Shown: piece after piece, positions 1 to 64,000 of the stretch | How the letters are laid out: every line of letters starts with the position of its first letter | Numbering within the stretch: position 1 is the stretch's first letter | Source of the DNA: a virus | DNA length: 64,000 bases | Strand: one strand, 5' to 3' | Virus record (IMG/VR): IMGVR_UViG_3300042914_003164 | Location: 1 to 64,000 of that record | Program-made: the position numbers and the translations under genes | Notes under the pieces: generated by a model | What the model was told of the DNA's origin: nothing | What the model saw: the letters and a program-made list of their open reading frames with translations, nothing else | The model's database searches: none

Positions 1-45
1 ATCGCGCAAGAACTAAGTTTCTTTCTTAATCATTCGATCCGAGAG

Positions 46-288
46 ATGGAAGACCTGAAGCAGAGAGGCTGTATTACAGACAGGCTCTATGGACATTATT
101 GCTGGTTTTGGTTGTGGTCTGCTCACAGGCACGACTTTAGACATGAAACCCTATACAACAAACGCGGTGGCGAGTTTTACTGGCGCCGAATCAATAGGGT
201 GCAGCGCCTAGTCGAGAAGATTGGAGCCTTCAGGATGGAGTTTGACAGGAAAGACGTTCCCTTTGGACTTGGCACTTTGAACCCATGA
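46..288 (+). CDS. hypothetical protein (may start upstream of the window)
   Basis: ORF ends in ATGA overlap with next ORF. Confidence 0.55.
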   Translation: MEDLKQRGCITDRLYGHYCWFWLWSAHRHDFRHETLYNKRGGEFYWRRINRVQRLVEKIGAFRMEFDRKDVPFGLGTLNP

Positions 289-455
289 AAGACTGGAAAC
301 CCGCAAGCAAGATAGACCTTGCAGCCTTGGAGGACAGACTTCCACCCTCCAAGAAGCTTGTTACAGCTTGGATACCTGGAGTTGGTGCAGTTTACAAGGT
401 AGTTCATACAGGCCACAAGCGCAACTTTAGACGTAAACCACCCGTTGTTTATTGA
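285..455 (+). CDS. small hypothetical protein (56 aa, not in ORF track)
   Basis: Hand translation MKDWKPASKIDL...PPVVY*; coupled to neighbours. Confidence 0.5.
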   Translation: MKDWKPASKIDLAALEDRLPPSKKLVTAWIPGVGAVYKVVHTGHKRNFRRKPPVVY

Positions 456-456
456 C

Positions 457-615
457 ATGCCATCAACTTACGACGTTGTGAGATTGGATGACGAAGGCTG
501 CTGGCAAACCCTGTTGTCAAACGTTGACTACAACAAAGCAGACATGGAAGTTGATCGCTACACCGATCAGTTTCCTAGCGCATGTATTGACATTCTACCC
601 CACAAAGGCAAATGA
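457..615 (+). CDS. small hypothetical protein (52 aa, not in ORF track)
   Basis: MPSTYDVVRLDDEGCW...HKGK*; ATGA overlap with 612 ORF. Confidence 0.6.
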   Translation: MPSTYDVVRLDDEGCWQTLLSNVDYNKADMEVDRYTDQFPSACIDILPHKGK

Positions 616-1088
616 CTACCAAGACTCAACAGGTTGAACTTTACGTCTTTGACCCCAAGCCTGTGACTCAACACAGCATAGGCATTTACACACAGATGAA
701 ACCTTCTGTAGGCAACCCAGAGGTTTATGTCTGCGTCTACACAGGTCAGACTCTGGAGGCTCTGGTCTCGGAAGGGGAAGTCTCGCCAGAGGCGTTCCTG
801 TGCCCCTTGGAGGAGGCTGCAGCCAAGAGTCGAGACCTTGCCCGCCAGAGGCTGTGCAAGGGACCTCAGAGGGTCACGCGGGAACGCTGGTGGGAGCTAC
901 TTGAAGTGCTGTTCCCTGCACGTTGGGAGAACACACCTGAAGGTGAAATCTTCATGGTGCCGGAATGTATCACGGGCTGTCTTTACACTTTTGGAGTTCG
1001 CATCGGTGAAGATTACTTCTCGATCACCGAAGACTGCGACATTGAAGCTGCAAAGCTGATTGCTATGTGTAAGGAGGCCATGTCGTGA
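612..1088 (+). CDS. DUF1419-like hypothetical protein
   Basis: C-terminal pattern 'WWELLEVLFP..W...FMVPECITG..YTF....EDYF' resembles DUF1419. Confidence 0.55.
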   Translation: MTTKTQQVELYVFDPKPVTQHSIGIYTQMKPSVGNPEVYVCVYTGQTLEALVSEGEVSPEAFLCPLEEAAAKSRDLARQRLCKGPQRVTRERWWELLEVLFPARWENTPEGEIFMVPECITGCLYTFGVRIGEDYFSITEDCDIEAAKLIAMCKEAMS

Positions 1089-1267
1089 TACTTACTTTCA
1101 ATCCAATTAACTGTTCTTGGGAGGTTTCAGACATTGTAGGCTCAGTGCGTGTAAGCAAGACCTACTATGGCTACACGAAAGATGAAGTAATTGAAGACTT
1201 CAGAGCCTTCATTAGATATACAGAAGACCCAAGTTACGAGCCTGAAGACATTACGGTAAACAGATGA
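1085..1267 (+). CDS. hypothetical protein
   Basis: GTGA/ATGA overlaps at both ends. Confidence 0.6.
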   Translation: MILTFNPINCSWEVSDIVGSVRVSKTYYGYTKDEVIEDFRAFIRYTEDPSYEPEDITVNR

Positions 1268-1638
1268 AACGTATCGACTTAGGTTCAGTGGAGTCTGCAG
1301 ATTCGTTCTGCAAGATGCTTGATCTTCAAGGGGTTGATTCACGTATCAAGTCTTCATCCCAAAGACTTGTTAATCGGATCAACGAGGATCTTGGCTGGAA
1401 CATCAAAGGCAAGGGTTCACAGGTCTTTGCTTTTTACTTGCATCTTCTAGCCAAGAACTTTGTTTCTTTCTGCTTGACAAGTGACGATGGGCTTAAGTCA
1501 GGTTACAAGCTGTGTGTTGAAAGCTGCTATCGAAACATTAAAGATAGTCAGCTGTTCATTGAACATGCTCACTTAATCGAACTTCCAAGCTGGATCCCTA
1601 AGTCACCTTCATTTATTCAACGACATGGAAACCGCTAG
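1264..1638 (+). CDS. hypothetical protein
   Basis: Coupled ORF in + operon. Confidence 0.6.
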   Translation: MKRIDLGSVESADSFCKMLDLQGVDSRIKSSSQRLVNRINEDLGWNIKGKGSQVFAFYLHLLAKNFVSFCLTSDDGLKSGYKLCVESCYRNIKDSQLFIEHAHLIELPSWIPKSPSFIQRHGNR

Positions 1639-1900
1639 AGATTACCTCCGAGACCTTGCACGTTCAACTCAGGACTTTACAACCAAGTGGATCATAGATG
1701 GGATCTTCTGGGCTGATGAATCGTGCCGCATAAGCGGAACCATGAGTCTTGCACTGCGTAACGCAGATGCTGCAGCTGGCAGGAGGTTGCTTGATCACTT
1801 GCTGGTTAGCGGTGTTGATACGCAGGCTGAAGTTCCCAGGTTCCTGAATAGATACTCTTCTACTTGCTTGAACCTTCTATCTCCTGTCGAGCAAGTCTGA
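1625..1900 (+). CDS. hypothetical protein
   Basis: Coupled ORF in + operon. Confidence 0.6.
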   Translation: METARDYLRDLARSTQDFTTKWIIDGIFWADESCRISGTMSLALRNADAAAGRRLLDHLLVSGVDTQAEVPRFLNRYSSTCLNLLSPVEQV

Positions 1901-1977
1901 TCTCTGCACTTTGCCATCTTGACAGATGGTTTCCTGCAGGGCTTATTCAACCCTGTTAAACTCTACACTTCAGGTAA

Positions 1978-2448
1978 ATGGTTTCAATCTCTGGCGTCAC
2001 AAGCGATCCCGCAGACCTTACAGTTGTCAGCACGGATGGCTCTCACTTTGGAGCATCAAGCGCATACCTTGTTGACCTGACAAGTGCAACTAAATACAAG
2101 GTAGACGAGTTCGTGAAAGGGACGGACTCTGAACGTCGTGATTTTGCACACTCACACGGAGTTCGGTTGCTGGATATTCTCTCCGGCGAGGAAGCACCTT
2201 TTGTCAGCCAGGCTGTGCTTTACAAGTTTGACGGCGAAAGCTTCTTCGATGAAGATGAAGCGCACCCAGGCTACACTTACGCACTTCCAAGTTTTACTGG
2301 CAGATTCTGGGTGTGTGATTGCTGGATTGTAAACGAGCAAGGCGAGAGGCACCCGGATTACGACGTTGCACCTGTGCCTCTGACAGCTTGCAACCTTGAG
2401 CCTGTAGGTGACAACCCGTGGATCGCAAGTGTGCTGAATCAGGACTGA
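1978..2448 (+). CDS. hypothetical protein
   Basis: 156-aa ORF with structured leader. Confidence 0.65.
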   Translation: MVSISGVTSDPADLTVVSTDGSHFGASSAYLVDLTSATKYKVDEFVKGTDSERRDFAHSHGVRLLDILSGEEAPFVSQAVLYKFDGESFFDEDEAHPGYTYALPSFTGRFWVCDCWIVNEQGERHPDYDVAPVPLTACNLEPVGDNPWIASVLNQD

Positions 2449-2597
2449 TAGCTGTAGCTGAATAGCTCAGACTTTGTAGGTTGCGGTAGGGCTGAGTTTG
2501 TGGGCTCGGCCCGCCTAACCCTGTAGGAAGCCAGCGGACTTTGCGGTTAAGCATTCCTTATGTTATGGGATCTGGGCTACTTTGTAGCGGGATTGTG

Positions 2598-2606
2598 TGC
2601 TATAAT
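2598..2606 (+). promoter_or_regulatory. extended -10 promoter (TG-C-TATAAT)
   Basis: Perfect TGnTATAAT 70 bp upstream of ATG 2676. Confidence 0.6.
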
Positions 2607-2675
2607 TTGGGAGCTGGGGAAGTTGTAGGCTTGCCTGCCCCCAGACTTTACACTCTACACTTTACACTTGCTGCT

Positions 2676-2984
2676 ATGACAAGCGACACCTTCTACGCTC
2701 ATGCTTGCAGGATTGTTGAGAACTTCAACTTCCTCAAGGTTCAAAAGATGATGGCTGCAGTTGATTGGAACTGGGGCGGACCTTACATGAATGGAGAGTT
2801 TGGACCTCCCACTGTTGACGCTATGAAGTCCAATGCAATGCACTTACTACTTCAAGCCAAGACGCTGGACACTAACACTTCGGCTGGTGGCTTCCAAGCC
2901 TATTGGGTGAGACAGGGAGACGTTGCAGGTTACAAGGGCAACGGCTACATCGGACTTCGGTTCATTGGAGCTGAGACTTACTGA
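2676..2984 (+). CDS. hypothetical protein
   Basis: Start moved to ATG 2676 (MTSDTF...) downstream of promoter; 'NFNFLKVQKMMAAVDWNW' phage-type motif. Confidence 0.65.
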   Translation: MTSDTFYAHACRIVENFNFLKVQKMMAAVDWNWGGPYMNGEFGPPTVDAMKSNAMHLLLQAKTLDTNTSAGGFQAYWVRQGDVAGYKGNGYIGLRFIGAETY

Positions 2985-3033
2985 GTTCATAGTCTGTAGT
3001 TCACTATCGACACCAACCCTGCACTTTACAGCA

Positions 3034-3666
3034 ATGAGCGACCTAGTTTACCTCAAAGACCTGCCAGGCTACATCAAGCCGGAACAACCGGCTGCACCTT
3101 GCAAGCCACAGCCCAAGCCTCTCTGTGAGGCACTTGCAACAGCAGAGGTTCCAGTTGAGCCGCTGCTACCTTGCACCAAATGCAAGGGAGATGGATACCT
3201 GTTCAGCGAAGGCTACAGGTACACACGAGATGATGGAACACTGAGAGTTTACGAGTCAGAGTGGAAACCCTGCATGTACTGCGATGGAGTTGGCTGGTTC
3301 CACGCACCAGACCTTGCAAGTTTGGTGAAAGCGGTTAATGGCCGCAAACCCCGTACCCTGCGGTCAAAGAGACCAGATGATACACGCGCCTACTTTGTAT
3401 GGCGTATGGCAAGGTTCCACGGTGGAAAGGATGTCTGCTTGCCGATGGCTGCAAGTTGCGACATTGCAGGTGATCCCTACGAGAACGTACTTGACCAGTT
3501 GGCAACCATCATTGCCAAAGCCTATTTCGGTAGTGGCAACGTTGGAGTTGCAAGATGGCAGCAAGCGATATATGGAAGTCACAGCTTCAAGGATGTACCT
3601 GCTGTCATTGATGGTCCTGTTTACGACAGTGACAAGCCTTTAGAAGAGATGTTGGAGGCTGTCTGA
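3034..3666 (+). CDS. protein with DnaJ-type CxxCxGxG zinc-finger motifs
   Basis: CTKCKGDG and CMYCDGVG motifs; start at ATG 3034. Confidence 0.6.
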   Translation: MSDLVYLKDLPGYIKPEQPAAPCKPQPKPLCEALATAEVPVEPLLPCTKCKGDGYLFSEGYRYTRDDGTLRVYESEWKPCMYCDGVGWFHAPDLASLVKAVNGRKPRTLRSKRPDDTRAYFVWRMARFHGGKDVCLPMAASCDIAGDPYENVLDQLATIIAKAYFGSGNVGVARWQQAIYGSHSFKDVPAVIDGPVYDSDKPLEEMLEAV

Positions 3667-3673
3667 TCTAGGA

Positions 3674-3737
3674 TTGTAGTTTGCAAGAGTACCGGAAACT
3701 TGCGGCACTTTACACTCAGTTTTTTATTGCTATGACT
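3674..3737 (+). repeat. intergenic leader repeat copy 1 (hairpin, loop AGTACCGGAAA)
   Basis: ~63-bp near-identical to 4093-4155. Confidence 0.85.
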
Positions 3738-4085
3738 TTCCGAGTTTACGCCAACAAAGGCTTCCAGATTGTACTGCCAAACGGCTACGAGATAAGCTGC
3801 ATGTTCGGATTTCTAAACTACTGTCAACACCGCAATGATGATAGTTTGGTGCAAGGCTGCATCACTACAAACTGTGGCGAGCTGAAGTCTAAAGACTGCG
3901 AGATTGCAGTTTACGACCCGAATGGTTACAGCGTCGGAGGCTGGCCAGGCTGCTCTGCCATTGAGGGTGTTGCAGGTTGGCAGTCTGTAGATAACTTGTT
4001 GAACGTTATTGATTACGTTCGCAACCTTACGCCGCCCCGCTCAGAAGTTGTTGACACTGAAGACTACTGTGAAGAGCATTACTGA
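3732..4085 (+). CDS. hypothetical protein
   Basis: ATG 3732 sits at the same position in the repeat as ATG 4150; 'KGFQIVLPNGYEISCMFG..NYC' phage-type motif. Confidence 0.7.
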   Translation: MTFRVYANKGFQIVLPNGYEISCMFGFLNYCQHRNDDSLVQGCITTNCGELKSKDCEIAVYDPNGYSVGGWPGCSAIEGVAGWQSVDNLLNVIDYVRNLTPPRSEVVDTEDYCEEHY

Positions 4086-4092
4086 CCAGAGT

Positions 4093-4155
4093 TTGTAGTT
4101 TACAGGAGTACCGGAAACCTGTAACATCCTGCACTCAGTTTTTATTGCTATGACT
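4093..4155 (+). repeat. intergenic leader repeat copy 2
   Basis: See copy 1; compensatory stem changes. Confidence 0.85.
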
Positions 4156-4554
4156 ACGAACACAAAGGCTAAGAGCTTAACACTGAAAATTCCAAGCGGA
4201 TTCTATGCAGTTCCGATCACGGAAGATCAATGGAGGCAGTTCATGGGTTCGGAACTTGAGGATCGTCATTGCAAGATGGAGGCCGTAGGTTATTGGTCGG
4301 TTCCCGTAAAGTACACAGCAATCGCTGTTTCCTACACTTGGAAGAATAACTTTATGGACACGATCACCTTGTATGGTGAACGCACAATGTCCAGCTTGAA
4401 ACGGTGCGGCTACGACATGGAAGGCAGAGTTTTCGTTGACGGAAAGAAGTTCAGAGGTTTTACTTCTTCTCAGTTGTTTGAACTTCCTGATGGTAGATTG
4501 CTTGACGTTGCGGTGATACACGTTTGCGCTAAAGAGCCTGAAGTTACTTTTTGA
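4150..4554 (+). CDS. hypothetical protein
   Basis: 134-aa ORF following repeat. Confidence 0.7.
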   Translation: MTTNTKAKSLTLKIPSGFYAVPITEDQWRQFMGSELEDRHCKMEAVGYWSVPVKYTAIAVSYTWKNNFMDTITLYGERTMSSLKRCGYDMEGRVFVDGKKFRGFTSSQLFELPDGRLLDVAVIHVCAKEPEVTF

Positions 4555-4557
4555 ATT

Positions 4558-4767
4558 ATGGCAGCTTTACCTCAAGTCGAGCAACTCTCTAGCTTCAGAA
4601 AGATACTCTTTGCAGGTCAAAGGGTCACAGTTGAGAGGACGCAGCGCAGTGTTACAGGTTACTGCGTTGTAGGTTGGGAGAGTGGTCTACCTGTTGCAGC
4701 TAGGCCGATTACAGCTCAGAAGATAAAGGCTTTACTTAAAGCTTACCCAAACCACACTTTGATCTGA
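4558..4767 (+). CDS. hypothetical protein
   Basis: Tightly packed in operon. Confidence 0.6.
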   Translation: MAALPQVEQLSSFRKILFAGQRVTVERTQRSVTGYCVVGWESGLPVAARPITAQKIKALLKAYPNHTLI

Positions 4768-4768
4768 C

Positions 4769-5107
4769 ATGACTATCACTATCGAAAAAAAGTTCGAGCC
4801 TTCCGACCGCTACAGGTTTGACTGTGGACTCCCACGCCACTTTGCACAGATTGACACTTGCCAAGATGCAAGTTACTACGGTAACTGGGCAAGTGCTGAA
4901 GCTCTGACTTTGATAAGTTACTGCGAGGGAGACGTGACTACAACAGTCTGCACAACAAAGGAGGAGTTTGCGGCTGAAGTCAACAAGCTCAAGGACTTCT
5001 CTAACCGTATGGATTACACCTTCAAGGGAATAGATCCAGGTTTTCATCACACAGACGAGATCCTGCAACCTTGGAGAGATTGCGGTCTAGCACACCTTAT
5101 TCACTGA
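4769..5107 (+). CDS. conserved hypothetical protein of mobile elements
   Basis: 'DRYRFD...FAQIDT.QDASYYGNW...ISYCEGDV' motif. Confidence 0.65.
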   Translation: MTITIEKKFEPSDRYRFDCGLPRHFAQIDTCQDASYYGNWASAEALTLISYCEGDVTTTVCTTKEEFAAEVNKLKDFSNRMDYTFKGIDPGFHHTDEILQPWRDCGLAHLIH

Positions 5108-5112
5108 ACCCA

Positions 5113-5391
5113 ATGGACAGCACCTTCATGCCTGGAACTACTAATTTGCAGCAGGCTAATCGTAAGTGGTTGCTTGCACAGAACATTAAGGCTGCAGTTG
5201 ACATTCCAGATGGTTGCAGGAGGTTTTACATGCTAAACCCAAGGGAAAAGAGTTTGGAGGTTTGTAGGTCACATGGCGCAGATCATTGCGCCTACGAATG
5301 GGGACCACAGATTGACCCTAGATGGAATCCCAAGCAGATTGAAGCTTACATCTCTGGATACTGTAACATCGCTCTTGACTCCAATGTTTAA
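5113..5391 (+). CDS. hypothetical protein
   Basis: Start at ATG 5113; operon packing. Confidence 0.55.
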   Translation: MDSTFMPGTTNLQQANRKWLLAQNIKAAVDIPDGCRRFYMLNPREKSLEVCRSHGADHCAYEWGPQIDPRWNPKQIEAYISGYCNIALDSNV

Positions 5392-5704
5392 GCTCTACTA
5401 CTTTGTTGATTACAAGACGGATGAAGGCGAGCCGGAACCTTATACGGTTGCCTTTGACATCGTTGAAGGTGATGCCCGACACATTGAAGATTATGTTTAC
5501 GAGGGAAGTTTCTTAACTTTGTTGGATGCACAGGATAGGATGAATAATCGAGGTAGTCGATGGTTCTTTTATCCTAATGCTTGTATTACAGAGGTTGTAG
5601 GTGACAAGGAGGTACTTGTTGGTATCTATCTTCAAAGTGGTGTTAATTACGAGTTATCACCTGAGGAGTACGAAGCTTTGAGGGAGGAAGCTGTATGTTG
5701 TTAG
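5384..5704 (+). CDS. hypothetical protein (acidic)
   Basis: Start at ATG 5384; followed by terminator. Confidence 0.6.
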   Translation: MFKLYYFVDYKTDEGEPEPYTVAFDIVEGDARHIEDYVYEGSFLTLLDAQDRMNNRGSRWFFYPNACITEVVGDKEVLVGIYLQSGVNYELSPEEYEALREEAVCC

Positions 5705-5737
5705 TTTGACTTTGTAGATTAAAGTTTGCACTGTATT

Positions 5738-5766
5738 GGCCGGTGTTAATTCACTGGCCTTTTTTA
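5738..5766 (+). terminator. rho-independent terminator
   Basis: GGCCGGTG-ttaatt-CACTGGCC then T-run. Confidence 0.8.
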
Positions 5767-5819
5767 TTGCCTGTTGTAGGTCGATGTTTGTGTGTTAGAG
5801 TTAGGAGGCAATTGATCGG

Positions 5820-6668
5820 TTGTTGACCGTGCCAGAAGGGAATCAGGAGCTTCAAGGCAGTGACTTTGAAGGTGATGACTTTGAAAATAATGCCGCAGAC
5901 CTTGAAGATTCTATCGCAGATATTGAGTCTTTATTGACTGATGATCTCGGCATTGATGATGGTACTTTAGATGGTATTGATGAAAGTTTGAACCTTAATG
6001 AGTATGGAGAGATTGAAGACGAATTTGTAGTAGACACTAACGATGATAATACTGTAGATGTTAATAGTTCTAATCTTGAAGATCAAACCCCTACATTCCA
6101 AAGCACCAATATCTCACACCCTGCAAACCCAACCCAAAACCCCTCTACCTCTTCACTTGTTAAAACGTGGTCTAAAAGATCGAAACTTGCACCTAATGAG
6201 ACGGATAAAGAATTTGAGATGTTCAAAGTTTACTGTATGTATGGAAGTGGTCGTTCTCACCAATATGTATCCCAGATTACAAACTTTGGACTCAGCACAA
6301 TAAAGATTATAGCACAGCGGAACCAGTGGAGCCGTAGGTCAGGGGACTATGACAGATGGCAGCTTACCCGTAAGATAAAGGAAGCGCAAACTTCCAGGCA
6401 CGAGGAGCACATTAAGAAGCTGGAAGTTTACAGGGAGGAACAGGAAGCACTAGGGAAGCAGCTAACGTTAAACGCTGCACGTATAGCATTCTTAGCAAAC
6501 TCTACACTTGCAAAGATGCTAGACGAGGAGAAGACTCTTGACATGAGGGATGTTCCTGGTATCTTGAATACAGCAGCAAAGCTTGCAGAAGTAGGTAAGA
6601 ACTTGCAAGGTACTGCACTGGGAGTTGATCAGTTGTTAAGTGCTATAGAAGAGTCAGAGGTTGACTGA
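5820..6668 (+). CDS. terminase small subunit-like HTH protein with very acidic N-terminus
   Basis: 'W..R..PNETDKEFEMFKVY..G.GRS ... W.RR..DYD' followed by a coiled coil, a TerS-like pattern. Confidence 0.5.
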   Translation: MLTVPEGNQELQGSDFEGDDFENNAADLEDSIADIESLLTDDLGIDDGTLDGIDESLNLNEYGEIEDEFVVDTNDDNTVDVNSSNLEDQTPTFQSTNISHPANPTQNPSTSSLVKTWSKRSKLAPNETDKEFEMFKVYCMYGSGRSHQYVSQITNFGLSTIKIIAQRNQWSRRSGDYDRWQLTRKIKEAQTSRHEEHIKKLEVYREEQEALGKQLTLNAARIAFLANSTLAKMLDEEKTLDMRDVPGILNTAAKLAEVGKNLQGTALGVDQLLSAIEESEVD

Positions 6669-7056
6669 AGAGGCTGCGCCCACTTCTAACAGCCCGAAGC
6701 CCACACATAGAACCGCTTACGCGGGATAGATTAAATCGGGTTTGTACTGACTGAGGGTTTGCGGGAAGGCACTTCGTTGTTGTAGTTTGCAGGTTGTAAG
6801 GGTTTTTCAGTGGTCAGCCTAACGGCTGTTTTATTTATAGGTTACATCTAGTACATGGATACTTCACACCTCGCAGACTGGACCCGGATTTTCGGTTTTT
6901 GGCTGTTTATTTCCGTACTTACATATATTATTAGGTATAAATGGGGACAAGGCTAGGTAGCTTGCGCCGCAGTGCTTCTACTTTATGATCTCATAACGGA
7001 CACGTTGTATTCATCAAGGCTATGACTGCGATCTCGAAATGTAACAGAAAATAACA

Positions 7057-7094
7057 GGGTAGTTTCTACCCACCCAATCGGGTAGTTTCAACCC
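7057..7094. promoter_or_regulatory. tandem palindromic operator-like sites
   Basis: GGGTAGtttCTACCC (7057-7071) and GGGTAGtttCAACCC (7080-7094), just upstream of wHTH gene. Confidence 0.6.
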
Positions 7095-7113
7095 CCCACC
7101 TCAGAGGCTGCTT

Positions 7114-7599
7114 TTGACACCTTCAATCAAGCCACTTCACACCCTGATCGCCTCAGACATGCCAGGTTCACACCTGAAAATCATGTTCTTACTCGTTGAT
7201 ATGTGCAATGATTGGGGCTTTACAACAGAGTCTTATGGTTCACTATCAGAAGTATTTAACTTAAACAAGGACAACCTACGCAAGAGGGTAAACACACTTA
7301 TCAAACAAGATATGCTGAAGATCGTAAGCTACAACGGCAGGAAAGGTTTGATGGTTAATCCCATATACTGCAACGATAAACCTTTGCATCTTAAAGAATT
7401 TAGAGAAGCGCTCTGGGAGAAAGAGCTAATACTTACACGTTACAAGCCTAGACACTTCTATGGACCTCCATTCATGGAAACCCAGGAGCTAGCATTTGCA
7501 GCAGTCAAGAGATCGTACAATGGATCCAAACACCCCAAAGAAAGAACAAGACGAATTATTTGCAGGTCTTTGGAGGCAGCAAAAACACGTCAGAGTTAA
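7114..7599 (+). CDS. winged-HTH, replication-initiator (RepL)-like protein
   Basis: 'SYGSLSEVFNLNKDNLRKRVNTLIKQDML....LMVNP' wHTH plus MVNP motif. Confidence 0.45.
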   Translation: MTPSIKPLHTLIASDMPGSHLKIMFLLVDMCNDWGFTTESYGSLSEVFNLNKDNLRKRVNTLIKQDMLKIVSYNGRKGLMVNPIYCNDKPLHLKEFREALWEKELILTRYKPRHFYGPPFMETQELAFAAVKRSYNGSKHPKERTRRIICRSLEAAKTRQS

Positions 7600-7780
7600 A
7601 TACTTCAAACTTAAAGAGGACAGTGGAGATATTGCATCTAGGGATCAAGCATTCAGGGAGATGAACAATTTCTTCATTCATGAAGTAGATTACAGTTTCA
7701 GCCCTGAGACTTCAATCGTTGACAGATCACTTCCTAAAGGTTCAATCCTTGATGCCATACGCAAAAGTTGTAAAGATTAG
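7520..7780 (+). CDS. hypothetical protein
   Basis: ATG 7520 after GGAG-containing region; ends at first GCCATTCATG repeat. Confidence 0.55.
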   Translation: MDPNTPKKEQDELFAGLWRQQKHVRVKYFKLKEDSGDIASRDQAFREMNNFFIHEVDYSFSPETSIVDRSLPKGSILDAIRKSCKD

Positions 7781-7921
7781 CCATTCATGCCTGACACTAA
7801 AGGATGCCGCGGCCATTCATGATACACATTCAACCTTGAAAGCTGCATTCATGAAAACGCCATTCATGACATGACACCAGGAGAACGCCATTCATGATAG
7901 GATGCAGATTAGCCATTCATG
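7780..7921 (+). repeat. iteron-like direct repeats GCCATTCATG
   Basis: Exact copies at 7780, 7812, 7859, 7887, 7912; variant at 7845. Confidence 0.85.
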
Positions 7922-7928
7922 ATGACAC

Positions 7929-8152
7929 CTTAGACGTTGCACCTTAAAGATTACAGTTTAGACATTCAACCTTAGACTTTGCACTTTATACGTTACAGCT
8001 TAGAGGCTATACATTAAAGGCTGTACCTTGAACCTTGCACTTTGCACCTTATACATTAAAGCTTGCACCTTATACATTAAAGGCTGCACTTTGTACTTTG
8101 TACTTTATAGGCTAGACTTTATAGGTTAAAGCTTGTAGGTTCAAGTTTATAG
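7929..8152 (+). repeat. phased degenerate heptamer array (32 x NYTNNAS), decaying to ~8650
   Basis: cttagac gttgcac cttaaag attacag tttagac attcaac ... gttcaag tttatag; 224 bp with no indel. Confidence 0.9.
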
Positions 8153-8656
8153 TTCACTATCCCGCACGTTATACTTTGCAGGTTGCGCTTTGCAGTATGT
8201 AGCTCACACTATGTAGCGTCTAGTCTGAGGTTCAGGCTTTACACTTTATGGGCTGCAGGTTGCAGGCTACAGGCTAACCTTAAGGACCAGACTTTATAGT
8301 AAGCAAGTTATACTCCAAGGCCTGCAGATCGCAGGCTGTAAACTATAGTTCACTATCCCGCCAGGTATAACTTAATAGGAGAGAATCAGACTTTATAGGT
8401 TCCTGCCTGCACTGACAGACTAGGTGCAGGCTTCTGTAGGTTTGCTGCCGGTAGTTTGGAGCCTGCCGGCTAACCTTAAAGGCTGGAGAATGCGCGAGCT
8501 TAGGTGATGCCAACCGCTCACACTTTGTAGGTTTGGCGGTGATAAAGCGTAGGCTTGGGTTTGCGACACTTTGCTAATTATCGTAGATTCTGGCCGCAGC
8601 AGCTGAGACTTTATAGGTTAACTGTCTGCAGAATCTACAATTGATCAAACCTTGAA

Positions 8657-8728
8657 TGTTACGGTTCCGTAACAATTGGGCGGATTTGGGCTGATAGGTT
8701 GCCAGTTGGCCGACTTTGCGCTTAAGAT
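8657..8728 (+). promoter_or_regulatory. palindrome plus sigma70-like promoter
   Basis: TGTTACGG-tt-CCGTAACA (8657-8674); TTGCCA-N18-TAAGAT (8699-8728). Confidence 0.45.
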
Positions 8729-8780
8729 ACTTTCAAGCGATCGGACCCAAACCTTTAAACCGACCGCCCCCCCTAGGATC

Positions 8781-9419
8781 ATGACAAGCGCCAACCAAAA
8801 GCCCGCACCTAACCAAAAGGGCGGACCCGTCAAGATTGGACAAGCAGATGTTGAACTGCTGGCGTCCGGTGATTTTGCCGCCGCGCTTGCTGCCGCAGTG
8901 TGGGAGCCTCCTGCCCGTGACAAGGCCAGCAAGGGCAGCGGAGACGGCAAGCGCGCTGCGATGCCGATCCTATGGCCAGAGGCCATCAGGACCGCTGCTA
9001 ACGCCCTACAGCCCCCCATGGAACTGCCAGACCAATTCCCGAGCGGTAAGGCCAAGATGCCCGGACAATTGGCGTCGTTCCCCAGCAAGGAAGCGATCAT
9101 AAATGGTTGCCTTGATCGCCCAATTCCGGCCAAGTTGGAGAAACGAACAGACGTGCAACTAGCGCTATTGCTTGACGTTGCACATGGTAAGTACGGGGCC
9201 TTCCGTTTTCCTGCCATGTCTGAGGGTTTCAGACTTCCGCTTGCAAACTTGCTGGAGATCCTGAAGCGCCACCCCAGAACATATAAAGAGAATGTAGCGA
9301 TGCAAAAGCTGCACAACTCCGGCGCAACTTGCCTTATGGCTAAGATCGCAAAAGTTACCGGGCGGATTGTTGCCATGGATCCCGACTTCCAACTTTATCT
9401 GATAGACACTGAATCCTGA
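8781..9419 (+). CDS. hypothetical protein, stand-alone unit between heptamer arrays
   Basis: AGGA-TC-ATG at 8781; own promoter and terminator. Confidence 0.65.
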   Translation: MTSANQKPAPNQKGGPVKIGQADVELLASGDFAAALAAAVWEPPARDKASKGSGDGKRAAMPILWPEAIRTAANALQPPMELPDQFPSGKAKMPGQLASFPSKEAIINGCLDRPIPAKLEKRTDVQLALLLDVAHGKYGAFRFPAMSEGFRLPLANLLEILKRHPRTYKENVAMQKLHNSGATCLMAKIAKVTGRIVAMDPDFQLYLIDTES

Positions 9420-9504
9420 ATCTATACTTTGCCCTTTGCAAGTTGCCTATGGTTTAAACTAGTGGTTTCGATAGCTTAATGGTCTGTCCAAGTAAAGAGG
9501 TTTC

Positions 9505-9534
9505 AAGGCTAGGCTTTATCGCCTGGCCTTTTTT
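9505..9534 (+). terminator. rho-independent terminator
   Basis: AAGGCTAGGC-tttatc-GCCTGGCCTT then T-run. Confidence 0.8.
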
Positions 9535-9539
9535 GTGTC

Positions 9540-9616
9540 TTTATACTTTATACTTTACAGGCTACACTTTACAGGTAATAAGCTACACCTGGGGGCCTAT
9601 ACTTTGCAGGTTATAT
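9540..9616 (+). repeat. second phased heptamer array
   Basis: tttatac tttatac tttacag gctacac tttacag (gtaataa) gctacac (ctggggg) cctatac tttgcag (gttatat). Confidence 0.8.
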
Positions 9617-9817
9617 GTTATGGGGGGTGGGGGAGATTGTGAGGTGTAGTTACTCACCCCCCACTCCTGAAATTTTTTTTCAATACCAGCCTCAAAGCAC
9701 TTTACAAATCATACACTTACCACTCCCCCTGAAATTTTTTTTCATTCCCCATCCAGAACACCTTACAACTTATTTACTTACAGCTCCCATAATTTTACTC
9801 CCTATCCCAAGCCGACA

Positions 9818-10027
9818 CTAATCAGAGATTCGCTTCCAGTTCCTTACGTTTAAGGTGTCAAGCGGAATGAACAGTCCCCATTCGACATAGGAATGACGAA
9901 ATGTACCACCAGATGGAAGATGAATGGAACAGGCAAGCCTTTGCGGACCAAGTATCTGTTCCCATCGCCGCAACTCCCACTGCTCAGGCGTGACATCGGC
10001 AGGTTTTGCAAGGTTGTCTCTTGGCAT
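9818..10027 (-). CDS. hypothetical protein
   Basis: Last gene of - strand block. Confidence 0.5.
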   Translation of the reverse strand: MPRDNLAKPADVTPEQWELRRWEQILGPQRLACSIHLPSGGTFRHSYVEWGLFIPLDTLNVRNWKRISD

Positions 10028-10047
10028 ACTGACTCAACCTATCAAGC

Positions 10048-10524
10048 TCAAAAGCCGCGCACAGTCACAGGTGGCGACTTTGCAGCAAAAGCAATAATAG
10101 CTTCAATGAACTCACTCCATTCTTCAGTTGTAAATTCCATCTCACCCATCTGCTGCCCGCTTTCACAGAGGCCGTAACCATCAAACTTGATTGGTCTGGT
10201 ATCATCACTCCACCAAGGATACCTAATGGAGGAACCCCACGAAAGCTTGCCCTGGAAAAACGGCATATTACACATAATGAGATACCACTTGTAGTCCTGC
10301 TCGTCTTTGATCAGCTCGCGAGTCGTTTTATTATTTATGGCACTACACACCTTAAGAGCGTAAAGCGCAAAGCATTCCGAAATCTCAGAATCGTATGTCG
10401 TGAAGTCGAAAACATGATCAGAAAGGAACTCCAAGCGGGAGTATTCCTCATCCTCAGACTCACGATGTTCGCGGAAAAGCCTGTATCCAGCCTCAAGGGC
10501 TGACAGATACCTCTCTTTTGTCAT
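10048..10524 (-). CDS. hypothetical protein
   Basis: Coupled ORF; 'FDFTTYDSE' motif. Confidence 0.65.
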   Translation of the reverse strand: MTKERYLSALEAGYRLFREHRESEDEEYSRLEFLSDHVFDFTTYDSEISECFALYALKVCSAINNKTTRELIKDEQDYKWYLIMCNMPFFQGKLSWGSSIRYPWWSDDTRPIKFDGYGLCESGQQMGEMEFTTEEWSEFIEAIIAFAAKSPPVTVRGF

Positions 10525-10697
10525 TGAACCACCCAAGAGAAAATTGAAGAAAGAAAAGACCCGTGATCATGGAAAAAAGTAAGGGCAAGGAGCACGAGCC
10601 AGGCGATGATCATCCGCTTCTGGAAGGGCTTGTCCTCGGAGGACGCCTGTGCTGTCCAAATACTCAGCACAATTAAGCAAAGATCGGAATTCGTCAT
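10521..10697 (-). CDS. small membrane protein
   Basis: Hydrophobic stretches; ATGA coupling. Confidence 0.45.
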   Translation of the reverse strand: MTNSDLCLIVLSIWTAQASSEDKPFQKRMIIAWLVLLALTFFHDHGSFLSSIFSWVVQ

Positions 10698-10741
10698 TTG
10701 TCGTTGTAGTCGGCAAGGTCTGAAGGGGTGGTCATTGCAGC

Positions 10742-10999
10742 CTACCACGAAACCCCAAGATTGTCCGCATTGCCCCTGCAAGCGAGCGATGGCGTTTCAT
10801 GACAGAACCACTGCTTTGAGTAAGAAAGCTGCTCCTCCTTGCCAGCAAGACGCAGTGCTTCGCTGTATTGACGATAGAATCCGCAAGTAACAGCACAGTC
10901 GCCGCAGGGTTTCGCTCGAAGAGGTCGTGGATGAAGTGCTGGACGTTGACGCATCTCCTGCAAGACCTCCTGCTGCTCGGTCTCGTCAAAAATGCTCAT
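10742..10999 (-). CDS. small Cys-rich (CxxC..CH..C) metal-binding protein
   Basis: KPCGDC ... WFCHE ... ACRG. Confidence 0.55.
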   Translation of the reverse strand: MSIFDETEQQEVLQEMRQRPALHPRPLRAKPCGDCAVTCGFYRQYSEALRLAGKEEQLSYSKQWFCHETPSLACRGNADNLGVSW

Positions 11000-11250
11000 G
11001 GTTTTGCATCCTTTTTGGTCTGGGCAGTCTTCATGTAATAGTCCAAGCATCCTGACATGGCATCTAGCGCCTCACCTGCTGTTTTATAGCCGAACCAGAA
11101 AGATTCAAATAGTGGCTTGCCGTTGCAATCGGTGACTAAAAAGGTCCATCTAGCGTGCCACTCTCCATCGCTGCGCTTTGTGGAATCCTTCAGTGTTACG
11201 CTACAGCCGGGGATTTGTTTTTTCAGTTTCTCAAGAAATTCTTCACTCAT
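10996..11250 (-). CDS. hypothetical protein
   Basis: ATGA coupling. Confidence 0.55.
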   Translation of the reverse strand: MSEEFLEKLKKQIPGCSVTLKDSTKRSDGEWHARWTFLVTDCNGKPLFESFWFGYKTAGEALDAMSGCLDYYMKTAQTKKDAKP

Positions 11251-11284
11251 GATTCCGTATCCTCTTGGGTTGTGTGCGTGGCGA

Positions 11285-12505
11285 TCACCCTTTTACGCAT
11301 AGCACCTGCCTAAGGGTGTGTCGAATTTCCACGAGGTCGTCTTGCGCGGCCATCACGGAATCAATGTCTTTATAGGCAGCGGGAGTTTCATCAATAACCC
11401 CTTCGTCCTTTCTGCATTCCACGCCTGCCGTGGCGGCAATGTGATCCTCTACGGTAAACCTGCGCTTCGCCTCTCTCCGGCCCATCACGCGACCAGCGCC
11501 GTGAGAGCAGGAGCAGAACGATTCGCGGTTGCCTTTACCGGCAACGATGAAGCTTTTGGCGCCCATGCTGCCGGGAATGATCCCTAGCTGACCCTTCCTA
11601 GCGGAGACGGCACCCTTGCGGGTCAGCATCACTTCAGCGCCAAAATGACACTCGCGAGCCACATAGTTGTGATGACAGTTTACAGCTTCGCAATCGCAAT
11701 GAAATGGCTTGGGAACGGCTTTTTTTAAGGCCGTGATGGCCGCCTGCATCATCAGGTAGCGATTTAGCCTGGCATAGTCCTGTGCCCAGTCAACGGCTTC
11801 AACGTAATCATCAAACAGCTCGCTTCCTTCTGCCAGGTAGGCAAGGTCGCGGTCGGGCAAGTTGATGAAGTGCCGCTCCATTTCCTTGCGGGCGCGATCA
11901 ATAAAATAGGTGCCAATGCGGTTGCCGATACCACGGCTACCCGAGTGCAGCATCACCCAGACGCGCTGATCTTCGTCAAGGCAGACCTCAACAAAGTGGT
12001 TGCCTCCGCCCAGCGTGCCGGCATGGATCGCGGCGCGGTTAGCGGCTTTTCCGATGGGTGCGTGCTTGGCAACAATGTCGCTCAGGCGCGGCTGGAGCAA
12101 AGCCACAGCGTCAAGAGCATAAGCCGGCGGATCCTTGTGGGCGCCCTGATCACCGGGTCCCCCGTCATTAGTCCTGCCATGGGGGATGGCCGCCTCGATT
12201 GCGCTGCGCAATGGTCCCAGGTCGTCAGGCAGGTCGTCAGCGGTCAGTGTTGTGCGCTGAGCGCTCATGCCACATCCAATGTCAACGCCAACCGCAGCAG
12301 GGATAATTGCACCCTTTGTGGCGATCACCGAGCCAATGGTGGCGCCCATCCCCCAGTGGACATCGGGCATGGCTGCAACGTGGTGGTGAATGAATGGCAG
12401 CTCGGCCAGATTGCGAAGTTGCTGCAGCGCCTTGTCCTCAACGGGAACACCTTGAACCCATGCCTTGATGGGGGCTCCAGACGTGGGAAAAAACAGTGGA
12501 TCCAT
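11285..12505 (-). CDS. rtcB: RtcB-family 3'-phosphate/5'-OH RNA ligase
   Basis: Signature motifs MPDVH, VGVDIGCGM, GGGNHF, HSGSRG, HHNY, PGSM, SCSHGAGR, C-terminal VKG. Confidence 0.95.
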   Translation of the reverse strand: MDPLFFPTSGAPIKAWVQGVPVEDKALQQLRNLAELPFIHHHVAAMPDVHWGMGATIGSVIATKGAIIPAAVGVDIGCGMSAQRTTLTADDLPDDLGPLRSAIEAAIPHGRTNDGGPGDQGAHKDPPAYALDAVALLQPRLSDIVAKHAPIGKAANRAAIHAGTLGGGNHFVEVCLDEDQRVWVMLHSGSRGIGNRIGTYFIDRARKEMERHFINLPDRDLAYLAEGSELFDDYVEAVDWAQDYARLNRYLMMQAAITALKKAVPKPFHCDCEAVNCHHNYVARECHFGAEVMLTRKGAVSARKGQLGIIPGSMGAKSFIVAGKGNRESFCSCSHGAGRVMGRREAKRRFTVEDHIAATAGVECRKDEGVIDETPAAYKDIDSVMAAQDDLVEIRHTLRQVLCVKG

Positions 12506-12567
12506 GATTTGCGTGTGGCGGAGTTGTGGTTATGTATTGAGTGGTGGCAGACTTGCCCCCTATCGCC

Positions 12568-12816
12568 TTAGCCGAGGTGGCGATCTGTATCAGGTGCTGA
12601 CAGGAAAAGGTATGGTGTGGCAGCCTTTGCCACCTGGCTGATTCGCTCGACCATCTCTGCTTGATGATCTAGCAGAATGCGAATGAACTCATCTTGTCTA
12701 ATGCCAGCTCTGACAGCGTTATAGGCAAAGGGATTGTTGAGATAGCGACGCGCCTCGACAGTGTTGATGGTGACGGGCGGCGATTGTTGCTCTTCGGATG
12801 GTGCCATGGCTGTCAA
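12568..12816 (-). CDS. hypothetical protein
   Basis: ORF in - block. Confidence 0.5.
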   Translation of the reverse strand: MTAMAPSEEQQSPPVTINTVEARRYLNNPFAYNAVRAGIRQDEFIRILLDHQAEMVERISQVAKAATPYLFLSAPDTDRHLG

Positions 12817-12833
12817 TGTGTAAATCGGGTTGG

Positions 12834-13022
12834 TTAAACAGGCAGCTTGCTAATGCAGGCAAACATAGCAGAAAGAAAGACTATGGATCCAAAGAATGTG
12901 CCAACGTCAGAATCCAAAGACATTGGAATGCAAACGCAAATTGCCAGGCCAAGGAAGAAAAGAGTAGTCCACAGAAAAGCTACAGCAAAATGGACAAGAA
13001 AATCACGAATAGATTGAATCAT
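12834..13022 (-). CDS. small two-TM membrane protein
   Basis: Two hydrophobic segments; start ATG 13022. Confidence 0.55.
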   Translation of the reverse strand: MIQSIRDFLVHFAVAFLWTTLFFLGLAICVCIPMSLDSDVGTFFGSIVFLSAMFACISKLPV

Positions 13023-13212
13023 TTTTAGTGGGTGGTTGGTTGACAGGAGCCCTTGTGTTTTCGGGAAGCGGCCCAGTCCATATAGTGTGAACTTCGTCAT
13101 ACTCTCGATTTAGCCGCTCCGTATCAAGCCAGTAGTCAAGGATCGTTGGATGGGTGTCAGCCCTGATCTCTCGAATCAGGATTGTCTTTTTTGCGACTGG
13201 GTAGCGAGCCAT
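13003..13212 (-). CDS. hypothetical protein
   Basis: ORF in - block. Confidence 0.55.
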   Translation of the reverse strand: MARYPVAKKTILIREIRADTHPTILDYWLDTERLNREYDEVHTIWTGPLPENTRAPVNQPPTKNDSIYS

Positions 13213-13216
13213 TAAC

Positions 13217-13909
13217 CTAGCTATCGGCGTTGAACATGATCAGTCGCGGGTGCTCGTGAGGATGTCCCGGCACGTTGACGAGAATGTTGAACTCAACAGC
13301 CCCTTCAACAAGCCCTGGCAGCTCACCCCTGTTTCTCATTTTGACAACTAAGCTCCATACTTCGGTTAACATGATTGATTGATCAACGAAAAACTCGCCA
13401 TCACTGTAATACTTGCCGCCCTGCTTGAAGTAGGTGAGCTTGACCGCTAATTTGTTTTTGCTTTCTGGTGGCACGTCCGCGCTGGCCGCATTGCGCACAT
13501 CGCTCGTAAGCAGGAGATCGCATCCGTCATCCGACTTGTTCAGCATCCACGCCTGCTTGGCGGGGTTCGTTGTCCCATCCCCATTGTCAAGCCATACCTC
13601 ATAATCCTCGCCAGCGTTGTTTTTACTTGGCAGAGAGTTGACAATTCTTTTCAGCTCGTCAACTGTTAGCCCGTTTTCTTTGCTGAATGGCCCGTCCGTG
13701 ATGCTGATAGCTGCTGACTGAGCTTCGCTGTTTTCTTGGGGTGGCGTCCAACCAAGCGCCATCAAGGCAAGCCTTATCTGTCGATCCTCGGTTTCAACGA
13801 CCTTCCTGACGGTTTGGCCGATCATGTCTGTGGTTGTTGATTGCACAATTTCCCCGCTTTTGAAAGCCTCCGTCGTAACATGAAAAGATTGGTCTTTGAA
13901 TGGATTCAT
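13217..13909 (-). CDS. hypothetical protein (apparent fusion of small modules)
   Basis: C-terminal 'VKLTYFKQGGKYYSDGE' phage motif. Confidence 0.65.
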   Translation of the reverse strand: MNPFKDQSFHVTTEAFKSGEIVQSTTTDMIGQTVRKVVETEDRQIRLALMALGWTPPQENSEAQSAAISITDGPFSKENGLTVDELKRIVNSLPSKNNAGEDYEVWLDNGDGTTNPAKQAWMLNKSDDGCDLLLTSDVRNAASADVPPESKNKLAVKLTYFKQGGKYYSDGEFFVDQSIMLTEVWSLVVKMRNRGELPGLVEGAVEFNILVNVPGHPHEHPRLIMFNADS

Positions 13910-13936
13910 TTTCTTGAAATGGTGTAAATTGATTTG

Positions 13937-14305
13937 CTATGCGCCGGTTTCCGGCATCTCTGAAAGCATTCGATCGGCTACATGTAGGCTCATCTCGGAG
14001 TCCCTGATCTGACTGTTCAGTATCAAGATTCTCCGCTTTTGCCTAGCGATGTACGAAATTAGCGCTTCTCGTTTGGTTGGATGTGCAAACCGTTTTCTTG
14101 CATCTTTCAGTACAAACTTTTTGCCCATACAATATGGTTGTTTCAGCCAAACACCCTTGGGCGTGTACTTAATGACTCGATACTCAAAGCAACTGAGCCC
14201 AACGTCATAACCACAAGACTCGCTCCACTCGTTGTCAAAGATTCCGGTGCTTTCGCGGAATGCAACATAGCGATACCAGTATTCCTCGTTTGTGTTAGCA
14301 CTCAT
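13937..14305 (-). CDS. hypothetical protein
   Basis: 'VIKYTPKGVWL...KRFAHPTKREALISY' common phage family. Confidence 0.7.
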   Translation of the reverse strand: MSANTNEEYWYRYVAFRESTGIFDNEWSESCGYDVGLSCFEYRVIKYTPKGVWLKQPYCMGKKFVLKDARKRFAHPTKREALISYIARQKRRILILNSQIRDSEMSLHVADRMLSEMPETGA

Positions 14306-14748
14306 CGGTGCAGTTCTGCATAGGGGTGGGGGGCTCCAAAAGAAACAAGCATTTCTACTTTTGCCTCGTCAAGTCGCAAAAGAGCTTCTGACCGCTGAAA
14401 GTCAATTAAGCCTTCACGGGCGGCTTTCTCCTTTTCCCAGGCTAGGGCGTACTTTGACTTGGCCTGAGCAACTTGGCGAGCTAAGTCAATTAAATCACTC
14501 ACTGCGTCGGCCTCAGATTTTTCATCTTCTGAGCGCCAAGCAGTGCGAGACGAAAGGAATTCGACAGCGCCAAAGAGCGCAGTATCAAACTCTGCGGCAA
14601 GATGGATAGCGGCTGCACGCGCTTCTCTTGGTTCGTGCATTGCATCCGCGTGCCGATTACTGGTTTCGTCACAAATCAGCTTTTGTGTAGCTGCTTCATG
14701 CAAGCGTTGCACGAGGCTGGCAACAGCTGCGGGGTGAGGGGCGGACAT
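14302..14748 (-). CDS. hypothetical coiled-coil protein
   Basis: ATGA coupling. Confidence 0.6.
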   Translation of the reverse strand: MSAPHPAAVASLVQRLHEAATQKLICDETSNRHADAMHEPREARAAAIHLAAEFDTALFGAVEFLSSRTAWRSEDEKSEADAVSDLIDLARQVAQAKSKYALAWEKEKAAREGLIDFQRSEALLRLDEAKVEMLVSFGAPHPYAELHR

Positions 14749-14826
14749 GGAAGGTAGAGTACAGCGAGAACTTGCCGGTAACGACGACTAGGCGAATGCC
14801 GGATGGGCTCCGGCGGGCCGCAGGAG

Positions 14827-15186
14827 TTAGTAAAAAATCGGTCCTCCTATGTCAAAGGTAACTCCTATCCGATTCATATCTGCTATGGTCAACGCCTCTA
14901 TCAATCCATTCCTGATCCATACGCCATAAGCACTTATACCAGGACTGGTTTCAAAGTCTCTAATATACTCGGGTAAGCTTAAAAACAGCGCCAATCCTTC
15001 GCCAAACCAACGAAGAAGCTCCCTGGGCCGATCCCTGGACTGATCAGCTTTTGTCCAATACTGAATAATTTGGTCAAACACCTCCAGATCACTTTGATTT
15101 CTGAAGCTTATTAGACTCCTTGTAACAACAAGTGACTTAAAGGCCGGGTTAATCCAGTTTGGCATTGGGGATTCTGAGTTTTGCAT
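14827..15186 (-). CDS. hypothetical protein
   Basis: AT-richer ORF. Confidence 0.55.
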   Translation of the reverse strand: MQNSESPMPNWINPAFKSLVVTRSLISFRNQSDLEVFDQIIQYWTKADQSRDRPRELLRWFGEGLALFLSLPEYIRDFETSPGISAYGVWIRNGLIEALTIADMNRIGVTFDIGGPIFY

Positions 15187-15314
15187 GGTATGGTTGGGGT
15201 AAAGGCAGGGGGCGCCCTGAAAATCAGGATCAAGCCAATCCTAACTCTTTTTTGTTAATGGGTCAAGGCTGTTGCAATGGTCCCACTGATCTCAACATGA
15301 GAATCAGTCCTTGC

Positions 15315-15518
15315 TCAGCGGTCGAGGGATGCCCTCCTGTGCAGCGCGATAACCTGCCTGGCCATCTCGATTGTTGGACTGGTATTACAGTCAGTGCCAG
15401 AGCTGCACGGGTCGCATTGCAGCCAGAATGGCGACCACCACGGCTTGAACTGGGCTTCGTAGCCAGCCCAGCGATCTGGAACTACCCTGTAGCGAGTTGA
15501 AAACAGCTTGAGTTTCAT
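15315..15518 (-). CDS. hypothetical protein, paralog of 17983-18231
   Basis: TRYRVV.D...G..A...PWWS..W..CD...NTS.T.E.AR shared. Confidence 0.7.
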   Translation of the reverse strand: MKLKLFSTRYRVVPDRWAGYEAQFKPWWSPFWLQCDPCSSGTDCNTSPTIEMARQVIALHRRASLDR

Positions 15519-15973
15519 CGTTGTGAATTGCGGGCGGCTGCAATAGCTTCTTGTTTGCGAGCGCGGTACTCTTCAAGGCTTTGACTGCTGAAAGCCAGGC
15601 TCTGTTGCTTCTCTGCGCTTAACGGGTGGTGGTCGATCCACTTCGTTATTCGACCACTGGGCGTATTCATTGCATCCACGCATTCAACATGCCTGTCAAT
15701 CTCGTAGTAAAAACCTGGAACCTGTACCGCAAACGCTTGAACTGGGCTTCCACCCAGATGCGTTAACGTCTTAGTGGCTGATTTGCTGATAATCGGCATA
15801 CCGAGTGGCCTCCAGGCCCAGCTAGACCCCCTGCTAACTGAGCCAACCCTTGCACTAGAGAAGTTCCAATAACAACACACTCCGTTTTCAATGAAAACTT
15901 CCCCGCGATGCGGAACCGCCTTGTATTGACTTTCTGTGTGGAGCACTGCTTCTGGCATTGAAGGAGATGTCAT
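15515..15973 (-). CDS. hypothetical protein
   Basis: ATGA coupling. Confidence 0.6.
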   Translation of the reverse strand: MTSPSMPEAVLHTESQYKAVPHRGEVFIENGVCCYWNFSSARVGSVSRGSSWAWRPLGMPIISKSATKTLTHLGGSPVQAFAVQVPGFYYEIDRHVECVDAMNTPSGRITKWIDHHPLSAEKQQSLAFSSQSLEEYRARKQEAIAAARNSQR

Positions 15974-16011
15974 GGTTTTACGAAAGAGAGATTGGAATTG
16001 GCGTCGGGCTA

Positions 16012-16163
16012 TTATAAATTTTGTCTAACTACCTTGCCACATTTTTGCAGCGAAGGTGATACCAGTCGTTAACCGAGTCGCGCCCCTATGGCAGGCGCCC
16101 AGTTTTAATGATTTCCCATTCGTGTACGTGGCCGTAAATCAACAGCCGAAAAAGTGCGATCAT
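16012..16163 (-). pseudogene. broken small zinc-ribbon gene
   Basis: MIALFRLLIYGHVHEWEIIKTGRLP*GRDSVNDWYHLRCK, then a frame change in an A5 run gives KCGKVVRQNL*. Confidence 0.55.
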
Positions 16164-16190
16164 TGATTTTCCTCGGGTGGTGGGGTGAAA

Positions 16191-16739
16191 TCAAGAGTTT
16201 GCTGTTTGATCGCTTTCGGCGAGGCGGCTGCTGAGTTCGTACCGGTATCTAAGGTCGTTTACCTCTTGCTGGTTCTGCTTTATCCGACCCCGTAGCACCC
16301 TCAATCGAGACTCAATGTCATCAGCGCATTGCACTATGCCATCCCAGTCATAGGAGTCTGCCGCCTGATCGCCTTCGGCGATGCGGCTGCTGAGTTCGCA
16401 AAGAGCGTTTACCTCTTGCTGGTCCTGCTCCATCCGACCCAGTAGCAACCTCAATCGAGGCAAAATGTCGTCAGCGCACCGCACTATGCCATCCCAGTCA
16501 GAAGAGGCGCTGTTGTGCTGGTCTTGGAGGCGTTGGCGGGCTTTTGCGTAGGATCTATTAGTAGCTTCCTGGATTGCAAATCCAGCCGCCAGCACAGAAG
16601 GTATAAATACACAGGCAAATGCGGCTATTTGCACTGGCTTGTTGTCTTGGGCAAGAATTATGACAGAAAAACTGGCTATCATGCCAAAATTGATAAGCAG
16701 CAAGCGCTTGTCTAAAAAATCATACAGCTTGTCTTTCAT
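16191..16739 (-). CDS. membrane protein with internal tandem duplication
   Basis: Two TM helices then two copies of DWDGIV.CADDI..RLR.L.GR..Q.QQEVN.L. Confidence 0.7.
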   Translation of the reverse strand: MKDKLYDFLDKRLLLINFGMIASFSVIILAQDNKPVQIAAFACVFIPSVLAAGFAIQEATNRSYAKARQRLQDQHNSASSDWDGIVRCADDILPRLRLLLGRMEQDQQEVNALCELSSRIAEGDQAADSYDWDGIVQCADDIESRLRVLRGRIKQNQQEVNDLRYRYELSSRLAESDQTANS

Positions 16740-17047
16740 TGGTTTTCCTCGGGTGGAATAGTAGATTTGCCTAGCACGAACGGTGTCAGCCATTCGATTA
16801 CACCCTCTTCGCAGAGGGCCTTGAAAAAGTCTGGGTGGTTGTCGAAGAGTGACTTTTCTTTTGGTGTGCAAAACACAAAGCTGGTCTTGCCTTTTGCATA
16901 CGCTTCAGCGCAAAGCGTGACCAACAACATTCCGATGGTGATAGCCTCGGCCCATGTTTCTTTGCCTAACAGCACTGCCGCCCGGACCATAGCTTTTTTG
17001 TGTTCATCGGAAAAGCAAAGCTGATGCGGAAACCTGTCTTTGATCAT
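16736..17047 (-). CDS. hypothetical protein
   Basis: ATGA coupling at both ends. Confidence 0.6.
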   Translation of the reverse strand: MIKDRFPHQLCFSDEHKKAMVRAAVLLGKETWAEAITIGMLLVTLCAEAYAKGKTSFVFCTPKEKSLFDNHPDFFKALCEEGVIEWLTPFVLGKSTIPPEENQ

Positions 17048-17364
17048 GGTTGCACCTCTACCATTCCATCTCGGCAAATAATTAACGTCTCTGTATTTGG
17101 CCAAGCGAGGTCTATGATTTTCTGCCTCTCCCTTTCCGCTAGTTGTTCGTATCGGTGTTCACTGCTTGCTACTGGTGAATACCATTGAATGGTGGCACCA
17201 TTTTTCAGTTTAACGTAAAAGCGGCAGTAAAGCTTTTCACTTTTTTCAGTGCGTTCCCTTACTGAGTACATAGTGTCGCCCGAGACTTCGACACTAACGG
17301 AAGAGATGAGCGCTATCTCTTCTACTGGGAAACGATGACCGTTGATGTCGATAATTTTTGTCAT
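17044..17364 (-). CDS. hypothetical protein, paralog of 21184-21468
   Basis: MT..I...G...PV.E...IS ... F.V....G ... E.ERQK.I...WP..E..I shared. Confidence 0.7.
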   Translation of the reverse strand: MTKIIDINGHRFPVEEIALISSVSVEVSGDTMYSVRERTEKSEKLYCRFYVKLKNGATIQWYSPVASSEHRYEQLAERERQKIIDLAWPNTETLIICRDGMVEVQP

Positions 17365-17384
17365 TGATTTAATTAACGAGCAAG

Positions 17385-17564
17385 TCAGAAAGGGCAATTG
17401 CCCAAAAGTTCATACACTTCCAGGAAATAGTCCTCGTCGAGATCCTCGTATGTGACCGAGATTGATTTGGACGTGTAATCGACGGTAACAGAAATCTTGT
17501 GATTGGCCTCCGTGTTTGAGAATATGTCGCCCAGCAGACTGAGCATTGCATCTGAAACACTCAT
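17385..17564 (-). CDS. small acidic hypothetical protein (59 aa, not in ORF track)
   Basis: Starts at the ATG of the ATGA junction at 17561-17564 with GGAGG; MSVSDAMLSLLGD...GNCPF*. Confidence 0.6.
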   Translation of the reverse strand: MSVSDAMLSLLGDIFSNTEANHKISVTVDYTSKSISVTYEDLDEDYFLEVYELLGNCPF

Positions 17565-17986
17565 TGCTGCGCCTCCAGTTCCTTAAGGCGTTTAAGGGCG
17601 GCGAATAGCGCGTCGTAGTGGCACTGCTTAATACAAGGCATTGACCGCAGCGCTTCCATCCCTTGCTCAGCTAGTGACGTTGATCTCGAACCATGCTCTT
17701 GTCTTAGTCCGGCAATAACTGCATGAAGTTTGCGACGGATCATCGTGTGATTGGATGACAGCCAGCCAGGCGGCGTCACGAAATTCGCGACATCCTCAAG
17801 ACACATCGCAACAATGTGAGCGATTGCCGCCTCAAGCGATGCGTGGCTTGTCTCGATTGTGATAGGCAACGTGCAGTCATCCATCGCAATGCTTATTTTG
17901 CAAAACGGATGCAAAGCTTTTATGATTTTACTGACATCAAGATTCATCGAGAAGTGGCCGGGTCTGTTCATGGTGCTGAAATTCAT
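17561..17986 (-). CDS. hypothetical protein ending SLAEQG...LKELEAQQ
   Basis: Coupled; shared 3' module. Confidence 0.65.
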   Translation of the reverse strand: MNFSTMNRPGHFSMNLDVSKIIKALHPFCKISIAMDDCTLPITIETSHASLEAAIAHIVAMCLEDVANFVTPPGWLSSNHTMIRRKLHAVIAGLRQEHGSRSTSLAEQGMEALRSMPCIKQCHYDALFAALKRLKELEAQQ

Positions 17987-18231
17987 TGCTGTGCCTCCAG
18001 TTCGCGGGCGGAGAATTGGGCCACGACTTGGCCGGCGGCATGACGCCGACGCCTGGCGTGATTAGCGCATATCCGGCGAGCATCCTCAAGGGTGCTGCTG
18101 GTGTTGGTGCTCTTGAACTCCAGATCGCACTCCATCCATACCAGCGACCACCACGGCCTGTATTCAGCCGTGAATCCCAGGTATTGATCCCGCACCACGC
18201 GGTAACGGGTCGGGGGGAACCTGAGTTTCAT
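17983..18231 (-). CDS. hypothetical protein ending ELEAQQ
   Basis: Coupled; paralog of 15315-15518. Confidence 0.7.
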   Translation of the reverse strand: MKLRFPPTRYRVVRDQYLGFTAEYRPWWSLVWMECDLEFKSTNTSSTLEDARRICANHARRRRHAAGQVVAQFSARELEAQQ

Positions 18232-18590
18232 TGCTGTGCCTCCAGTTCTTTAAGGCGTTCAAGGGCGGCGCGGATGTCCTCCTGCTCAGCAACGCTGAGA
18301 GTGCGAAAGTGCGATGGGCCTAGCGCCTTCAGCCCCTGCTCTGCCAGCGACGGCGGCTTGGGGCTCATGGCAGCGCGGAGCTTGTTGGATAGGCCCATTC
18401 CATCTTCATCGTCAAAGCCAGCGTGCCCATCAGCATTGGCCACCCAGTTACAGCACGCCTCCACGCCCCGGTCAAAGCCCCACTGGGCGCAGGCATTTGC
18501 AAAAGCAGGGTAGGGGAGCGCTTCACCGTGAGTCTGTTCCCACAGCTCGTTCAGTACGCCAGATGGCACGTACACGCGATAATCAGCCAT
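18228..18590 (-). CDS. hypothetical protein ending SLAEQG...LKELEAQQ
   Basis: Coupled; 'AQWGFDRGVEACC.W...LRAAM.PKPPSLAEQ.L' cyanophage-type motif. Confidence 0.7.
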   Translation of the reverse strand: MADYRVYVPSGVLNELWEQTHGEALPYPAFANACAQWGFDRGVEACCNWVANADGHAGFDDEDGMGLSNKLRAAMSPKPPSLAEQGLKALGPSHFRTLSVAEQEDIRAALERLKELEAQQ

Positions 18591-19011
18591 TGTTCTTCTC
18601 GTAGTATTTAGCGGCATCTACCCAGCTTCGTATCATAAGCTTGTCAATTTCACACAAGTCACGTTCGCCACTCCAAATTCCTTCCCAGTGTTTACAACCT
18701 CCTGCTTTCTCCCAGTCGAAGGAGCTGGGAAGCGCAGAAAGGTTGCCTTCAAGCACGAGGGCTGCTTGGGCCTCATCGAAATCAATCGCCTTCAAGAACT
18801 CCTTGCTCACTGAGGGCTTCGGAGCCCCTTGGTCTTCGCTGCTATCGGAAACGGGGTCTCCTGCGGCGTAAAACTTTGCAAGCCCCTCTTCGCAAGTAGT
18901 GAGCCGCTCGTAGCACCATTCCAGTGCCTCCAAAAGCTCGGGAGCGCTCAGCACCTCAGCTGGCCGCCCTTTCCAGAACAGCCGCTTAAACGTTTTTTGC
19001 TGCAAAACCAT
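18583..19011 (-). CDS. hypothetical protein
   Basis: First gene downstream of leftward promoter. Confidence 0.6.
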   Translation of the reverse strand: MVLQQKTFKRLFWKGRPAEVLSAPELLEALEWCYERLTTCEEGLAKFYAAGDPVSDSSEDQGAPKPSVSKEFLKAIDFDEAQAALVLEGNLSALPSSFDWEKAGGCKHWEGIWSGERDLCEIDKLMIRSWVDAAKYYEKNNG

Positions 19012-19043
19012 TTGTAAGCGGGGATACCGTAAGGTTCGGGTCA

Positions 19044-19072
19044 ATGCTAAGCCTTTTTTGTCAAGGAGTCAA
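19044..19072 (-). promoter_or_regulatory. sigma70-type promoter (leftward)
   Basis: TTGACT-N17-TAGCAT on - strand. Confidence 0.7.
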
Positions 19073-19119
19073 GGCTTTGGGTTGGGTCTCAGTGATCTCA
19101 ACGCAAGAATGGGGGGACG

Positions 19120-19148
19120 TTGACCGGGGCGGGCTTTCAAGGTAGCAT
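19120..19148 (+). promoter_or_regulatory. sigma70-type promoter (rightward)
   Basis: TTGACC-N17-TAGCAT. Confidence 0.7.
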
Positions 19149-19174
19149 TGTCAGGTCGTATATCGCCTCCAACC

Positions 19175-19411
19175 ATGGCGTCAACGCTTTCCACCATCCA
19201 AAACGACCTTTCGCTTCCCGAGGATTGCCAAGCCCTCCTGAAAGAGGCGATGAAAGACTTTGAAAGGTCCGAGCACGAGCGGGCTAAGAAGATCATCCAA
19301 GGGCGTCTTCTTGAAATCAAGCGCATGGAAGCGTGCATTGAAAGGGCGAAAGCCGATCTTGCAAAACTGCTCAACCGCAGCGTTGATGAAATTCTGATGC
19401 TTGAAGACTGA
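19175..19411 (+). CDS. hypothetical coiled-coil protein
   Basis: ATG 19175 after promoter; TGATG coupling. Confidence 0.65.
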   Translation: MASTLSTIQNDLSLPEDCQALLKEAMKDFERSEHERAKKIIQGRLLEIKRMEACIERAKADLAKLLNRSVDEILMLED

Positions 19412-19758
19412 TGGGATCCATCTGGGGTAGAGGCACTCTTTTTAGCGATGGCAAGCAGCTTGCGGTTGCATGGCCGGAGCTTGAGAGCATGTTTATGTTC
19501 TCTGAGTTCCACGTAAACAACCTTGAACTAAGTGTTGACTACTATGATGTGACCAGGGTGGCTTTCGGCTCTACGGAAAGTGTCGCTGTCCGTGAAACCT
19601 GCAACATCAGTGTTGTTGCTGGTCGTCCAAAGCGGATTCCGCTAGACGAGGGAATGAAGCTGTTTCGCAGCGTTGATTCCATGTCCGTAAGTGATCTGCT
19701 TGCAGCCGCCTATCAAAAAATGGATGCTAGGTCAAGCCAAGACACTAAGATCGACTAA
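19411..19758 (+). CDS. hypothetical protein
   Basis: Coupled ORF. Confidence 0.6.
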   Translation: MGSIWGRGTLFSDGKQLAVAWPELESMFMFSEFHVNNLELSVDYYDVTRVAFGSTESVAVRETCNISVVAGRPKRIPLDEGMKLFRSVDSMSVSDLLAAAYQKMDARSSQDTKID

Positions 19759-19775
19759 CTCACCTACTGAATTCC

Positions 19776-19994
19776 ATGAAATCTTTCAAAGTCTTTTTAG
19801 GGGTGCTGCGAGAAGTCCTGCCCTACCTTGGCTTTTTTGTCGCTCTGATAGCCCTCGTTGTCGCGGTTGCTGCTCCCCTGGCCTGGCTGCAAGCCAGTCA
19901 AGAGGCTGCCGCCTTCAACCGCTTCACCACTGGCCCCAAGGCTACAGCTTGGGATGCTCTGTGGGTTGAGCTGCGCGTGGAGGCTCAGCGATGA
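19776..19994 (+). CDS. small membrane protein
   Basis: TM helix plus 'EAAAFNRFT...ATAWDALWVELRV'. Confidence 0.65.
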   Translation: MKSFKVFLGVLREVLPYLGFFVALIALVVAVAAPLAWLQASQEAAAFNRFTTGPKATAWDALWVELRVEAQR

Positions 19995-20467
19995 GCAGCG
20001 CCAACGAATGGATCACAGACCGGCTGCCGACAGAGGCGGATGGAGACCGGGATGGGGATGTGTGGATTAGGCACGTGTCAAGCTCCGAGCACAACTTCCT
20101 CGCCCACTGGAGCCATGTCGGCCCTGGTGCCCCGTGGCAGCGCACCATCTACTGGAAGCCACCCACCGAGCCCACCCCCACCGAATCCACCCCCACCGAA
20201 CCCGACCGCATCGCCGCGCTGGAGCAACAACTAAAGGAACACATCAGAGCGCAGTCCGTGCTGGCAGCCGCCCTGGTTAAGCGACTGGAAGCGCTGGAGG
20301 GCCTTTCGCCCGATGGCGCTATTCCCGAGTGTGGGCGTGGTGTTCCGGGTGGCATCGCCGCGCTGGAGCAGCAGTTGAGGGAACTGGAAACGCTGTTCTG
20401 GGCTCACAAGCACGTTGCTCAGCCGGTCTCCATCCCCAGTAATTCTGCCCCGGAGGCACAGTCATGA
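19991..20467 (+). CDS. hypothetical protein (WITDRLPTEADGD family)
   Basis: GGAGG plus ATGA; paralog of next gene. Confidence 0.7.
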   Translation: MSSANEWITDRLPTEADGDRDGDVWIRHVSSSEHNFLAHWSHVGPGAPWQRTIYWKPPTEPTPTESTPTEPDRIAALEQQLKEHIRAQSVLAAALVKRLEALEGLSPDGAIPECGRGVPGGIAALEQQLRELETLFWAHKHVAQPVSIPSNSAPEAQS

Positions 20468-20745
20468 CCCCCAGCAAATGGATTGCAGACCGCCCACCGA
20501 CTGAGGCGGATGGAGATCACATCGGGTCGGTGCATGTGAAGATACACCCTCGCGGCGGCAGCTTCTGCCGTATTTACTGGAGCTACGTCGCTGCCGGCGC
20601 ACCATGGCAGCACACCAGCCACTGGCAGCCACCTGCTGAGCAGCCCGACCGCATCGCCGCGCTGGAGCAGCGAGTGGCGAAGTTGGAGGCGTTTCAGCGG
20701 GCACTGACGCAGCCCTCCCCCACCCGTCAATCACTAGGGCTTTGA
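20464..20745 (+). CDS. hypothetical protein (same family as 19991)
   Basis: WIADRPPTEADGD...GAPWQ...PDRIAALEQ. Confidence 0.7.
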   Translation: MTPSKWIADRPPTEADGDHIGSVHVKIHPRGGSFCRIYWSYVAAGAPWQHTSHWQPPAEQPDRIAALEQRVAKLEAFQRALTQPSPTRQSLGL

Positions 20746-20972
20746 CCATGCAACAGATTCACCACTATCACTACTGCGCAAGGTGCGACCAAAAAGACGG
20801 TTCTACTGTGTTAACAGACGGAATCGTTCGTTCTTTTCACCCAGTCAATCATCCAGAGTTTTACTCTTCAATACGAAAGGTGATTGCCATTGGCTTGGGT
20901 CCAGATGTGCGATGGGACAAAGACCTAACCGTGACATCCCTTTCTCTTGTTGGAACCTCCTTTGGGCCATGA
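20742..20972 (+). CDS. hypothetical protein
   Basis: Coupled ORF. Confidence 0.55.
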   Translation: MTMQQIHHYHYCARCDQKDGSTVLTDGIVRSFHPVNHPEFYSSIRKVIAIGLGPDVRWDKDLTVTSLSLVGTSFGP

Positions 20973-21187
20973 CTGAATCCATCCAACCGTTCATTGCCGA
21001 GTCCTACTCAATTTGCCAAGGTCTTGGCAGTACGCCTAGCTCCTGGGGTGCTTGGGCGTCTAGCGGCAATTGCACATCTCCGTTGTTTTACATTCGACGC
21101 CCGAAGTGGATCAAAGATGACGCCTGCTGGAAAAAAATTGTCGAGTCAATCAAAATTACACTTTTGGCTGGAACCGAAATCAAATGA
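20969..21187 (+). CDS. hypothetical protein
   Basis: ATGA coupling at both ends. Confidence 0.6.
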   Translation: MTESIQPFIAESYSICQGLGSTPSSWGAWASSGNCTSPLFYIRRPKWIKDDACWKKIVESIKITLLAGTEIK

Positions 21188-21468
21188 CTACTCGCTTAAT
21201 CCAGGTAGAAGGGCAGTACCTCCCGGTTGGCGAGGTTCTGTCCATTTCAGAAACAAAAACCCAAGACACAGGAACGGAGGTTGAACACTATTTTCATGTT
21301 TATATGAGAGATGGCAGCCGCTTCCGTTGTAGAACGGCCTCTGCGTCCTCCCGCTACCCAGAACCACGGGAAACCTACAAGAGGGGCATTGAAGCCGAAA
21401 GGCAAAAGCTGATTGAATTTATTTGGCCAGAGGCCGAAATCCACATCCTTAAGAGGGTTATTAAATGA
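21184..21468 (+). CDS. hypothetical protein, paralog of 17044-17364
   Basis: Coupled; shared motifs. Confidence 0.7.
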   Translation: MTTRLIQVEGQYLPVGEVLSISETKTQDTGTEVEHYFHVYMRDGSRFRCRTASASSRYPEPRETYKRGIEAERQKLIEFIWPEAEIHILKRVIK

Positions 21469-21971
21469 ATGCCGAAGATCGCAAGCTGGTAAAGGAGCTG
21501 GCCGACGCCCTTGAAATGTGGCGAAATTTTATTTACAAGGATTCCCTGCTGGTTGACTGGGGCGAGAAACTTCTCAAAAAACCCATCCAAGCGCAAAGTG
21601 CATTGGTCGAAGCCGCTCGTGCAAGGCTGGCTCAGTCCGAACAGTGTGACAGAGAGTCGGTCATCGCCAGAATGATTGTACTTTCCGACGAAGTGGAAAG
21701 ACATGGCCTTGGTGATGTCTTGGTTGAACATGCGACTGGTCGCTGGGGCCGGCCATCGGAGGCCGAAGCCAAAAAGACTCGCGTACAGCTAGCCGAGCCA
21801 AAGCAGACGACCTGCAACAATGCAAGCCTTCAGGAATTGCGGGGGATGCTTGAGCGGATAATTTTCGTTGGCGCGTACTCGTCGCCCCAGGTTAGCCACG
21901 TCAGACTGGCGGATCGGCTAATGAAAGCTATCGAGGCATGGCAGCAAAAGCATTCAGGTACGCAACAATGA
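21465..21971 (+). CDS. hypothetical protein
   Basis: Coupled; shares 'L..EVER..LG.V......WGR' with next gene. Confidence 0.65.
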   Translation: MNAEDRKLVKELADALEMWRNFIYKDSLLVDWGEKLLKKPIQAQSALVEAARARLAQSEQCDRESVIARMIVLSDEVERHGLGDVLVEHATGRWGRPSEAEAKKTRVQLAEPKQTTCNNASLQELRGMLERIIFVGAYSSPQVSHVRLADRLMKAIEAWQQKHSGTQQ

Positions 21972-22462
21972 GCAGGGCAGACCTGGGTTTAATCGAAGAG
22001 CTTGTTGCCATTGCCGACGCAATGAAAATCGGCAAGCCGCTGCTTTCTTCGCAGGGGCAGGCGATGGATGGATTTACTGCCCTTGCCCATTTTGTGGCAT
22101 TGGCTGAAAAAGCTCGCTCTCAATTAACTGGGCCAAGCCAGGCTGTGCCAACGATTATGCAGATTATCCAGCTTGCCGAAGAAGTGGAGCGGCGGGAGCT
22201 TGGCCGGGTTGACTTGGTTCGTCGGGCACTTGCTAAATGGGGCCGTCTATCGCTTAGGCCATTTCTCTTCTCGGTTCATGCGCCCACCGAAGGTGACGCA
22301 CACTTAGAGGGGAAGTGGACATGGGCCTCAGGGCCAGAAAACGATTGGGTCAAGATTAGCTGGCGTACGGACTGGAAGAATTCTTCATGGTTGTGCGTAT
22401 GGCTGCCGTACTGGTGTCTTCCTGATCCCGAGGATTCCGTCAACGAGGCACTCTCTCGATGA
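21968..22462 (+). CDS. hypothetical protein (C-terminal WLPYW.LP.P)
   Basis: Coupled. Confidence 0.65.
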   Translation: MSRADLGLIEELVAIADAMKIGKPLLSSQGQAMDGFTALAHFVALAEKARSQLTGPSQAVPTIMQIIQLAEEVERRELGRVDLVRRALAKWGRLSLRPFLFSVHAPTEGDAHLEGKWTWASGPENDWVKISWRTDWKNSSWLCVWLPYWCLPDPEDSVNEALSR

Positions 22463-22758
22463 ACAGCAATGAACTAACTGGGCGCACAACCCTTCAGATT
22501 GAGCGCTCTCCACCTGGCGCTACTTACGTGTGGCCGAATGCAAACTTTAATTATCCAGTTCGATTGTCTCGCCAACTGAACAGAACTGATCTCAAGTTTG
22601 TTCCGGCGTCTTGGATCCGCCGAGAAAGTTTTGCTGGTCGCCGCTCTCTTGACATTGCCATAGATCACCACGTTAGGCTTAGCAGCGAACAGTTGGAGCT
22701 TTTGCGCACTCAAGAGGGACTTGGCAGAATCAAAGTCCACCGATTTACTGAAACATGA
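22459..22758 (+). CDS. hypothetical protein
   Basis: Coupled; 'TGRTT.QI...P.GA.YVW' motif. Confidence 0.6.
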   Translation: MNSNELTGRTTLQIERSPPGATYVWPNANFNYPVRLSRQLNRTDLKFVPASWIRRESFAGRRSLDIAIDHHVRLSSEQLELLRTQEGLGRIKVHRFTET

Positions 22759-23117
22759 CTTCTCGTGTTCTTGACCTTCTGAAGCGCCTCCGCTCTCGCG
22801 GTGGTGACGTTGCCGTTGCCATGGAGCCTGATGACGATCACGACCTGTTCTCGTCGCCCCCGCCACCTCGATCTATCCGCCCTCACTGGCTTGGCTACAG
22901 GTCCTCTCCACAGCGTCACGGGTACGCCAAGCCGGAAGGCCCCGGAGACCTAAGCCCTGAGGGCCTGTGCTGGTGGTGGGCGCTGATTGATGCTGCGGGG
23001 TCGGATCCTTCTACGTGGGGCTACGGCTGGAAGCTTGGCCGCCCCGAGGATCACCCTGGCGCCGACGCGCTCTGGCTTCCGTACTGTGCCATGGCAGATC
23101 CGGGCTCCACGTCTTGA
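22755..23117 (+). CDS. hypothetical protein (C-terminal WLPY..M.DP)
   Basis: Coupled. Confidence 0.6.
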   Translation: MTSRVLDLLKRLRSRGGDVAVAMEPDDDHDLFSSPPPPRSIRPHWLGYRSSPQRHGYAKPEGPGDLSPEGLCWWWALIDAAGSDPSTWGYGWKLGRPEDHPGADALWLPYCAMADPGSTS

Positions 23118-23151
23118 GCGGTCGCAGCCGTGTTACGATCGGCTCAGGTAA

Positions 23152-23190
23152 AGAGGGAGGGGGTGGCACTGCTGCTCCCTCTTTTTTCTT
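23152..23190 (+). terminator. terminator-like hairpin
   Basis: AGAGGGAG...CTCCCTCT then T-run. Confidence 0.6.
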
Positions 23191-23294
23191 GTTAAACTCG
23201 AATACAAAGGTTTGACACTAAGGTTTCAGCTTTCGCTACAGTTTCTTCGGCTGGCTTCGCGGCCACTCAACACCCCCTGTCTTTTTTGGTCACG

Positions 23295-23534
23295 ATGTCT
23301 GTTCTTCACAGGATCTCGCTCCCTTCCAGACGGTCAAACCTGTTACCGATTCCCAGTCCACTGGGGGAATGGGAGTGCTGCGCCGACGAGGTGCATAGCT
23401 TTTATGAGCCGATGGTACAGACGACTTTGGCCATCGACGCCGATCATACGCTCCATCTGTTTTGCGAGGCAGATCAGGTAGATGCGGCCATTGAGGTTCT
23501 TAGGTTGAAGCTGGCTGAGCAGTCTAGCAATTGA
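23295..23534 (+). CDS. hypothetical protein
   Basis: 79-aa ORF immediately upstream of structured region. Confidence 0.55.
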   Translation: MSVLHRISLPSRRSNLLPIPSPLGEWECCADEVHSFYEPMVQTTLAIDADHTLHLFCEADQVDAAIEVLRLKLAEQSSN

Positions 23535-23545
23535 CGGTAGTTACA

Positions 23546-23579
23546 AGAAAGACCCGAGGCCGAAGCTCCGGGTCTTTCT
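23546..23579. terminator. possibly bidirectional terminator
   Basis: AGAAAGACCCG/CGGGTCTTTCT 11-bp stem; C-UUCG-G loop on - strand. Confidence 0.7.
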
Positions 23580-23580
23580 G

Positions 23581-24135
23581 TGATCCTTCGCGCTTGCCGA
23601 ATGGGTCGAGGGCGCAACTGTGGATCAACCAGTTCAGGGGTGATCAATCCCTGGCCTGCAAACACAGGGCTTTACCCGATGCAGAAACTGGAGACTTCCG
23701 GTCTGTGCAGAGCGGGAACACAACCCGGAGATTCCTACTATCGCGTCTAGCGCGGATTCAGAACCAAAGAGAGGGTTGTGGGCGAGGGTGGGTAGCCCGA
23801 AAGTGGCAATTTGAAATTACCGGACAGGCATCCACCCCCATTTCCGACGTTTGCTAGGTTTTCCGGTTGCAACGTTGGCCAACTCCCCGGAAACCGCCTT
23901 GCTACGAGAGCTAGGTCTTTGTTGCGGCCTACGGCCCGATGGGGGCGGGCTTTCAGTCGCAACAGAAGCGTATCACGGATTGCGGGAGAAGAACACCCTC
24001 CCCCAGGTGCCTTCTTCCTGATCCGAGTTGAACCAGCGGATTCGACCAATGCAGCCCTTTTCCGGGTGAAACGCAAGCCACCATGGTCTGTCTCGGTCTG
24101 GATTGTGACTGATGACTCTTTGCGCCTCGCTTCTA
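23581..24135 (+). ncRNA. candidate large structured non-coding RNA (~560 nt)
   Basis: Back-to-back helices, long-range closing helices, three possible pseudoknots, G-U pairs on + strand; no convincing sense ORF. Confidence 0.65.
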
Positions 24136-24217
24136 TTTGATGTCTGAAGCGTGAAACTTAATAGCTTGCCAATCAAGATCTTTTCTCCTTTCTTGTTTTT
24201 GAAATAGAGGGATGCGT

Positions 24218-24946
24218 TCATTTTGTGCTGTGATTTTGTTGATTGTCCTTGGTGGACAAGGTGACAAAGCCCGGAATCCACAGCTGAGGCAGGTAGCACT
24301 CATGCTCAGAATCCCACAGCATTGACAGCTCGTGAGAGTTGTAACTGTCGAATCCCATCAAAACATTGATGAATTTTAGTTGATCTGTCTCTGGGACGGC
24401 GGAGGCAAATTCACCAAGTAGCTCAAGTACGTTCCCGTTCGACCGTATCTTGCCGTATTGATGCAGGCGCCCCCTCAGCTCTGTGGAGATTTGCCTGGCC
24501 TGCTTTTCTGTAATCCTTGGCGGCACAGAAACTTGTAGCCAGGCTGGAACCGAAAGCAATCCGTTGTAGCACTCCCAAAAATCACTAGGCCCCCAGATCA
24601 TGCGATCTATGGTCTGGATGTGCCTTGCTTGCATCAGGCGCTGCTCCAGCTCCCTGTCTTCAGGGTTATCCCAGTCCTTTGCATGAATCCGGCGATTCTG
24701 CTCCCAGAGTTGCCAGAAGACCTTTTGCCGAAGTTCACCAGCGGTGCCCTGTTCGATAACTGAAAGGTTGCCGTAGCTGATAGCTGAAGATTCGTTGCCG
24801 GTTGCTTTTGCCCAGTTGCAGTAGGTGTACTGAGTCCAACCATTAGCCAAGCGCCAGTTGCGCAGCATTCTTCCAAATGCTTTGCGGCAGCTTAGTAGGC
24901 CGCCCTGCGCCTCTTTGTAGGTTTTTGGTAATACCATAAAAGTCAT
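24218..24946 (-). CDS. XRE-like HTH protein
   Basis: 'FGRMLRNWRLANGWTQYT....ISYGNLSVIEQG'; start ATG 24946 (ATGA overlap). Confidence 0.55.
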   Translation of the reverse strand: MTFMVLPKTYKEAQGGLLSCRKAFGRMLRNWRLANGWTQYTYCNWAKATGNESSAISYGNLSVIEQGTAGELRQKVFWQLWEQNRRIHAKDWDNPEDRELEQRLMQARHIQTIDRMIWGPSDFWECYNGLLSVPAWLQVSVPPRITEKQARQISTELRGRLHQYGKIRSNGNVLELLGEFASAVPETDQLKFINVLMGFDSYNSHELSMLWDSEHECYLPQLWIPGFVTLSTKDNQQNHSTK

Positions 24947-25173
24947 TGACGAGCCAGGAAAAAGAACCCAGAGCAAGCTAAAACAAGAAAAATCAAGCCT
25001 GGTACACCTCCAAGCATGTAGACTGGATAAATAACGCAAACGGCTGCGAGCAAGATGAAGCCAATGCACGCTAAGATTGCTGCACACATTGCGACCAACT
25101 TAAATACCTTAAAAAGCATCAAGCCAAATGCCTTAAAAAGCATTAAGCCGTTTCCAGTGAATTTAACTCTCAT
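24943..25173 (-). CDS. small membrane protein
   Basis: Hydrophobic; short LMLFK duplication. Confidence 0.55.
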   Translation of the reverse strand: MRVKFTGNGLMLFKAFGLMLFKVFKLVAMCAAILACIGFILLAAVCVIYPVYMLGGVPGLIFLVLACSGFFFLARQ

Positions 25174-25280
25174 GGTAGCTGTTGGCGATTTGGCGTTTTG
25201 CCATGGCTATGATACTTTTGCTATGTCTTGCGGTCAACACTTCTACGGTGTTGAACCTTGGACTCGACCTGAGACCTCCC

Positions 25281-25460
25281 ATGGCAACGCAGTTCGATAC
25301 AAGCCGGCTCAAGGATCGGGTCTTCCGCCAGCGGCACAGCGGCCCGGAGCGGATGCTTCAGGTGATCGCCGCAGAGATCCTTGAGCGACACCACCGGGCC
25401 TCTGCCCGCGAGATCGCCCACCTCCTGCTCGATGCTGCTGGCTTGGAGATGGAGCCTTGA
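25281..25460 (+). CDS. hypothetical protein
   Basis: ATG 25281; TTGA coupling to next. Confidence 0.55.
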   Translation: MATQFDTSRLKDRVFRQRHSGPERMLQVIAAEILERHHRASAREIAHLLLDAAGLEMEP

Positions 25461-25633
25461 TCAAGCTGCCCGATCACATTGCCCGCTGCCCAGGGATCCC
25501 GCTGGACGAGGAAGGGACGGAATGGCACGACGACTGTGAAAACTGCCTGCGCAGACTGGCCGCACCCAGTAAGTTCAAAATGCAGCCGCCCAGGATTATT
25601 GCTTTTTTCTGCGAATTTGTAATTGAGGTTTAG
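25457..25633 (+). CDS. small Cys-rich protein (58 aa, not in ORF track)
   Basis: GGAG-TTG; LPDHIARCPG...CENCLRR...PPRIIAFFCE. Confidence 0.6.
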   Translation: MIKLPDHIARCPGIPLDEEGTEWHDDCENCLRRLAAPSKFKMQPPRIIAFFCEFVIEV

Positions 25634-25650
25634 GGGCTGCACAGCTTTTG

Positions 25651-25968
25651 TCAATCACGCTGCCGCCAGTCCTCAGGCTTGTCTCGCCTGAAAAAGTCTG
25701 CAATATCTTCCGGCGAATTGAAACCCCTGACTCCCTCGGGCTTTTCTGGATCTCCAATGTCAAGCCTGTTCAGGAAATCATCCACACCACCTTCTTTCAT
25801 TTCGGAGTTTTGCTGTCTGCGGATCGCCTGCCGCAACATCCCGGCTGCAGTGGTATTCGCCTCGGCAAGCTTTGTCGCCCAGATACGCTCCTGAAGTGTA
25901 ACGGGCATGTTGCTTGCGATCTGCTCGCAGATAGCGTGCATCCTTAGCCGGTAGGAAGTCGAGAGCAT
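25651..25968 (-). CDS. conserved cyanophage hypothetical protein
   Basis: 'MLST.YRLR...IC..IA....V.L...IWA.KLA.ANTTA..ML..A.R...DDFLN.L..GDP'. Confidence 0.7.
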   Translation of the reverse strand: MLSTSYRLRMHAICEQIASNMPVTLQERIWATKLAEANTTAAGMLRQAIRRQQNSEMKEGGVDDFLNRLDIGDPEKPEGVRGFNSPEDIADFFRRDKPEDWRQRD

Positions 25969-26011
25969 CTGAGTGTCCCTTTGGATAGATGATAGGCGCT
26001 CGGTCAAGAGG

Positions 26012-26584
26012 TCAGCCTAGCTTGATCCTGCCAAAAGCTGCCTCTTTACTTTTTCTTTTGCATTCTTCAATGGCCTGTGTAAAAGCCTCGCAGTGCCTTG
26101 GATTTTTAAGGTTGACAACCAGTATTCCATGTGCTTCAGCAATCCGTATTGCTTGGCCAGTGCCGCCACTTGCTTTTCCGTCTGGCGTCCAGCAAATTAT
26201 CAAATCCGCTGGAGTTTCAAGATCGGGTCCCAGTACCTGAAAAGCGTTACGAGCCATCAGCCGCCTACCAAAAGAGGAAAGCGCTGCTGGATTTGGATGG
26301 TATTCATCAACTGTTGCAAGTGCTGCCTTGAATGCTGGTAATGTGCTTGCATCAATGCAGCCACCCTGACCCGCAGCATTGTCACTGAACAGTCCACTAG
26401 GTAGATAAATACATTTATTTTTGCTTGATTTGACTCCGCGCTGAAAAGCTGCATCCATGCCTGGGGCGCCGCCACTGCGAAGCCTCCAACCACCATTTTC
26501 CATTGCGCTGGCGATCAAGCGTGCAAGCTTTAAGGCATCAGGTGGAGCCTTTCTTGAGCCGATGCCAGCGTATATTTTGCTCAT
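26012..26584 (-). CDS. SLOG superfamily (DprA/Smf-like) protein
   Basis: YAGIGSR, LRSGGAPGMD, ICWT, GGTGQA motifs. Confidence 0.75.
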   Translation of the reverse strand: MSKIYAGIGSRKAPPDALKLARLIASAMENGGWRLRSGGAPGMDAAFQRGVKSSKNKCIYLPSGLFSDNAAGQGGCIDASTLPAFKAALATVDEYHPNPAALSSFGRRLMARNAFQVLGPDLETPADLIICWTPDGKASGGTGQAIRIAEAHGILVVNLKNPRHCEAFTQAIEECKRKSKEAAFGRIKLG

Positions 26585-26591
26585 TGCGCAC

Positions 26592-27152
26592 TTAGTTTTC
26601 TGGAGTCGCCAAGCAGCTGTCATGCGACCTGTCCCGTGCTTCTTGCCTCAACTCTTGAAATCTTTGGTTGCCGATTTCCTTGGTGACTAGCTCCATGAAA
26701 ATTCCAAGCTCTTGTTTCCTAGGAGAAATTGCACTGTTAATAGCTCCGTCAATCACCTTGGCGGACTCGCTCTCTGGCGTGTCATTTTCAATAAGTTTTT
26801 GCCGAAGCTCCTCCAGTAGTTCAGGCGTTTTTGAGATAAATCGAAGCCCCTTCTCTTCTTGCAGGCCGTACATGAAGGCTTTTACAGCCTTGTATTTATA
26901 GGTTACACGCTTTAGCCAAAGCTTGTCCACCCGCTCACCATTCTTAATCTTTTCGTGAGCCTCCGCTTTTACAAGACTGACTGAAACTATTGTATTCCGG
27001 CTTTCGGAAATCAAGAAGTCAATATCTTTGTCAGATAGCTCACTAACATCTGCAAGATCGTAGAGCTTTTGACGCAGATTGCTGAAAAACCTGATTTCAC
27101 GTCCGACTGCTTTGTAAGCTGGGTCTGGCACAGTTTTTGAAGCTTGTTCCAT
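26592..27152 (-). CDS. hypothetical protein
   Basis: 186-aa ORF in - block. Confidence 0.65.
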   Translation of the reverse strand: MEQASKTVPDPAYKAVGREIRFFSNLRQKLYDLADVSELSDKDIDFLISESRNTIVSVSLVKAEAHEKIKNGERVDKLWLKRVTYKYKAVKAFMYGLQEEKGLRFISKTPELLEELRQKLIENDTPESESAKVIDGAINSAISPRKQELGIFMELVTKEIGNQRFQELRQEARDRSHDSCLATPEN

Positions 27153-27175
27153 GGATTTAGCTTTTTGTATTTGTG

Positions 27176-27490
27176 TTATCTCAGTCGCTGACTAAGCGCG
27201 AGATTTTTGAGAGAGAGGTCTTGCCATTTGCCATTGATGTGCTTGACCTCGTATTCGCCGGGGTCTTTGCCATGACCCATGAGCCACGCAATTCGACTGG
27301 CGGCATAAAGCTTACCATCAATTTTGAGCACCTTGCACTTCCTGCCAATGCTCGTGGCTTTTCGACCGGGCGGTAGGCTGTCCCACCGGCCATGCGGCAC
27401 CTTCCAGGTAATCTCTCCACTAACGGGATCGTAGTGATAGCTTTCTAGCAGGTAGTCGTAGCTCGGAAGGTCAAGGTATCTCATTAACAA
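27176..27490 (-). CDS. HNH homing-endonuclease-like protein (degenerate)
   Basis: YDPVSGEITW...IDGKLY.ASRIAW...VKHING...NL; several HNH residues altered. Confidence 0.65.
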   Translation of the reverse strand: MLMRYLDLPSYDYLLESYHYDPVSGEITWKVPHGRWDSLPPGRKATSIGRKCKVLKIDGKLYAASRIAWLMGHGKDPGEYEVKHINGKWQDLSLKNLALSQRLR

Positions 27491-27502
27491 GCTAGCCGCT
27501 AG

Positions 27503-27709
27503 TCAAAGCTTAGGCTCCCATCGAGGCGGATCCGTACCGGGGACTATCGCAAATTTTTTCTTTGCGGCAAACGGCATAAGACGTGCCTTGGTCTCTTCAA
27601 GCTCTTCTCTTGTGCCTGTTGCCATTGGTTCCCATGTTGGCCGGGGAGAGGGGAGGGTGCAGCTAAGCCAAAGACTGTACTCGTCTGAGCGATCAAGAGT
27701 TGCTGGCAT
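27503..27709 (-). CDS. hypothetical protein
   Basis: ORF in - block. Confidence 0.5.
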   Translation of the reverse strand: MPATLDRSDEYSLWLSCTLPSPRPTWEPMATGTREELEETKARLMPFAAKKKFAIVPGTDPPRWEPKL

Positions 27710-27711
27710 TT

Positions 27712-27924
27712 TCAGGCTCCGATAAGCTTGATTTTCGTTTCCGTTGGTTTGTGATACCAAAAGCCACCGGCCTTGCGATGGTCATCAAGAACATGAAACT
27801 TGATACCACCGGACAGTATGGCATAGTTGCCGATTCGGCTTTTTACCGTTTCCATTACTTCAGGCTCACCCTCAGCCTGTGTCATTACAAAATCTTCTGG
27901 TTGAAAGATGGGTCGTTTTTCCAT
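27712..27924 (-). CDS. hypothetical protein
   Basis: ORF in - block. Confidence 0.55.
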   Translation of the reverse strand: MEKRPIFQPEDFVMTQAEGEPEVMETVKSRIGNYAILSGGIKFHVLDDHRKAGGFWYHKPTETKIKLIGA

Positions 27925-27927
27925 GGT

Positions 27928-28200
27928 TTAACCTTCTTGAATTTGCTCACGCTCAAAGCCGACTGCCCATGGATTTCCATGTCCGACGACTTCGCAAAGA
28001 ATACCAAAAACAAGAAGCCCTGTCTCCTTTTTTAGCGGATAGCCGTATGAGCAGAGGTTTGCAAATGCCGACGTACCCAACCTTATCTTCGTGATTCTCA
28101 TCTGCATTTTTTGGCAGAACTCAATCTCCTCAAGAAGGAAATTTTTGACATCAAACTCACCCATACAGTAATTGCCGCTTTGGTGGAGCGTACCAACCAT
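27928..28200 (-). CDS. hypothetical protein
   Basis: First gene of - block; TTGACA-N18-TATGGT lies at its 5' end, so the true start may be downstream. Confidence 0.5.
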   Translation of the reverse strand: MVGTLHQSGNYCMGEFDVKNFLLEEIEFCQKMQMRITKIRLGTSAFANLCSYGYPLKKETGLLVFGILCEVVGHGNPWAVGFEREQIQEG

Positions 28201-28595
28201 AGCGGCGTCCCTCAGGTTTTGTCAATAGATTTGAGTTTGATGATGTCGTGCTCTCTGGTAAACCGGAGCCTGTTCTTCTGGTCGAGTCTTTGCTAAGGTT
28301 GAGTCACCTGCTCAACCCGTACCGCGAATTGCCTGATGAAAGACAGCCCGCCCGCCTCAAGAGACAGGGCCGAAGTCATGTTTCTGTCTAGGTTTGCCTC
28401 CGGTGACAGCTGCCATGTCGAGCGAATTTGTAGCCGCGTGAACTTTGTTCTCAGCAAGCAGGGCGGCTCGGCTGAAGTCTTTTCAGCTCTTTGGAGTTTT
28501 GATCACTGGAATCCATTTTACTGGATTCCCCGTCCACCTGTTATTCCGTGCTCCCTTTTGCAACTTGTAGAGCGTCGTATGAAAGGTGTTATGCC

Positions 28596-31001
28596 ATGGC
28601 AGTGAAACCATACCGTTGCACAGTCATCTCCTGGGATGTTAATCACAACTGCTTGGGGCGAGCACATCTAATTGCCCAGACAGCTCAAAAGCTCTACTCA
28701 CATGTCGATCTTATTGGCTTTGGCTTTACTCATATTTCGGATACGGTGTGGCAGCCGCTCGGAGAGGCTTCTGTTACGTCACTGCCTGAGCCAAAAAACA
28801 CAGAAGATTTAATTCGCATTTGTAGTCGAGTATCAAGCAAAATACAGACCGACCTAGTTATCGCTTGCAAGGCTAGACTACCTTCTTTGCTGCTTGGCTA
28901 TTGCATCAAGCGCAAGACGGGCTCTCGCCTAATTGTTGACATTGATGACTACGAACCATCTTTTGTTGCAGGCGCTCCAGAGTCGAAACTTTTTAAGCGC
29001 ATGACAGCGCTTGAGCTACTGCAAGAGCTGCCGAAGCATATAGAAGAACCTCCGTACTCACCTTTTTGGACCGTGGTTGCACAGGAAGTGATTTCCTGCG
29101 CCGATGGAATTACTACTTGCGATACCCCATTGCAATCAATGTATGGAGGCGAGGTAATACCGCATTTGCGCGATCCAAATCTTTTTGCGGAACCCCCAAA
29201 GCCCCTGCCTAGTGAACTTGAGGAGGCTCGCAAGAAAAACGGTTCAATTGTAATGTTTCTTGGGACGCCGAATCGACACAAGGGAGTCGTTGAGATCGCA
29301 AAAGCCTGCCAACAAATTGAGGGAGTTGCCCCAGTTTATATTGGAACTATTGCCGACAGGGGAGTTGAGAATGATATTACAAGATCATGCCAAAAAGCTG
29401 TTTTAATAGAGAGCCTGTCTTTTGACCTAGTGCCGTCTTGCGTAAGGCAAGCTGATCTAGTGGTTTTGCTTCAAAACGTTAAATCTGTAGCAAGTGCCTA
29501 CCAGTTGCCAGCGAAAGCCTCTGATGCGTTGGCCGCTGGCGTTCAAATTGTAGCCTCGCGCACAGAACCTATGGCAATGCTTGTTGACATGGGTTTCAAG
29601 GGGATTACTCTGATTGAGTCCGCCGATGACTTAACCCCTGCAATCAAGGCGACAATTGGCAGCCCCTTAAGCAAGGCCGACAAAGAGTACAACCTTAAAC
29701 TTTTCGCTAAAACGCTTTCATTTGATGCTGGCGCGGAAACCATGAAAAAACTGTTGTTACCACCAGTTAAGCACAGCGTTAGTGGGATTCTGGATGCCCT
29801 GCTAAATTTCAAAAAAAATTCAAGAAAAAAGATTGTTGTCGTTTTCTGGAAACAAAACGACTTCGGCGTTTTTGGTCGAAGAGTCGATATGGTAGTAAAG
29901 TATCTAGCATCCAGAAGCGACATATCTCGTGTGATCGTCATCGAGAAACCTGTTTCAACTCTTGATCTTAAGCGCTACAAAAACAGTTCAAATTCTCATT
30001 TTAGGCTAATCTATAAATTTATCCAAAAAAAACGAGCCGGTCTATTAGATACTGACAAGATTTCGGTCTGGACCCCATTGATGCCACCTGGGCTGGACTT
30101 GGCTCAGCAAAAAGATTTTATACTAAAATACTGTAAGGATGCTTTGCAAGAGGCTCTTGTGGATTTGCCTGGCTCCTTCGTTGGTGCCTGGGTTTACCCT
30201 CATTTTCGTAATGCCGTCGAAATACTGGATAGTCTGCCTTTTGATCATGTCGTGGCTGACATCGTAGACGACCATAGAGCCTGGCCCGGCACAAGTGAAG
30301 AAAAGAAGAGGGAACTTACAGAGCAGTATGCGCAAGTCCTTGGAAAAAGTGATTGCAGTGTTTACAACTGCAAGCCTGCAATGAATTCCATTGGCAAGCT
30401 GTCAAGCAAGCCGACTCACCTTGTTCCGAATGGAGTTGATGTTGACCTTATCTATAAGGGTGGCCCTAAGGTAGAGGAGTTGAGGGAGTCCTTGGTTTCA
30501 CCGGGGAACTGGCGCTACATAATTGGTTATACCGGAAATCTCGAAAGTAAAATCAACTGGCCACTTGTCGAACACGTAGCCGACAAAAACAAAGATGCCT
30601 TGGTGCTAATGATTGGCAGCACTCACATGGCGGAAAATCTGCCACAAAGGCCAAACATTAAATACATTGGCCCCGTTTCCTACATGCACCTGAAGCTGTA
30701 TTTGCAGGTTTTCGATGTTGCCATTATACCACACATAACAAATGATCTAACAGAAAACATGAATCCTCTTAAGAGCTATGTTTATGCGACACTTGGTATT
30801 CCAATAGTGGCAACAAATTGTCCGAATATGCCGCAATTGCCGCAGATTCGCATGGTTGGCCAACATGCTAGATTCGCAAAGCATGTTAGATCGGCTATAG
30901 TAAAAGATCAAAATCTTTCCGCAGAGGAGATACATGCAATAATGAAGGCCCACTCCTGGGAAAGTAGACTCAAGGATCTTGCTGATTCATTCTACAAATA
31001 A
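28596..31001 (+). CDS. double-domain GT-B (GT4-like) glycosyltransferase
   Basis: Domain 1: VDIDD, MFLGTP..HKG, P.K..DALA.G; domain 2: PNGVD, GYTGNL, FDVAIIP, NPLK.Y.Y...G.PIV. Confidence 0.8.
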   Translation: MAVKPYRCTVISWDVNHNCLGRAHLIAQTAQKLYSHVDLIGFGFTHISDTVWQPLGEASVTSLPEPKNTEDLIRICSRVSSKIQTDLVIACKARLPSLLLGYCIKRKTGSRLIVDIDDYEPSFVAGAPESKLFKRMTALELLQELPKHIEEPPYSPFWTVVAQEVISCADGITTCDTPLQSMYGGEVIPHLRDPNLFAEPPKPLPSELEEARKKNGSIVMFLGTPNRHKGVVEIAKACQQIEGVAPVYIGTIADRGVENDITRSCQKAVLIESLSFDLVPSCVRQADLVVLLQNVKSVASAYQLPAKASDALAAGVQIVASRTEPMAMLVDMGFKGITLIESADDLTPAIKATIGSPLSKADKEYNLKLFAKTLSFDAGAETMKKLLLPPVKHSVSGILDALLNFKKNSRKKIVVVFWKQNDFGVFGRRVDMVVKYLASRSDISRVIVIEKPVSTLDLKRYKNSSNSHFRLIYKFIQKKRAGLLDTDKISVWTPLMPPGLDLAQQKDFILKYCKDALQEALVDLPGSFVGAWVYPHFRNAVEILDSLPFDHVVADIVDDHRAWPGTSEEKKRELTEQYAQVLGKSDCSVYNCKPAMNSIGKLSSKPTHLVPNGVDVDLIYKGGPKVEELRESLVSPGNWRYIIGYTGNLESKINWPLVEHVADKNKDALVLMIGSTHMAENLPQRPNIKYIGPVSYMHLKLYLQVFDVAIIPHITNDLTENMNPLKSYVYATLGIPIVATNCPNMPQLPQIRMVGQHARFAKHVRSAIVKDQNLSAEEIHAIMKAHSWESRLKDLADSFYK

Positions 31002-31093
31002 TCTTGCTCAGTCTTGTTAGAATGCGAGCCATTAGAGGCTTTTGCTGTCCAAGTCCAGCGCTAAGCGTACTTATTCTTTTTCTCTTGTTAACG

Positions 31094-31285
31094 ATGACTG
31101 TTTGGATTAACAATCGCAAGCCAGACAAGGTTGATGGCGATATTCATGGCATGGTTTTATGGGGCAAACAAGATGGACTTTTGATGGATTGGCGAGGTGT
31201 AAGGGCTGGCGAATACTGGGCTCATTCTTCGGCCTGGCAGCAGTCAGCTAGATTGCTAGATGCAAGCCAGGGGAATCATGCCTGA
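31094..31285 (+). CDS. hypothetical protein (distant WI..R.P...DGD family member)
   Basis: WINNRKPDKVDGDIHG.V. Confidence 0.55.
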   Translation: MTVWINNRKPDKVDGDIHGMVLWGKQDGLLMDWRGVRAGEYWAHSSAWQQSARLLDASQGNHA

Positions 31286-31634
31286 AAGGCCAGATTATGT
31301 TCAGTGCATAGAGAACCGCTCTACAGGAAACTCTTGGTGCGAGGATTCATCCTACGTGGGTCCGCGCTTCGCAGATGCTTCCGAAGCGCTTGAGGCGCTG
31401 GAGCCGGAGAGCCCGCTGCTGCCCTGCAGCCGCTGCCTGGGCGCCATCTTTGGCCGCCTGGTTCAGATCACCCCGCAGGCCCCGGTGGACCTCACTGAGG
31501 AGCTTGTGAGCAGCCTGCGGGGTGATGCCCCGGTCTACCGGGATGCCGGTGTCAGGCGGGAGATGTGGCTGATCAAGGAGGCGTTTGCTCGGGGCAAGGC
31601 CCGTGGCATCTGGGAGGCCCAAAGCAATGCCTAA
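31278..31634 (+). CDS. hypothetical protein
   Basis: Coupled; CxxC. Confidence 0.55.
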   Translation: MPERPDYVQCIENRSTGNSWCEDSSYVGPRFADASEALEALEPESPLLPCSRCLGAIFGRLVQITPQAPVDLTEELVSSLRGDAPVYRDAGVRREMWLIKEAFARGKARGIWEAQSNA

Positions 31635-31821
31635 TCGACGACCCATGCTTGAAGAAATCGCAATTGAATCTTTCTGTCCGAATCCCTGCGAACAAGCTTG
31701 CGAAGCCTGTCTTGATAAAAGTCGGGCGATTCTAAAAAGGATCGGCACTGAGGCCAGGCTAAACAATTTTGTTTTTACTGGTCAATGGCTTGACCGTATT
31801 GCAAATCCACCAAAGTCCTAG
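31627..31821 (+). CDS. small Cys-containing protein
   Basis: GGAGG plus ATG 31627. Confidence 0.5.
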   Translation: MPNRRPMLEEIAIESFCPNPCEQACEACLDKSRAILKRIGTEARLNNFVFTGQWLDRIANPPKS

Positions 31822-31823
31822 AC

Positions 31824-32279
31824 ATGCTTCTTTCTGCTTCGGATGGCCCGGTGCCCCCGGTGTCGCTTTTTGATGCTGATGGTGTCGAGATCAGGCACTG
31901 TATGGAAATTGACACTGAAACCGGGATTGGCATTCAATCCCCGCATTTTACGGATGAACCCCCGATCGCAGTCCCTGTCTCAATTGATTTTGCAGATGGG
32001 AATATCAATCGCGTCTTGTGTCGGTGGAAAGCGCCGATTGAGGTTCGGTCTCCATCTGGTGTCAAGATTGGCTCCCCTCTTGAGCTGTTGGCGTTTGGGA
32101 GGTTTCACAACCTGAAACTTAGAATTGACGGGAAAGGTCGCGCCATGTCGGAAAAACACAAAAAAGCTTTTGAGAAGCTGCAGAGAAGGCTTGACTATGT
32201 TAATGACAGTGTGAAGATTGCACTTTATGAGTTGCAGAACTTCACTGTCTTACCTCCAGACGATTACGAGACTCTGTGA
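31824..32279 (+). CDS. hypothetical protein
   Basis: Operon packing. Confidence 0.6.
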   Translation: MLLSASDGPVPPVSLFDADGVEIRHCMEIDTETGIGIQSPHFTDEPPIAVPVSIDFADGNINRVLCRWKAPIEVRSPSGVKIGSPLELLAFGRFHNLKLRIDGKGRAMSEKHKKAFEKLQRRLDYVNDSVKIALYELQNFTVLPPDDYETL

Positions 32280-32350
32280 GACTGTAAAAGGGTTGCAAAG
32301 GGTCCGTGGATCTGTTATCTTGGCCTTGCCTAAACATTTAACATCGCGCC

Positions 32351-32692
32351 ATGATTGACACAGGCGGCCCTCGGCCAAACACGGATGAACTTCTCAAGGG
32401 TCTGAGAAAGCAAAAAAGTACCAAAGTTGCTATTACGGCAGCTGCTGGCTGGTCCTCCATTATCGCCTTGCTTGCGCTATTTGGTGGCGTGGTTCTGCAA
32501 AACAGAACTCTAGCCCTTTCTTCTTTGTGCTGGCTGTCTAGTGGCGCTCTTGCGGTAGCGGCATCAAAAGAGACGGAGGAACGAAACGAGATCGAAAGGA
32601 GAATCGAATTTTTGCTGAGAGCATCTGCGCTCAAGAAAGAGGTTGACGCTGTTGCTGGCATGTCTAGTGCTGGCAGGATCGGCCTTAACTGA
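32351..32692 (+). CDS. two-TM membrane protein
   Basis: Two hydrophobic helices then charged tail. Confidence 0.6.
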   Translation: MIDTGGPRPNTDELLKGLRKQKSTKVAITAAAGWSSIIALLALFGGVVLQNRTLALSSLCWLSSGALAVAASKETEERNEIERRIEFLLRASALKKEVDAVAGMSSAGRIGLN

Positions 32693-32700
32693 AGATCGCA

Positions 32701-32967
32701 ATGGAGCCCTTATCTCTTTCGACTTCTCAAAGGTTTGAAATCGAAAGGATGGGTAGAGCGATTGATCAGGTTTCAGACATTGCAGAGCTTCGGGGTCTGT
32801 GCAAGCAGCTCCTGCAAGCCTGGATGTCTCAAAAAGCTGCAACAGCCTGGGTTATGCGACAACAGCCATCAGCACCGCCAACGATTAGAATCAGGGATGA
32901 CCAACCATGGCAGACTACTGGATCACGGTCCAGATTGACCCTCAGCGAACTCGTGACATTCGTGTAG
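32701..32967 (+). CDS. nblA: NblA-like phycobilisome degradation protein
   Basis: LSLSTSQRFEIER...ELRGLCKQLLQAWMSQK resembles the NblA 'LSLEQQF...helix-loop-helix...Q' pattern. Confidence 0.6.
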   Translation: MEPLSLSTSQRFEIERMGRAIDQVSDIAELRGLCKQLLQAWMSQKAATAWVMRQQPSAPPTIRIRDDQPWQTTGSRSRLTLSELVTFV

Positions 32968-33068
32968 ATGCGAATAGTTACATGGAGTTCGTAAGGGGAA
33001 CAAGGGAAAAACGCTACAAAGTGATAGCCGTCAGACCCTGCAACAAAGACCACTCACCCACCAACTAA
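32907..33068 (+). CDS. small hypothetical protein (53 aa, not in ORF track)
   Basis: MADYWITVQIDPQRTRDIRVDA...; fills gap to 33075. Confidence 0.45.
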   Translation: MADYWITVQIDPQRTRDIRVDANSYMEFVRGTREKRYKVIAVRPCNKDHSPTN

Positions 33069-33074
33069 AAATCA

Positions 33075-33614
33075 ATGCAAGCCTTTAGAGTTGATCCCAT
33101 CGAGCAACAGCCCTTTATTGTTATCGCAGAAGAGGGTCAAGACTTTTCTGATCTCGTCAGGAATCCCTTGTGCTTTTCTCCAGCCAACTTCAGAATCAAA
33201 GAAGTTTCCGTAGGGCAGCTAAACAGGGAGGGCGACCACCTAAAGATTCTCCTTGCTGGCGAAAACGCCAACCTCAAGGAAATTACAAAAAGTCACGCCC
33301 TTGACATTGTGGCCTCAAGTAACCAAGACGACGGCGACTACCTTGAGGGTTGCGTAGCTGGCCTTGTTGAAGCGATGCAAGAGCTTGGAATGGCCGCACC
33401 TGTATCCATTCAACTTGAGGACCAGGGGGAGGCATTAAAGATGCTTTCTGTTTTTGCCGAAAAGCTCAAAGCTGAAAGCTTTCACACCATTAAGGAGATG
33501 ATTGAGCGAGGCAGGCTTGATCACATAACTGTCAGCGGAGTTGATTTCTACTGGGAGTTCGATGGGCCGATTCCGATCACATCCGCTTTGCGTAAGCTTC
33601 TTTTTGCCGCCTAA
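33075..33614 (+). CDS. hypothetical protein
   Basis: 179-aa ORF. Confidence 0.65.
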   Translation: MQAFRVDPIEQQPFIVIAEEGQDFSDLVRNPLCFSPANFRIKEVSVGQLNREGDHLKILLAGENANLKEITKSHALDIVASSNQDDGDYLEGCVAGLVEAMQELGMAAPVSIQLEDQGEALKMLSVFAEKLKAESFHTIKEMIERGRLDHITVSGVDFYWEFDGPIPITSALRKLLFAA

Positions 33615-33710
33615 CAAGCCTCCTATATTAAGGTAGCTTTCTCGGAGTCCTTAGCCCTAGCGATGCTGGGGCTTTGTATTTTATTGCTATCTTTGATCCC
33701 GAGGGTTTAC

Positions 33711-34028
33711 ATGAGAAGCCTGTCAGATGAAATTGTTTACAGGATTTTGACGGAGACGTGCAACAACTCTGAAATGGCAAGGAGGGTTGGCACTACAAGG
33801 CAAACGGTTCAGCAGATAAGGACTGGAAAAATCTATTCAAGTCTTTTTCCAGAAATACCCAGAAATACAGGCACTGGTAACATGAGTTGCTATAAGTGTT
33901 ATCACAGAAGGAAAAATGTTTCGGAAGGGGATCCGAATCCATGCTCCTTTGATTTTCCAGAGCCACTTATAGTTGGAGTTTTTTATGCCAGGGAGTGCAA
34001 TCTTTTTCAGTCCTCTTCTGCTGGCTAG
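33711..34028 (+). CDS. HTH plus Cys-cluster protein
   Basis: NSEMARRVGTTRQTVQQIRTG HTH; C..C...C...C. Confidence 0.6.
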   Translation: MRSLSDEIVYRILTETCNNSEMARRVGTTRQTVQQIRTGKIYSSLFPEIPRNTGTGNMSCYKCYHRRKNVSEGDPNPCSFDFPEPLIVGVFYARECNLFQSSSAG

Positions 34029-34052
34029 AATGCGCTATCTGTTTCCCTTGAA

Positions 34053-35456
34053 GTGCCGGGAAGAACGAGGGCGAACGCTTACATAGACAGGGCCGCAGTG
34101 AGAGGTCTTGGCCTACTTTCCGATCCAACACTGCTGCAGAAGCTAAAGCGGAGGTCGAATACCACATTCGATGTAGATGCGGCAGAAGCTCGCATGGTTA
34201 ATAACCTACTTCCCTATCAGAAAGATTTTGTATGTGACTTTGATCATAAGTATGTAGGTTTCTGTGGGGGCTATGGCTCAGGTAAGAGCTATTCCCTTGT
34301 TGTAAAACAATTACTTTTATGTTTCCGGTCTCAGGGTTTTACACATCTCTTTCTTGAGCCGACCATTCCACTGATTGATGACGTAGCGCTTCCGACTTGG
34401 AATCTTGTACTTGAGAAGTACGGGATTCCCCACTCGTTCAGGGTGTCTCCGCGTCCGGTCTTCACTCTACATCTTCCCGGCGGGGAAACCCCTGTGCTCT
34501 TGCGCTCGATGGAGAACTTTGAGCGCCTGATTGGTGTGAACGCCGCATCTATTGCATCAGACGAGACAGATACTACAAGGGCGGAAATTGCCGAAAAGGC
34601 GATGATCAAACTGCAGGGTCGTGTTCGTGTTGGCAACTGCCCTCAAATTGTAGCTGCATCTACGCCAGAAGGATATGGCTGGATGTACTCGTTTTTTGAA
34701 GAACAAAAAGCTGACAACAAAAAGCTTTACAGGGGCAAGTCTGAGGACAACCCATACCTAGATCCAGGATTCGTGGAGGATCTCAAAACGAAGTATCATC
34801 CGCAGCTGATTAAGGCGTACCTGAATGGAGAGTTTGTCAATCTTGAGTCGGCAACTGTGTTTTATGAGTTCAACCGCGAACTCCATACGACTGGTGTTTT
34901 TCTTCCAGAAAAGGGCGAAAGAATTGTATTTGGAGTTGACTTCAACGTTGGTCAGTGCCACGCTGTTTACGGAGTTGTAAGGCCGGGGCAAAAGGGTCAG
35001 CAGCTCCATTGCTTTGCGGAATCGAAAGTCGCGGACACTTTTGCTCTGGTCGCACATTTGCAAAAGACATACCCATTCCATCTGTCAAGAGGGAAAATCA
35101 CCTGCTACCCAGATGCCAGTGGATCCCACGATTCAACATCCTCTACCCAGAGTGATCATGAAATTCTCAGATCCGCTGGTATCCAGGTGGTGACTGAGCG
35201 CAGGAATCCGCCCATCGCGGAAACACTTGCACATGCCAATGTTCACATGCACCGTGGACTGGTTTTGATCAACCCGACGACATGCCAGAGCACCATAAGC
35301 GCGACCGAGCGATGGTCTTACGATTCTAAAACGCTCAAGCCCGCAAAGGGTGGTGCTACTGATTACTCACACCCAGGAGATGCTCTTAGGTATCTGATTT
35401 GGCAAGTATTCCTACGGGCTGGTGCAAGAGCTGGTCACGGTGGTCGCTGGCGTTGA
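34053..35456 (+). CDS. terL: terminase large subunit
   Basis: Walker A GGYGSGKS, Walker B ASDE, STPEG, DNPYL, nuclease GVDFN and HPGDALRY. Confidence 0.92.
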   Translation: MPGRTRANAYIDRAAVRGLGLLSDPTLLQKLKRRSNTTFDVDAAEARMVNNLLPYQKDFVCDFDHKYVGFCGGYGSGKSYSLVVKQLLLCFRSQGFTHLFLEPTIPLIDDVALPTWNLVLEKYGIPHSFRVSPRPVFTLHLPGGETPVLLRSMENFERLIGVNAASIASDETDTTRAEIAEKAMIKLQGRVRVGNCPQIVAASTPEGYGWMYSFFEEQKADNKKLYRGKSEDNPYLDPGFVEDLKTKYHPQLIKAYLNGEFVNLESATVFYEFNRELHTTGVFLPEKGERIVFGVDFNVGQCHAVYGVVRPGQKGQQLHCFAESKVADTFALVAHLQKTYPFHLSRGKITCYPDASGSHDSTSSTQSDHEILRSAGIQVVTERRNPPIAETLAHANVHMHRGLVLINPTTCQSTISATERWSYDSKTLKPAKGGATDYSHPGDALRYLIWQVFLRAGARAGHGGRWR

Positions 35457-35467
35457 TAGAATTTTGC

Positions 35468-35545
35468 TGCACCAGCGGTTCAACCTGGGGCGGGGGCCGA
35501 CGACGCGAACCGCTGTAAAGCCTTCCGAGAAATCGGGGGGCTTTG
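35468..35545 (+). ncRNA. candidate small RNA between terL and portal
   Basis: TG-A-TAGAAT at 35454-62, 9-bp stem CAGCGGTTC/GAACCGCTG, then terminator-like hairpin. Confidence 0.35.
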
Positions 35546-35593
35546 TGCTGCGGTCTGTCGCTACAATCACCGCAAGGCTTTTGGACAACTTTC

Positions 35594-37276
35594 GTGATTG
35601 ACGTTCCAAATTCTATTGTCCTAAGCGCGGATGATCTGCCGGTCCCCTTCGACCGGCGTGATCCTAATACGGAAAGTGTCTACTCGTCAGTCACAGATGT
35701 AGACGCATACTCGATTGATCAGGCCGAACAGATTTCAAGAGTCCTGCCAATCAAGTTTTGCGTGCTGCCAGAGTTTTACCTGGATGAAGCTATCAGCGAT
35801 AGCATACCGCAGGATTTTAGGGAGCACAACGACAGCTACAACGTTCGGAAGACAAGGGCGCTTTCGTGTTTTGAATCCTTCTATTCTCACTATGTTGACA
35901 TCGTTGTTGGTACTGCTCTTCGCAAAGGTGTTATCACGCCGCCAGAGGTTCCAGCTACCTGGGAGAAATTTTTCAAGAATGTAAATCTTGAAGGTAAGTC
36001 GATAACCTCTTTTACCAAGACTCTTTTCACCGAAGCCCTTAATGGTGGCATTGCCGGTTTGATGGCGGACTACCCCCGCGTTACAGATCAGGATCGGGCG
36101 GCACAGCGAAGAATGAATCTTCGGCCATATTTTACTGTTATTAAAGTAGATGACATTCTTGACTGTCGCCACGAAAATGGTCCGGTAACAATTAACGGCG
36201 TAACCTCTTACGAAACAAAAGTTATTTACCTGAGAATCAAATCAGAGATTAGACGTGCCAGCGCAACTAACGAACACTTTGAGGAGGTTGTGCCAACGGT
36301 TGTCGTCTATGACATTCCAGAACCAGAGTCAGAAGAGATTCCAAAAAGAGTTCGTGTAAGAATTTACGAAAAAAAGCTATCAAGCAATACAAATGAGTAC
36401 ATTCTTCCTCAGGAGAATATCGGTTTTCTTTCTATTGAGTATATCCCCTTTGTACCTTGTTACGGAGGGAAGGAAGAGGCTTTCTGTCGAGCGAGGCCGC
36501 TTCTATTTGACATTGCACGCCTCAATCTTCATCACTGGGCAACGTGTGCGGACCTGTCTGAAACGATTCACCTTAACGCTTCGCCAATGCTTACAGGTAC
36601 TGGTGTTAAACCAGAAGAAGAGATTTACTCTGGATCTGGTCGCAGCCTGTTCAGTCAAGACCCAAATGCAAGATTTGGTATGTTGAGACCCGGCATGGAG
36701 GGTGCCGAGACGACCCTGAAAGAGCTTGCGCGTATTGAAAGCGCAATGGACAGGCTTGCAGCAATCGCAATTGCCCCTGGTAAAACTCAGGTTGAATCCG
36801 GCTTTGCAAAGTTACTTGACAGATCGCAGTCGGATTCGCAGCTCGCTGTTCTCGTGGGCTCTTTGCAGGACTGCCTGAACCGCGCCCTTTGGTATGCCTC
36901 TGGTTACAGACCAGATGACTACCCAATCGTTGAAATCATTATTAGCAAAAACTTTATCCCTGCTAAGCTACACAGCCAACAGGTAATGGCAGTAAGCTCT
37001 CTCTATAGGGATTCTGGGGCTATCCCGATTAGGGAGTTTCTTGAAATACTGGAAGCTGGCGAAATGTTTGAAGGTATTCACGGTTTCAATGTTCCTAAGC
37101 TTCTTGAGCGCATGGGGCTGACAGGTGATGAGCGCTACGTCGAGGCGTCCCCCGAGCCCGCACGGGAGCCGACTCGCAATCCGACCATCAGGGTCCAAAA
37201 CCTGATGGAGGAGTCTGCCGGTAATTCGCTGGAAGGGGAATCGGCTGAAGGGGCCGTAGAAAATCCTGAAGGGTGA
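35594..37276 (+). CDS. portal protein (DUF4055-type)
   Basis: Follows TerL; 'Y..RK.RA', 'IPFV', 'PLLFDIARLNLHHW' motifs; start GTG 35594. Confidence 0.85.
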   Translation: MIDVPNSIVLSADDLPVPFDRRDPNTESVYSSVTDVDAYSIDQAEQISRVLPIKFCVLPEFYLDEAISDSIPQDFREHNDSYNVRKTRALSCFESFYSHYVDIVVGTALRKGVITPPEVPATWEKFFKNVNLEGKSITSFTKTLFTEALNGGIAGLMADYPRVTDQDRAAQRRMNLRPYFTVIKVDDILDCRHENGPVTINGVTSYETKVIYLRIKSEIRRASATNEHFEEVVPTVVVYDIPEPESEEIPKRVRVRIYEKKLSSNTNEYILPQENIGFLSIEYIPFVPCYGGKEEAFCRARPLLFDIARLNLHHWATCADLSETIHLNASPMLTGTGVKPEEEIYSGSGRSLFSQDPNARFGMLRPGMEGAETTLKELARIESAMDRLAAIAIAPGKTQVESGFAKLLDRSQSDSQLAVLVGSLQDCLNRALWYASGYRPDDYPIVEIIISKNFIPAKLHSQQVMAVSSLYRDSGAIPIREFLEILEAGEMFEGIHGFNVPKLLERMGLTGDERYVEASPEPAREPTRNPTIRVQNLMEESAGNSLEGESAEGAVENPEG

Positions 37277-37307
37277 GCTATAGTCTCAATAGTCTCGTTT
37301 TGACTTT

Positions 37308-38147
37308 GTGGAACTGACCCCGGAACAGGCGCTTGCCAGGCTTCAGGAAACTGAGGCCAGGCTGCAAGAGAGCCAGACCAAGCTTGAGGCTCTGGAGCGG
37401 ACGAAGACCGGCCTTCTTAACGACCTGACCAAGCGCAAAAGCGTTGAGCGGCTGGTGAGGGCTGCCGGTATCGACCTTGAGGCCGATAACCTTGAGGATC
37501 AGGTTGCCGAGGTTCTTGGTAAGCGCCCTGCTGCGCCCCCCGCTGCGCCACCGACCCCTCCCTCTGGCGATGGAGCGAATCCCGAACCGCCTGCGCCTGG
37601 CGGCAACAGCAGCGAAGAGGCGCTGAAGGCGCGTCTCGCCACGATGGAGCGAATGCTGGAGAAGATGTCGGACAAGCTTCAGCAGACGGAGAAGGAGAAG
37701 CAGCAAGAGCGCAAAGCGCGACTTGAGGAATATCAGAGGTCGGTTGTTGTTCAAGAGCTTGAAAAAGTTGGTTGCAAGCGCCCTCACCATCTCTATGAGC
37801 TGCAGAAAAGAAACTTTCGCATACTGGAGGGACCGGATGGAACCCATGAAGTGGTCTTCGGCACCGAAGAAAACCCGGTGAACGTTGCAGGTGCCGTCTC
37901 GGACTTTGAAAAGGATGACGAGTATTCGATCTACTTTCCGAGTATTGTTGCAAGTGGATCGGGACTCCCCACATCCCGCTCTTCCATGCCTGCCAGCTCC
38001 AATCCATTCACCAAGACTGGCAGCAACGGAACTGAAGCATCACGGATTATGGCAAGCGACATGGCCCTGGCCCGCAAGCTTGCACGCGAAGCTCGTGGAC
38101 GTGGTGACTTCGATCCCATCCTTTGCGGAACCGTTGACAAGCGCTGA
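37308..38147 (+). CDS. capsid scaffolding protein
   Basis: Coiled coil, Pro-rich linker, C-terminal SGSG..NPF; located between portal and capsid. Confidence 0.7.
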
Positions 38148-38173
38148 GCGTTCAGCTGCACCATCTTGCATTC

Positions 38174-38195
38174 GGCCCCGAAAGGGGCCTTTTTT
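38174..38195 (+). terminator. rho-independent terminator
   Basis: GGCCCC-GAAA-GGGGCC TTTTTT. Confidence 0.85.
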
Positions 38196-38232
38196 ATGGC
38201 CTACCCTTGGGGCAGCGATGCCCAGACAGACC

Positions 38233-38406
38233 ATGCCAATGAAAAAGGGCAAATCCCAGAAGACTATTTCTAAGAACGTCTCTACTCTCAGGAAAGAAGG
38301 CTATCCCGAAAAACAGGCCGTAGCAATTGCTATGAACAAGGCCGGCATGAACAAGAAAAAGCCAAAGCCAAAGGGAAAGGGTAAGAAATACGGTAAAGCA
38401 AGGTGA
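38233..38406 (+). CDS. small basic protein
   Basis: [34 protein letters not shown], widespread phage motif. Confidence 0.7.
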
Positions 38407-38573
38407 AAAGGAACATCCCCACTGACAAGGCTTTGTATGCTCGGGTCAAGGCTGAAGCAAAAAGAAAATTTAAGGTCTATCCGAGTGTTTATGCAAATTC
38501 TTGGCTTGTTCGTGAGTACAAGAAACGCGGCGGCGGCTACAGAAGCCGAGAGGTGAAAGGTGGCAAAAAGTAG
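38403..38573 (+). CDS. small basic protein (56 aa, not in ORF track; DUF5872-like)
   Basis: [41 protein letters not shown]. Confidence 0.7.
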
Positions 38574-38823
38574 AAAGCCGAGGGGCGGCCTTGGTCGCTG
38601 GTTTGCCGAAAAGTGGATTGACGTAAAAACCGGAAAGCCATGCGGTAGACAGGCTGGCGAAAAACGCCGAAGCTACCCAGCCTGTCGGCCATCAAAGCGG
38701 GTTTCAGTCGATACCCCAAAAACAGCCGGAGAGCTATCGAAAAAAGAGAAAGAAAAGTTCAAGCGCGAAAAGACAGGCTCCAAGCGAATTGGCTATCAGC
38801 ATAAGCGCAAAAAGCGGTCCTAG
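38560..38823 (+). CDS. small basic protein (DUF5872-associated)
   Basis: GLGRWFAEKWIDVKTGKPCGR...YPACRP. Confidence 0.7.
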   Translation: MAKSRKPRGGLGRWFAEKWIDVKTGKPCGRQAGEKRRSYPACRPSKRVSVDTPKTAGELSKKEKEKFKREKTGSKRIGYQHKRKKRS

Positions 38824-38846
38824 CATTAGCTGGAGGCACGAGAGAA

Positions 38847-39149
38847 ATGGCCCCTCGCCCTGTCAAAAACAAGCGCCGCACTGCGGCTTACTATGCGGCT
38901 AACCCGGAAGCTCGCAAAAAGAAAGCTGCCTATGATAAGAAGTATCACTCTACGCCGGAGCGCAGAAAGTATAGAGCGGCCTTGTCTGCAGAGCGCAGGG
39001 CGAGGGGTATTGATGGCAAGGGCGGCGGTGATCTGAGTCACACAACTGGCGGGGGGTTTAAGCGAGAGAACCCGTCAACCAATCGCGCAAGAAATGGCCA
39101 TGGTGGCAGGCGCAGATTGGCCAAGAGTGGTCGCAGGCCGCGCCGCTAA
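38847..39149 (+). CDS. small basic HNH-like protein
   Basis: G.DLSH..GG....ENPSTNRARN. Confidence 0.55.
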   Translation: MAPRPVKNKRRTAAYYAANPEARKKKAAYDKKYHSTPERRKYRAALSAERRARGIDGKGGGDLSHTTGGGFKRENPSTNRARNGHGGRRRLAKSGRRPRR

Positions 39150-39173
39150 CCTTGCGAAAAAGGAAGCAGAACC

Positions 39174-39506
39174 ATGGCAGTTCCAGAGCGCGTCAAAAGC
39201 AAAATGAAAGAGCTTGTGCTTTCTGGTGTAAACAAGCCAAAGAAAACCCCAGGCCACAAGACCAAATCACATGTTGTAATGGCCAAGGAGGGCGAGAAGT
39301 ACAAGCTGATTCGGTTTGGTCAGCAAGGAGTTGTTGGAGCTGGCAAAAAGCCAAAAACAAAAGCTGAAAAAATGCGCCGCAGACTTTACTATGAGCGCCA
39401 TAACGCTCAAGACCCAAATCCATCAAAGCTTTCGGCTCGCTACTGGAGCAATGTTACAAAATGGGCAGTTATCTTATGTTTAGCCGCCAGCCAAGTTACT
39501 ACATGA
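39174..39506 (+). CDS. small basic protein
   Basis: NKPKKTPGH.TKSHVV.AK.G...KLIRFGQQG...RH...SARYW. Confidence 0.7.
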   Translation: MAVPERVKSKMKELVLSGVNKPKKTPGHKTKSHVVMAKEGEKYKLIRFGQQGVVGAGKKPKTKAEKMRRRLYYERHNAQDPNPSKLSARYWSNVTKWAVILCLAASQVTT

Positions 39507-39561
39507 GTGCTGATTGACCGAAGATGATCACTAGAATAAAGGCGTTCCGTTTTTTCTTCAA

Positions 39562-39783
39562 ATGGCTGTCATCCTTACCGGCTCCAGCGACTCCTGCCTT
39601 GAAATCGCAAAGCGAATTGGACTTGAAGGGGTTGACCATATTTCCAGCTTTTCAATTCACTTTGACGCTGATAGCGCAGTCTATGTGAAGGCTACTTACT
39701 ACCCGGACAAGGAACAGGTCGAGGCCCTTGCTGATTTTATCGCTGAACGAAAGTTCAGGGTTTTGGAGGAGGCTGCTGAGTAA
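39562..39783 (+). CDS. hypothetical protein
   Basis: ORF after TAGAAT -10. Confidence 0.55.
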   Translation: MAVILTGSSDSCLEIAKRIGLEGVDHISSFSIHFDADSAVYVKATYYPDKEQVEALADFIAERKFRVLEEAAE

Positions 39784-39805
39784 AGAAACAGGATGGCGGC
39801 AGGTT

Positions 39806-40009
39806 TCACGCATGGTCAGAATTCTCCTGACTCTTAATCCACTCTTTCAATTCAGTTACATATCTGCGAAGCTCTGCCGCTTTCAGGACGTGCCATTTCT
39901 CCCCGGTCTTAAAATACAGGGAGTTATGTAAATCTATTGCCTTCAGGCAATGATGAATTATGGGATTCCATCCCTCACGCACGGGGGTATCCCAAGTTCG
40001 CCTTTCCAT
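39806..40009 (-). CDS. conserved cyanophage hypothetical protein
   Basis: R.WDTPVRE.WNP.I...LKAID.H...Y..TG..WH...A..LR.YV.ELK.WI. Confidence 0.7.
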   Translation of the reverse strand: MERRTWDTPVREGWNPIIHHCLKAIDLHNSLYFKTGEKWHVLKAAELRRYVTELKEWIKSQENSDHA

Positions 40010-40097
40010 TGCCTTAGTGTTTACGGCCCAAGTCTAGGTGGGCAGAGGGGTTCCCACCAGCGCCCTAGACTTCGACCAGAGCCAACCCCTTGATCCA

Positions 40098-40403
40098 ATG
40101 ACCGTCTCTGGCGTTCTCCGCACTACCACCAACATGCGTGGTATGCAGTCTGCTTCCGCAGTTGATGAGATCCTGTCTGCAATCACACTTTGCACTCGGG
40201 GCATGAAAAACTGGACTTTTGTTTTGCCCGACGCCTTTACTGCTGCTCAGTTGAATCAGCTCCTGGCTTCCGCCCCCACCGTGGCCGCGTCGCCCGCCAA
40301 GACGATCACCGCCGCTGGCACCGCTGGGTGGGCCGCCTTGTCTGCCGGTGAAAAGACCGCGATGACTGCCGCCTTCCTTGCAAAGGGTTACACCCAGAAC
40401 TAA
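40098..40403 (+). CDS. possible virion/decoration protein
   Basis: Ala/Thr-rich, codon usage like capsid gene, own terminator. Confidence 0.5.
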   Translation: MTVSGVLRTTTNMRGMQSASAVDEILSAITLCTRGMKNWTFVLPDAFTAAQLNQLLASAPTVAASPAKTITAAGTAGWAALSAGEKTAMTAAFLAKGYTQN

Positions 40404-40500
40404 GCGAATGTATTCCTTGACACAGTGAGTTTTGCTGGTCTGCAAACATTTCTTGTTTTCAGGTTCAGAAGAATTTAACTTATCACTGTCATGAGAGTTT

Positions 40501-40530
40501 GGCTGGGGGTGAGACCCCGGCCTTTTTCTT
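40501..40530 (+). terminator. rho-independent terminator
   Basis: GGCTGGGG-gtgaga-CCCCGGCC TTTTT. Confidence 0.75.
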
Positions 40531-40542
40531 TGGCTACTATTT

Positions 40543-40640
40543 GGGGGAGAGAGGCAGTGCCTCGCAGCAAGGGCCTGAACGGTCCAGCAGCAGTGCTGTG
40601 AAGCTGAATCAACGGCGGCCTAGCCGCAGATTTATCCCCT
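40543..40640 (+). promoter_or_regulatory. structured 5' leader of capsid gene
   Basis: Four short hairpins, two with a GC-AGT-GC apex. Confidence 0.55.
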
Positions 40641-40653
40641 CGCTTTCAAAACA

Positions 40654-41646
40654 ATGCTTCTCGCAGGTGTTCCCCTTATCCCTGAGCTTTTCCTTGGCTA
40701 TCAGCAGGAAGAGATCAAGGACAAAAACGCTCTCGTGACCTCTGGCCTCATGGTCACGAACGGCGCCATCCAAGAAGAATTCCAGAAAGGTGGCAAGACT
40801 ATTGACCTTCCTTTCTTCGGTGATCTCGGCGGTGATTCGGAGATTGACTCTGACACCGTGCCTTCCGTGCCCGAGGACATTGCCGGTGATCTCCAGGTTG
40901 GCGTGCGCCTGATGCGCCGGAAATCCTGGAAGTCCAGCGACCTTGCTGCTGATCTGTCCGGTTCTGACCCTGCTCAGGCAATCGCCCGTAGCACTGGTCG
41001 CTACTGGATCCGTGACATGCAGAAGAGCTGCACCAGCATCCTGCGCGGTGTGTTCGGAAGCGGCGGCCCCCTGGTCACAAGCCACTCTGTTGGCGGCACA
41101 GGCGAAGCTCTTTCGCAAAGTCTGATGGTTGCTGGTATCGCCAAGCTTGGTGACGCTGGTGATGAGCTGACCGGCGTGATGATGCACTCTCAGGTCTTCT
41201 ATGCCCTGATGAATCTGGATCTGATCGTTCCCGCCAGCCAGACCTCTCAGATCGACACCCGCCTGTCTGCTGAGGCTCTGGAGCGCCCCACCTACCTGGG
41301 CCGCCCGGTGTTTGTGGATGACAAGCTGCCCTTCGACCTGAGTGCTGGCACTGGTGGTGGTAGCGGTAAGACCGTGTATCACACCTACTTCTTCGGCCCC
41401 GGCGCTTTCGCCTATGCAACCGCTCCGGCCAAGAATCCGGTTGAAACCGATCGGGACAAGTTCCTTGGGATTGACTTCCTGATCAATCGCACCCACTACT
41501 TGGTACATCCCAACGGGATCTCTTGGACCGGCAACGCAGCCGCCAACGCTCCGAGCAACGCCGAACTGCAAACTTCTGCCAACTGGAAGAAGGTGTTCGA
41601 CGACGACCGCAACATTCGGATCACCCGAATGCTCTGCTACGTCTGA
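40654..41646 (+). CDS. major capsid protein
   Basis: 330 aa; 'GGKTIDLPFFGDL', 'DLAADLSGSDP..AIA', 'MHSQVF..L', 'YLGRPVFVDD', 'HPNGISW' coat-protein motifs. Confidence 0.9.
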   Translation: MLLAGVPLIPELFLGYQQEEIKDKNALVTSGLMVTNGAIQEEFQKGGKTIDLPFFGDLGGDSEIDSDTVPSVPEDIAGDLQVGVRLMRRKSWKSSDLAADLSGSDPAQAIARSTGRYWIRDMQKSCTSILRGVFGSGGPLVTSHSVGGTGEALSQSLMVAGIAKLGDAGDELTGVMMHSQVFYALMNLDLIVPASQTSQIDTRLSAEALERPTYLGRPVFVDDKLPFDLSAGTGGGSGKTVYHTYFFGPGAFAYATAPAKNPVETDRDKFLGIDFLINRTHYLVHPNGISWTGNAAANAPSNAELQTSANWKKVFDDDRNIRITRMLCYV

Positions 41647-41666
41647 TTGGTCACTGAAGTTCAAAT

Positions 41667-41690
41667 GCCCCGGTTCGCCGGGGCTTCAAT
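41667..41690 (+). terminator. hairpin after capsid gene (weak terminator/stability element)
   Basis: GCCCCGG-TTCG-CCGGGGC with short T tail. Confidence 0.6.
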
Positions 41691-41708
41691 CTTTCTGAGG
41701 ATTCAACC

Positions 41709-41981
41709 ATGAGTGCTGGTACTTTCAGGATGCGACGCGAGGCCGCCGAGCGTGCTGCTGCTGAGCGTGCTGCCCAAGAGGCCGCTTCCGCCCCCGAGCC
41801 CGCCCCCGAGCCCGCCCCGGAGCCCGCCCCGGAGACCGACGAGGAGACCGACGAGGAGGCTGCCGCTCCTGCTGCCGCTTCCGCGCCCGAGCCCGCCCAG
41901 GGGGCCGCCGCAGAGCCGAAGGCGAAACCCGCAGCTACGGTTGCCAAAGCGAAGCCGAGTACCGCTTCTCGGCCCGCCTGA
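41709..41981 (+). CDS. Ala/Glu/Pro low-complexity protein
   Basis: AAER, APEP and ETDE tandem repeats. Confidence 0.65.
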   Translation: MSAGTFRMRREAAERAAAERAAQEAASAPEPAPEPAPEPAPETDEETDEEAAAPAAASAPEPAQGAAAEPKAKPAATVAKAKPSTASRPA

Positions 41982-41989
41982 GGTGAGCC

Positions 41990-42646
41990 ATGGCCTTTGT
42001 CTCGACACTGGGGGCGACTGACGCCAACTCCTACCTGTCGGTAGCAGAGGCCATCGAGCTGCTTGAGGTCTTGCCTCAGAGTTTTGGTGTTGCTGCCTGG
42101 CTGGACTTCACGGAAGAGCAGCAGGAGCAAACGCTGGTAGCTGCAACGATGGCGATCAACCCTTTGCATTGGAAGGGTCAGCCATCCTCTACCGAGCAGA
42201 GTCTTGCGTGGCCCAGGCGCGTCATTGCGGACCACTACTTTGTGGCCGATGACGAGCTGCCGATTGATTTTAAGACTGCCGTTGCCTACATGGCAGCATT
42301 TCTTGGTATCAATGGTGGCTACACAGGAATCGCTAACGCAGACGGCGGCTCTAAGAGGTATCGCAATAGCGAGTATGAAGAGGTTGAGCTTGGCCGAAGT
42401 GATCTAAGGGTCAAGTTTGATAAGAGTGGGGCGCTGCAGACTGGCGCCCTCTTCATACCGCCTTTTTGCATGGACATCTTTGCGCGATACATGATTCGCG
42501 GAGAATTTAACCAGCCCAGGGTCAGAAGGGAATCGAACGCAAGGATTGGTTACAGGGGATTCGTGGCCAGGCAGAAGGCTTCTGGCGTGCGATACATCAA
42601 TGGGCAGCTCTGGCCCTATGGCGGCACCTGGAGCAATAGGTTCTGA
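41990..42646 (+). CDS. head-tail adaptor (DnaT-like family)
   Basis: ANSYLSVAEA...L..AT...QSLAWPR. Confidence 0.75.
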   Translation: MAFVSTLGATDANSYLSVAEAIELLEVLPQSFGVAAWLDFTEEQQEQTLVAATMAINPLHWKGQPSSTEQSLAWPRRVIADHYFVADDELPIDFKTAVAYMAAFLGINGGYTGIANADGGSKRYRNSEYEEVELGRSDLRVKFDKSGALQTGALFIPPFCMDIFARYMIRGEFNQPRVRRESNARIGYRGFVARQKASGVRYINGQLWPYGGTWSNRF

Positions 42647-42648
42647 TC

Positions 42649-43035
42649 ATGTCTCTTGTAGATGACATTTTTGGTGACTTACCTGGCCCGTTAATTGATG
42701 AGTGGGGGATTCCTGGCGTCTACGTCAAGAAGCCTCTTGAGCCTGAGTACGATCCTGATCTGGGGACGTTTGCTGCGACAACCGCGCCTGATGCCAGGGT
42801 GAATGTGAGCATCCTGCCCTTGCAGATTCAGCCCGAAGAGGCAAAGGGTGAGGTTCAGCTTACGGACGTAAAAATCCTGATTGCTGCTGAAAAGCTTGGT
42901 GACTACTACCCCAAGGTTGCAGACTGGATTGAATACTCTCAGGCTGGTGTCACACGAGTCGCCAAAATTGTTGCGCCTACGTCCTACCGTGGAACGGGTC
43001 CAATTCTTCATGCTGTATTTGCGAGGTTGACGTAA
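42649..43035 (+). CDS. head closure/head-tail connector
   Basis: Synteny; YDP..G motif. Confidence 0.6.
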   Translation: MSLVDDIFGDLPGPLIDEWGIPGVYVKKPLEPEYDPDLGTFAATTAPDARVNVSILPLQIQPEEAKGEVQLTDVKILIAAEKLGDYYPKVADWIEYSQAGVTRVAKIVAPTSYRGTGPILHAVFARLT

Positions 43036-43631
43036 TGCAAAGAGCGAATCGACCAACACCAAGAGAGTCTGACCTAAGGCGCAGGGGTAGAGGTGGCTGG
43101 GGCTCGGTTTCTGAAAGAATTAAGAATCGAGTCAACCTTGCAGCCAGACAAGCGGCAGCGAACGTAATGAACGACCTTGCCGAGGCTGGCCCCGCCTATA
43201 GCGGCAAGTTTCGTGATAGTTGGCAGGCTCGTGCGATTGCCACTGGTGCAACTTCAGCCGGTGGCTATCCATACACAACTCGCAGGATTCCTATGCTGCC
43301 GACTACAGCAAGGGAGATGGATCGTGTTGCCGTATTTGAGATTGCAAATACATCTCCTTACGCTCTCTATGCTATGGATTTAATCCCTGGCACATGGAGA
43401 AAACCAAAAGGCGTTGAGCCGCTCGGTGGTATTGATTTTGGCGTCAAATACGGCGATAGAGAAAAAGGAACAACGTTCCGCTGGGAGGTGCAACCCGGAG
43501 ATGGCGATAACGTATCAACTGCGGCGCAGGATTGGTACTCAAACTATGTTCGCGGTGGCGGACTTTCGGATGGCGTGAAAAGAGCCGTGAAGCTTGCCTT
43601 TGGTGCTGGCCCCGGCGTTAACATCAGATAG
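43035..43631 (+). CDS. neck protein (HK97 gp10-like)
   Basis: GPAYSGKFRDSW, IANTSPYA. Confidence 0.65.
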   Translation: MQRANRPTPRESDLRRRGRGGWGSVSERIKNRVNLAARQAAANVMNDLAEAGPAYSGKFRDSWQARAIATGATSAGGYPYTTRRIPMLPTTAREMDRVAVFEIANTSPYALYAMDLIPGTWRKPKGVEPLGGIDFGVKYGDREKGTTFRWEVQPGDGDNVSTAAQDWYSNYVRGGGLSDGVKRAVKLAFGAGPGVNIR

Positions 43632-43644
43632 TTGAGGCAGTGAA

Positions 43645-44076
43645 ATGGATCACCAAAAGATATGCGCAGCGATTGAGAAACCATTTAACACCGCCTTCAA
43701 AGCGCTGACACCACCTGTCAAGATTTACTTTGATAATGTTACGGCAATGCCGCCTGATGCCCCCGGCGAGTATGTCAGGATCAATATCACATTTGGGATG
43801 ACAAGTGAAGACGCCCTTGGCTGCCTGCTTGATCGAGCAAGGGGTGCCATCATTGCCAGGATTTTTACGCCCAAGAATGCTGGCGCCGCTCGCGCAAGAC
43901 AACTTGCGACTAGCGCAAGAACTGTTCTGGAGGACCTGGCAAAGGGGCCAAAGGGTGTGTCTGGGATATTCCTAAGAACAAGAGATGTAGAGGGGCCAGC
44001 TTTCTTTGCTGATAATACCGAACCTCACTTTATGGCCCGCCTTGAGGCGACATGGCAGGCCAGTGATCTTGGCTAG
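43645..44076 (+). CDS. tail terminator
   Basis: IYFDNV..P, RG.I...IFTPKN.G; synteny. Confidence 0.65.
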   Translation: MDHQKICAAIEKPFNTAFKALTPPVKIYFDNVTAMPPDAPGEYVRINITFGMTSEDALGCLLDRARGAIIARIFTPKNAGAARARQLATSARTVLEDLAKGPKGVSGIFLRTRDVEGPAFFADNTEPHFMARLEATWQASDLG

Positions 44077-44126
44077 GATTGTGACATCGGGCAGTGCCCG
44101 CACTGCTGTTCTCCGCACCAAGGTCC

Positions 44127-44882
44127 ATGTCCTGTGAAACCACGGTACTGACCGGCTCTTCGGGCGCTTTTTGGTATAAACCTGCCAACACCGAAGCCTG
44201 TCTCACCGCCGCCGCTTTTCCCACAACTGGCGCAAACATTACGGGTCCAGCTTTCTTGGGCTTCCGTGTCAATGATCCTGTAACCCTTGCCTACCCTGTT
44301 GGTGCAACTGTCACCGGGGCAATCGCTGCTGGCAACTACTTCATCAAAACCTACGATGCTCCAACCGGGGTGATAACGCTCAGCTCCACCGCTGGTGGCA
44401 CTGCCGTTACCGCAACCGCCGCTCCCACCGGCTTTGGTGATTCGCTGGCCACCATTGTCTATCGGAGCTTTGCCCCTGTTGCTCAGACTCGGGATTGGAG
44501 CTTTGAGGTTACTCTTTCCGAGATTGATGTAACTACCATCGGTGTTCCTGCTGGTCAGTTTGCGCCTTTCCGGCGCTACCAAACCTCTTACGCTGATGGC
44601 ACTGGCACCGCAACCATCTACTTCACCGAAGATGATAGCGCCCTGGCCAACCGCCTCATTACTGACGTGATGCAGCGTAAGCAAAAGGGTGCTGCGGTGA
44701 AGCTCTACATTGATACCGTTTCATCTGGCGGCACTGTCAGTGACATCCTCAGCCGCTACATCGAAGCGCCCGTGGTGCTCACGTCCGCCAACTTCGCGGC
44801 AAACCCCGACGACGCTCTCGCTATCACCGTCAATTTCCGACCCAGCGGTAACGTGACTCTCGACTTCCTGCAGAGCGCCTGA
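44127..44882 (+). CDS. major tail tube protein
   Basis: VLTG.SG, RDWSFEVT..EIDVTTIG, ADGTG, INFRPSG-like C-terminus; start ATG 44127. Confidence 0.8.
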   Translation: MSCETTVLTGSSGAFWYKPANTEACLTAAAFPTTGANITGPAFLGFRVNDPVTLAYPVGATVTGAIAAGNYFIKTYDAPTGVITLSSTAGGTAVTATAAPTGFGDSLATIVYRSFAPVAQTRDWSFEVTLSEIDVTTIGVPAGQFAPFRRYQTSYADGTGTATIYFTEDDSALANRLITDVMQRKQKGAAVKLYIDTVSSGGTVSDILSRYIEAPVVLTSANFAANPDDALAITVNFRPSGNVTLDFLQSA

Positions 44883-44905
44883 TTCAGCTCTCTCGATGGT
44901 CCCAT

Positions 44906-44932
44906 GGCCTCCGGTTATCCGGGGGCTTTTTT
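44906..44932 (+). terminator. rho-independent terminator
   Basis: GCCTCCGG-ttat-CCGGGGGC TTTTTT. Confidence 0.8.
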
Positions 44933-44965
44933 GTTGCTATAGTAGATGGGCCTCCGATTATTCAC

Positions 44966-45382
44966 ATGGCCTCCCCGAATGCGCCGATGGGCTTTGGTGC
45001 CGCTCTTGAGAAGCTCAAGAAAGTAGCGAACCTTGAGCCTGTCCGCAAGGACATCCACCTGAACGATGGTGTTACGACCCTGACAATGTATGTGACCCCC
45101 TTGGTGGCCGCAGAGCGTGATCGTGCTCGCGCAAACGCCAAGAAGGCTTCCAAGTCCGATGACGACAGCAACTGGCTAATGCACCTCTTGGTGCTGAAGG
45201 CCAAAGATGAAGACGGCAATCCGATGTTCACTTCTGGTGAAATCGAGGAGCTGAAGCGCGAAGTGCGTGACGAAGACCTGCAAAAGCTTCAGCTTGCTGT
45301 GCTTGGCAGTGACGATGACAGCATTGAAACCTCGTCAAAAAAATCGCAGACGAACTCCGGCAAGACCGCTGGACCTACCTGA
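44966..45382 (+). CDS. tail assembly chaperone (gpG-like)
   Basis: Between tube and tape measure; KAKDEDG.P.F motif. Confidence 0.8.
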   Translation: MASPNAPMGFGAALEKLKKVANLEPVRKDIHLNDGVTTLTMYVTPLVAAERDRARANAKKASKSDDDSNWLMHLLVLKAKDEDGNPMFTSGEIEELKREVRDEDLQKLQLAVLGSDDDSIETSSKKSQTNSGKTAGPT

Positions 45383-45531
45383 AGATGGTGGTTGCCGAGA
45401 CCCTCGGCAAGTTCTATGTTGAAGTCAATTCAACGATTACGGACGAAGAACTCTTGATGTGGTCTGGATACTTTCAGATCAAGAAAGAGGATCAAGACGA
45501 GTCGATGAAGAAGGCAAAGAGGGGGCGCTAG
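44966..45531 (+). CDS. tail assembly chaperone, -1 frameshift product (gpGT-like)
   Basis: Slippery A-AAA-AAA at 45337-45343; -1 frame open to TAG 45529-31. Confidence 0.8.
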
Positions 45532-45543
45532 GCCCCCCTTTTT
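45518..45543 (+). terminator. rho-independent terminator
   Basis: GGGGG-cgctagg-CCCCC then T-run. Confidence 0.65.
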
Positions 45544-45581
45544 CTTGGCTACGCTGGTGCTACTTGGGTCGATAGTGCGCC

Positions 45582-48500
45582 GTGGCGGTCAACAGAGAAA
45601 CGATTCAGATTCAAATATCCGGTGGCGATAGAATAAGGGATCTTGACAGGGCGCTAAGGGACGCCGCTCGTGGAGTTGACGAGCTAAATCAAAGTCTCGC
45701 TGGCGCGGAAGAGAGACTTCAAGCCCTTGGTGCAGAGCAAAGAGCATTTACACAGGGTACTCGCAGGCTTGGCACACAAGCAAGGAGAGCGCGTCAGCTG
45801 GAGATGGATCTTGGCTCTGGGGCTGGTGCGAGCCAGGCCGAGACAGCCGCAACAAGAAGCAGTCTCAGGTTAAGAGCTACGGCAATTCGCCGCGAACTGC
45901 GCGAAAGAGCCACAGAAAGGCGGCGGCTTGAGCAGAGAACTCGATCCGCAATGGAGCAAAGTGGAGTAGAGGAAACTCGCCGCACTGAACTTCGACGGCA
46001 ATTCGACAATCTTATTGACGCTCAGGGTGATTACGCGGATCAGATTCGCCAAAACGCCAATGAAATGGCGCGTCAGCTCAGGCAAACACGAAACAGGTCA
46101 GCAATAAGAACGACAAATACAAGGCGAGCTAGGTACGAAGAAGCGATAGAAAGACTTGGCACCGGGGCTGAATTTGGTGACAGGCCCACGTCTGGATTAA
46201 GGCAAAGGTTTGCCGAAATTCGCCAATCGGCTTCGCTCAGGTCTGTCGAGTTGGACAGACTTGAGGAGGCTGAGGCGGCTGTGCGTTCGGGAGCCGCTGC
46301 GCGAATAAGAATGCTGCGCGGTGAGCTTGCCTCTAGGAGAATAATGGGAGAGGTGGGCTCAGGGCGCCAAGAACCAGAGGCGCGTGCAGTCAGGGACCAG
46401 ATTAACGACATACTCAATGAAGTTGCCGCTAGATCGGGCGGCTTTCAGACGACAAGGGCCAGGCTGGTTACAGAGCAAGGCAGCCTTGCGGAGAGGTTGC
46501 GGGAGGCTCTCAGGACTGGTAGGGGTCGCAGGGAGGGATTCGATTTTTCTCGCAGGCTTGGTGAGCGACGGGATCGACTTGTAGCAGAACAAGCGATTGA
46601 ACCAAGAACCCTTGATAGGGTTAATTCTGCCCTGGAAAGGGCCGGGGCACTAAGAGATGCCGGAGACATAGAAACAGCAAAGGAGGTGTTAAAGGGTGCT
46701 GAAAGAACGATTGCCGCAAGAGAAAGAGAATTAAAACTGCAGAGAAACATCACAAGAGAGAGAGAGGGCGGACTTGACGCCGAAGTTGACAGAACCAACA
46801 AACTCAACAGCCTGCAAAGAAAGCTCAATGAGCTTCGCGGCGGCGGCGCCCGTGGCTTTGCGATTCAACGTGCTGAGGGCCTGGTGGCGAGGCTGCCTGA
46901 GCTTGAGCAAGCTGGCAATTTTGGTGAATTTAATCGCGTCAGCAAGCAGGCTTCGGATCTACTTTCTGCTACTAGCTCTGCGCTGACACGACAAAACAAA
47001 AGCACGGCGACCATCTCTCGCTTTCAGAAGGGAATCGCCAAGATTGAAGGTAAAATCGCCCAAAACAAGCAAATTACACTTGAGGAGGCTAGTCGCCTAC
47101 AAGCGTTCAACGAGGCCCAGCGTCGTGAACGCGGCCTTGGCCCTGCTCAGCTTGCTCTGCCCTCTGGCGACCCCTCTCTGCCTCGATTCAGGGGCGGCGC
47201 AAGACCCGCTGGCGAGGGCATGATTGGCAGAACCGCCGAAGAAGCATCTACCGCTCTGCGCGAGATCCAATCCGACTTCATCAAGAAGGCCGCCAAGCCC
47301 GTTGGTCAGAAGTTTGTTGAAGCACTGGCAGAGGCGAGTACAAGTGCCATCACGGGCAGGGGCATATTTGAAGCCTTCCAGGGCTTTGCCAAAGGATTTG
47401 GAAAGCTCGCTACATCACAGGGCGCTGGCGGCAAGGCTGCTACTGGGGCAATTGACCCCGCAGAGGCCCAGACTCGATTCAATAAGGCACTCAACTCCAG
47501 TCGAGCGCTTACGGAGCAACTTAACACGCTTGAGGTCGAAGGAGTCAATGTAGCGCAAGAAAGGATCAAACTGGAAGCCGCCCTCAAGGCTACCAGGAAA
47601 ACCAATTTTGAGCTGAACAGGAGTAGCCTAGAGGCGATTGAGGATCAACTTAGCAATACCCGCTCCTTTGTGAGCGCGGAAAGAGCGGTAATTACACAAG
47701 TAGCGAAGCGCAACAAGCTTGAGCAAGATGCTCTTGACGGCCAAACGGCTAGAACCAATAAACTCCTGGGCCTACAAAGAAAGCTTGGGGAGCTGACAGC
47801 CGCTGGCGTAGGCGGACCAGCCCTGCAACGCGCTCAAGGTCTCATCGGAAAACTTCCCGGCCTTGAGCAGGGCGGCAATCTAGGCGAGTTCGACCGTGTT
47901 GCTGCGCGAGCCTCTGCCTCCCTCCTTGACGCTGCCTCTGCCTCCAGGCTTCAAGCTTCGGCATCGAGAGATGTTGCCGCCGCCGACAAAGCAAGGGCCG
48001 CTGCAACCAAGGGCGCACAGGATGCCGAATTCAAGCTTCGCCAGCTCACGACAAAAGGTGTTGATCCTCGCCAGCTCGCAGCTCCTGTAGGCGGAAAAAC
48101 AACCTCCCTCCAGAAGATCATCAACCGAGCCTCCTCTGAGGCAGCTTTTGGCGACCCCGCAAGAGCCAGTGAACTGTTGGATATTGCCAATAGGCGGGTT
48201 GAGGTGCTTGGTCGAGAGCTTGGCCTTGCTAAGTCAGTTGAATCGCAGGAGAAAAAGAGAGTAAATGCCTCCAAAGCTGTTACAAGGGAAAATGAAAAGC
48301 AGAGCAAAGCAGCGGTTGCCCTTGCCTCCCAGAGGGAAGATGCGCTCGATGCGGAAGTCAGCAGAACTCTCAAGCTCGAAAAACTAGAAAGGCAGCTCAA
48401 CGAGCTTCGCGCTGCTGGAGCCAAGGGTGTCAGCTTCCAGCGGGCCGAGATGTTTATTGGCAGACTGCCCGCCCTTGAGCAGGCTGGCAATTTCCGTGAA

Positions 48501-51500
48501 TTTGAGCGTGCCGCGAAAGTGAGCGCAGAGGCGCTGGCGGCTACAAGGGCTGGAATGGCTGCCAGCAAGAAGGCTGCGGGCGGCGCAATTGACCCGGCAG
48601 AGGCTCAGACCCGACTAAGCAAGGCGCTCAATTCCAGTCGAGTGCTTCAGGAGCAGCTTAACACTCTTGAGCTGAAGGGTGTCAATGTAGCACAAACCAA
48701 GGCAAACCTGCAAAATGCGATAAACAATGCCAAACAGTCTACTTTCCAGCTTACAAGAGATAATCTGCAAGAGCTTGAGCGCGAGCTTGAGGCCGTTCGT
48801 TCCTTGGTTGCAGCCGAAAAATCTGTAACAGCAGAGCAGGAAAAGCAGTCAAAGCTCAGAAAGATTTCCGGCGAGAATCTTCCACGTATCAGGCGGGACA
48901 CTCTCTCTGGTCTTCTTGGCGATATTCGAGAGTCTGGCGGTGCCGGTCGCGTGCTGATGGGCGGCAGGAGTGCCGAAGGCGCAATTGAGCAAATCGTTCA
49001 GACCTTCAACCGCAGCGTTGGCACTGGAGCTACGGCTGGCAAGGCCGGTCAACAACTGGGCCTAAATGATCTTGCGAAAGTCTCCAAGGCTTCTACAAGA
49101 GAGCTTGAGCTGCTATCGGAAACTCTGACAATGGTTCGCGCTGGAATGCGGACTACTGACAAAGGCTTCGATCAGATCGGTGACACGATTGCTCGGGTCA
49201 ATCGCCAGATCCAAAGAACTGATCCCGATGCCGACTTCCTGACCCGCCGGTTAGGCGTCAGGGGCGGCAGGGCGGCCAGTGAGGGCCTGATTGGTGGTGC
49301 GTTCCCCCTCCTGTTCGGGCAGGGCATTGGAGCGGCTGCTGGTGGTGCTGCTGGTGGTGCTCTTGGCGGTGCTGCTGGCGGGATGCTGGGCTTCGGCCTG
49401 TCCCTGACTGGCACGGCGATTGGCACGGCGGCTGACAACTTGATGCAGGCGGCTCAGGACACGGGGGACATGCTCCGCGACCTGACGGGGAACTTTGATC
49501 AGATCAAGGAAGCTGGACTGCTTGCAAGTCGGACTCAGGAGAAGCTGGTTGAAAGCCTGATTCAAGGTGGCGAGAAAACCGCTGCATATTCGATCATTCA
49601 GGCGGAGCTGAATAGAAAACTTGGCGGAGAAGGTGTTTCCAGGCTTCGCGCCGCAGCTGACGCTGGTGATCGCATGAAGCGTGCAATGGCTGAGCTTGGT
49701 ATTCAAATCCAAGAAGCTGTTTCCGGCCCTCTTGCAGCACTGCTCAACTGGGTTTCTGGAGTTGTCGAAGAGGGCAACAAGGTCAACAGATATGGGCTCT
49801 TGTTACAGCAGCTGCCGCCAGAGAGGGCTCAACAACTTCGTCAAGAGACTCTGGGGGCTGTCGCTCAAGCAGGGCAACTCAATCCCTTCCGTGTAAGGTC
49901 TCCTCTGCTTGGCACTCAAAATCTTGAGCCAGACGAGGGAGAAGTTGCCCGCATTGCCACACTTGGCCAGCTCTCCGCAATTCTTGCCAAGTTTGAGGCT
50001 TTTGTCCCATCTACTCCCCAGACAGAGGAGGAGAAGAGGTCGGCTGCGATAAGGGAGGCCGAAGTTGAGGTCTCTCGCGCCCAGCGCGATCTCCAGGCTG
50101 TCTCCAGAGAGCTTGAAAGCATTGACATCCTGAAAGGCTTTGAGCAGCGCATTGTTGCTGCCAAGAGAGAGCAGGAAGATATTGATCGCCAAGCTTTTGA
50201 AGCCCGCCGTGACTACGAGCGTCAGATTGCGGACATTCGTGAAAGCGTAGAGAATAGGGTCTCTCAGATCAATCAAGAAAATAAGCAGAAAGAGATTGAC
50301 CTGATCGTTAAGCAGGGCGAGATCCGTCAGGCTCAATTCAGGAATGCTGCTCTTGCGATTCAGGGCGAGCTTGCTGGTGACGAGCTTGCATCCAGCCTTG
50401 CTGATGCTGTTAGCACCTATCTCGGTGCTCAGCTTTCCGCGCAAGACCAGATTGAGCAGCGCCGCGCACAGTTTGAGCTTGACCTTGCTAACCAAGAGAT
50501 TGAGATTGGTAAGTTCAAAATTGACATTGCCAAGAGTGTGTCAAGGTTAAATCTTGATACAAACGAGAAAATTCAGGCTATCAATCTGAACATCGCCAGG
50601 AGAAACGAGGACGCGGCAAAGAACACTTTTGAATTTGAGAAGAAGATTGCCTCGCTTAAGTTAAAGGCAACTACCAGGGAGCTTGTTCTTTCGCGGAGTC
50701 AGGATGAAATCGACCTTGAGGCGCTGAGAACGCGCAACGCTTCCCTGCCGAGCAACCCGGTGCTAGATGCGCAAGTAAAGGTGCTGGAAACGAGAGTTGC
50801 GGAGACCAGGAAAGCGACTGACGAAATCCTGGGCATGATCAAGGAGGTGGAGGCCATGCCCCCTCCTGCGCAAATTCGCCCTGTTGCGCCAATTTCAGCT
50901 AAATCCGTAAGCACTGCTGGCGTTGATAGGGCCTTCGCAAGGGGTGTCGCTCTTAGCAGGCAATTCCAAGAGCTTGAAGACCAGCTTGTTGCCCTAGTGA
51001 AAGCTGGGGATGCCCAAGAGTTAGTCAATCAACTTGACAGAATTGCGCTCACCGCTGGCAGGCAGCTCGCCACATCACTGTCTGATGCAGTCAAGGAATA
51101 TGGAGTGGCGGTCGGAGACCTGAAACCGATCATTGATGGCGTTGACCAATCCTACGAAGAACTTCGCAATTCCTTTGCTCGACAAAAGCGCCCAGTTACC
51201 CCAGAGCTGGAGAAGCTGCTTGAGGGATACCGCAAGGCACAGATTGCACTAGAGGAACTTGCCCCTACGCAAAGGTTCTACAACGATGCCATAAGTGGCT
51301 ACACAGGTGAGATTGATCAGCTCAAAGGCTCGATTAACGATCTCCTTGGCCCCACGTCAGCTTATGAAAAAGAACTTCAGCGTATCAATGAGTCTGGTGG
51401 CATCCAAGTCAATCCAGAACTGAATACCAGGCTTCTTGAGGCTGCGGCAAATACTGACAGGCTTAGGGAGAAGCTTGAGGCGCTCAACGCCTTGAACGAT

Positions 51501-53615
51501 CTTGCAGCTGGCTGGACTGATTCGTTCATTAGCTTCAACAAAGAGCTTCTCAAGGGTGAGGGCTTGATCAAGTCTCTTAAGACCTTCTTGGAGAGCACGG
51601 CGGATAGGGCTCTTGACTTGATCCTTGAATTTACCCTGCGTCCAATGCAGGAAAAAATGTTCAAGGACATGGCGAAGTTTCTTGGCTTTGAGGCCGAAAA
51701 GAATCCACTGCTGAAGCCCCTTGATTCAATCAACAACCTTAACGAGAAGATTTACACTGACCTCAAGGCGATAAAAGACCACTTCCTCAAGAATGCCCCA
51801 GCCGCTCTACCTGTTCAGCCGCAGGCTGCTAATGGCATCGTGCCGGGACCTGGACTAAGCGGAATTCCCGCTTCTCAGCAGATTACCCAATTCAGCAATC
51901 TCTCTCCTGTAAGCCCGGTAGGCCCCCAGAGCAGCGGTTTGCCGCCCAACTGGAACGAGGGGCTTGGTGCTGGACGTGGACATCAAGGGCGGGACGTTGG
52001 GGTGGACGTTGGCACCACGATTCACGCAATGGAGGCTGCTGTAGTCGAAAGCATTATTAGGGGCTTCGGCAAAGCTGGCGATGCAGTTGTTCTTCGTTAC
52101 GCCAACAGCGACAGGCTGGGAGTCTATGGACACATGACCCCTGGCGTAGAAGCCGGTCAGTCTGTTGCGGCTGGTCAGCAAATTGGCGTCATAACCCCTG
52201 ATATTCGGCCAGGTGGCGGGAATAACAGCCATCTTCATTATGAATGGTGGAAGCAGCAAAGAGGTCCCGCAGGAAACCTGCTCGACCCAAGCGACAGACT
52301 GCGCAAAGCGATATACGGTTCGCCTGCTTCAATGAACAGAGGTCCTCAGTCTTCCCTCCCCGGCGCCTTCACCGGGATGGGCGGACCCGATGAACTGTTT
52401 GCCGTTGAGCAGGTGCAGGGGATCCTTCCACAGGTCGTGAAGGGTGCCGTTGAGAACTACGAAAGATTTAAGGTCGCTGTCGAGAAAGACCTTAATTCGC
52501 TGAATTCACTAAAAGAGGTGGAGGGTTTTGGACTTGACGCACTGGATTGGGTCAAGAATAAAGCCCCACTGGGCGCAGTTGGACCCGCAGCAGACAAGGC
52601 AATGCGCTCTGACATGAGCGAAATTCTTGTGGAACTTGTCAACAATCGCATGAGCCAGCTTTCTACTGCTCAGCAATCCATGCCCAGCGGTGAAGGTTCG
52701 CCCCTCAACGGGATACTCAAATATGAGGGGCAGCTTAGCGAGCTTGGCTTTACGACGATTGATCTAAATGGCCAATTCTCCAAGGTTGGAGAATCTGTTT
52801 ATCAGCTCGACCAGAAGCTTCTTAGCGCATCCCAGTCCACTGAAATGTGGAATGCAAGCCTTGGCCAAAGCGCCAGCACACAGGAAAGGGCCGGATCGAC
52901 TGCGGAGAGGACAGCCAATCAAGAGTCCGAAAGGCTGAAGAAGATTGGCCAGTTCGCTGGCGCAAGCATCCAAACCCTAAGCGGTGTTGCGATGGGTATT
53001 GGCGGCGCCCAGATGATCGGCAAGGGTGGCACCTACAACACCCTGATGGGCATCGCCTCCATCTTTGGTGGCATCTCCAGCGTCGCTTCTGGCATAGGCG
53101 GCTTTGGTAACATGTTTGGCTTGAAAGGTTTTGCGGATGGTGGCAGACCTACCCCCAACGAGCCAGCCTGGATCGGGGAAGAGGGAATGGAGCTGTGGGT
53201 TCCTGATAAGCCGGGGACGATCATCTCAAACGATGACCTAGATGATCTATATGTCCCAGGACTTGATGACAAAAACAGTCCTCCGGTTCCTGCTGGCAGG
53301 TACTCTCGCAAGGAGTCTGGCGGGTTCTCTTCGGAGTCTGACTACGATCAATCTGGCGCACCTCTGTCCTATGGCCGATCCGTGCCATACCAGCGCAGTG
53401 AGACCACAAGGGAGATTGATCGCCTTGAGCGGGTCGCCGCAAACCCACGCGAGCTGCCCCCGATCAAGTATGAAACCCAGCGAGTCAATCAGTATGAGTT
53501 TGTCACCCCTGACCAGCTTGAGGAGTCCAACGCAAGGACCGCGAAGGCTGCGAGGGCGCAGACAATCCGCGAACTTGCTGATAGCCTGAAGACCCGTAAG
53601 CGCATCGGACTCTGA
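45582..53615 (+). CDS. tape measure protein with M23 peptidase domain
   Basis: 2677 aa helical; GGAFPLLFG segment; HQGRD...YGH...HLHYE; C-terminal FADGG.P....GEEG.EL.VP. Confidence 0.9.
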   Translation: MAVNRETIQIQISGGDRIRDLDRALRDAARGVDELNQSLAGAEERLQALGAEQRAFTQGTRRLGTQARRARQLEMDLGSGAGASQAETAATRSSLRLRATAIRRELRERATERRRLEQRTRSAMEQSGVEETRRTELRRQFDNLIDAQGDYADQIRQNANEMARQLRQTRNRSAIRTTNTRRARYEEAIERLGTGAEFGDRPTSGLRQRFAEIRQSASLRSVELDRLEEAEAAVRSGAAARIRMLRGELASRRIMGEVGSGRQEPEARAVRDQINDILNEVAARSGGFQTTRARLVTEQGSLAERLREALRTGRGRREGFDFSRRLGERRDRLVAEQAIEPRTLDRVNSALERAGALRDAGDIETAKEVLKGAERTIAARERELKLQRNITREREGGLDAEVDRTNKLNSLQRKLNELRGGGARGFAIQRAEGLVARLPELEQAGNFGEFNRVSKQASDLLSATSSALTRQNKSTATISRFQKGIAKIEGKIAQNKQITLEEASRLQAFNEAQRRERGLGPAQLALPSGDPSLPRFRGGARPAGEGMIGRTAEEASTALREIQSDFIKKAAKPVGQKFVEALAEASTSAITGRGIFEAFQGFAKGFGKLATSQGAGGKAATGAIDPAEAQTRFNKALNSSRALTEQLNTLEVEGVNVAQERIKLEAALKATRKTNFELNRSSLEAIEDQLSNTRSFVSAERAVITQVAKRNKLEQDALDGQTARTNKLLGLQRKLGELTAAGVGGPALQRAQGLIGKLPGLEQGGNLGEFDRVAARASASLLDAASASRLQASASRDVAAADKARAAATKGAQDAEFKLRQLTTKGVDPRQLAAPVGGKTTSLQKIINRASSEAAFGDPARASELLDIANRRVEVLGRELGLAKSVESQEKKRVNASKAVTRENEKQSKAAVALASQREDALDAEVSRTLKLEKLERQLNELRAAGAKGVSFQRAEMFIGRLPALEQAGNFREFERAAKVSAEALAATRAGMAASKKAAGGAIDPAEAQTRLSKALNSSRVLQEQLNTLELKGVNVAQTKANLQNAINNAKQSTFQLTRDNLQELERELEAVRSLVAAEKSVTAEQEKQSKLRKISGENLPRIRRDTLSGLLGDIRESGGAGRVLMGGRSAEGAIEQIVQTFNRSVGTGATAGKAGQQLGLNDLAKVSKASTRELELLSETLTMVRAGMRTTDKGFDQIGDTIARVNRQIQRTDPDADFLTRRLGVRGGRAASEGLIGGAFPLLFGQGIGAAAGGAAGGALGGAAGGMLGFGLSLTGTAIGTAADNLMQAAQDTGDMLRDLTGNFDQIKEAGLLASRTQEKLVESLIQGGEKTAAYSIIQAELNRKLGGEGVSRLRAAADAGDRMKRAMAELGIQIQEAVSGPLAALLNWVSGVVEEGNKVNRYGLLLQQLPPERAQQLRQETLGAVAQAGQLNPFRVRSPLLGTQNLEPDEGEVARIATLGQLSAILAKFEAFVPSTPQTEEEKRSAAIREAEVEVSRAQRDLQAVSRELESIDILKGFEQRIVAAKREQEDIDRQAFEARRDYERQIADIRESVENRVSQINQENKQKEIDLIVKQGEIRQAQFRNAALAIQGELAGDELASSLADAVSTYLGAQLSAQDQIEQRRAQFELDLANQEIEIGKFKIDIAKSVSRLNLDTNEKIQAINLNIARRNEDAAKNTFEFEKKIASLKLKATTRELVLSRSQDEIDLEALRTRNASLPSNPVLDAQVKVLETRVAETRKATDEILGMIKEVEAMPPPAQIRPVAPISAKSVSTAGVDRAFARGVALSRQFQELEDQLVALVKAGDAQELVNQLDRIALTAGRQLATSLSDAVKEYGVAVGDLKPIIDGVDQSYEELRNSFARQKRPVTPELEKLLEGYRKAQIALEELAPTQRFYNDAISGYTGEIDQLKGSINDLLGPTSAYEKELQRINESGGIQVNPELNTRLLEAAANTDRLREKLEALNALNDLAAGWTDSFISFNKELLKGEGLIKSLKTFLESTADRALDLILEFTLRPMQEKMFKDMAKFLGFEAEKNPLLKPLDSINNLNEKIYTDLKAIKDHFLKNAPAALPVQPQAANGIVPGPGLSGIPASQQITQFSNLSPVSPVGPQSSGLPPNWNEGLGAGRGHQGRDVGVDVGTTIHAMEAAVVESIIRGFGKAGDAVVLRYANSDRLGVYGHMTPGVEAGQSVAAGQQIGVITPDIRPGGGNNSHLHYEWWKQQRGPAGNLLDPSDRLRKAIYGSPASMNRGPQSSLPGAFTGMGGPDELFAVEQVQGILPQVVKGAVENYERFKVAVEKDLNSLNSLKEVEGFGLDALDWVKNKAPLGAVGPAADKAMRSDMSEILVELVNNRMSQLSTAQQSMPSGEGSPLNGILKYEGQLSELGFTTIDLNGQFSKVGESVYQLDQKLLSASQSTEMWNASLGQSASTQERAGSTAERTANQESERLKKIGQFAGASIQTLSGVAMGIGGAQMIGKGGTYNTLMGIASIFGGISSVASGIGGFGNMFGLKGFADGGRPTPNEPAWIGEEGMELWVPDKPGTIISNDDLDDLYVPGLDDKNSPPVPAGRYSRKESGGFSSESDYDQSGAPLSYGRSVPYQRSETTREIDRLERVAANPRELPPIKYETQRVNQYEFVTPDQLEESNARTAKAARAQTIRELADSLKTRKRIGL

Positions 53616-53616
53616 A

Positions 53617-54105
53617 GTGAAAAGTGATTTTGCAATTGTTAGTTACATTCGCTTCAAGGAGCGTCGTGGAGGCCCTTATCTGCCATTCGCCTACCAGAAC
53701 TATTACATCAACGAAACAAGACAGTACCAAGGTGTAGATTACAATTTTGCCCCGCTTGGTGTCTCAGGCGGTGGCGGCAGGCAAGGGGGCGAGCGTGGCA
53801 GAGGTGCAATTGTCTGCCCCTCTAACACCCTTGTTCAGAACATTTTTTGGGAAGCGGACTCAAATAGGTGGCTGGTGGAAATCGCCTCAGTTGAGGTTGA
53901 TACACAGAGCGATCAAGAACTTGCACTGATAACCAAGCAGTTTTGGTCCTGCCGCATTGAAGGCAACATTGAAATTGGCAAGCCTGGGTATTCCGTTTTA
54001 CAGCTGTCGAGCCCTCTTGACACGGCTAATGCTATAGTTGGCGGCAGACCTCTTTCTCAGTTTATGGTTGGAGCACTGCCAACAAGCGGGACCATTAGCG
54101 TATGA
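53617..54105 (+). CDS. minor tail protein
   Basis: Follows tape measure; YQNY...Y.FAP, LSSPLD, VG.LP. Confidence 0.65.
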   Translation: MKSDFAIVSYIRFKERRGGPYLPFAYQNYYINETRQYQGVDYNFAPLGVSGGGGRQGGERGRGAIVCPSNTLVQNIFWEADSNRWLVEIASVEVDTQSDQELALITKQFWSCRIEGNIEIGKPGYSVLQLSSPLDTANAIVGGRPLSQFMVGALPTSGTISV

Positions 54106-54509
54106 GCCTGCATGACTACCTTGGGCTCAAACATGGATTTGGAGCTGACCCAAGAGACGGTAAAGCCGCAGATTGCCTCCTCCTTTGTTTTGCACTTCTT
54201 GAAGAGGGTGGTGCTTTTGCCCCAAAGCTTGACCCAAGCTGGATTGAGATGGCAAGAGCTGGCCTCTGGGGCTCTCTTGAGGCAATCTGGAACAGAATGA
54301 CGGTTGCTGTTGATGGCCCTGAGCCATTTGCAGTTACCCTCCACCGCAACAAGCCAAGACCCGATCACCCAAGACTTGGCGTTTCAACACTGATTGAAAC
54401 AGGCGGATCGCTGGGCATTGTTATGATTCATGCAAGAAAGGGTGTGATCTGGCTACCGCTATCTACACCCGGACTGCCAAAGTTTCAATTCAGGAAGTTC
54501 AAGCAGTGA
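54102..54509 (+). CDS. NlpC/P60-like tail assembly protein
   Basis: YLGL...FGADP....ADC motif. Confidence 0.55.
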   Translation: MSLHDYLGLKHGFGADPRDGKAADCLLLCFALLEEGGAFAPKLDPSWIEMARAGLWGSLEAIWNRMTVAVDGPEPFAVTLHRNKPRPDHPRLGVSTLIETGGSLGIVMIHARKGVIWLPLSTPGLPKFQFRKFKQ

Positions 54510-57500
54510 AGCCACATCTTCTGCCCATGCACTACCGGCTGGGGCGCCTGCTGGGCATGAGGCCGGAGGATGTCAAGCGCTTCTACTGGGAGGCCGCCAA
54601 GAAGGCCGCCGAGGGGCCTCAACCCGCTGTCGTGGCAGGCACTGGTGCCGAGACCCTGGCGATCATCGCTCTGGTCTCCTCTGCCATCAGCGTTGGCCTG
54701 ACCATCGTTGCCCAGTTCTTCCGGCCCAGTGATGCCGCTCCTGGGCGCCTGAAGCCGGTCGCCAGGGAGGGGAAGACGATCAGCGATGGCCGCCGGTATG
54801 CCCCGAGGGACGGCTTTGACGCGCTACAGGATGTTGCGCCGATTGGCGAGCGAATGCCGATTGTTTTTGCATTGCGCGAAACGATTGGTGGTGTCACTTA
54901 TGGCGGTATCAGGGTAAACACGCCGCTTCTTTGGAGCCAGATACAAACCATAAATGGCAGGCAGCTTCTTAGGCTGATTTTTCTGATTAGCGATGGGGGT
55001 GTTAGCGAAGTTGATCCAAATGGTTTTGCTATTGGCAATAACCTATTGAACGCTTACAACCTTGGCGATGGGACGCAGCTCGGTGCCTCCTATTCCGCTT
55101 ATCTGAGAGCGAATGGTGGTCGCATAAAGTCGGTCAATCGTATTGCAGGCAGGCAAGCAAACCTTGATCCAGGCAACGCTCAGAACCAAGGTGGCGGGGA
55201 TGTTTTTGAAGTTCGATCAATTGATGGTGTCCTTGCCCCCGACTTCTGCTCTGTAAGCAGGCCAGGGACAAACACGGCTTTTGGTGTTCACTCGCCAATT
55301 GGCAATAATCTTGGCTACAGAGTTAACCCTGTAATTAAGCCGAAGTACCAGGCGCAACTGGTGCCCAAGGGTGATGACGGCGATTCTAGGGTAAAATGCC
55401 AAGTCGATGAAGTTGCTGCGGCTCAAAGGCGAAAAGCAAAAGCATTCTTTTCCACTCGCTCTGGTTTTATTAGTGGCAATGCAAACGCTATTGGTAATAC
55501 GCTAACCTATGTTCTTGACAGGTCGAGCGATGTAGAAACTGACTTTGGTAAAGCCCTTGACCCTGGCGCGTGGAGTGTCGATGTTGAAGTTCAGCGTTTA
55601 TCTGGCAGTGCTACAACTGGTGTCGATTACAGTTCAACATCTTCTTCATCTTCTCTTTCTTTCGGTGCAGACGTACCGACCATAAATCAGTCTGCACTTA
55701 TTGGTGGAATTCAGTGGCTGAATGCGAGCGATAATGTTGTTTCTAGTCCAGTTGTTACAATCACTAATGTATCAAGCAGAAAGGTAGAACTTAGCACAAA
55801 ACTTCAGTACAGCGCATCAGGGTTGACAGACGCAGAAAAAGCCCAGCTCCTTTATTCAAGATTTAAGCTTACTTTTGTAAATAGCGCGGTTGATAACGAT
55901 GACGAGCCATCTGTTTTCTACAGGGTTGGCGTAAAGCAAAACAAAAATATCCCGATAAACTACGACATTGACTTTGGCAATGAAACATTTTCACTTGACT
56001 ACGGCTCAAGCACGACAGCCTATCAAGTTCAGTCCTCAGTGGATTCAAGGAAAACCGTAACCGCTCGTATCAACAAAAGCGAACTGATCAGTGAGCTGGC
56101 CGCTGACGTTGCATCTACAATTGCTGGCAAGCAAGAGCAGTGGGACGACTCTATACAACTCGGCGCTCTCTATAAATTTGGCACAGCCCTCCTTGTTTGC
56201 AGCTCTCGCAGCCCCGATGGTGAGGTTTTCTACAGCGAAGCCGGTTTTGAACAGCCGAGCGAAGAAGATCCCCCTCCAGGGCAAAGCATTACAGCAACCT
56301 TCACCGTCGTCAGGCCAGGGGTTGTCGCACTGACGAATCTTGCTGATCTTCGTGTTGATGGAAATGAAGACCAGCAGCCACAAAGATATGTGGGCACAAA
56401 CTTCCCGCATCTGTTCAGAATTGATATTGCAACTATCACAACTAATCGCCCAACGGAACTTGTTGAGCTTATTGTAAGGAGTAACCTTGGGATTAGAATC
56501 AACGGTCTTTGCAACTTCAGGGATACAATATCTTATGGAGCCGCTGACGACAAGGCTTGTCTTGACTACAAAGGAGACACAGTTTCCCCTGGTGCAACAT
56601 TAAAGCAGTATATCTATACATCGGGTGCCGTAACAACCTCTCAAATGAGGTACTCGTTTTTCAGGGTTCGCGTCCGCATTAGCGGCTCCAATGACCCATG
56701 GATTGAATTTCAGCAGTGCTACTGCTTCCGTGGCATTAGCCAGCAAAATCAGTTCAACACTATTCGCTTGCAGTTTCCGAGTGTGGCCCAATGGGAGATT
56801 GAGCTAGAGCCCCTCTCTGGCTGGGAAATCAGATCAGGCAACGCCAGCGGAACTTATGTCTTGATTGATGGGAAGCAGGAATCAAACTCAACCCTGATCA
56901 CCAAAACTCGGAACGGGGTAACGCTTCAGGTTTACGGTAGGGAGGGCAGCGGCGCTGATATTGGTGTTGGGCCGGGGAATGAGCCTTTCAGGCTTCCTGC
57001 TGTCCGCAAGGCACCAAGCCAGGGATACGGAGATTTGGGCTATGGATACACCGATGACGACGGTGATAACAGAACTCAGTTTGTGGACGTTTTTGGCGCA
57101 CTCGCTGAGACCTTTGTCTTTTCTGAAGTGACATCAACCGCTGAGGGCGGCCCCGAGCACGAGATTGTTGCAATAAATGAGATTGTCGAAAATACCACGA
57201 CTCCGCTTTATCCCGATATAGCAACAGGCGGGCTCAACATTCTTCCTGGAAATACTTTTCAGCAGCTTGGCCAGCACTCCGCTTACGTCAACGCTGGATT
57301 CCCAGACTGCAGGCGCTTAAGGAATAATTTGACACTTGGCCCCAGCCACCTATTGCCAGATATAGCGCTAGAGCTTTTAACAAATTCTATCTATGGAACT
57401 GGTGAAGACGTAAGCGATGACCAAATAGATTTTGACTCCTTCAAGGAGGCCGCAGACTGGTGCCATGCTAACAGGTATTTCTGCGACATCGGCTACACAC

Positions 57501-58381
57501 CACAAAATGTCATCGAATGGATCAGTCAAACAGCCGAACAACACCTTCTGCTGTTCCTTGAGATCGACGGAAAATTTGTGCTTAAGCCGCTTTTTCCCTA
57601 TACACCGGGTAACTACACAGACTGGAGCCAAAAAGTTGACATCAAAGGGATGTTTGGCCTGCTGCAGATCAAGTCTTTCTCGTTCGCTGCTGTTGAAGAA
57701 GAGGCTCGCAGGCCAATTCAAGCTTCGGGCAAGTGGAGAGAGGAAAGAAAGGTCAGCAACGTAACAAATCCTGGCATATTCCCGAACGAAAGAGAAGTTC
57801 TGGTCAGGGAGGCGGATCCGAAGTCTTCCGATTCCGATCCAATTCAATCGTTTGACCTTTCAGACTTCGCTACAAACGAAAAGCATTTAATTGACTATCT
57901 CAAGTACAAAGCAAGAGTTCGTCGCCTTTCAACTCATGGCTGCACGATTGAGCTTACACAGGATTCTCTTCTTTCTCCGCTTAGGCCAGGGGATTATGTT
58001 CAAATCCCCGTAGAAATGACTTTCTATAGCGAGTTTAAGACTGGAATCATCAGGAGTGACGGTGTTCTAGTTGCAACTCAAGACATAGGGCCTGGCACGT
58101 ATCCGGCCCTGGTTTGGAGTGGAACAGCCGAAGACAGCCCAGCGGAGGGAAGCATTGTTGTAGCGACTGATGGAACAGCGCAGCCAGAGGGGACTATTTT
58201 TTCCATAAAGGAAACCAGCTCAGACCTTAAAACTTACAGGATTACTGACATAAATCCCAGCGAAAACGCTGGCTTCACCCTTGATCTTATTGAATCGCCA
58301 ATTGATAGCTCGGGCAGGCTGGTTCTGTCCCAGAATTGGGGAGGGACATCATCCAACGCCAACTGGGAGATCTTAAAATGA
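54506..58381 (+). CDS. tail tip/hub (host-specificity J-like) protein
   Basis: 1291 aa; G...PIVF, GGIRVN..LLWSQ, IDFDSF..AADWC, LRPGDYV. Confidence 0.75.
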   Translation: MKPHLLPMHYRLGRLLGMRPEDVKRFYWEAAKKAAEGPQPAVVAGTGAETLAIIALVSSAISVGLTIVAQFFRPSDAAPGRLKPVAREGKTISDGRRYAPRDGFDALQDVAPIGERMPIVFALRETIGGVTYGGIRVNTPLLWSQIQTINGRQLLRLIFLISDGGVSEVDPNGFAIGNNLLNAYNLGDGTQLGASYSAYLRANGGRIKSVNRIAGRQANLDPGNAQNQGGGDVFEVRSIDGVLAPDFCSVSRPGTNTAFGVHSPIGNNLGYRVNPVIKPKYQAQLVPKGDDGDSRVKCQVDEVAAAQRRKAKAFFSTRSGFISGNANAIGNTLTYVLDRSSDVETDFGKALDPGAWSVDVEVQRLSGSATTGVDYSSTSSSSSLSFGADVPTINQSALIGGIQWLNASDNVVSSPVVTITNVSSRKVELSTKLQYSASGLTDAEKAQLLYSRFKLTFVNSAVDNDDEPSVFYRVGVKQNKNIPINYDIDFGNETFSLDYGSSTTAYQVQSSVDSRKTVTARINKSELISELAADVASTIAGKQEQWDDSIQLGALYKFGTALLVCSSRSPDGEVFYSEAGFEQPSEEDPPPGQSITATFTVVRPGVVALTNLADLRVDGNEDQQPQRYVGTNFPHLFRIDIATITTNRPTELVELIVRSNLGIRINGLCNFRDTISYGAADDKACLDYKGDTVSPGATLKQYIYTSGAVTTSQMRYSFFRVRVRISGSNDPWIEFQQCYCFRGISQQNQFNTIRLQFPSVAQWEIELEPLSGWEIRSGNASGTYVLIDGKQESNSTLITKTRNGVTLQVYGREGSGADIGVGPGNEPFRLPAVRKAPSQGYGDLGYGYTDDDGDNRTQFVDVFGALAETFVFSEVTSTAEGGPEHEIVAINEIVENTTTPLYPDIATGGLNILPGNTFQQLGQHSAYVNAGFPDCRRLRNNLTLGPSHLLPDIALELLTNSIYGTGEDVSDDQIDFDSFKEAADWCHANRYFCDIGYTPQNVIEWISQTAEQHLLLFLEIDGKFVLKPLFPYTPGNYTDWSQKVDIKGMFGLLQIKSFSFAAVEEEARRPIQASGKWREERKVSNVTNPGIFPNEREVLVREADPKSSDSDPIQSFDLSDFATNEKHLIDYLKYKARVRRLSTHGCTIELTQDSLLSPLRPGDYVQIPVEMTFYSEFKTGIIRSDGVLVATQDIGPGTYPALVWSGTAEDSPAEGSIVVATDGTAQPEGTIFSIKETSSDLKTYRITDINPSENAGFTLDLIESPIDSSGRLVLSQNWGGTSSNANWEILK

Positions 58382-58788
58382 GCACCGTTGACTTTCCGTT
58401 GATAATTCCGTCATCCATGGAGTTTTCGCCTCCAGAATTTCCAATAGGCGAAGATGTAAGCATTGGAGGTGTCTATACAAGGCGCAGGTTTGGCAATCGC
58501 CCATCAGAGGGTAGACTTCAGACCGAGTTCAGTAATGTCGCAAATTCAATTGCCGCTTCTGTGCTAAAAAGTCATCTGGACTCAGGCGGCCTTGCCTCAA
58601 TCAACTTTGACTCCTCCTTTTTCTCGGGTGCGGGAGTGGAATTGCTGGTCTACTTAAACAATAGCGCCTATCAAGGGCTTTCCTGGTACTTTGCCAAGGG
58701 GTCGCCGCCACGTATCAACAGGGTAGAGGGTGGCGGGCAGCTATCAAATATGTCCATTGAGTTCGTTGCTAGGCTGGTCGCAGGCTAG
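58378..58788 (+). CDS. distal-tail-like minor tail protein
   Basis: FP.I.PS, R..G.R, F.N, W.F...P. Confidence 0.5.
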   Translation: MSTVDFPLIIPSSMEFSPPEFPIGEDVSIGGVYTRRRFGNRPSEGRLQTEFSNVANSIAASVLKSHLDSGGLASINFDSSFFSGAGVELLVYLNNSAYQGLSWYFAKGSPPRINRVEGGGQLSNMSIEFVARLVAG

Positions 58789-58813
58789 TACGCTCTTTTC
58801 CGCTGTTTCAGTC

Positions 58814-59215
58814 ATGGGTATCGCAACCGGCGCAGACGCCTATGTTTACTGGAATGGCTTCCATGTAGGAAGCTTTATCTCTGCGGAGCAGCCGACTGAA
58901 AAGCCTGCTCTTGAGACGACTCCGCTTGGTGTCTCGGACAGAACCTATGTCAGTAGCAGGCTGAGAAACAACACCTTCTCTGGCACCCTTTTCTACGATC
59001 CTCAAGACTCAACCGCTAACTCACTGATTAACGCGATTGATCAAAATAACGCAGTTGATGGCGTAATGAAGGTCGAATGGATCAAGAACACGTCTGATGG
59101 AGCCAGGGAAGGAAGTGCCATTGTTACGTCTCGCGGTGCATCGGTTTCCGTTGGGGACTTGATGCGTGTCAACATATCTATTCAGTTTACCGGAGCCGTT
59201 ACTGGCAGCTTCTAA
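58814..59215 (+). CDS. tail-tube-fold minor protein
   Basis: LETT.LG..DRTYV, SGTLFY, SVGDL....I.F. Confidence 0.55.
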   Translation: MGIATGADAYVYWNGFHVGSFISAEQPTEKPALETTPLGVSDRTYVSSRLRNNTFSGTLFYDPQDSTANSLINAIDQNNAVDGVMKVEWIKNTSDGAREGSAIVTSRGASVSVGDLMRVNISIQFTGAVTGSF

Positions 59216-60264
59216 TGTCTGTAATCCTTGGTGCTGGCGGCGCAATTGAGTTCAGTCGTGAGTGGCCTGATCCCACTGCGCTTCCACAGTCCGCTGCCAA
59301 GCAATCCTCAATCCTTTGCCGTGAGCCAGGCTTTTGGACTGGTCAGCGAGTTTTGATCTATTCGCATCTTGGCGTCCCCCTAAAAATAAATGGCGCAGCA
59401 TACGCTCCATGTCCAGACGGCCACAGGTTCTGGGGTGACAAGGGCGTGGCTGGCCCCAGAACCCTGCACAGAGGGTCGGATTCAAAGCCCTTTTGGCGCC
59501 TCAGCGACTCTTCGTGCTTCTGGGAGGATGAATCATCGGTCGGTCTCGTAAGACTCGTTTCTGCGTATATCCATAGGAATCAAATTGATCAGATAACTTT
59601 TTATACTTCCGAGTCGCACGCTGTTAGCAAAAACCCTGCAGGCTTGGTCCCCTTCTCTCCTGTTCACTATCAAAGTCTTTTGATAGCTCCATACGATTCG
59701 TCAAACGCTTACCAGCTCAGTGTCGAAGCTCTTGGGCTTGCGCTGTTTGGAGCAGGCATAGACAAAGAAGTGCCATCCACAAATCTATTTGAAACGCCGG
59801 AGCCAATTCAAAAATCTTACGACGACCCCGAGAGAAGAGGTTGGCACTTTTTAGCAGAATGCCGTGACTGGGCGCTGCAAACTGACCCGTCCGTTCTCGA
59901 TTCAACCGCAATTGGCGAGGATTTTGGTGATAGCGTCAAGGATGTTGTGAGGGGGTCTGGCAGCTTCAACTGCTATATCCCTGTCGGCTTAAGTAGCTCT
60001 GGCAAGGTGGATGCAAAGAGCTTTGTAAGGCTTTCCTTGATGACCGAGACCGGATCCAAAGCCAGAGCGAGATTCAGGGTGCAGGAGGAGGCTTTGGGAA
60101 CCTGCGAACCGGAAGAGACCGTCTGGTTTGAATGTGACATGCTGCTTGGCCCAGGGGAAATATCTGCGTCTTTTGATGGCGCGGTGAACTACAGCGCTCA
60201 ATTCGTCGTCGTCAAAGATAAAGATGGCATGGGCATCAAGCCTGTAATAGGCGTTTTCTCCTAG
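59215..60264 (+). CDS. minor tail protein with C-terminal tube-like domain
   Basis: DW.L.T....LD.T.IG..F......GSGSF. Confidence 0.55.
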   Translation: MSVILGAGGAIEFSREWPDPTALPQSAAKQSSILCREPGFWTGQRVLIYSHLGVPLKINGAAYAPCPDGHRFWGDKGVAGPRTLHRGSDSKPFWRLSDSSCFWEDESSVGLVRLVSAYIHRNQIDQITFYTSESHAVSKNPAGLVPFSPVHYQSLLIAPYDSSNAYQLSVEALGLALFGAGIDKEVPSTNLFETPEPIQKSYDDPERRGWHFLAECRDWALQTDPSVLDSTAIGEDFGDSVKDVVRGSGSFNCYIPVGLSSSGKVDAKSFVRLSLMTETGSKARARFRVQEEALGTCEPEETVWFECDMLLGPGEISASFDGAVNYSAQFVVVKDKDGMGIKPVIGVFS

Positions 60265-60319
60265 CCGAATCAGTCCAGAACGGCTTGGCTAGGCTAGTGG
60301 CACGCTGTTGGGATAAAAC

Positions 60320-63300
60320 GTGCCTGCTCTCGCCCCGTCCGACTCAAGCGGTTTCATAAACGACGCCGAAGACCAAGGAGCGGTTAAAGAGCAGCTTGGC
60401 GTACTGGTTGATATGCTGCGCCAAATTGGCGGAAACGCCAATGTAGTTGCTGGTGCTCTTGAGCAAGCCGACCCCCTTTCCTCGCCTTTCACTCTTTACG
60501 TCAACCCATATATCGGCTCAGACAATTTTGTAGGCGGATCTTACAACAGCTTTGAGGCTGGCTCGACCGACGAAGAGATTATTGCGAGCAAGCTCAAAAG
60601 AATTGAAAAGCAAAGGCTTGAGTGCGGCTATACCCCATATAGACCGTTCAAGAGTATCAACAGGGCCGCAATTGAAGCAGCGATCATTACGAGCAAGGAA
60701 TGGTACACCTATTCCGATCCGAAGGCTCATGTTGACTGCGTAACGATTGTTTTAAGCGGTGGCGTTCACATTGTCTACAACAATCCCAGCAGCAGCCCTA
60801 CGGGTCTGGCGAGCTGGGGGGAGTCAAAGACACCAACGATTGAAGAGCTGATAGCTTTCAACCCTGTTACAGGTGGTGTACTTCTTCCTCGTGGCTGCTC
60901 GATGTATGGGCAGGATCTACGCAAAACAACCATTCGCCCCAACTGGGTTCCAGCTGCTGTAGACGAAGCCGCAGACTACAGCAATCGCAGGGCGATTCTG
61001 AAGGTAAGCGGAACCGGATTCTTTTTCAATGCTACCGCCATGGACAAGGTGGGGCATACGGAATCCGTTCACCTGCTTGATGTATTCCAGCCGGGGAGCA
61101 AAGCAGAGCTTGATGCCTTCTACCTGAAGATTGCATCCGCTGTTGGCTCTGGCGCTGATCTTGCAAACGGGCTTCTTGTTACCCGCCCAAGCGAGCACGA
61201 AATCGTAGGCCCCATCAATCAGGCACAAGCGCCCACCTCCAGCTGGGATACCACTGCTGGTGCATCGCCTTACATTTTCAATTTCTCTGTTCGTTCTGAG
61301 TATGGAATGGGCGGTGCATTCTGGGATGGTGACAAGATAAGCGGCTTAAAGTCAATGGTTTGCGCTAACTTCACCGGCACAAACCAGCAAAAAGACCTGA
61401 GGTGCTGGCAAGTTTACGAAGGTGGCAACTGGGTTACTCTGACAAATTCCAGCCAAGATTACCAAAAATACATTGATACTTCACCGGACAATTTAAGAAG
61501 GAATCCAGCTCGTACGACCCGTCATATCTCCGCTATCAATGATGCCTATATCCAGAAGGTATCCATCTTTGGGATTGGCCAAGGCGAAGTCACGCTGGCT
61601 GACAACGGTGGCGAGATTACAGATAACGGAGGCAATTCTACCTTTGGTGGCTGCAGCGCCATTGCCAAGGGTTACAAGCGTGCAGCTTTTGCAAAAGATA
61701 AAAACTGGACCGTAGGCCGTATCAGGGTCCCCCTTAACCTGAGCGAGAAGCTGGGGAATCTTCGCAGGATATATCTTGGTGTTGTCGCCAGCGTAAGTAG
61801 TTCGGGGATCACCCTTACCAGTGGTCTTGCAATCGACGCCAGTTCAGCGACGACCCCGGCTGTCCTGCTTGCCGATGGCTACACCCTGGCCAGTGGCTCT
61901 CGAATCTGGATCGACAACCCCAACGGCCCGGACTGGAGGGCCACGCTGACCGGCTCTGCCTGGAGCAGCTCGACGCCTGCGGTGATCAACACCACCGGAG
62001 AGCCCCTTCAGGCCACCACGAACGCCCCTGCGGGCACTGCCGCTGTTGGCAGGCGGGTCTACATTCGCCGGGTCGTTGACACCCGTTCAGTGGCCGAGCG
62101 GAGGGTGTCCCTCCTACTGAACAACACCGCCAGCGCTCGACTGCCCCAGCGCGATTCGGTGCTCCAGACGGATCCCGCTCGATCTGGTGGTGCGATCAGC
62201 CGCGTCCTCGCACCTGGCGGCGAGGAGGTTCTGATTGTTTCTGGCGTTGGCGTTGGCGAAACCCCTGGCAGCGGGGTTGCGAAAACGGCTGAGATAACAA
62301 TTCGTCGCGGCGCTCCCAGCAAAGCCTATGATACAAATGCAACTTTTTACCGGCAAGGGACTGTAGTTCGCCACCAAGGTAAGCACTGGCAAGCAAAGAA
62401 CGATCTGATCAGTTCTGGTGCATCGCCTGATCCGCGATTCTGGGGTGAAGTGTTTGTTCACATGCCAAGCGCCTTCAACCCAGAGGATCCGATCAGTCAA
62501 GAAACTCCGATTTTGGTACTCGACACAGATACCAGCGACAGCGAAGATTCGACAACCCTTGGTATCAACTGGACAACCGCATGGACGGCTGCGGGTCCAA
62601 TCCGTGACCAGTATCGGGCAAGTACCGACTACCTCGGGGCGTACGCTCTTTTGCGTGCCCTCGGCTTTACAGAATCTGCGGCGCACAACGCACTTGTGCC
62701 AAAGGTTCAGCAAGTCCGTGAGCTGGATCCCTCCAGTTCGCTTGATTTTCCTGTCGCTCCCGCTGGTGGAGCTACTACTGGACTTGGCAGCTGGGCGGTG
62801 GAGTTTAGAAGGCCGTCAACAATCCGCCTCTACAACCATCAATGGGAGTGGGCTGGATACGGAAACTACTCAAAAGCAATGCCTGCCGTCCAGCAGGACA
62901 TGAGTGAATTCAACAAATTCACCTATTACTTTACAAACGCTTTTGGCGGCAGAGTAGTTCCAAAAGGCAGTAACGAAGACGGCTACGAGGTTTCGCCGCG
63001 TGGCCTCGAAGATATTGCGACCGGATCAACCATCAGCCCAGAGGATCTTGGCGGTCTTGGTATTGACGATGCCCAAAGAACTGACTTCCCAAATGGCATC
63101 CAGGTCGGCGCAACGGCCTTAGTGCAGGATCTTGAGATAAGCGGTCTTGTAACTTATTCCGATCAATCGCTTGCGAAGACCACCAGGAATGGTGCTGTTC
63201 AGCTTGCCAGCTACGAGGAGCTAACGGAGACCACCGACATCCCCATTGCAGGCAGCGATGCCTCGATTGAGGCACTGCCTCATGTTGTGACAATTGGCGG

Positions 63301-64000
63301 CCTTAATCGTTGGACAATTACTCAAAGCCTGATCAATGCCAGCACCGATGTAATTCCTGTTTACGTTCGGCAGGGAGCGACTAACAGAAACCTTGACCAG
63401 ATGCTGGAAAATCCGCCAACTGACAAGGCATTCGCTGTTCCAACCTTGGCTAGGGCGGCTGAGTACGCCAACGCCATAATCGGAAGCGGGAATCGCACCG
63501 CAGAGATCAGGATTGCAGCCGGCCTTTACAGTCCTGGGTCGGTCTGGGAATGCAATGTCAAGTTTGTAGCATGGAACGCAGACCACACTGCGGTCAAATG
63601 GGCAAGCAACAGCCTTGGCACCAATAGTACGCCAAACAACTATTTTGATGGCACTGGTTACTACGATTTAGATGGATTCGACGACTTTACTTGTGTAAAC
63701 TTCCACTCTTTTGCGATTAGTCTTGATTCCAACTCGGAATCCGGTGGCTCGCTTCAGGTAAACTGCATTCCGCTTAACATGCGATTCGCTCGGGGTTTTG
63801 ACTTTGAGGGCGGATTTCACTTTCTTGGCCTACCGCACGTCATCCGTGCGGTAGCCGAAGGTAGGCTGGCGGCTACCGATCTTGTTTACAATTCTACTGG
63901 ATTTGTCTATCCGCCGACAAGTTCTTACACGACAAACACAACCACAAACGTAGACACCTTGCTCAATGAAATATGTAAGGCAAACAATAGGAATCCCGAC
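60320..64000 (+). CDS. tail fibre/large structural protein (truncated by window end, absent from ORF track)
   Basis: GTG 60320; LYVNPYIGSD...GYTPYRPFKSINRAAIEAA cyanophage fibre motif; no other long ORF in this span; N-terminus hand-translated, remainder only spot-checked. Confidence 0.8.
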   Translation, partial: MPALAPSDSSGFINDAEDQGAVKEQLGVLVDMLRQIGGNANVVAGALEQADPLSSPFTLYVNPYIGSDNFVGGSYNSFEAGSTDEEIIASKLKRIEKQRLECGYTPYRPFKSINRAAIEAAIITSKEWYTYSDPKAHVDCVTIVLSGGVHIVYNNPSSSPTGLASWGESKTPTIEELIAFNPVTGGVLLPRGCSMYGQDLRKTTIRPNWVPAAVDEAADYSNRRAILKVSGTGFFFNATAMDKVGHTESVHLLDVFQPGSKAELDAFYLKIASAVGSGADLANGLLVTRPSEHEIVGPINQAQAPTSSWDTTAGASPYIFNFSVRSEYGMGGAFWDGDKISGLKSMVCANFTGTNQQKDLRCWQVYEGGNWVTLTNSSQDYQKYIDTSPDNLRRNPARTTRHISAINDAYIQKVSIFGIGQGEVTLADNGGEITDNGGNSTFGGCSAIAKGYKRAAFAKDKNWTVGRIRVPLNLSEKLGNLRRIYLGVVASVSSSGITLTSGLAIDASSATTPAVLLADGYTLASGSRIWIDNPNGPDWRATLTGSAWSSSTPAVINTTGEPLQATTNAPAGTAAVGRRVYIRRVVDTRSVAERRVSLLLNNTASARLPQRDSVLQTDPARSGGAISRVLAPGGEEVLIVSGVGVGETPGSGVAKTAEITIRRGAPSKAYDTNATFYRQGTVVRHQGKHWQAKNDLISSGASPDPRFWGEVFVHMPSAFNPEDPISQETPILVLDTDTSDSEDSTTLGINWTTAWTAAGPIRDQYRASTDYLGAYALLRALGFTESAAHNALVPKVQQVRELDPSSSLDFPVAPAGGATTGLGSWAVEFRRPSTIRLYNHQWEWAGYGNYSKAMPAVQQDMSEFNKFTYYFTNAFGGRVVPKGSNEDGYEVSPRGLEDIATGSTISPEDLGGLGIDDAQRTDFPNGIQVGATALVQDLEISGLVTYSDQSLAKTTRNGAVQLASYEELTETTDIPIAGSDASIEALPHVVTIGGLNRWTITQSLINASTDVIPVYVRQGATNRNLDQMLENPPTDKAFAVPTLARAAEYANAIIGSGNRTAEIRIAAGLYSPGSVWECNVKFVAWNADHTAVKWASNSLGTNSTPNNYFDGTGYYDLDGFDDFTCVNFHSFAISLDSNSESGGSLQVNCIPLNMRFARGFDFEGGFHFLGLPHVIRAVAEGRLAATDLVYNSTGFVYPPTSSYTTNTTTNVDTLLNEICKANNRNPD

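Follow-up and report, generated by a model that had tools for sequence, protein, structure and literature searches.

Does the left part of this phage genome carry a code that is written over its genes in addition to the codons, and, if so, what could read it? The question arises from the first lines of the window (the whole 64,000-nucleotide stretch analysed here, which opens a record of 109,690 bp), where short words of similar form recur through genes and spacers. The initial annotation had proposed that a regional code at the DNA level overlies the codons, and this proposal was borne out: the pattern withstands controls for GC and codon usage and is conserved in relatives. The code is one-stranded and phase-coherent, and depends neither on codon usage nor on protein family.

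Unit, extent and strand of the heptamer pattern

The examples quoted at around positions 136 and 2647 and at 5161-5220 were all present. The words do recur as described; however, the unit is the 7-base N-T-T-R-N-A-S, arranged in short in-phase runs, rather than an isolated hexamer. Its excess was found on the plus strand only, from window base 1 to ~9,600. Plus-strand counts of YTRYAS were 20-44 per 2 kb within 1-10 kb compared with ~2-13 elsewhere in the window, and minus-strand counts were flat along the window; the earlier impression that the words become sparser after ~10 kb thus agrees with the windowed counts per strand, which are not uniform. The peaks noted at 7.9-8.6 and 9.5-9.6 kb were likewise recovered. 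The claimed zone of the first ~9.8 kb is indeed enriched, but the enrichment is not confined to it, since the full record has a further stretch of the overlaid zone at 104.4-109.7 kb, so that the zone wraps the record ends. Both parts together constitute one overlaid block of ~13-15 kb and ~30 genes. In the phage of this record (G000), the right edge of the zone is abrupt and lies at the heptamer arrays listed below, as it does in 8 relatives, and the density gradient is weak. The heptamer density was 11.0/kb in coding and 13.3/kb in intergenic DNA. With a GC of 0.43-0.50, the block is a little richer in AT.

All credible genes of the zone lie on the plus strand, and the motif strand is therefore the mRNA sense strand. 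Minus-strand genes, which would split RNA sense from DNA polarity, were sought in the zones, and the candidates proved to be shadows of plus-strand genes. As a separate observation, a uniform orientation over 15 kb is unneeded for simple binding to double-stranded DNA and points to a directional process.

The features of the region are as follows.

1..7780, plus strand: left part of the overlaid gene block, with small ORFs, terS and a RepL-like ORF; subjected to position weight matrix (PWM), lag-7 and shuffle tests
2999..3015, plus strand: intergenic element of the 16-mer type, (G)TTCACTATC, ~37 nt before the ATG at ~3046
5820..6668, plus strand: small terminase (terS) homologue (PHROG 6299, E 3.8e-13)
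7114..7599, plus strand: RepL / HTH_36-type winged-helix ORF (PHROG 428, E 1.4e-5)
7780..7921, plus strand: five GCCATTCATG boxes at 7780, 7812, 7859, 7887 and 7912, irregularly spaced
7929..8145, plus strand: array 1, 31 contiguous indel-free N-T-T-R-N-A-S heptamers
8152..8167, plus strand: 16-mer box between the arrays, GTTCACTATCCCGCAC
8166..8345, plus strand: array 2, in a looser heptamer register, with GGTTGCA / GGCTACA units
8348..8363, plus strand: second 16-mer box, GTTCACTATCCCGCCA
8380..8650, plus strand: decaying heptamer register with repeated AGACTTTATAGGTT words
8676..9419, plus strand: GC-rich conserved ORF after the arrays, with no assigned function and background heptamer density
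9505..9533, plus strand: hairpin and T-run resembling an intrinsic terminator
9535..9610, plus strand: mini-array of ~11 heptamers (TTTATAC, TTTACAG, GCTACAC and others) directly after the terminator-like hairpin
9666..9788, plus strand: two copies of a 61-bp repeat, containing CCCC..GAAATTTTTTTT

Statistical controls and reading phase

A PWM trained solely on the non-coding array at 7929-8145 gave 11.3 matches/kb in the coding DNA of 1-7.7 kb compared with 3.7/kb in control genes. Over the same zone, a motif-free lag-7 autocorrelation reached z 2.2-11, and the remaining ~91 kb yielded a single marginal window. The 64 matches of the left zone exceeded both the 37 ± 5 obtained after synonymous-codon shuffling (z 4.9) and the 30 ± 5 obtained after codon-order shuffling (z 6.5), so that the excess stayed when codons were preserved, a check that the initial annotation had proposed. 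Control gene sets subjected to the same shuffles gave z -1.5 to 1.2, and codon shuffles of G001, a relative with a contiguous block, gave an excess of z 8.9-19. In addition, the 9-mer ASNTTRNAS occurred 149 times in the window compared with 59.6 ± 7.9 expected from dinucleotide-preserving shuffles.

Approximately 70% of the matches start at codon position 1, in the zone and the controls alike. This shared frame distribution means that the enrichment is ~3-fold in each reading frame, as expected of the frame independence that had been proposed as a check. The enrichment climbed with in-phase length from 3.3- to 9.7- and then, for the 12-mer, to 33-fold, whereas one-mismatch words were enriched just 1.3- to 2-fold. 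The flanks of dispersed matches also keep the register (A at -2, 58% vs 27%; T at +8, 51% vs 29%), and the spacing between such matches peaks at 7, 14, 21 and 42 bp.

The control region beside terS

The terS homologue matched the annotated terS of S-CBS2 by tblastn at 2e-17, as well as those of PSS2 and S-CRES1-3; terL is located at 34053-35456, ~27 kb away from it. The RepL-like ORF at 7114..7599 is a candidate replication initiator (features 0.94 with 174 shared against the atlas, and TM 0.54-0.60 to RepL clusters). It adjoins the CCATTCA boxes and direct repeats, an arrangement that was looked at as an iteron origin; the ORF is missing at this position in G001 and is not conserved across the heptamer clade. 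A sixth copy of the box without the leading C, GCATTCATG, is present at ~7845, and this box type after terS is conserved through the whole terS family.

The 31 sequence-diverse units of array 1 share only the period and 4-5 positions, and show super-periods of 21 and 63 bp. At 2999..3015 the clade-wide 16-mer TTCACTATCCCGCAAC occurs in a variant form. Within the zone, 5738-5759 forms a strong terminator-like hairpin; the stretch from the last gene to the arrays showed no site of this kind. The repeated 61-bp sequence, the counterpart of which lies ~2.4 kb after terS in relatives, is the right edge of the control region. The succession of terS, the RepL-like ORF, the CCATTCA boxes and the arrays is probably an origin and/or packaging-recognition region.

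Conservation in related phages

There were 128 terS homologues, and relatives were gathered by an alignment-based scan of viral contigs. The same block was found at 8 related phage loci, and at each of them tandem heptamer arrays, located 1-2 kb after terS, close the block; the heptamer overlay is thus conserved in at least nine uncultured lake phages. In all nine, terS is 1.1 kb upstream of the arrays. The relatives include arrays of 11-27 units, and some are very homogeneous (GTTGCAC x11-23, AGGTTAC x27). In G001 the block is contiguous and internal (18.6-34.8 kb), and its heptamer density increases toward the arrays. The one-sided extent and the start of the zone are syntenic between G000 and G001, the gene content of the block is strongly unlike, and the left-block ORFs are 36-77% identical to their G001 orthologues.

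Distant terS relatives have the same protein families with the overlay absent: within these families, ASNTTRNAS occurred at 4.05/kb in the clade compared with 0.67/kb in the zone-less relatives. Their array slot holds ordinary 17-27-bp DNA repeats with the same CCATTCA boxes alongside, and the cyanosiphoviruses S-CBS2 and PSS2, which have homologous terS, show no zone near it. The overlay appears to have evolved on pre-existing genes in one freshwater phage clade. The terS genes of all relatives have a high heptamer count, which was traced to scattered Leu-Gln, Leu-Glu and Leu-Asn codon pairs rather than phased runs.

Aligned sites were kept between orthologues in 17 of 45 cases (38%) compared with 7 of 54 (13%) in controls (p=0.005), and synonymous codons at identical residues were unchanged in 54.3% compared with 43.6% (p=3e-7). 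Both signatures are consistent with purifying selection, and the motif appears to be under selection. Single-protein scans with the ORFs at 7114 and 8676 returned no loci, and an atlas search with ORF 8676-9419 returned nothing usable. There was likewise no match by megablast of 1-10 kb against GenBank phages or by Rfam on 1-11 kb. The phenomenon was not described in the literature searched, in which the one related case was that of contiguous heptamer repeats with an unknown partner in Nostoc.

A putative heptad reader and its alternatives

The reading that we tentatively prefer is that a protein with cooperative binding uses N-T-T-R-N-A-S as a polar platform, occupies each heptad with one unit, and nucleates at the arrays. 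The motif would be a cis-acting, strand-polar recognition unit along which the protein steps by one heptad. Nucleation would take place on the non-coding arrays in the control region of terS, the RepL-like ORF and the CCATTCA boxes. From there the protein would spread one way along the neighbouring 13-15 kb of small accessory genes, using short in-phase runs of at least two heptads within and between genes. Covered in this way, the block would be treated as a whole, for instance to time or silence it, to coat it, or to pass it on to replication or packaging. The multiplication of the enrichment with in-phase length is what cooperative multi-unit binding predicts, and because 7 bp corresponds to 240 degrees of helix, three units make two turns, which fits the 21-bp super-period of array 1. 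Reading at the DNA rather than the RNA level is favoured by the ordinary DNA repeats in the array slot of relatives and by the mini-array following an intrinsic terminator. A protein reader, its action on DNA, nucleation and spreading, and any biological outcome are what we infer from these patterns. Pfam and PHROG searches of the zone ORFs gave no ribbon-helix-helix (RHH), HTH or similar candidate reader except the RepL-like ORF, although a divergent RHH would escape such searches. It is possible, if doubtful, that the pattern represents a new kind of genomic addressing, in which a degenerate phased 7-bp code on one strand of ~30 genes would let a polar filament-forming reader (a protein on DNA, on a single strand or on RNA), nucleating at the arrays, treat 13-15 kb as one object.

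The heptamers may instead work in the sense transcripts of the block, with the arrays as an untranslated tail, offering an RNA-binding protein or a ribonuclease many sites; the outcome would be a programmed short mRNA life or the use of the mRNAs as a sponge. This is unlikely, though deserving of weight: the A-S|N-U-U junction resembles the RN|WUU preference of RNase E, the motif is restricted to the coding strand of uniformly co-oriented genes, each frame shows the same fold-enrichment, the arrays were not found to be separated from the last gene by a terminator-like site, and single-strand binders typically step by 7 nt. However, RN|WUU alone does not account for the purine at position 4 and the A at position 6, strong terminator-like hairpins lie within the zone and just before the 9535-9610 mini-array, and ordinary DNA repeats fill the array slot in relatives. 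Array RNA folds (z -0.3, -1.2 and -0.8) are neither unusually open nor structured. A packaging- or ejection-related role beside terS is possible. Its specific form, a revision of the idea in the initial annotation, is rather unlikely: TerS would recognise a pac or cos site at or near the arrays, a translocating machine would read the co-oriented heptamers as polar signals, and the block would be last packaged and first ejected, or first packaged. Strict polarity would suit a translocase, terS lies near the arrays in all nine phages and has the boxes after it family-wide, and lambda, with its 7-bp cosQ, and T7, with CCTAAAG arrays next to its terminal repeat, offer comparable cases. In T7 the word occurs 11 times on the plus strand and never on the minus strand over the first 340 bp; it matches N-Y-T-R-N-A-S and, as here, a promoter with TCACTAT comes after it. 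The T7 words recur, however, at ~13 bp and carry no coding overlay, and the cyanosiphoviruses with homologous terS have no zone. The view that the segment is terminal or first-injected is not supported: base 1 is a cut in the record that contigs from other lake samples cross, contigs also bridge the arrays intact, the G001 block is internal, and the check for a terminal repeat in the record found none. A test for T5-type first-step transfer found no repeat of the block in the record and no doubling of depth at 1-4.8 kb relative to 9.6-12 kb, measured on contigs, where a collapsed repeat would escape. A depth of 1.3- to 2-fold over 5.7-9.6 kb was considered as a terminal repeat and is more simply explained by co-occurring strains that share the module.

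That the heptamer runs and the 16-mer are recombination linkers, i.e., dispersed short homology for inversion-free cassette swaps between related phages in a hyperplastic accessory region, is quite unlikely. It would fit the strongly different gene content of the G000 and G001 blocks, and, of seven independent strain-variant breakpoints, four are at most 5 bp from an in-phase run (p=0.023 by permutation; assemblers can also break at repeats). However, coding and intergenic densities are about equal, and synonymous-site conservation in genes points to direct sequence constraint, not second-order evolvability. Non-adaptive spread, in which gene conversion or template switching copies fragments of a slippage-prone array nearby and the copies then decay, is improbable; the homogeneous arrays of some relatives show ongoing slippage and the density in G001 peaks beside the arrays, whereas site retention and synonymous conservation, the preservation of just the pattern over the 31 diverse units of array 1, and the syntenic start and one-sided extent of the zone all speak against it. 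That base composition or codon usage in a block of lower GC produced the pattern as an artefact is scarcely credible. The block is slightly AT-richer, one-mismatch variants are mildly enriched, and shuffled zone genes still have ~1.5- to 1.8-fold the control density, but the counts lie z 4.9-19 above those of synonymous and codon-order shuffles, and the lag-7 signal, the 12-mer enrichment and the homologous genes lacking the overlay in relatives argue likewise.

Comparison with known systems

The preferred reading, cooperative binding of a protein to heptads, has a likeness in the Omega repressor, which at the heptad operators and parS of plasmid pSM19035 binds non-palindromic 7-bp units (WATCACW), one dimer per heptad, with at least two adjacent heptads needed, and forms a protein helix around DNA. 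The arrays here resemble its sites in their contiguous, indel-free 7-bp units (31 at 7929-8145 and 11-27 in relatives). However, the consensus differs and no RHH gene was found among the zone ORFs by Pfam and PHROG. Omega arrays are also short (~7-10 units), of mixed direct and inverted orientation and upstream of promoters only, unlike a 15-kb coding overlay. The stoperators of mycobacteriophage L5 are likewise many asymmetric sites over kilobases, co-oriented with transcription; they are 13-bp, mostly intergenic, unphased, genome-wide and read by the immunity repressor, whereas the units here are degenerate, phased, mostly intragenic and restricted to one block. Iteron origins (lambda ori in gene O, P1 oriL in repL) also have direct repeats beside or inside a winged-helix initiator gene and show that sites can sit in coding sequence, but consist of few iterons of 17-22 bp over ~100-300 bp, and the heptamer clade as a whole does not retain the RepL-like ORF. 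Chi, KOPS and SRS share strong long-range strand bias and reading by a directional machine; they are single specific 5-8-mers, unphased and genome-wide, switching at ori/ter, unlike phased heptads in one block.

Where coding DNA carries an overlapping code, this is usually short and local (iterons in an initiator gene or single operators, for example); here one extends over ~15 kb and ~30 genes. A phased 7-bp pattern appears to constrain synonymous sites in an abundant lake phage clade, and sister lineages with the same genes are free of it, which provides a natural contrast for the question of how part of a genome could be flagged to a machine with its proteins unchanged. The arrays and the 16-mer offer a handle for fishing out the putative reader.

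The T7 SRL/SRR arrays are similar in that the polar CCTAAAG fits N-Y-T-R-N-A-S (chance of fit ~0.1) and precedes a TCACTAT-containing promoter. They differ in being a single fixed word at ~13-bp spacing in a non-coding stretch of ~340 bp located at a true genome end, with no coding overlay, whereas no terminal repeat was detected in this record. No T7-like RNA polymerase (PF00940) was found, with a profile that was silent in control genomes too, and an 817-aa ORF considered as a polymerase proved to be a double glycosyltransferase. To our knowledge, the function of the T7 arrays is still unexplained. Array 1 contains the T7-like units ATTAAAG, CTTAAAG and GTTAAAG, and the heptamer code may help to explain the polar heptamer arrays at T7-type genome ends.

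Extent and register of the heptamer zone

The plus strand carried 20 to 44 YTRYAS words per 2 kb in 1-10 kb, compared with about 2 to 13 elsewhere, and the minus-strand counts were flat. The non-coding heptamer array at 7929-8145 holds 31 units without indels in the register N-T-T-R-N-A-S. A PWM trained solely on this array gave 11.3 matches/kb in coding sequence at 1-7.7 kb versus 3.7/kb in control genes. In the full record, the heptamer excess reappeared between 104.4 and 109.7 kb. Lag-7 autocorrelation, a motif-free measure, located the zone exactly from 104.5 kb through the record end and base 1 to approximately 10 kb (z = 2.2-11), and yielded one marginal window only in the remaining ~91 kb. 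The motif enrichment reported for the left region in the initial annotation was thus confirmed and extended.

The bases flanking dispersed heptamers keep the register, with spacing peaks at 7, 14, 21, and 42 bp, and heptamer densities in coding (11.0/kb) and intergenic DNA (13.3/kb) are alike. In the pooled zones of eight phages (77.5 kb), enrichment rose with in-phase length, from 3.3-fold for TTRNAS to 9.7-fold for ASNTTRNAS, 13-fold for TTRNASNTT, and 33-fold for ASNTTRNASNTT; one-mismatch variants reached 1.3- to 2-fold at most.

Overlay on coding sequence

The 64 matches observed in the left part of the zone exceeded both synonymous-codon shuffles (37 ± 5, z = 4.9) and codon-order shuffles (30 ± 5, z = 6.5) within genes. 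Within-gene shuffles gave z values of 3.8-4.7 for the right-hand part of the zone and −1.5 to 1.2 for three control gene sets. The excess was replicated in G001, a contig of a related phage (PWM matches, z = 8.9-9.9; the 9-mer ASNTTRNAS, z = 11-19), and the window contains 149 copies of ASNTTRNAS against 59.6 ± 7.9 expected. The reading-frame preference of the matches was equal in the zone and the controls, and each frame is therefore enriched approximately 3-fold. The persistence of the excess in the shuffles, its frame independence, and its uneven distribution along the genome support the earlier suggestion of a regional code overlaid on codons.

Many zone ORFs encode conserved proteins (36-77% identity). 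Aligned heptamer matches were kept at the same G001 position in 17 of 45 cases versus 7 of 54 in control genes matched for nucleotide identity (Fisher p = 0.005), and codons at identical amino acids were unchanged in 54.3% of zone cases versus 43.6% of control cases (p = 3e-7). Both differences are consistent with selection acting on the sites. ASNTTRNAS occurs at 4.05/kb in the clade of zone-bearing phages and at 0.67/kb in non-zone relatives within protein families common to both; the proteins themselves therefore do not account for the overlay.

Genomic position of the zone and its distribution among relatives

In G001 (51.6 kb; portal protein 77% identical), the block is a single unbroken internal stretch at 18.6-34.8 kb, in which heptamer density climbs toward the arrays (e.g., 11 copies of GTTGCAC) and drops abruptly after them. 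The zone starts directly after the dNMP-kinase gene in both phages. Both ends of the record match neighboring parts of the G001 block, and contigs from other lakes extend beyond base 1 and span 5690-8711 unbroken. Therefore, the apparent left-terminal position is an artefact of the record cut. The 109,690-bp IMG/VR record (CheckV completeness, 100%), of which the window makes up bases 1-64,000, has no end repeats, and the proposal of a terminal or first-injected segment was not borne out.

The ORF at 5820-6668 is a homologue of the small terminase gene, terS. An alignment-based scan of viral contigs gave 40 loci, eight of which (terS 53-67% identical) have the zone, always peaking 1-2 kb after terS. 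Among these loci, no zone was found in relatives with terS 40-52% identical, nor was one found in the cultured cyanosiphoviruses S-CBS2 and PSS2. In all relatives, terS is followed by CCATTCA boxes, a second repeat block, and a CCC..AAATTTTTTT repeat. Heptamers make up the second block in the clade; in the other relatives, it is made of AT-rich 17-, 21-, 27-, or 48-bp repeats.

Control region around the arrays

Elements of the zone and its control region in the window, the full genome, and the terS loci of relatives (L numbers)
Window 2999-3015, 8152-8167, and 8348-8363; genome 106374 and 109257; plus strand only: 16-mer element (G)TTCACTATC(CCGCAAC)
L005 2828, 6305, and 12348; plus strand: (G)TTCACTATC element
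Window 7780-7921; ~0.7-1.1 kb after terS in L013-L051: (G)CCATTCA boxes, 5-10 copies, irregularly spaced
Window 9666-9788; L005 13232-13278; ~2.4-2.6 kb after terS in L024 and L027: CCC(A/C)C..AAATTTTTTT(CCC) repeats

The (G)CCATTCA boxes are kept downstream of terS throughout the family (40-67% identity) and are likely a protein-binding site of an ori or pac region. The CCC(A/C)C..AAATTTTTTT(CCC) repeats form the end of the control region, distant relatives included. The (G)TTCACTATC element, with the clade consensus TTCACTATCCCGCAAC, is conserved in every clade locus. It lies in intergenic leaders ~25-40 nt before starts and between arrays, always with heptamers on both sides, and in relatives a CCGCAAC...GTTGCGG hairpin often comes next. 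It includes TCACTAT, the core of T7-type promoters; no T7-type RNA polymerase was detected, though the control genomes gave no signal either. The ORF at 7114-7599 looks like a winged-helix initiator of the RepL/HTH_36 type, and an unrelated ORF takes its place in G001.

Possible readers of the heptamers

The best-supported mechanism, which we favor tentatively, is a polar, cooperative reader that would nucleate at the arrays within the terS/ori-like control region and advance one heptad per step. A direct comparison with the first 340 bp of T7 gave 11 plus-strand copies of CCTAAAG and no minus-strand copy; this word matches N-Y-T-R-N-A-S and lies ahead of the phiOL promoter. Unlike the heptamers, however, CCTAAAG is spaced at ~13 bp and has no coding overlay. 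A signal read in RNA is unlikely. All credible zone genes are on the plus strand, so that gene orientation cannot separate RNA from DNA; long minus-strand ORFs in the zone (window 177-458 and 2655-2843; G001 26146-26871) are shadows of plus-strand genes, as three phages have an open plus frame whose third codon position takes the most substitutions. RNA folds were uninformative on this question and an Rfam search gave no match. On the other hand, the ordinary DNA repeats in the array slot of relatives, a terminator-like site within the zone, and the location of a mini-array after an intrinsic-terminator-like site all favor DNA.

A packaging or ejection signal seems less likely still, and a role as recombination linkers slightly more doubtful again. 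Four of seven independent strain-variant breakpoints lay no more than 5 bp from an in-phase run (p = 0.023), a result to which assembly artefacts could contribute. At these joints (2663, 2984-3033, 4092-4119, and 5685-5728), variant contigs from other lakes part from this genome precisely where an intergenic heptamer run or the 16-mer lies. The runs may also serve, or be exploited, as recombination joints. Non-adaptive spread is improbable, and a composition artefact scarcely credible.

Strains have a nearly identical terS-to-array module (5690-8711) and differ in the genes upstream of it. In four independent runs, 5601-9600 had 1.3- to 2-fold the contig depth of the DNA on either side, which most likely reflects co-occurring strains with this module in common; a short repeat is a possible alternative.

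Gene content of the phage

The record represents a tailed phage whose genes include those for TerL (34053-35456), a portal protein, DnaB, ThyX, RtcB, dNMP kinase, and a sigma-70-family factor of its own; a 2,677-aa ORF encodes a putative tape-measure protein, judged by size and position. Its closest cultured relatives are cyanosiphoviruses, with a portal identity of merely 24-26%, and near-identical DNA is present in lake/freshwater metagenomes from 19 studies. While terS abuts terL in S-CBS2 and PSS2, the two are ~27 kb apart here, with a 17-kb minus-strand gene cluster between them. A protein of 817 aa that has two glycosyltransferase domains is encoded alongside ThyX and dNMP kinase (window 28548-31001; genome 76579-77325 and 103757-104323), a gene set that could point to modified DNA bases.

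Follow-up and report, generated by a model that had tools for sequence, protein, structure and literature searches.

A polar array of 32 phased, sequence-diverse heptamers is the largest part of a non-coding hub shared by a phage and its relatives

The DNA analyzed here, referred to as the window, was a stretch of 64,000 bp comprising the first 64 kb of one 109,690-bp virus contig, which was rated complete by CheckV and on which no end repeats were detected. Positions are counted from the first nucleotide of this contig. The early part of the window contained a group of elements in a conserved order, namely a TerS-like gene, a winged-helix gene, CCATTCA sites, a heptamer array, a TTCACTATC box, and a conserved ORF. 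A conserved non-coding hub of ~1.1 kb had the array as its largest component, and the hub and its surroundings consisted of the following features.

5820-6668, plus strand: TerS-like gene (phrog_6299 terminase small subunit, E 3.8e-13), the first gene of the module
7114-7599, plus strand: gene of a winged-helix DNA-binding protein of 161 aa, annotated at first as Rep-like (phrog_428, E 1.4e-5)
7520-7780, plus strand: putative ORF of 86 aa between the winged-helix gene and the iterons, with no Pfam or PHROG match
7781-7923, plus strand: six (G)CCATTCATG sites at 7781, 7813, 7845, 7860, 7888, and 7913, running straight into the array
7929-8152, plus strand: heptamer lattice of 32 phased units, N-Y-T-R-N-A-S
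8150-8165, plus strand: conserved box TAG-TTCACTATCCCGC, copy 1, terminating the phased run
8168-8272, plus strand: degenerate continuation of the array in register +1, with runs at 8168 and 8252
8346-8361, plus strand: conserved box TAG-TTCACTATCCCGC, copy 2
8114 (inside the array), 8388, and 8606, plus strand: three copies of a 16-nt motif, AGACTTTATAGGTT.., also present in the relatives L098 and L254
8273 and 8469, plus strand: promoter-like GCTAnnnT boxes of the sequence GGCTAACCTTAA, two copies in the hub
8781-9419, plus strand: conserved ORF with a G+C content of 55.7%, in all cases the first to follow the hub
9505-9530, plus strand: hairpin resembling an intrinsic terminator, closing the plus-strand gene block
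9540-9609, plus strand: second small array of 5 + 2 units, just past the terminator-like hairpin

The TTCACTATC box occurred seven times on the plus strand of the genome and not once on the minus strand. A copy of GCTAGACT at 8111 fell within the array. No terminator was found between the winged-helix gene and the array, and a scan of the hub for sigma-70 promoters and terminators gave no excess over shuffled sequences. The putative ORF at 7520-7780 had no equivalent at the same place in the relatives. A single frameshifted gene formed from 7114-7599 and 7496-7780 was considered and dropped, since P0005, which was the sole close homologue, stops after 143 aa.

On the plus strand, positions 7929-8152 parsed into 32 consecutive heptamers without a gap, all of which fitted N-Y-T-N-N-A-S, and unit 33 broke the pattern. 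The first-pass annotation had described 32 phased heptamers of about 23 types here, and our count of 32 units and 23 distinct sequences confirmed it. The consensus of the array was tighter, N-Y-T-R-N-A-S, with a purine at position 4 in 30 of the 32 units; the period and the constraint noted earlier thus held, but five of the seven positions, not four, were constrained. Positions 3 (T) and 6 (A) were invariant, position 2 was T or C, and position 7 switched between C and G by transversion. The remaining positions, 1 and 5, were saturated, with all four bases in nearly equal use. The entropies of positions 1 to 7 were 1.96, 0.54, 0, 1.23, 1.95, 0, and 0.97 bits, and there were zero indels over the 224 bp. 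With a G+C content of 35.7%, the array was the lowest part of the region in this respect. Phasing stopped at 8153, where the conserved 13-nt box TTCACTATCCCGC cut the register; past 8152, short phased runs appeared in other registers at 8168, 8252, and 8475, and single units continued to ~8615. The decay of the register to ~8650 proposed earlier was only roughly right.

The N-Y-T-N-N-A-S pattern had a per-site frequency of 0.018 in the whole genome, where the next-longest runs were of 5 units at 9540 and 4 units at 5704, and no comparable run was present on the minus strand. The array was polar, as had been suggested, with longer runs on the plus strand only. In 2000 shuffles of the region, the longest run never exceeded 3 units. 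The Fourier analysis at period 7 that the first-pass annotation had called for gave a power of 17 in the array region; the median over the genome was 0.71, and the 99.9th percentile was 12.8. All windows of the genome above this percentile fell in the array region, and the period-7 signal was unique within the 109,690-bp phage genome. Shuffling within units yielded two invariant columns in none of 20,000 trials. The mean Hamming distance between units was 2.4-3.3 at every lag, and adjacent units were no closer than distant ones, which gave no sign of recent slippage or local homogenization in the copy of the window. The array is not a neutral microsatellite, in line with the earlier view that it was no product of slippage, and the lattice is under selection.

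The same site was occupied by an array on the same strand in L001/L270, L018, L024, L098, L103, L254, L266, L267, L269, and L271, about ten distinct relatives whose proteins were 13-68% identical to those of the window. The annotation had proposed looking for the array in related phages, and its persistence at the syntenic site runs counter to the outcome that was to speak against it. These hubs were recovered by searches based on the TerS-like protein, the box 14-mer, and profiles of the winged-helix protein and the downstream ORF; the box 14-mer recovered hubs of relatives that were syntenic. Hubs were also recovered in L257 (grouped with L018) and L256 (grouped with L024). Two alignments, A1 and A4 (the latter of ten homologues of the 8781-9419 ORF), were too divergent to serve as seeds for locus searches. 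In the relatives, the hub started with the TerS-like gene, the winged-helix gene, and a few heptamers with a CACTATC-type box, and continued with C(C)ATTCA sites, the heptamer array, a further box, a promoter-like GCTACAAT..CAAGCGGG, and the homologue of the 8781-9419 ORF. This order was seen in every relative with enough sequence. The CCATTCA core was present in 9-12 copies, on one strand only, in the hub of every relative, and the sites were 14 bp apart in L001 and 13-14 bp apart in some relatives. The array units were entirely different in sequence between relatives and still obeyed the Y-T-R-N-A-S rule, with 9-15 strict units and more by the relaxed rule. The relatives also carried homogeneous runs, for example of five identical units. 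L001 and L270 were identical across 720 bp save for a 14-bp indel of two units in a run of identical heptamers (L001:7953-7966), which was either natural copy-number variation or an assembly difference; it indicates that slippage does operate and that the pattern is nonetheless retained. In the relatives, the hubs were internal to the contigs. The cultured cyanophages P-SS2 and S-CBS2, which share the TerS family, had neither the array nor the CCATTCA cluster.

Several relatives showed local variations of the hub. In L254 (4700-5100), an ORF resembling an HNH endonuclease was inserted within the hub, at the junction of the upstream box and the iterons, which implies that this junction tolerates a 0.5-kb insertion. 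The interval between the array and the last box contained 5-9 copies of an AT-rich repeat of ~20 bp in L266 (1520-1680), L269 (225-480), and L271 (145-445), forming a fourth repeat family of the hub in these relatives. The box of L001 resembled the arm-site consensus of lambda Int, but the candidate was dropped since the phage lacks an integrase; no integrase family scored above the cut-off in the whole genome.

Heptamers were not confined to the hub. For runs of at least 2 units, ~6 per strand were expected, and the minus strand contained 6, which is the chance level. On the plus strand, 15 of the 21 runs of at least 2 units under the stricter rule lay within 1955-9596, and two more were located at 107-109 kb. 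The same scatter on one strand, through the genes upstream of the hub, was found in seven relatives, and all units, both in the window and in the relatives, had the coding strand of their flanking genes as their own. Five of the ten runs outside the hub were intergenic, compared with 20% expected (p 0.035), a modest enrichment. Three of the mini-arrays were placed as follows.

2647-2667, plus strand: mini-array of 3 units, ending 8 nt 5' of an ATG and downstream of a TGnTATAAT-like box
5711-5731, plus strand: mini-array of 3 units directly before a hairpin and T-run
6779-6792, plus strand: mini-array between the stop codon of the TerS-like gene and a terminator-like hairpin at 6815-6828

The leader orthologous to 2647-2667 retained 3-4 units in the relatives. 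It belonged to a recurrent cassette, orthologous in the window (~2560-2670), L001, and L098, in which heptamers, a CACTATC box, heptamers, a sigma-70-like promoter, a hairpin, and 3-4 heptamers were followed a few bases on by an ATG. Additionally, the hub iteron GCCATTCAT was located 12-20 nt 5' of the start codons of three small early genes (102,453, 103,242, and 103,743). The heptamer runs beside promoters and leaders across the early region point to the control of expression. A phage sigma factor was encoded at ~75.6-76.6 kb.

Copies of the companion motifs were also seen in other places. In this genome, GCCATTCAT occurred at 102,453, 103,242, 103,722, and 103,743, two of the copies in near-identical leaders. 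In two unrelated AT-rich viral contigs (L170:90-200 and L148:680-760), five GCCATTCAT copies directly preceded and overlapped the start of a small gene, which looks like that of a ribbon-helix-helix protein, and the 9-mer may serve other aquatic phages as an operator. On the reverse strand of L142 (5220-5290), four copies of CCATTCAT were spaced at exactly 21 bp inside an ORF that resembles a PD-(D/E)XK exonuclease, where they encoded a repeated xIH tripeptide. A search with the two-site pattern GCCATTCA returned mostly unrelated coding repeats and unrelated phages.

The TerS-like gene at 5820, which the first-pass annotation had recognized, was borne out, though weakly, by its phrog_6299 match. 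The product was related to the TerS-like proteins of the cyanosiphoviruses P-SS2 and S-CBS2, where the homologues directly precede terL, and its membership of the family is genuine as judged by homology. It was 53-68% identical in every relative with upstream sequence, and in these comparisons it was the only well-conserved protein among the neighbors, parallel to the invariant CCATTCA core. The array began 1.26 kb downstream of its stop codon, an order kept in all relatives. The N-terminus (window 5820-6180) formed a very acidic, D/E-rich extension of ~120 aa outside the match to the TerS of P-SS2 and S-CBS2, which could be a DNA-mimic or partner-binding tail. In this phage, terL was located at 34,053, 28 kb from the hub, with a different small HTH ORF directly upstream. 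This ORF of 121 aa (33,663-34,028) had weak HTH matches (phrog_686 and KorA) and may be the functional small terminase, in which case the phrog_6299 homologue at 5820 may be free for another role.

The product of the gene at 7114 had been called Rep-like. Our analysis supported a winged-helix protein, but its similarity to initiators was only below threshold, and no Pfam match exceeded the threshold. The structural model had a pLDDT of 80-95 across residues 8-103. The top Foldseek rows were all MarR-type regulators, and in VIA-align, MarR, ORC, the DnaD N-terminal domain, and a plasmid initiator were tied at Z 6.6-8; the predicted fold is a generic winged helix, for which the fold searches did not separate a regulator from an initiator. 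The protein was only 13-16% identical to the product of the winged-helix gene at the same place in the relatives, and as a query against the viral contigs it gave zero matches. While the motifs stayed the same, a protein with this degree of identity is too divergent to be their common reader. The winged-helix gene of one relative had a sub-threshold RepL match (E 0.0028). For the ORF at 8781-9419, ten homologues of 21-95% identity were aligned; the closest were 95% and 77% identical, and identity between the window and the other relatives was 21-31%. This ORF had no match in Pfam, PHROG, the phage collection, or the Atlas, and its model (pLDDT 59) gave nothing in Foldseek at E <= 0.001.

For an array with this observed lattice, constraint, polarity, conservation, and dispersal, we infer protein binding, a binding geometry, and a regulatory purpose. 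That a protein docks on this lattice is very probable, whereas its role is less clear. Our tentative reading, which we hold as somewhat short of probable, is that the array is a polar protein-binding lattice with a 7-bp register and the main site of a control hub for the early region. Each 7-bp unit would present five readable positions, Y-T-R-.-A-S, and leave two positions free. Successive sites would be 240 degrees apart around the helix, so that a protein bound to one unit could polymerize cooperatively along the array as a helical coat. The high-specificity CCATTCA sites and the TTCACTATC boxes would be the likely nucleation points, and the array would be the expanded central site of the hub. 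Since the three hub motifs occurred singly or in runs of 2-5 by promoters, leaders, and spacers, we read the hub as the main site of a regulator that controls expression in the early region, or as a sink by which this regulator is titrated. The neighboring TerS-like protein may also assemble there.

A known system with a similar geometry is that of omega, a ParB-type RHH repressor of plasmid pSM19035, whose dimers bind 7-10 unspaced WATCACW heptads, thereby repressing promoters and wrapping the DNA in a left-handed helical coat (PMC2441792). The omega sites and the array were alike in having contiguous, unspaced 7-bp units in which about five core positions are read. In both, sites are found close to promoters at more than one locus, and the geometry permits a helical protein coat. 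They differed in that the array had 32 or more units in a single orientation, with a much more degenerate unit, and in that its neighbors were the TerS-like protein, a winged helix, and the conserved ORF, with neither an RHH nor a ParA gene turning up in the phage. No RHH_1 match was obtained in the genome at E <= 0.001, and neither AAA_31 nor ParB_N was matched in the whole genome. The resemblance lies in a possible mode of action, not in membership of the family.

Several points count against the protein-binding lattice. The adjacent winged-helix protein differed almost completely between the window and its relatives, whereas the motifs were constant, and the intergenic enrichment of the mini-arrays was modest. 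The restriction of the units to the coding strand is explained equally well by a role at the RNA level, and the TerS-like neighbor and the look of a Rep gene with iterons and AT-rich DNA would fit packaging or replication equally. To our knowledge, an operator with 32 or more sites would be far beyond any described. None of the roles offered by the first-pass annotation, packaging, replication, or an injection stop, could be shown. The phage had a separate initiator-helicase pair, and these roles left the heptamers beside early promoters and leaders unexplained.

Among the alternatives, a pac region fared best, although we regard it as rather unlikely. Here the TerS-like protein would bind the CCATTCA sites and the terminase would assemble and cut on the adjoining lattice, which would set the direction of headful packaging; the 13-14 bp spacing of the CCATTCA sites in some relatives would be as if the DNA were wrapped on a TerS ring. 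The genuine family of the TerS-like protein, the position of its homologues 5' of terL in P-SS2 and S-CBS2, its conservation alongside the CCATTCA core in all relatives, and the strict polarity of all the repeats were consistent with this reading. A parallel with phage T7, which the first-pass annotation had drawn, also bears on it. Polar heptamer motifs in a non-coding region are common to both phages, CCTAAAG-like units fit the consensus of the array, and the CCATTCA sites of L001 with their 14-bp spacing resembled the layout of the 13-bp-spaced T7 heptamers beside the terminal repeat. The short-repeat arrays beside the T7 terminal repeat are the SRL and SRR of Dunn and Studier. The T7 heptamers were correctly described as CCTAAAG units beside the terminal repeat, but they are near-identical and are separated by spacers of 5-7 bp (period ~13 bp) beside a mapped genome end, whereas the units of the array were diverse and head to tail; the parallel is loose. 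A literature search on CCTAAAG found only irrelevant papers. Against packaging stood the distance of terL with its own small HTH ORF, the location of the TerS-like gene in an early-looking block, the scattered heptamers and CCATTCAT sites near promoters and start codons, which packaging leaves unexplained, the internal position of the hubs in the contigs of relatives, and P-SS2 and S-CBS2, which possess the TerS yet have no array or site cluster.

A second, plasmid-type origin, with the winged-helix protein as the initiator, CCATTCA as the iterons, and the array of 36% G+C as the unwinding or loading region, was given a low probability. Origins built of a Rep gene, iterons, and AT-rich DNA include lambda O/ori, P1 oriR, and the Rep origins of PICIs. 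The hub resembled them in the DNA-binding gene beside direct repeats and a repeated stretch that was the lowest in G+C in the region, a classic origin layout to which the AT-rich ~20-bp repeats are added in some relatives, and the winged-helix proteins gave weak matches to phrog_428, RepL, HTH_36, and Phage_rep_O. However, the units of the hub were 7 bp and not 17-22 bp, every Rep match was below the family cut-off, and the small, generic winged helix, with MarR regulators as its best rows, was not demonstrably an initiator. The putative initiator was only 13-16% identical between genomes in which the iteron was invariant. The phage also had a canonical initiator (phrog_4707, E 2.6e-22), unrelated to the winged-helix protein and immediately followed by a DnaB-like helicase, at 79,355-81,855 (L260:15355-17855), 70 kb from the hub. 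The initiator gene contained tandem repeats (24-bp x2 and 11-bp x2), which could be an origin in the style of lambda O. Folding of both single strands and of the RNA gave nothing unusual (RNA z-score -0.27, DNA z-score about -1.5), and the single strands showed neither a lack nor an excess of structure, which does not favor an origin. A literature search on heptamer repeats with phage origins and on cyanophage iterons found nothing relevant.

We also consider it improbable that the element acts at the RNA level, where the transcript would carry period-7 sites for a phage or host RNA-binding protein, the mini-arrays would tune translation or termination, and the large array would act as a sponge or form a long leader of the 8781-9419 ORF. 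The HutP protein of B. subtilis reads NAG triplets with 4-nt spacers and provides a precedent for a 7-nt period. This explanation agreed with the coding-strand location of all units in the window and relatives, with three-unit runs that immediately preceded start codons or came shortly before terminator hairpins, and with the continuity between the winged-helix gene and the array, which no terminator separates. It also agreed with heptanucleotide repeats that are frequent in Cyanobacteria, often just 5' of start codons, and whose reader is not established (PMC4679880; bioRxiv 10.1101/2022.06.06.494920); they include TAACTGA in Cyanobacteria and Beggiatoaceae (PMC4679880) and TTTTGAA and GACYAAT in Nostoc (bioRxiv 10.1101/2022.06.06.494920), and for those upstream of start codons in cyanobacteria and Beggiatoaceae, binding of the S1, Csp, or CsrA-like type was proposed in these studies. 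On the other hand, many units were upstream of promoter-like boxes and would be transcribed only via read-through, and the constraint on five of seven positions was more than the reading of triplets needs. There was no fold signal, and the sole Rfam match in 6500-10500 at E <= 1 was to an lncRNA and due to chance. Searches for HutP, cold-shock, and RRM domains in the whole genome found none above the cut-off.

A functionless, tolerated heptanucleotide satellite, the phage counterpart of the cyanobacterial and other repeats and kept by slippage, is very unlikely. Heptamers are the commonest long simple repeats in prokaryotes according to the account of Mrazek 2007 given in PMC4679880. Tandem GTTRYAG units were present across numerous bacterial phyla, with Moorena, Dolichospermum, and Nostocales among the carriers. 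STRR elements are further heptanucleotide direct repeats of cyanobacteria. The phage array and the cyanobacterial repeats shared the 7-nt period, the intergenic location, often before start codons, and indels in 7-nt steps; the two-unit indel as the sole difference between L001 and L270 and the locally homogenized runs of the relatives would fit slippage as well. However, 120 cellular GTTRYAG arrays had a median of 5 units, a maximum of 21, and no more than 5 unit types, so that they were short and near-homogeneous, whereas the phage array was long and reached maximal diversity at two of its positions. It also kept a fixed, syntenic place in the phage genomes, where two further conserved motifs accompany it. 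This far greater diversity, combined with the stricter patterning, argues for selection on the lattice itself. In the window, positions 1 and 5 were saturated while positions 3 and 6 never changed and position 7 alternated by transversion, without local homogenization. The site, strand, and pattern outlasted the divergence of the neighboring proteins to 13-31% identity, which also argues against an unselected satellite.

The repeat-rich region of T5 has been proposed to stop or pause DNA entry. A similar injection-stop signal here, marking where an early segment that enters first would end on its inner side, is extremely improbable. The hub is a non-coding patchwork of several repeat families, and with it a plus-strand block of small genes ends shortly before the convergence at ~9.5 kb, 8-9% of the genome length from the contig start. 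Against this, the contig start is not an established physical end, end repeats were not detected, the plus-strand block runs on across the contig ends, and the hub is far inside the contigs of relatives.

The reading of the array as a protein-binding lattice can be extended. The heptamers may constitute a degenerate "heptad code" that one protein reads in a 7-unit register, and this reader could be a host factor or the TerS-like protein repurposed. Short runs (2-5 units) would determine how much individual early promoters or leaders yield, and the hub of 30-60 units would be a high-capacity sink or assembly site that times the early program and couples it to packaging. Since the same type of unit forms arrays in cyanobacterial genomes, the phage may borrow the reader of the heptamer repeats of its cyanobacterial host. 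We consider this extension speculative and, as a whole, unlikely.

Many cyanobacteria carry contiguous heptamer repeats, and the ends of several phages are marked by heptamer motifs; for most of these, no reader protein or function is known to be established. The clade described here is an unusually clean case, in which constraint can be assigned position by position and the array has a fixed genomic address and two companion motifs. Only three conserved neighboring proteins are candidates, and the turnover of copy number and units can be read from metagenomes. Once the reader is named, it should become clear which process, expression, packaging, or replication, is controlled by lattices of this kind. 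It would also open a way into the early regulation of freshwater cyanophages, an essentially unexplored subject. If the phage does use a host reader, the decades-old puzzle of the function of cyanobacterial heptamer repeats would become directly testable.

Follow-up and report, generated by a model that had tools for sequence, protein, structure and literature searches.

The abiF motif (RF03085) occurs in RCd22 of C. difficile, an antitoxin of the AbiF/Abi_2 HEPN toxins, and this abiF-motif RNA was reported to neutralise the AbiF toxin through direct binding (bioRxiv 10.1101/2025.04.15.648962). An abiF RNA is about 100 nt long, has two motifs, and usually directly precedes a terminator. In Pectobacterium, phage TE evades ToxIN via a pseudo-ToxI RNA (review PMC5086642), a mimic of the type III antitoxin RNA ToxI, which is composed of tandem 36-nt repeats. 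GOLLD and ROOL are conserved structured phage RNAs of several hundred nucleotides. Here, a locus on a 109,690-bp IMG/VR phage record is set against these systems; "the window" denotes the whole stretch of DNA that was analysed, i.e., the first 64 kb of that record. The phage genome is siphovirus-like, carries an RtcB gene (11288-12421, minus strand) and no RlaP gene, and encodes an XRE regulator that resembles Cyanobium proteins. Our overall reading, held at a probability of roughly 55%, is that the minus strand of this locus encodes a modular hairpin-chain RNA of about 420 nt, carried as an accessory cassette and possibly serving as a decoy.

The locus lies between convergent genes, with the plus strand genes ending at or before 23534 and the minus strand regulator gene ending at 24218. 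An earlier sequence-only reading had described about 560 nt with no credible sense gene, which holds for 23535-23972 (438 bp) and fails for 23973-24135, a segment antisense to a real 82-aa gene. All ORFs within 23535-23972 score like out-of-frame shadow ORFs under a 3-periodic Markov coding model trained on the long genes of the same phage, and none of them has a Pfam or PHROG match; four ORFs of about 108 aa were dismissed as genes on these grounds. Compared with the homologous loci L066, L072 and L074, 23541-23960 is 79-85% identical, whereas the adjacent 82-aa gene is only 65-67% identical. The substitutions in this part are spread evenly over the positions modulo 3 (about 20/21/21), showing no codon periodicity, and the 33-84 gap columns break every frame. 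Because its identity exceeds that of the adjacent gene, its substitutions are even and its gaps are frame-breaking, 23541-23960 is judged to be non-coding and under selection. On the far side of the terminator described below, the last plus strand ORF (23286-23534, 82 aa, beginning with TTG) scores -0.02 for coding, which is borderline, and no homolog of it was found in five related genomes. Clearly coding plus strand genes stop at 23117, and the roughly 400 bp of 23118-23534 may be further non-coding DNA or may hold some shorter gene.

The other boundary is set by the small gene at 23973..24221 (minus strand, 82 aa, P0121; coding score +0.064). It stood out as a minus strand frame at 23976-24176, for which a database search gave the called 82-aa protein P0121 and a 66% identical homolog; the homologs range from 56 to 66% identity. 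Five orthologs align gap-free, and the substitutions are distributed as about 22/15/45 over the three codon positions, which is what marks 23973-24221, as judged from its sequence, as a real gene of an uncharacterised small-protein family. An exhaustive profile search with the 82-aa protein collected 14 representative small proteins at E<=0.001 that share a C-terminal motif of the type GR(I/L)RW(F/I)NS...WGRV. The AF2 model of the protein is all-beta and of moderate quality (pLDDT 75.7), with no PDB fold match; the protein has no Pfam match, and a search of the protein atlas came back empty. For lack of a Pfam and a fold match, the idea that the RWFNS motif is cold-shock-like was dropped. The ATG of the small gene overlaps, as ATGA, the TGA of an XRE-family helix-turn-helix regulator gene (24218..24946, minus strand, 242 aa from ATG, the longest ORF reaching 25087), which has a coding score of +0.13 and 248 homologs, some of them named XRE family transcriptional regulator from Cyanobium. 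The regulator gene, with a promoter-like site nearby on the minus strand (25237-25209), is the first of the minus strand unit that ends in the RNA.

Since the small gene is real, 23973-24135 read on the plus strand is antisense to coding sequence, and this bears on the alternative that the RNA is a plus strand molecule of about 560 nt (23581-24135) held together by long-range helices and several pseudoknots. This alternative, which is the form in which the RNA was first described, we consider unlikely: the codon-type divergence of 23973-24135, coding on the other strand, means that the long-range partners are not conserved as RNA. Both long-range closing helices fall away in this manner, their partner region being coding on the other strand, and 23770-23780 pairs instead as hairpin stem H7 (with 23719-23726). 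The helix CGGAT..GGGAGAAG/CTTCTTCC..ATCCG lies in the same antisense region, and the pseudoknots TGGGGG/CCCCCA and GCGAGG/CCTCGC are removed for the same reason. The extent of the RNA is thereby shortened from about 560 nt to about 420 nt, one end of the former interval being a protein gene.

Homologs of the element were reached through the small protein, which led to loci L066-L071, and then with two invariant blocks used as patterns, which led to further contigs. In L066-L071-type loci, the DNA similarity continues for about 430 nt beyond the stop codon of the small gene, up to a hairpin. About 10 distinct IMG/VR contigs carry look-alikes of 23541-23960, which represent only about 6-7 independent sequences in 2-3 clades and are arranged in four gene contexts. 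In the window, the regulator gene, small gene, element and terminator face a convergent ORF. In L066, L072 and L074, tail-fibre-like genes, a 91-aa gene, the small gene, the element and the terminator face a convergent RlaP gene. In L071 and L080, a DprA-like gene is followed, with or without the small gene, by the element. In the L073 type (with L076, L085 and L086), an RNR-like gene, a 246-aa gene, the element, a tRNA-like structure, an HU-like gene and a phosphoesterase gene are all co-directional. The RlaP nucleotidyltransferase gene (PF10127, E 4.8e-88) that converges on the element in three contexts is located at L066:5688-6587, L074:262-1161 and L080:1662-2561. An L066-type element, identical over the compared region, is also present on L087 (JBIKMF010000522.1), binned in a 'Phycisphaerales bacterium' MAG of the same lake series, which is probably a mis-binned phage contig.

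The element was absent from the relatives of this phage found by terminase (31 loci, with five whole records and ten more, searched by blastn, nhmmer and covariance model R1), which are 74-89% identical in terminase amino acid sequence and include one complete and one 88% complete genome without the element. Since it is missing even from complete or near-complete relatives whose terminases are 78-87% identical, the element is accessory. Searches for relatives through the regulator protein, an 817-aa protein and the DprA-like protein returned none, or none with the element, and blastn against the INPHARED phages gave no match. Together these observations suggest an accessory cassette that probably moves among related lake siphophages, whose hosts are probably picocyanobacterial. 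The related phage G003 has, next to its XRE regulator homolog and again with a 4-bp overlap, an unrelated 146-aa gene (L050:3835-4275) in place of the 82-aa gene and the RNA, and the position after the regulator reads as a swap point for accessory cargo.

The distribution also bears on the possibility that the RNA is the partner of the 82-aa protein in a joint ribonucleoprotein. The two are neighbours in five distinct loci and change context jointly, as such a partnership would predict; the gene is missing beside the RNA in L080 and the L073-type copies, however, only half of the RNA accompanies the gene in L071, the protein family is wider than the RNA, and the 82-aa protein has no match to an RNA-binding fold or domain. 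We regard a ribonucleoprotein as quite unlikely.

Evidence for a conserved secondary structure comes from the alignment of these copies. RNAalifold on 10 sequences predicted 74 pairs, 11 of which are changed on both sides. With the pseudoknot included, the structure has 79 pairs in 13 helices and keeps 97.0% of cells paired; in slid controls, made by shifting the pair partners by 1-3 columns, the share is 36-48%. Changes on both sides affect 13 pairs, against 1-4 in the controls, and the covariation score is 0.167 against about 0.055. The 79-pair structure was derived from the same sequences that were used to score the pairing and the independent lineages are few, and several of the both-sides-changed pairs may each be single events. 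With 9 sequences, noise swamped a naive search for covarying helices. The single-sequence MFE z-score of 23541-23960 is -2.71 on the minus strand and -2.47 on the plus strand, which fails to separate the strands; for the interval first proposed, the z-score is weak (-1.85 on plus, -1.17 on minus). Across about 6-7 independent sequences, the homologs keep their base pairs via compensatory changes, and 23541-23960 lacks conservation of the codon type, as is generally expected of a structured non-coding RNA.

These compensatory changes, along with the strand asymmetry of the G-U pairs, indicate that selection acts on a transcript in single-stranded form, which makes it very unlikely that no RNA exists and that the locus is instead a conserved DNA element (an origin, or a site of recombination or attachment) or a protein gene that has decayed or been overlooked. 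Such a view could appeal to the several ORFs of about 108 aa on both strands and to the movement of the element between contexts like mobile DNA. However, those ORFs score as shadow ORFs and lack homologs or domains, indels break every frame, and tandem repeats or iterons are absent from 23300-24300.

The architecture appears to be beads-on-a-string, with about ten conserved hairpins, one local pseudoknot and no single compact fold, in place of the globular structure closed by long-range helices that had been drawn by hand. Read 5' to 3' on the minus strand, the RNA of about 420 nt (23541..23960) consists of a 5' hairpin, H1, H2 with the pseudoknot, H4-6, H7-9, H10-11, H12, H13, the last hairpin and the terminator. 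The 5' hairpin (23924..23960) has a GCGAC.../...GCCGC stem, with an invariant A-C mismatch in this outer stem when read on the minus strand, and an inner CCCG/CGGG hairpin; in L073-type copies it is swapped for another (GCGACAG/CTGTCGC). H1 (23897..23915) has 7 bp, three of which are changed on both sides. The next module (23844..23895) contains H2 (23895-23887 with 23866-57), which corresponds to the earlier helix GGTTTTCCGG/CCGGAAACC and is invariant except for two broken pairs in L080, being conserved without covariation. The candidate pseudoknot CCGACGTT/AACGTTGG, also proposed earlier, pairs the H2 loop (23878-73) with 23849-44 and is retained, with two positions changed on both sides and 88% of cells paired.

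The long hairpin H4-H5-H6 (23784..23839) has 100% of cells paired and five pairs changed on both sides; three of these lie in H4, which is the previously noted helix GGGTGGGT/ATCCACCC. In relatives, the apical loop of H6 is enlarged by a 25-nt insertion. The long irregular hairpin H7-H8-H9 (23719..23780) is the most sequence-invariant part and includes AGTAGGAATC; a pair between alignment columns 238 and 252 was considered as an extension of H9 and dropped, being C-A in most sequences. H10-H11 (23675..23716) has a variable tip and two pairs changed on both sides. Of the short hairpins H12 and H13 (23637..23670), H12 has a UUCG tetraloop in five relatives and H13 has an invariant UGAUC in its loop. 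H13 is the helix CAGGGG/TCCCTG of the sequence-only reading, and its TGATCC/GGATCA is the outer stem of the last hairpin; each is supported in homologs by conservation or covariation. CTGCA/TGCAG and CCGG..TGTG/CACA..CCGG, on the other hand, clash with the conserved hairpins H12, H10 and H11. The last hairpin before the terminator (23581..23627) is diverged and occupies the position of the abiF motif in L073-type copies.

Whole modules are missing naturally in several relatives: L071 has no 5' half, L085 and L086 have no H7-H9, and L066, L080 and L071 have no last hairpin. In L073-type copies, H10-H11 is duplicated (direct repeat CCCGCTCTGC); in L085 (3551-3678) and L086 (12094-12221), one H10-H11 copy is gone along with H7-H9, a loss that looks like recombination between the direct repeats.

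The strand and the ends of the RNA are inferred from sequence. The RNA lies most probably on the minus strand, which is favoured because the alifold energy, the G-U asymmetry, the one-sided changes, the gene orientation, the terminator, a -10-like box and the strand-specific abiF matches all point that way. The alifold energy of the core is -149.4 on minus vs. -134.1 on plus. Among pairs predicted both ways, 21 are G-U on minus vs. 8 on plus, and a count from the pair tables gave about 16-18 columns whose one-sided changes stay paired only on minus vs. 7 only on plus; in H7 and H9, one-sided changes stay paired as G-U only when read on the minus strand. The upstream genes are co-oriented with a minus strand RNA in all four contexts, and the abiF matches of L085, L086 and L076 fall on the strand that corresponds to a minus strand element. 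The G-U asymmetry that had been cited for a plus strand RNA is thus reversed in the alignment. What remains in favour of a plus strand RNA is its own z-score for 23541-23960 and the few pairs that favour that strand or are G-U only there (the A-C position of the 5' hairpin, position 3 of the pseudoknot, columns 238/252). Against these stand the G-U asymmetry, alifold energy, gene context and strand of the abiF matches, all of which favour minus, and the fact that a plus strand RNA would begin at a terminator without a promoter.

The terminator hairpin (23543..23581, minus strand) has a z-score of -4.87 and an invariant U-rich 3' side (TCTTTCTTGT); it is 93-95% conserved, with an A-U to G-C compensation in L072. 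A simple terminator scan did not flag it. From these features, it is most readily interpreted as the intrinsic terminator of the minus strand unit, and it probably also stops the convergent plus strand genes. At the other end, alignment reading suggests an extended -10-like box TGaTACGCT (23967..23975, minus strand), the TGA of which is the small-gene stop codon. This putative box always lies 5-6 nt before GCGAC, its conserved form being TGnTAnnnT, and two-hexamer promoter scans did not flag it. The window's box is weak (TACGCT) and those of relatives are better (TGaTAGAAT, TGcTATAGT); for this reason, the RNA here would probably be made mainly by read-through from the regulator/small-gene unit. 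A T-arm-like sequence (GGGGGTTCAAGTCCCTCC, L073:6590-6615) lies upstream of the -10-like box in L073-type loci; no tRNA was called there, and it may be a tRNA remnant.

In the main rival explanation, the element is only a structured 3' untranslated region that shields the regulator/small-gene mRNA from 3' exonucleases and insulates convergent transcription, having no trans role. In three of the four contexts, the element closes an operon of the same direction at its 3' end and faces a convergent gene; the window's -10-like box is weak, and no hairpin is more stable or better conserved than the terminator. However, 400 nt kept at 79-85% identity, with loops that do not vary, are more than a stabiliser would require, and the L073-type element lies between co-directional genes, behind the good box TGcTATAGT, with a tRNA mimic as its end and no terminator. 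Relatives moreover carry abiF, a specific protein-binding motif. A role as 3' untranslated region alone is therefore a doubtful reading of the locus, if a serious one.

The abiF matches are found at the last-hairpin position of sister copies, namely L085 (44.5 bits, E 6e-7), L086 (40.2 bits) and L076 (39.3 bits), all above the RF03085 gathering score of 37 bits. They cover all 37 nt of the model and keep its consensus loop CUCUCAACGAU intact; the last hairpin of L073 gave a below-threshold match. In the window, no abiF match was obtained at E<=10 in 23300-24400, and the best score in the genome, 14.1 bits, lies elsewhere. The abiF shape consists of a 6-bp outer stem, a 3-bp inner stem and the conserved 11-nt loop CUCUCAACGAU. 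The last hairpin of the window keeps a 6-bp outer stem (23627-22 / 23586-81) and has a 6-nt 5' internal loop; its loop region is CUCGACCCAUUC, not the abiF CUCUCAACGAU, and its MFE fold pairs part of this loop region, differing from the abiF shape. No Abi_2 toxin gene (PF07751) was found in the window genome (G000) or in the records of L073, L076, L078, L085 and L086, and what follows the last hairpin in the window is the terminator and a convergent ORF. By score, loop and toxin gene, the window hairpin is not a member of abiF.

In L073-type copies, the abiF hairpin is followed immediately by a cloverleaf of 80 nt (L073:7013-7092; L085:3427-3506, minus strand; z -3.69). Acceptor, D and T arms (GGTTCGATTCC) are present, but the 'anticodon' stem is 11 bp long and its loop has 5 nt. 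The cloverleaf matches tRNA-Sec weakly (E 0.02) and is not called by ARAGORN, which reported neither tRNA nor tmRNA for the window and the relatives. The cloverleaf looks like an anticodon-less tRNA mimic, and it could give the RNA a processed 3' end.

The Rfam search of the window returned no match at gathering score and only noise at E<=10 (GOLLD, ROOL, OLE, raiA, HEARO, RNase P, tmRNA, group I/II introns and tRNA among the models considered). The core of the first description, a conserved structured non-coding RNA belonging to no known family, is thus borne out by the covariation, the lack of codon-type conservation and the Rfam search, and we regard the element as a new conserved structured RNA family of narrow distribution.

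As for function, our best guess, a tentative one reached by analogy, is anti-defence decoy activity. In the proposed mechanism, the minus strand RNA would be made at the end of the regulator/small-gene unit by read-through, possibly also started from its own weak extended -10 box, and would end at the intrinsic terminator. Whole hairpins are gained, lost or swapped among relatives, and the RNA would act in trans as a decoy or sponge, its hairpins occupying host RNA-binding defence proteins. Because relatives carry the abiF motif without an Abi_2 gene, they seem to hold the antitoxin as an orphan decoy, and pseudo-ToxI serves as the model for the action that their abiF module would have; the sister copies present the abiF antitoxin motif without the AbiF toxin and then the tRNA mimic, whereas the window keeps the hairpin with a diverged sequence. 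RNA-repair genes nearby, RlaP convergent to the element in L066-type loci and RtcB in the window genome, were counted for this proposal. The single module behind the decoy proposal is one that some members of the family lack, and the best conserved hairpins (H7-H9 and H10-H13) appear to resemble nothing known.

A more far-reaching form of the proposal, speculative and rather improbable, is a multi-decoy array. Each conserved hairpin would imitate its own host RNA ligand, be it an antitoxin RNA (abiF, for instance), a piece of tRNA or some other guide or substrate. Several RNA-binding abortive-infection nucleases would thereby be disarmed by one transcript, alongside RNA repair by RtcB/RlaP, with modules shuffled to track host defences.

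If the RNA is a decoy, a large modular form would join the short list of RNA-based phage counter-defences, and orphan abiF-type antitoxin RNAs, tRNA mimics and RNA-repair genes would be linked in freshwater cyanophages. Even without a function, the locus provides a new family of conserved structured RNAs, which has clear modules, deletion variants that occur in nature and a pseudoknot candidate, together with a new family of small proteins (that of the 82-aa protein). The correction also matters, given that the strand, the extent and half of the hand-drawn helices were wrong.

Set against the described systems, the element resembles abiF in that the last hairpin of its sister copies matches the motif, and in that the window hairpin sits directly before a terminator. 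It differs from abiF in that the motif makes up a single, dispensable part of an RNA of ~420 nt, and in that no Abi_2 gene is present after the element or elsewhere in the records searched. As with pseudo-ToxI, relatives carry an antitoxin-like RNA without the toxin; ToxI-like tandem direct repeats (~34-36 nt), however, were not found in 23300-24300, and the escape phenotype belongs to phage TE. Compared with GOLLD and ROOL, the element lacks a covariance-model match and is confined to about 10 contigs of related lake phages, and it is a chain of hairpins with dispensable modules. Like them, it is a conserved structured phage RNA of several hundred nucleotides, with copies in relatives that adjoin tRNA-like structures.
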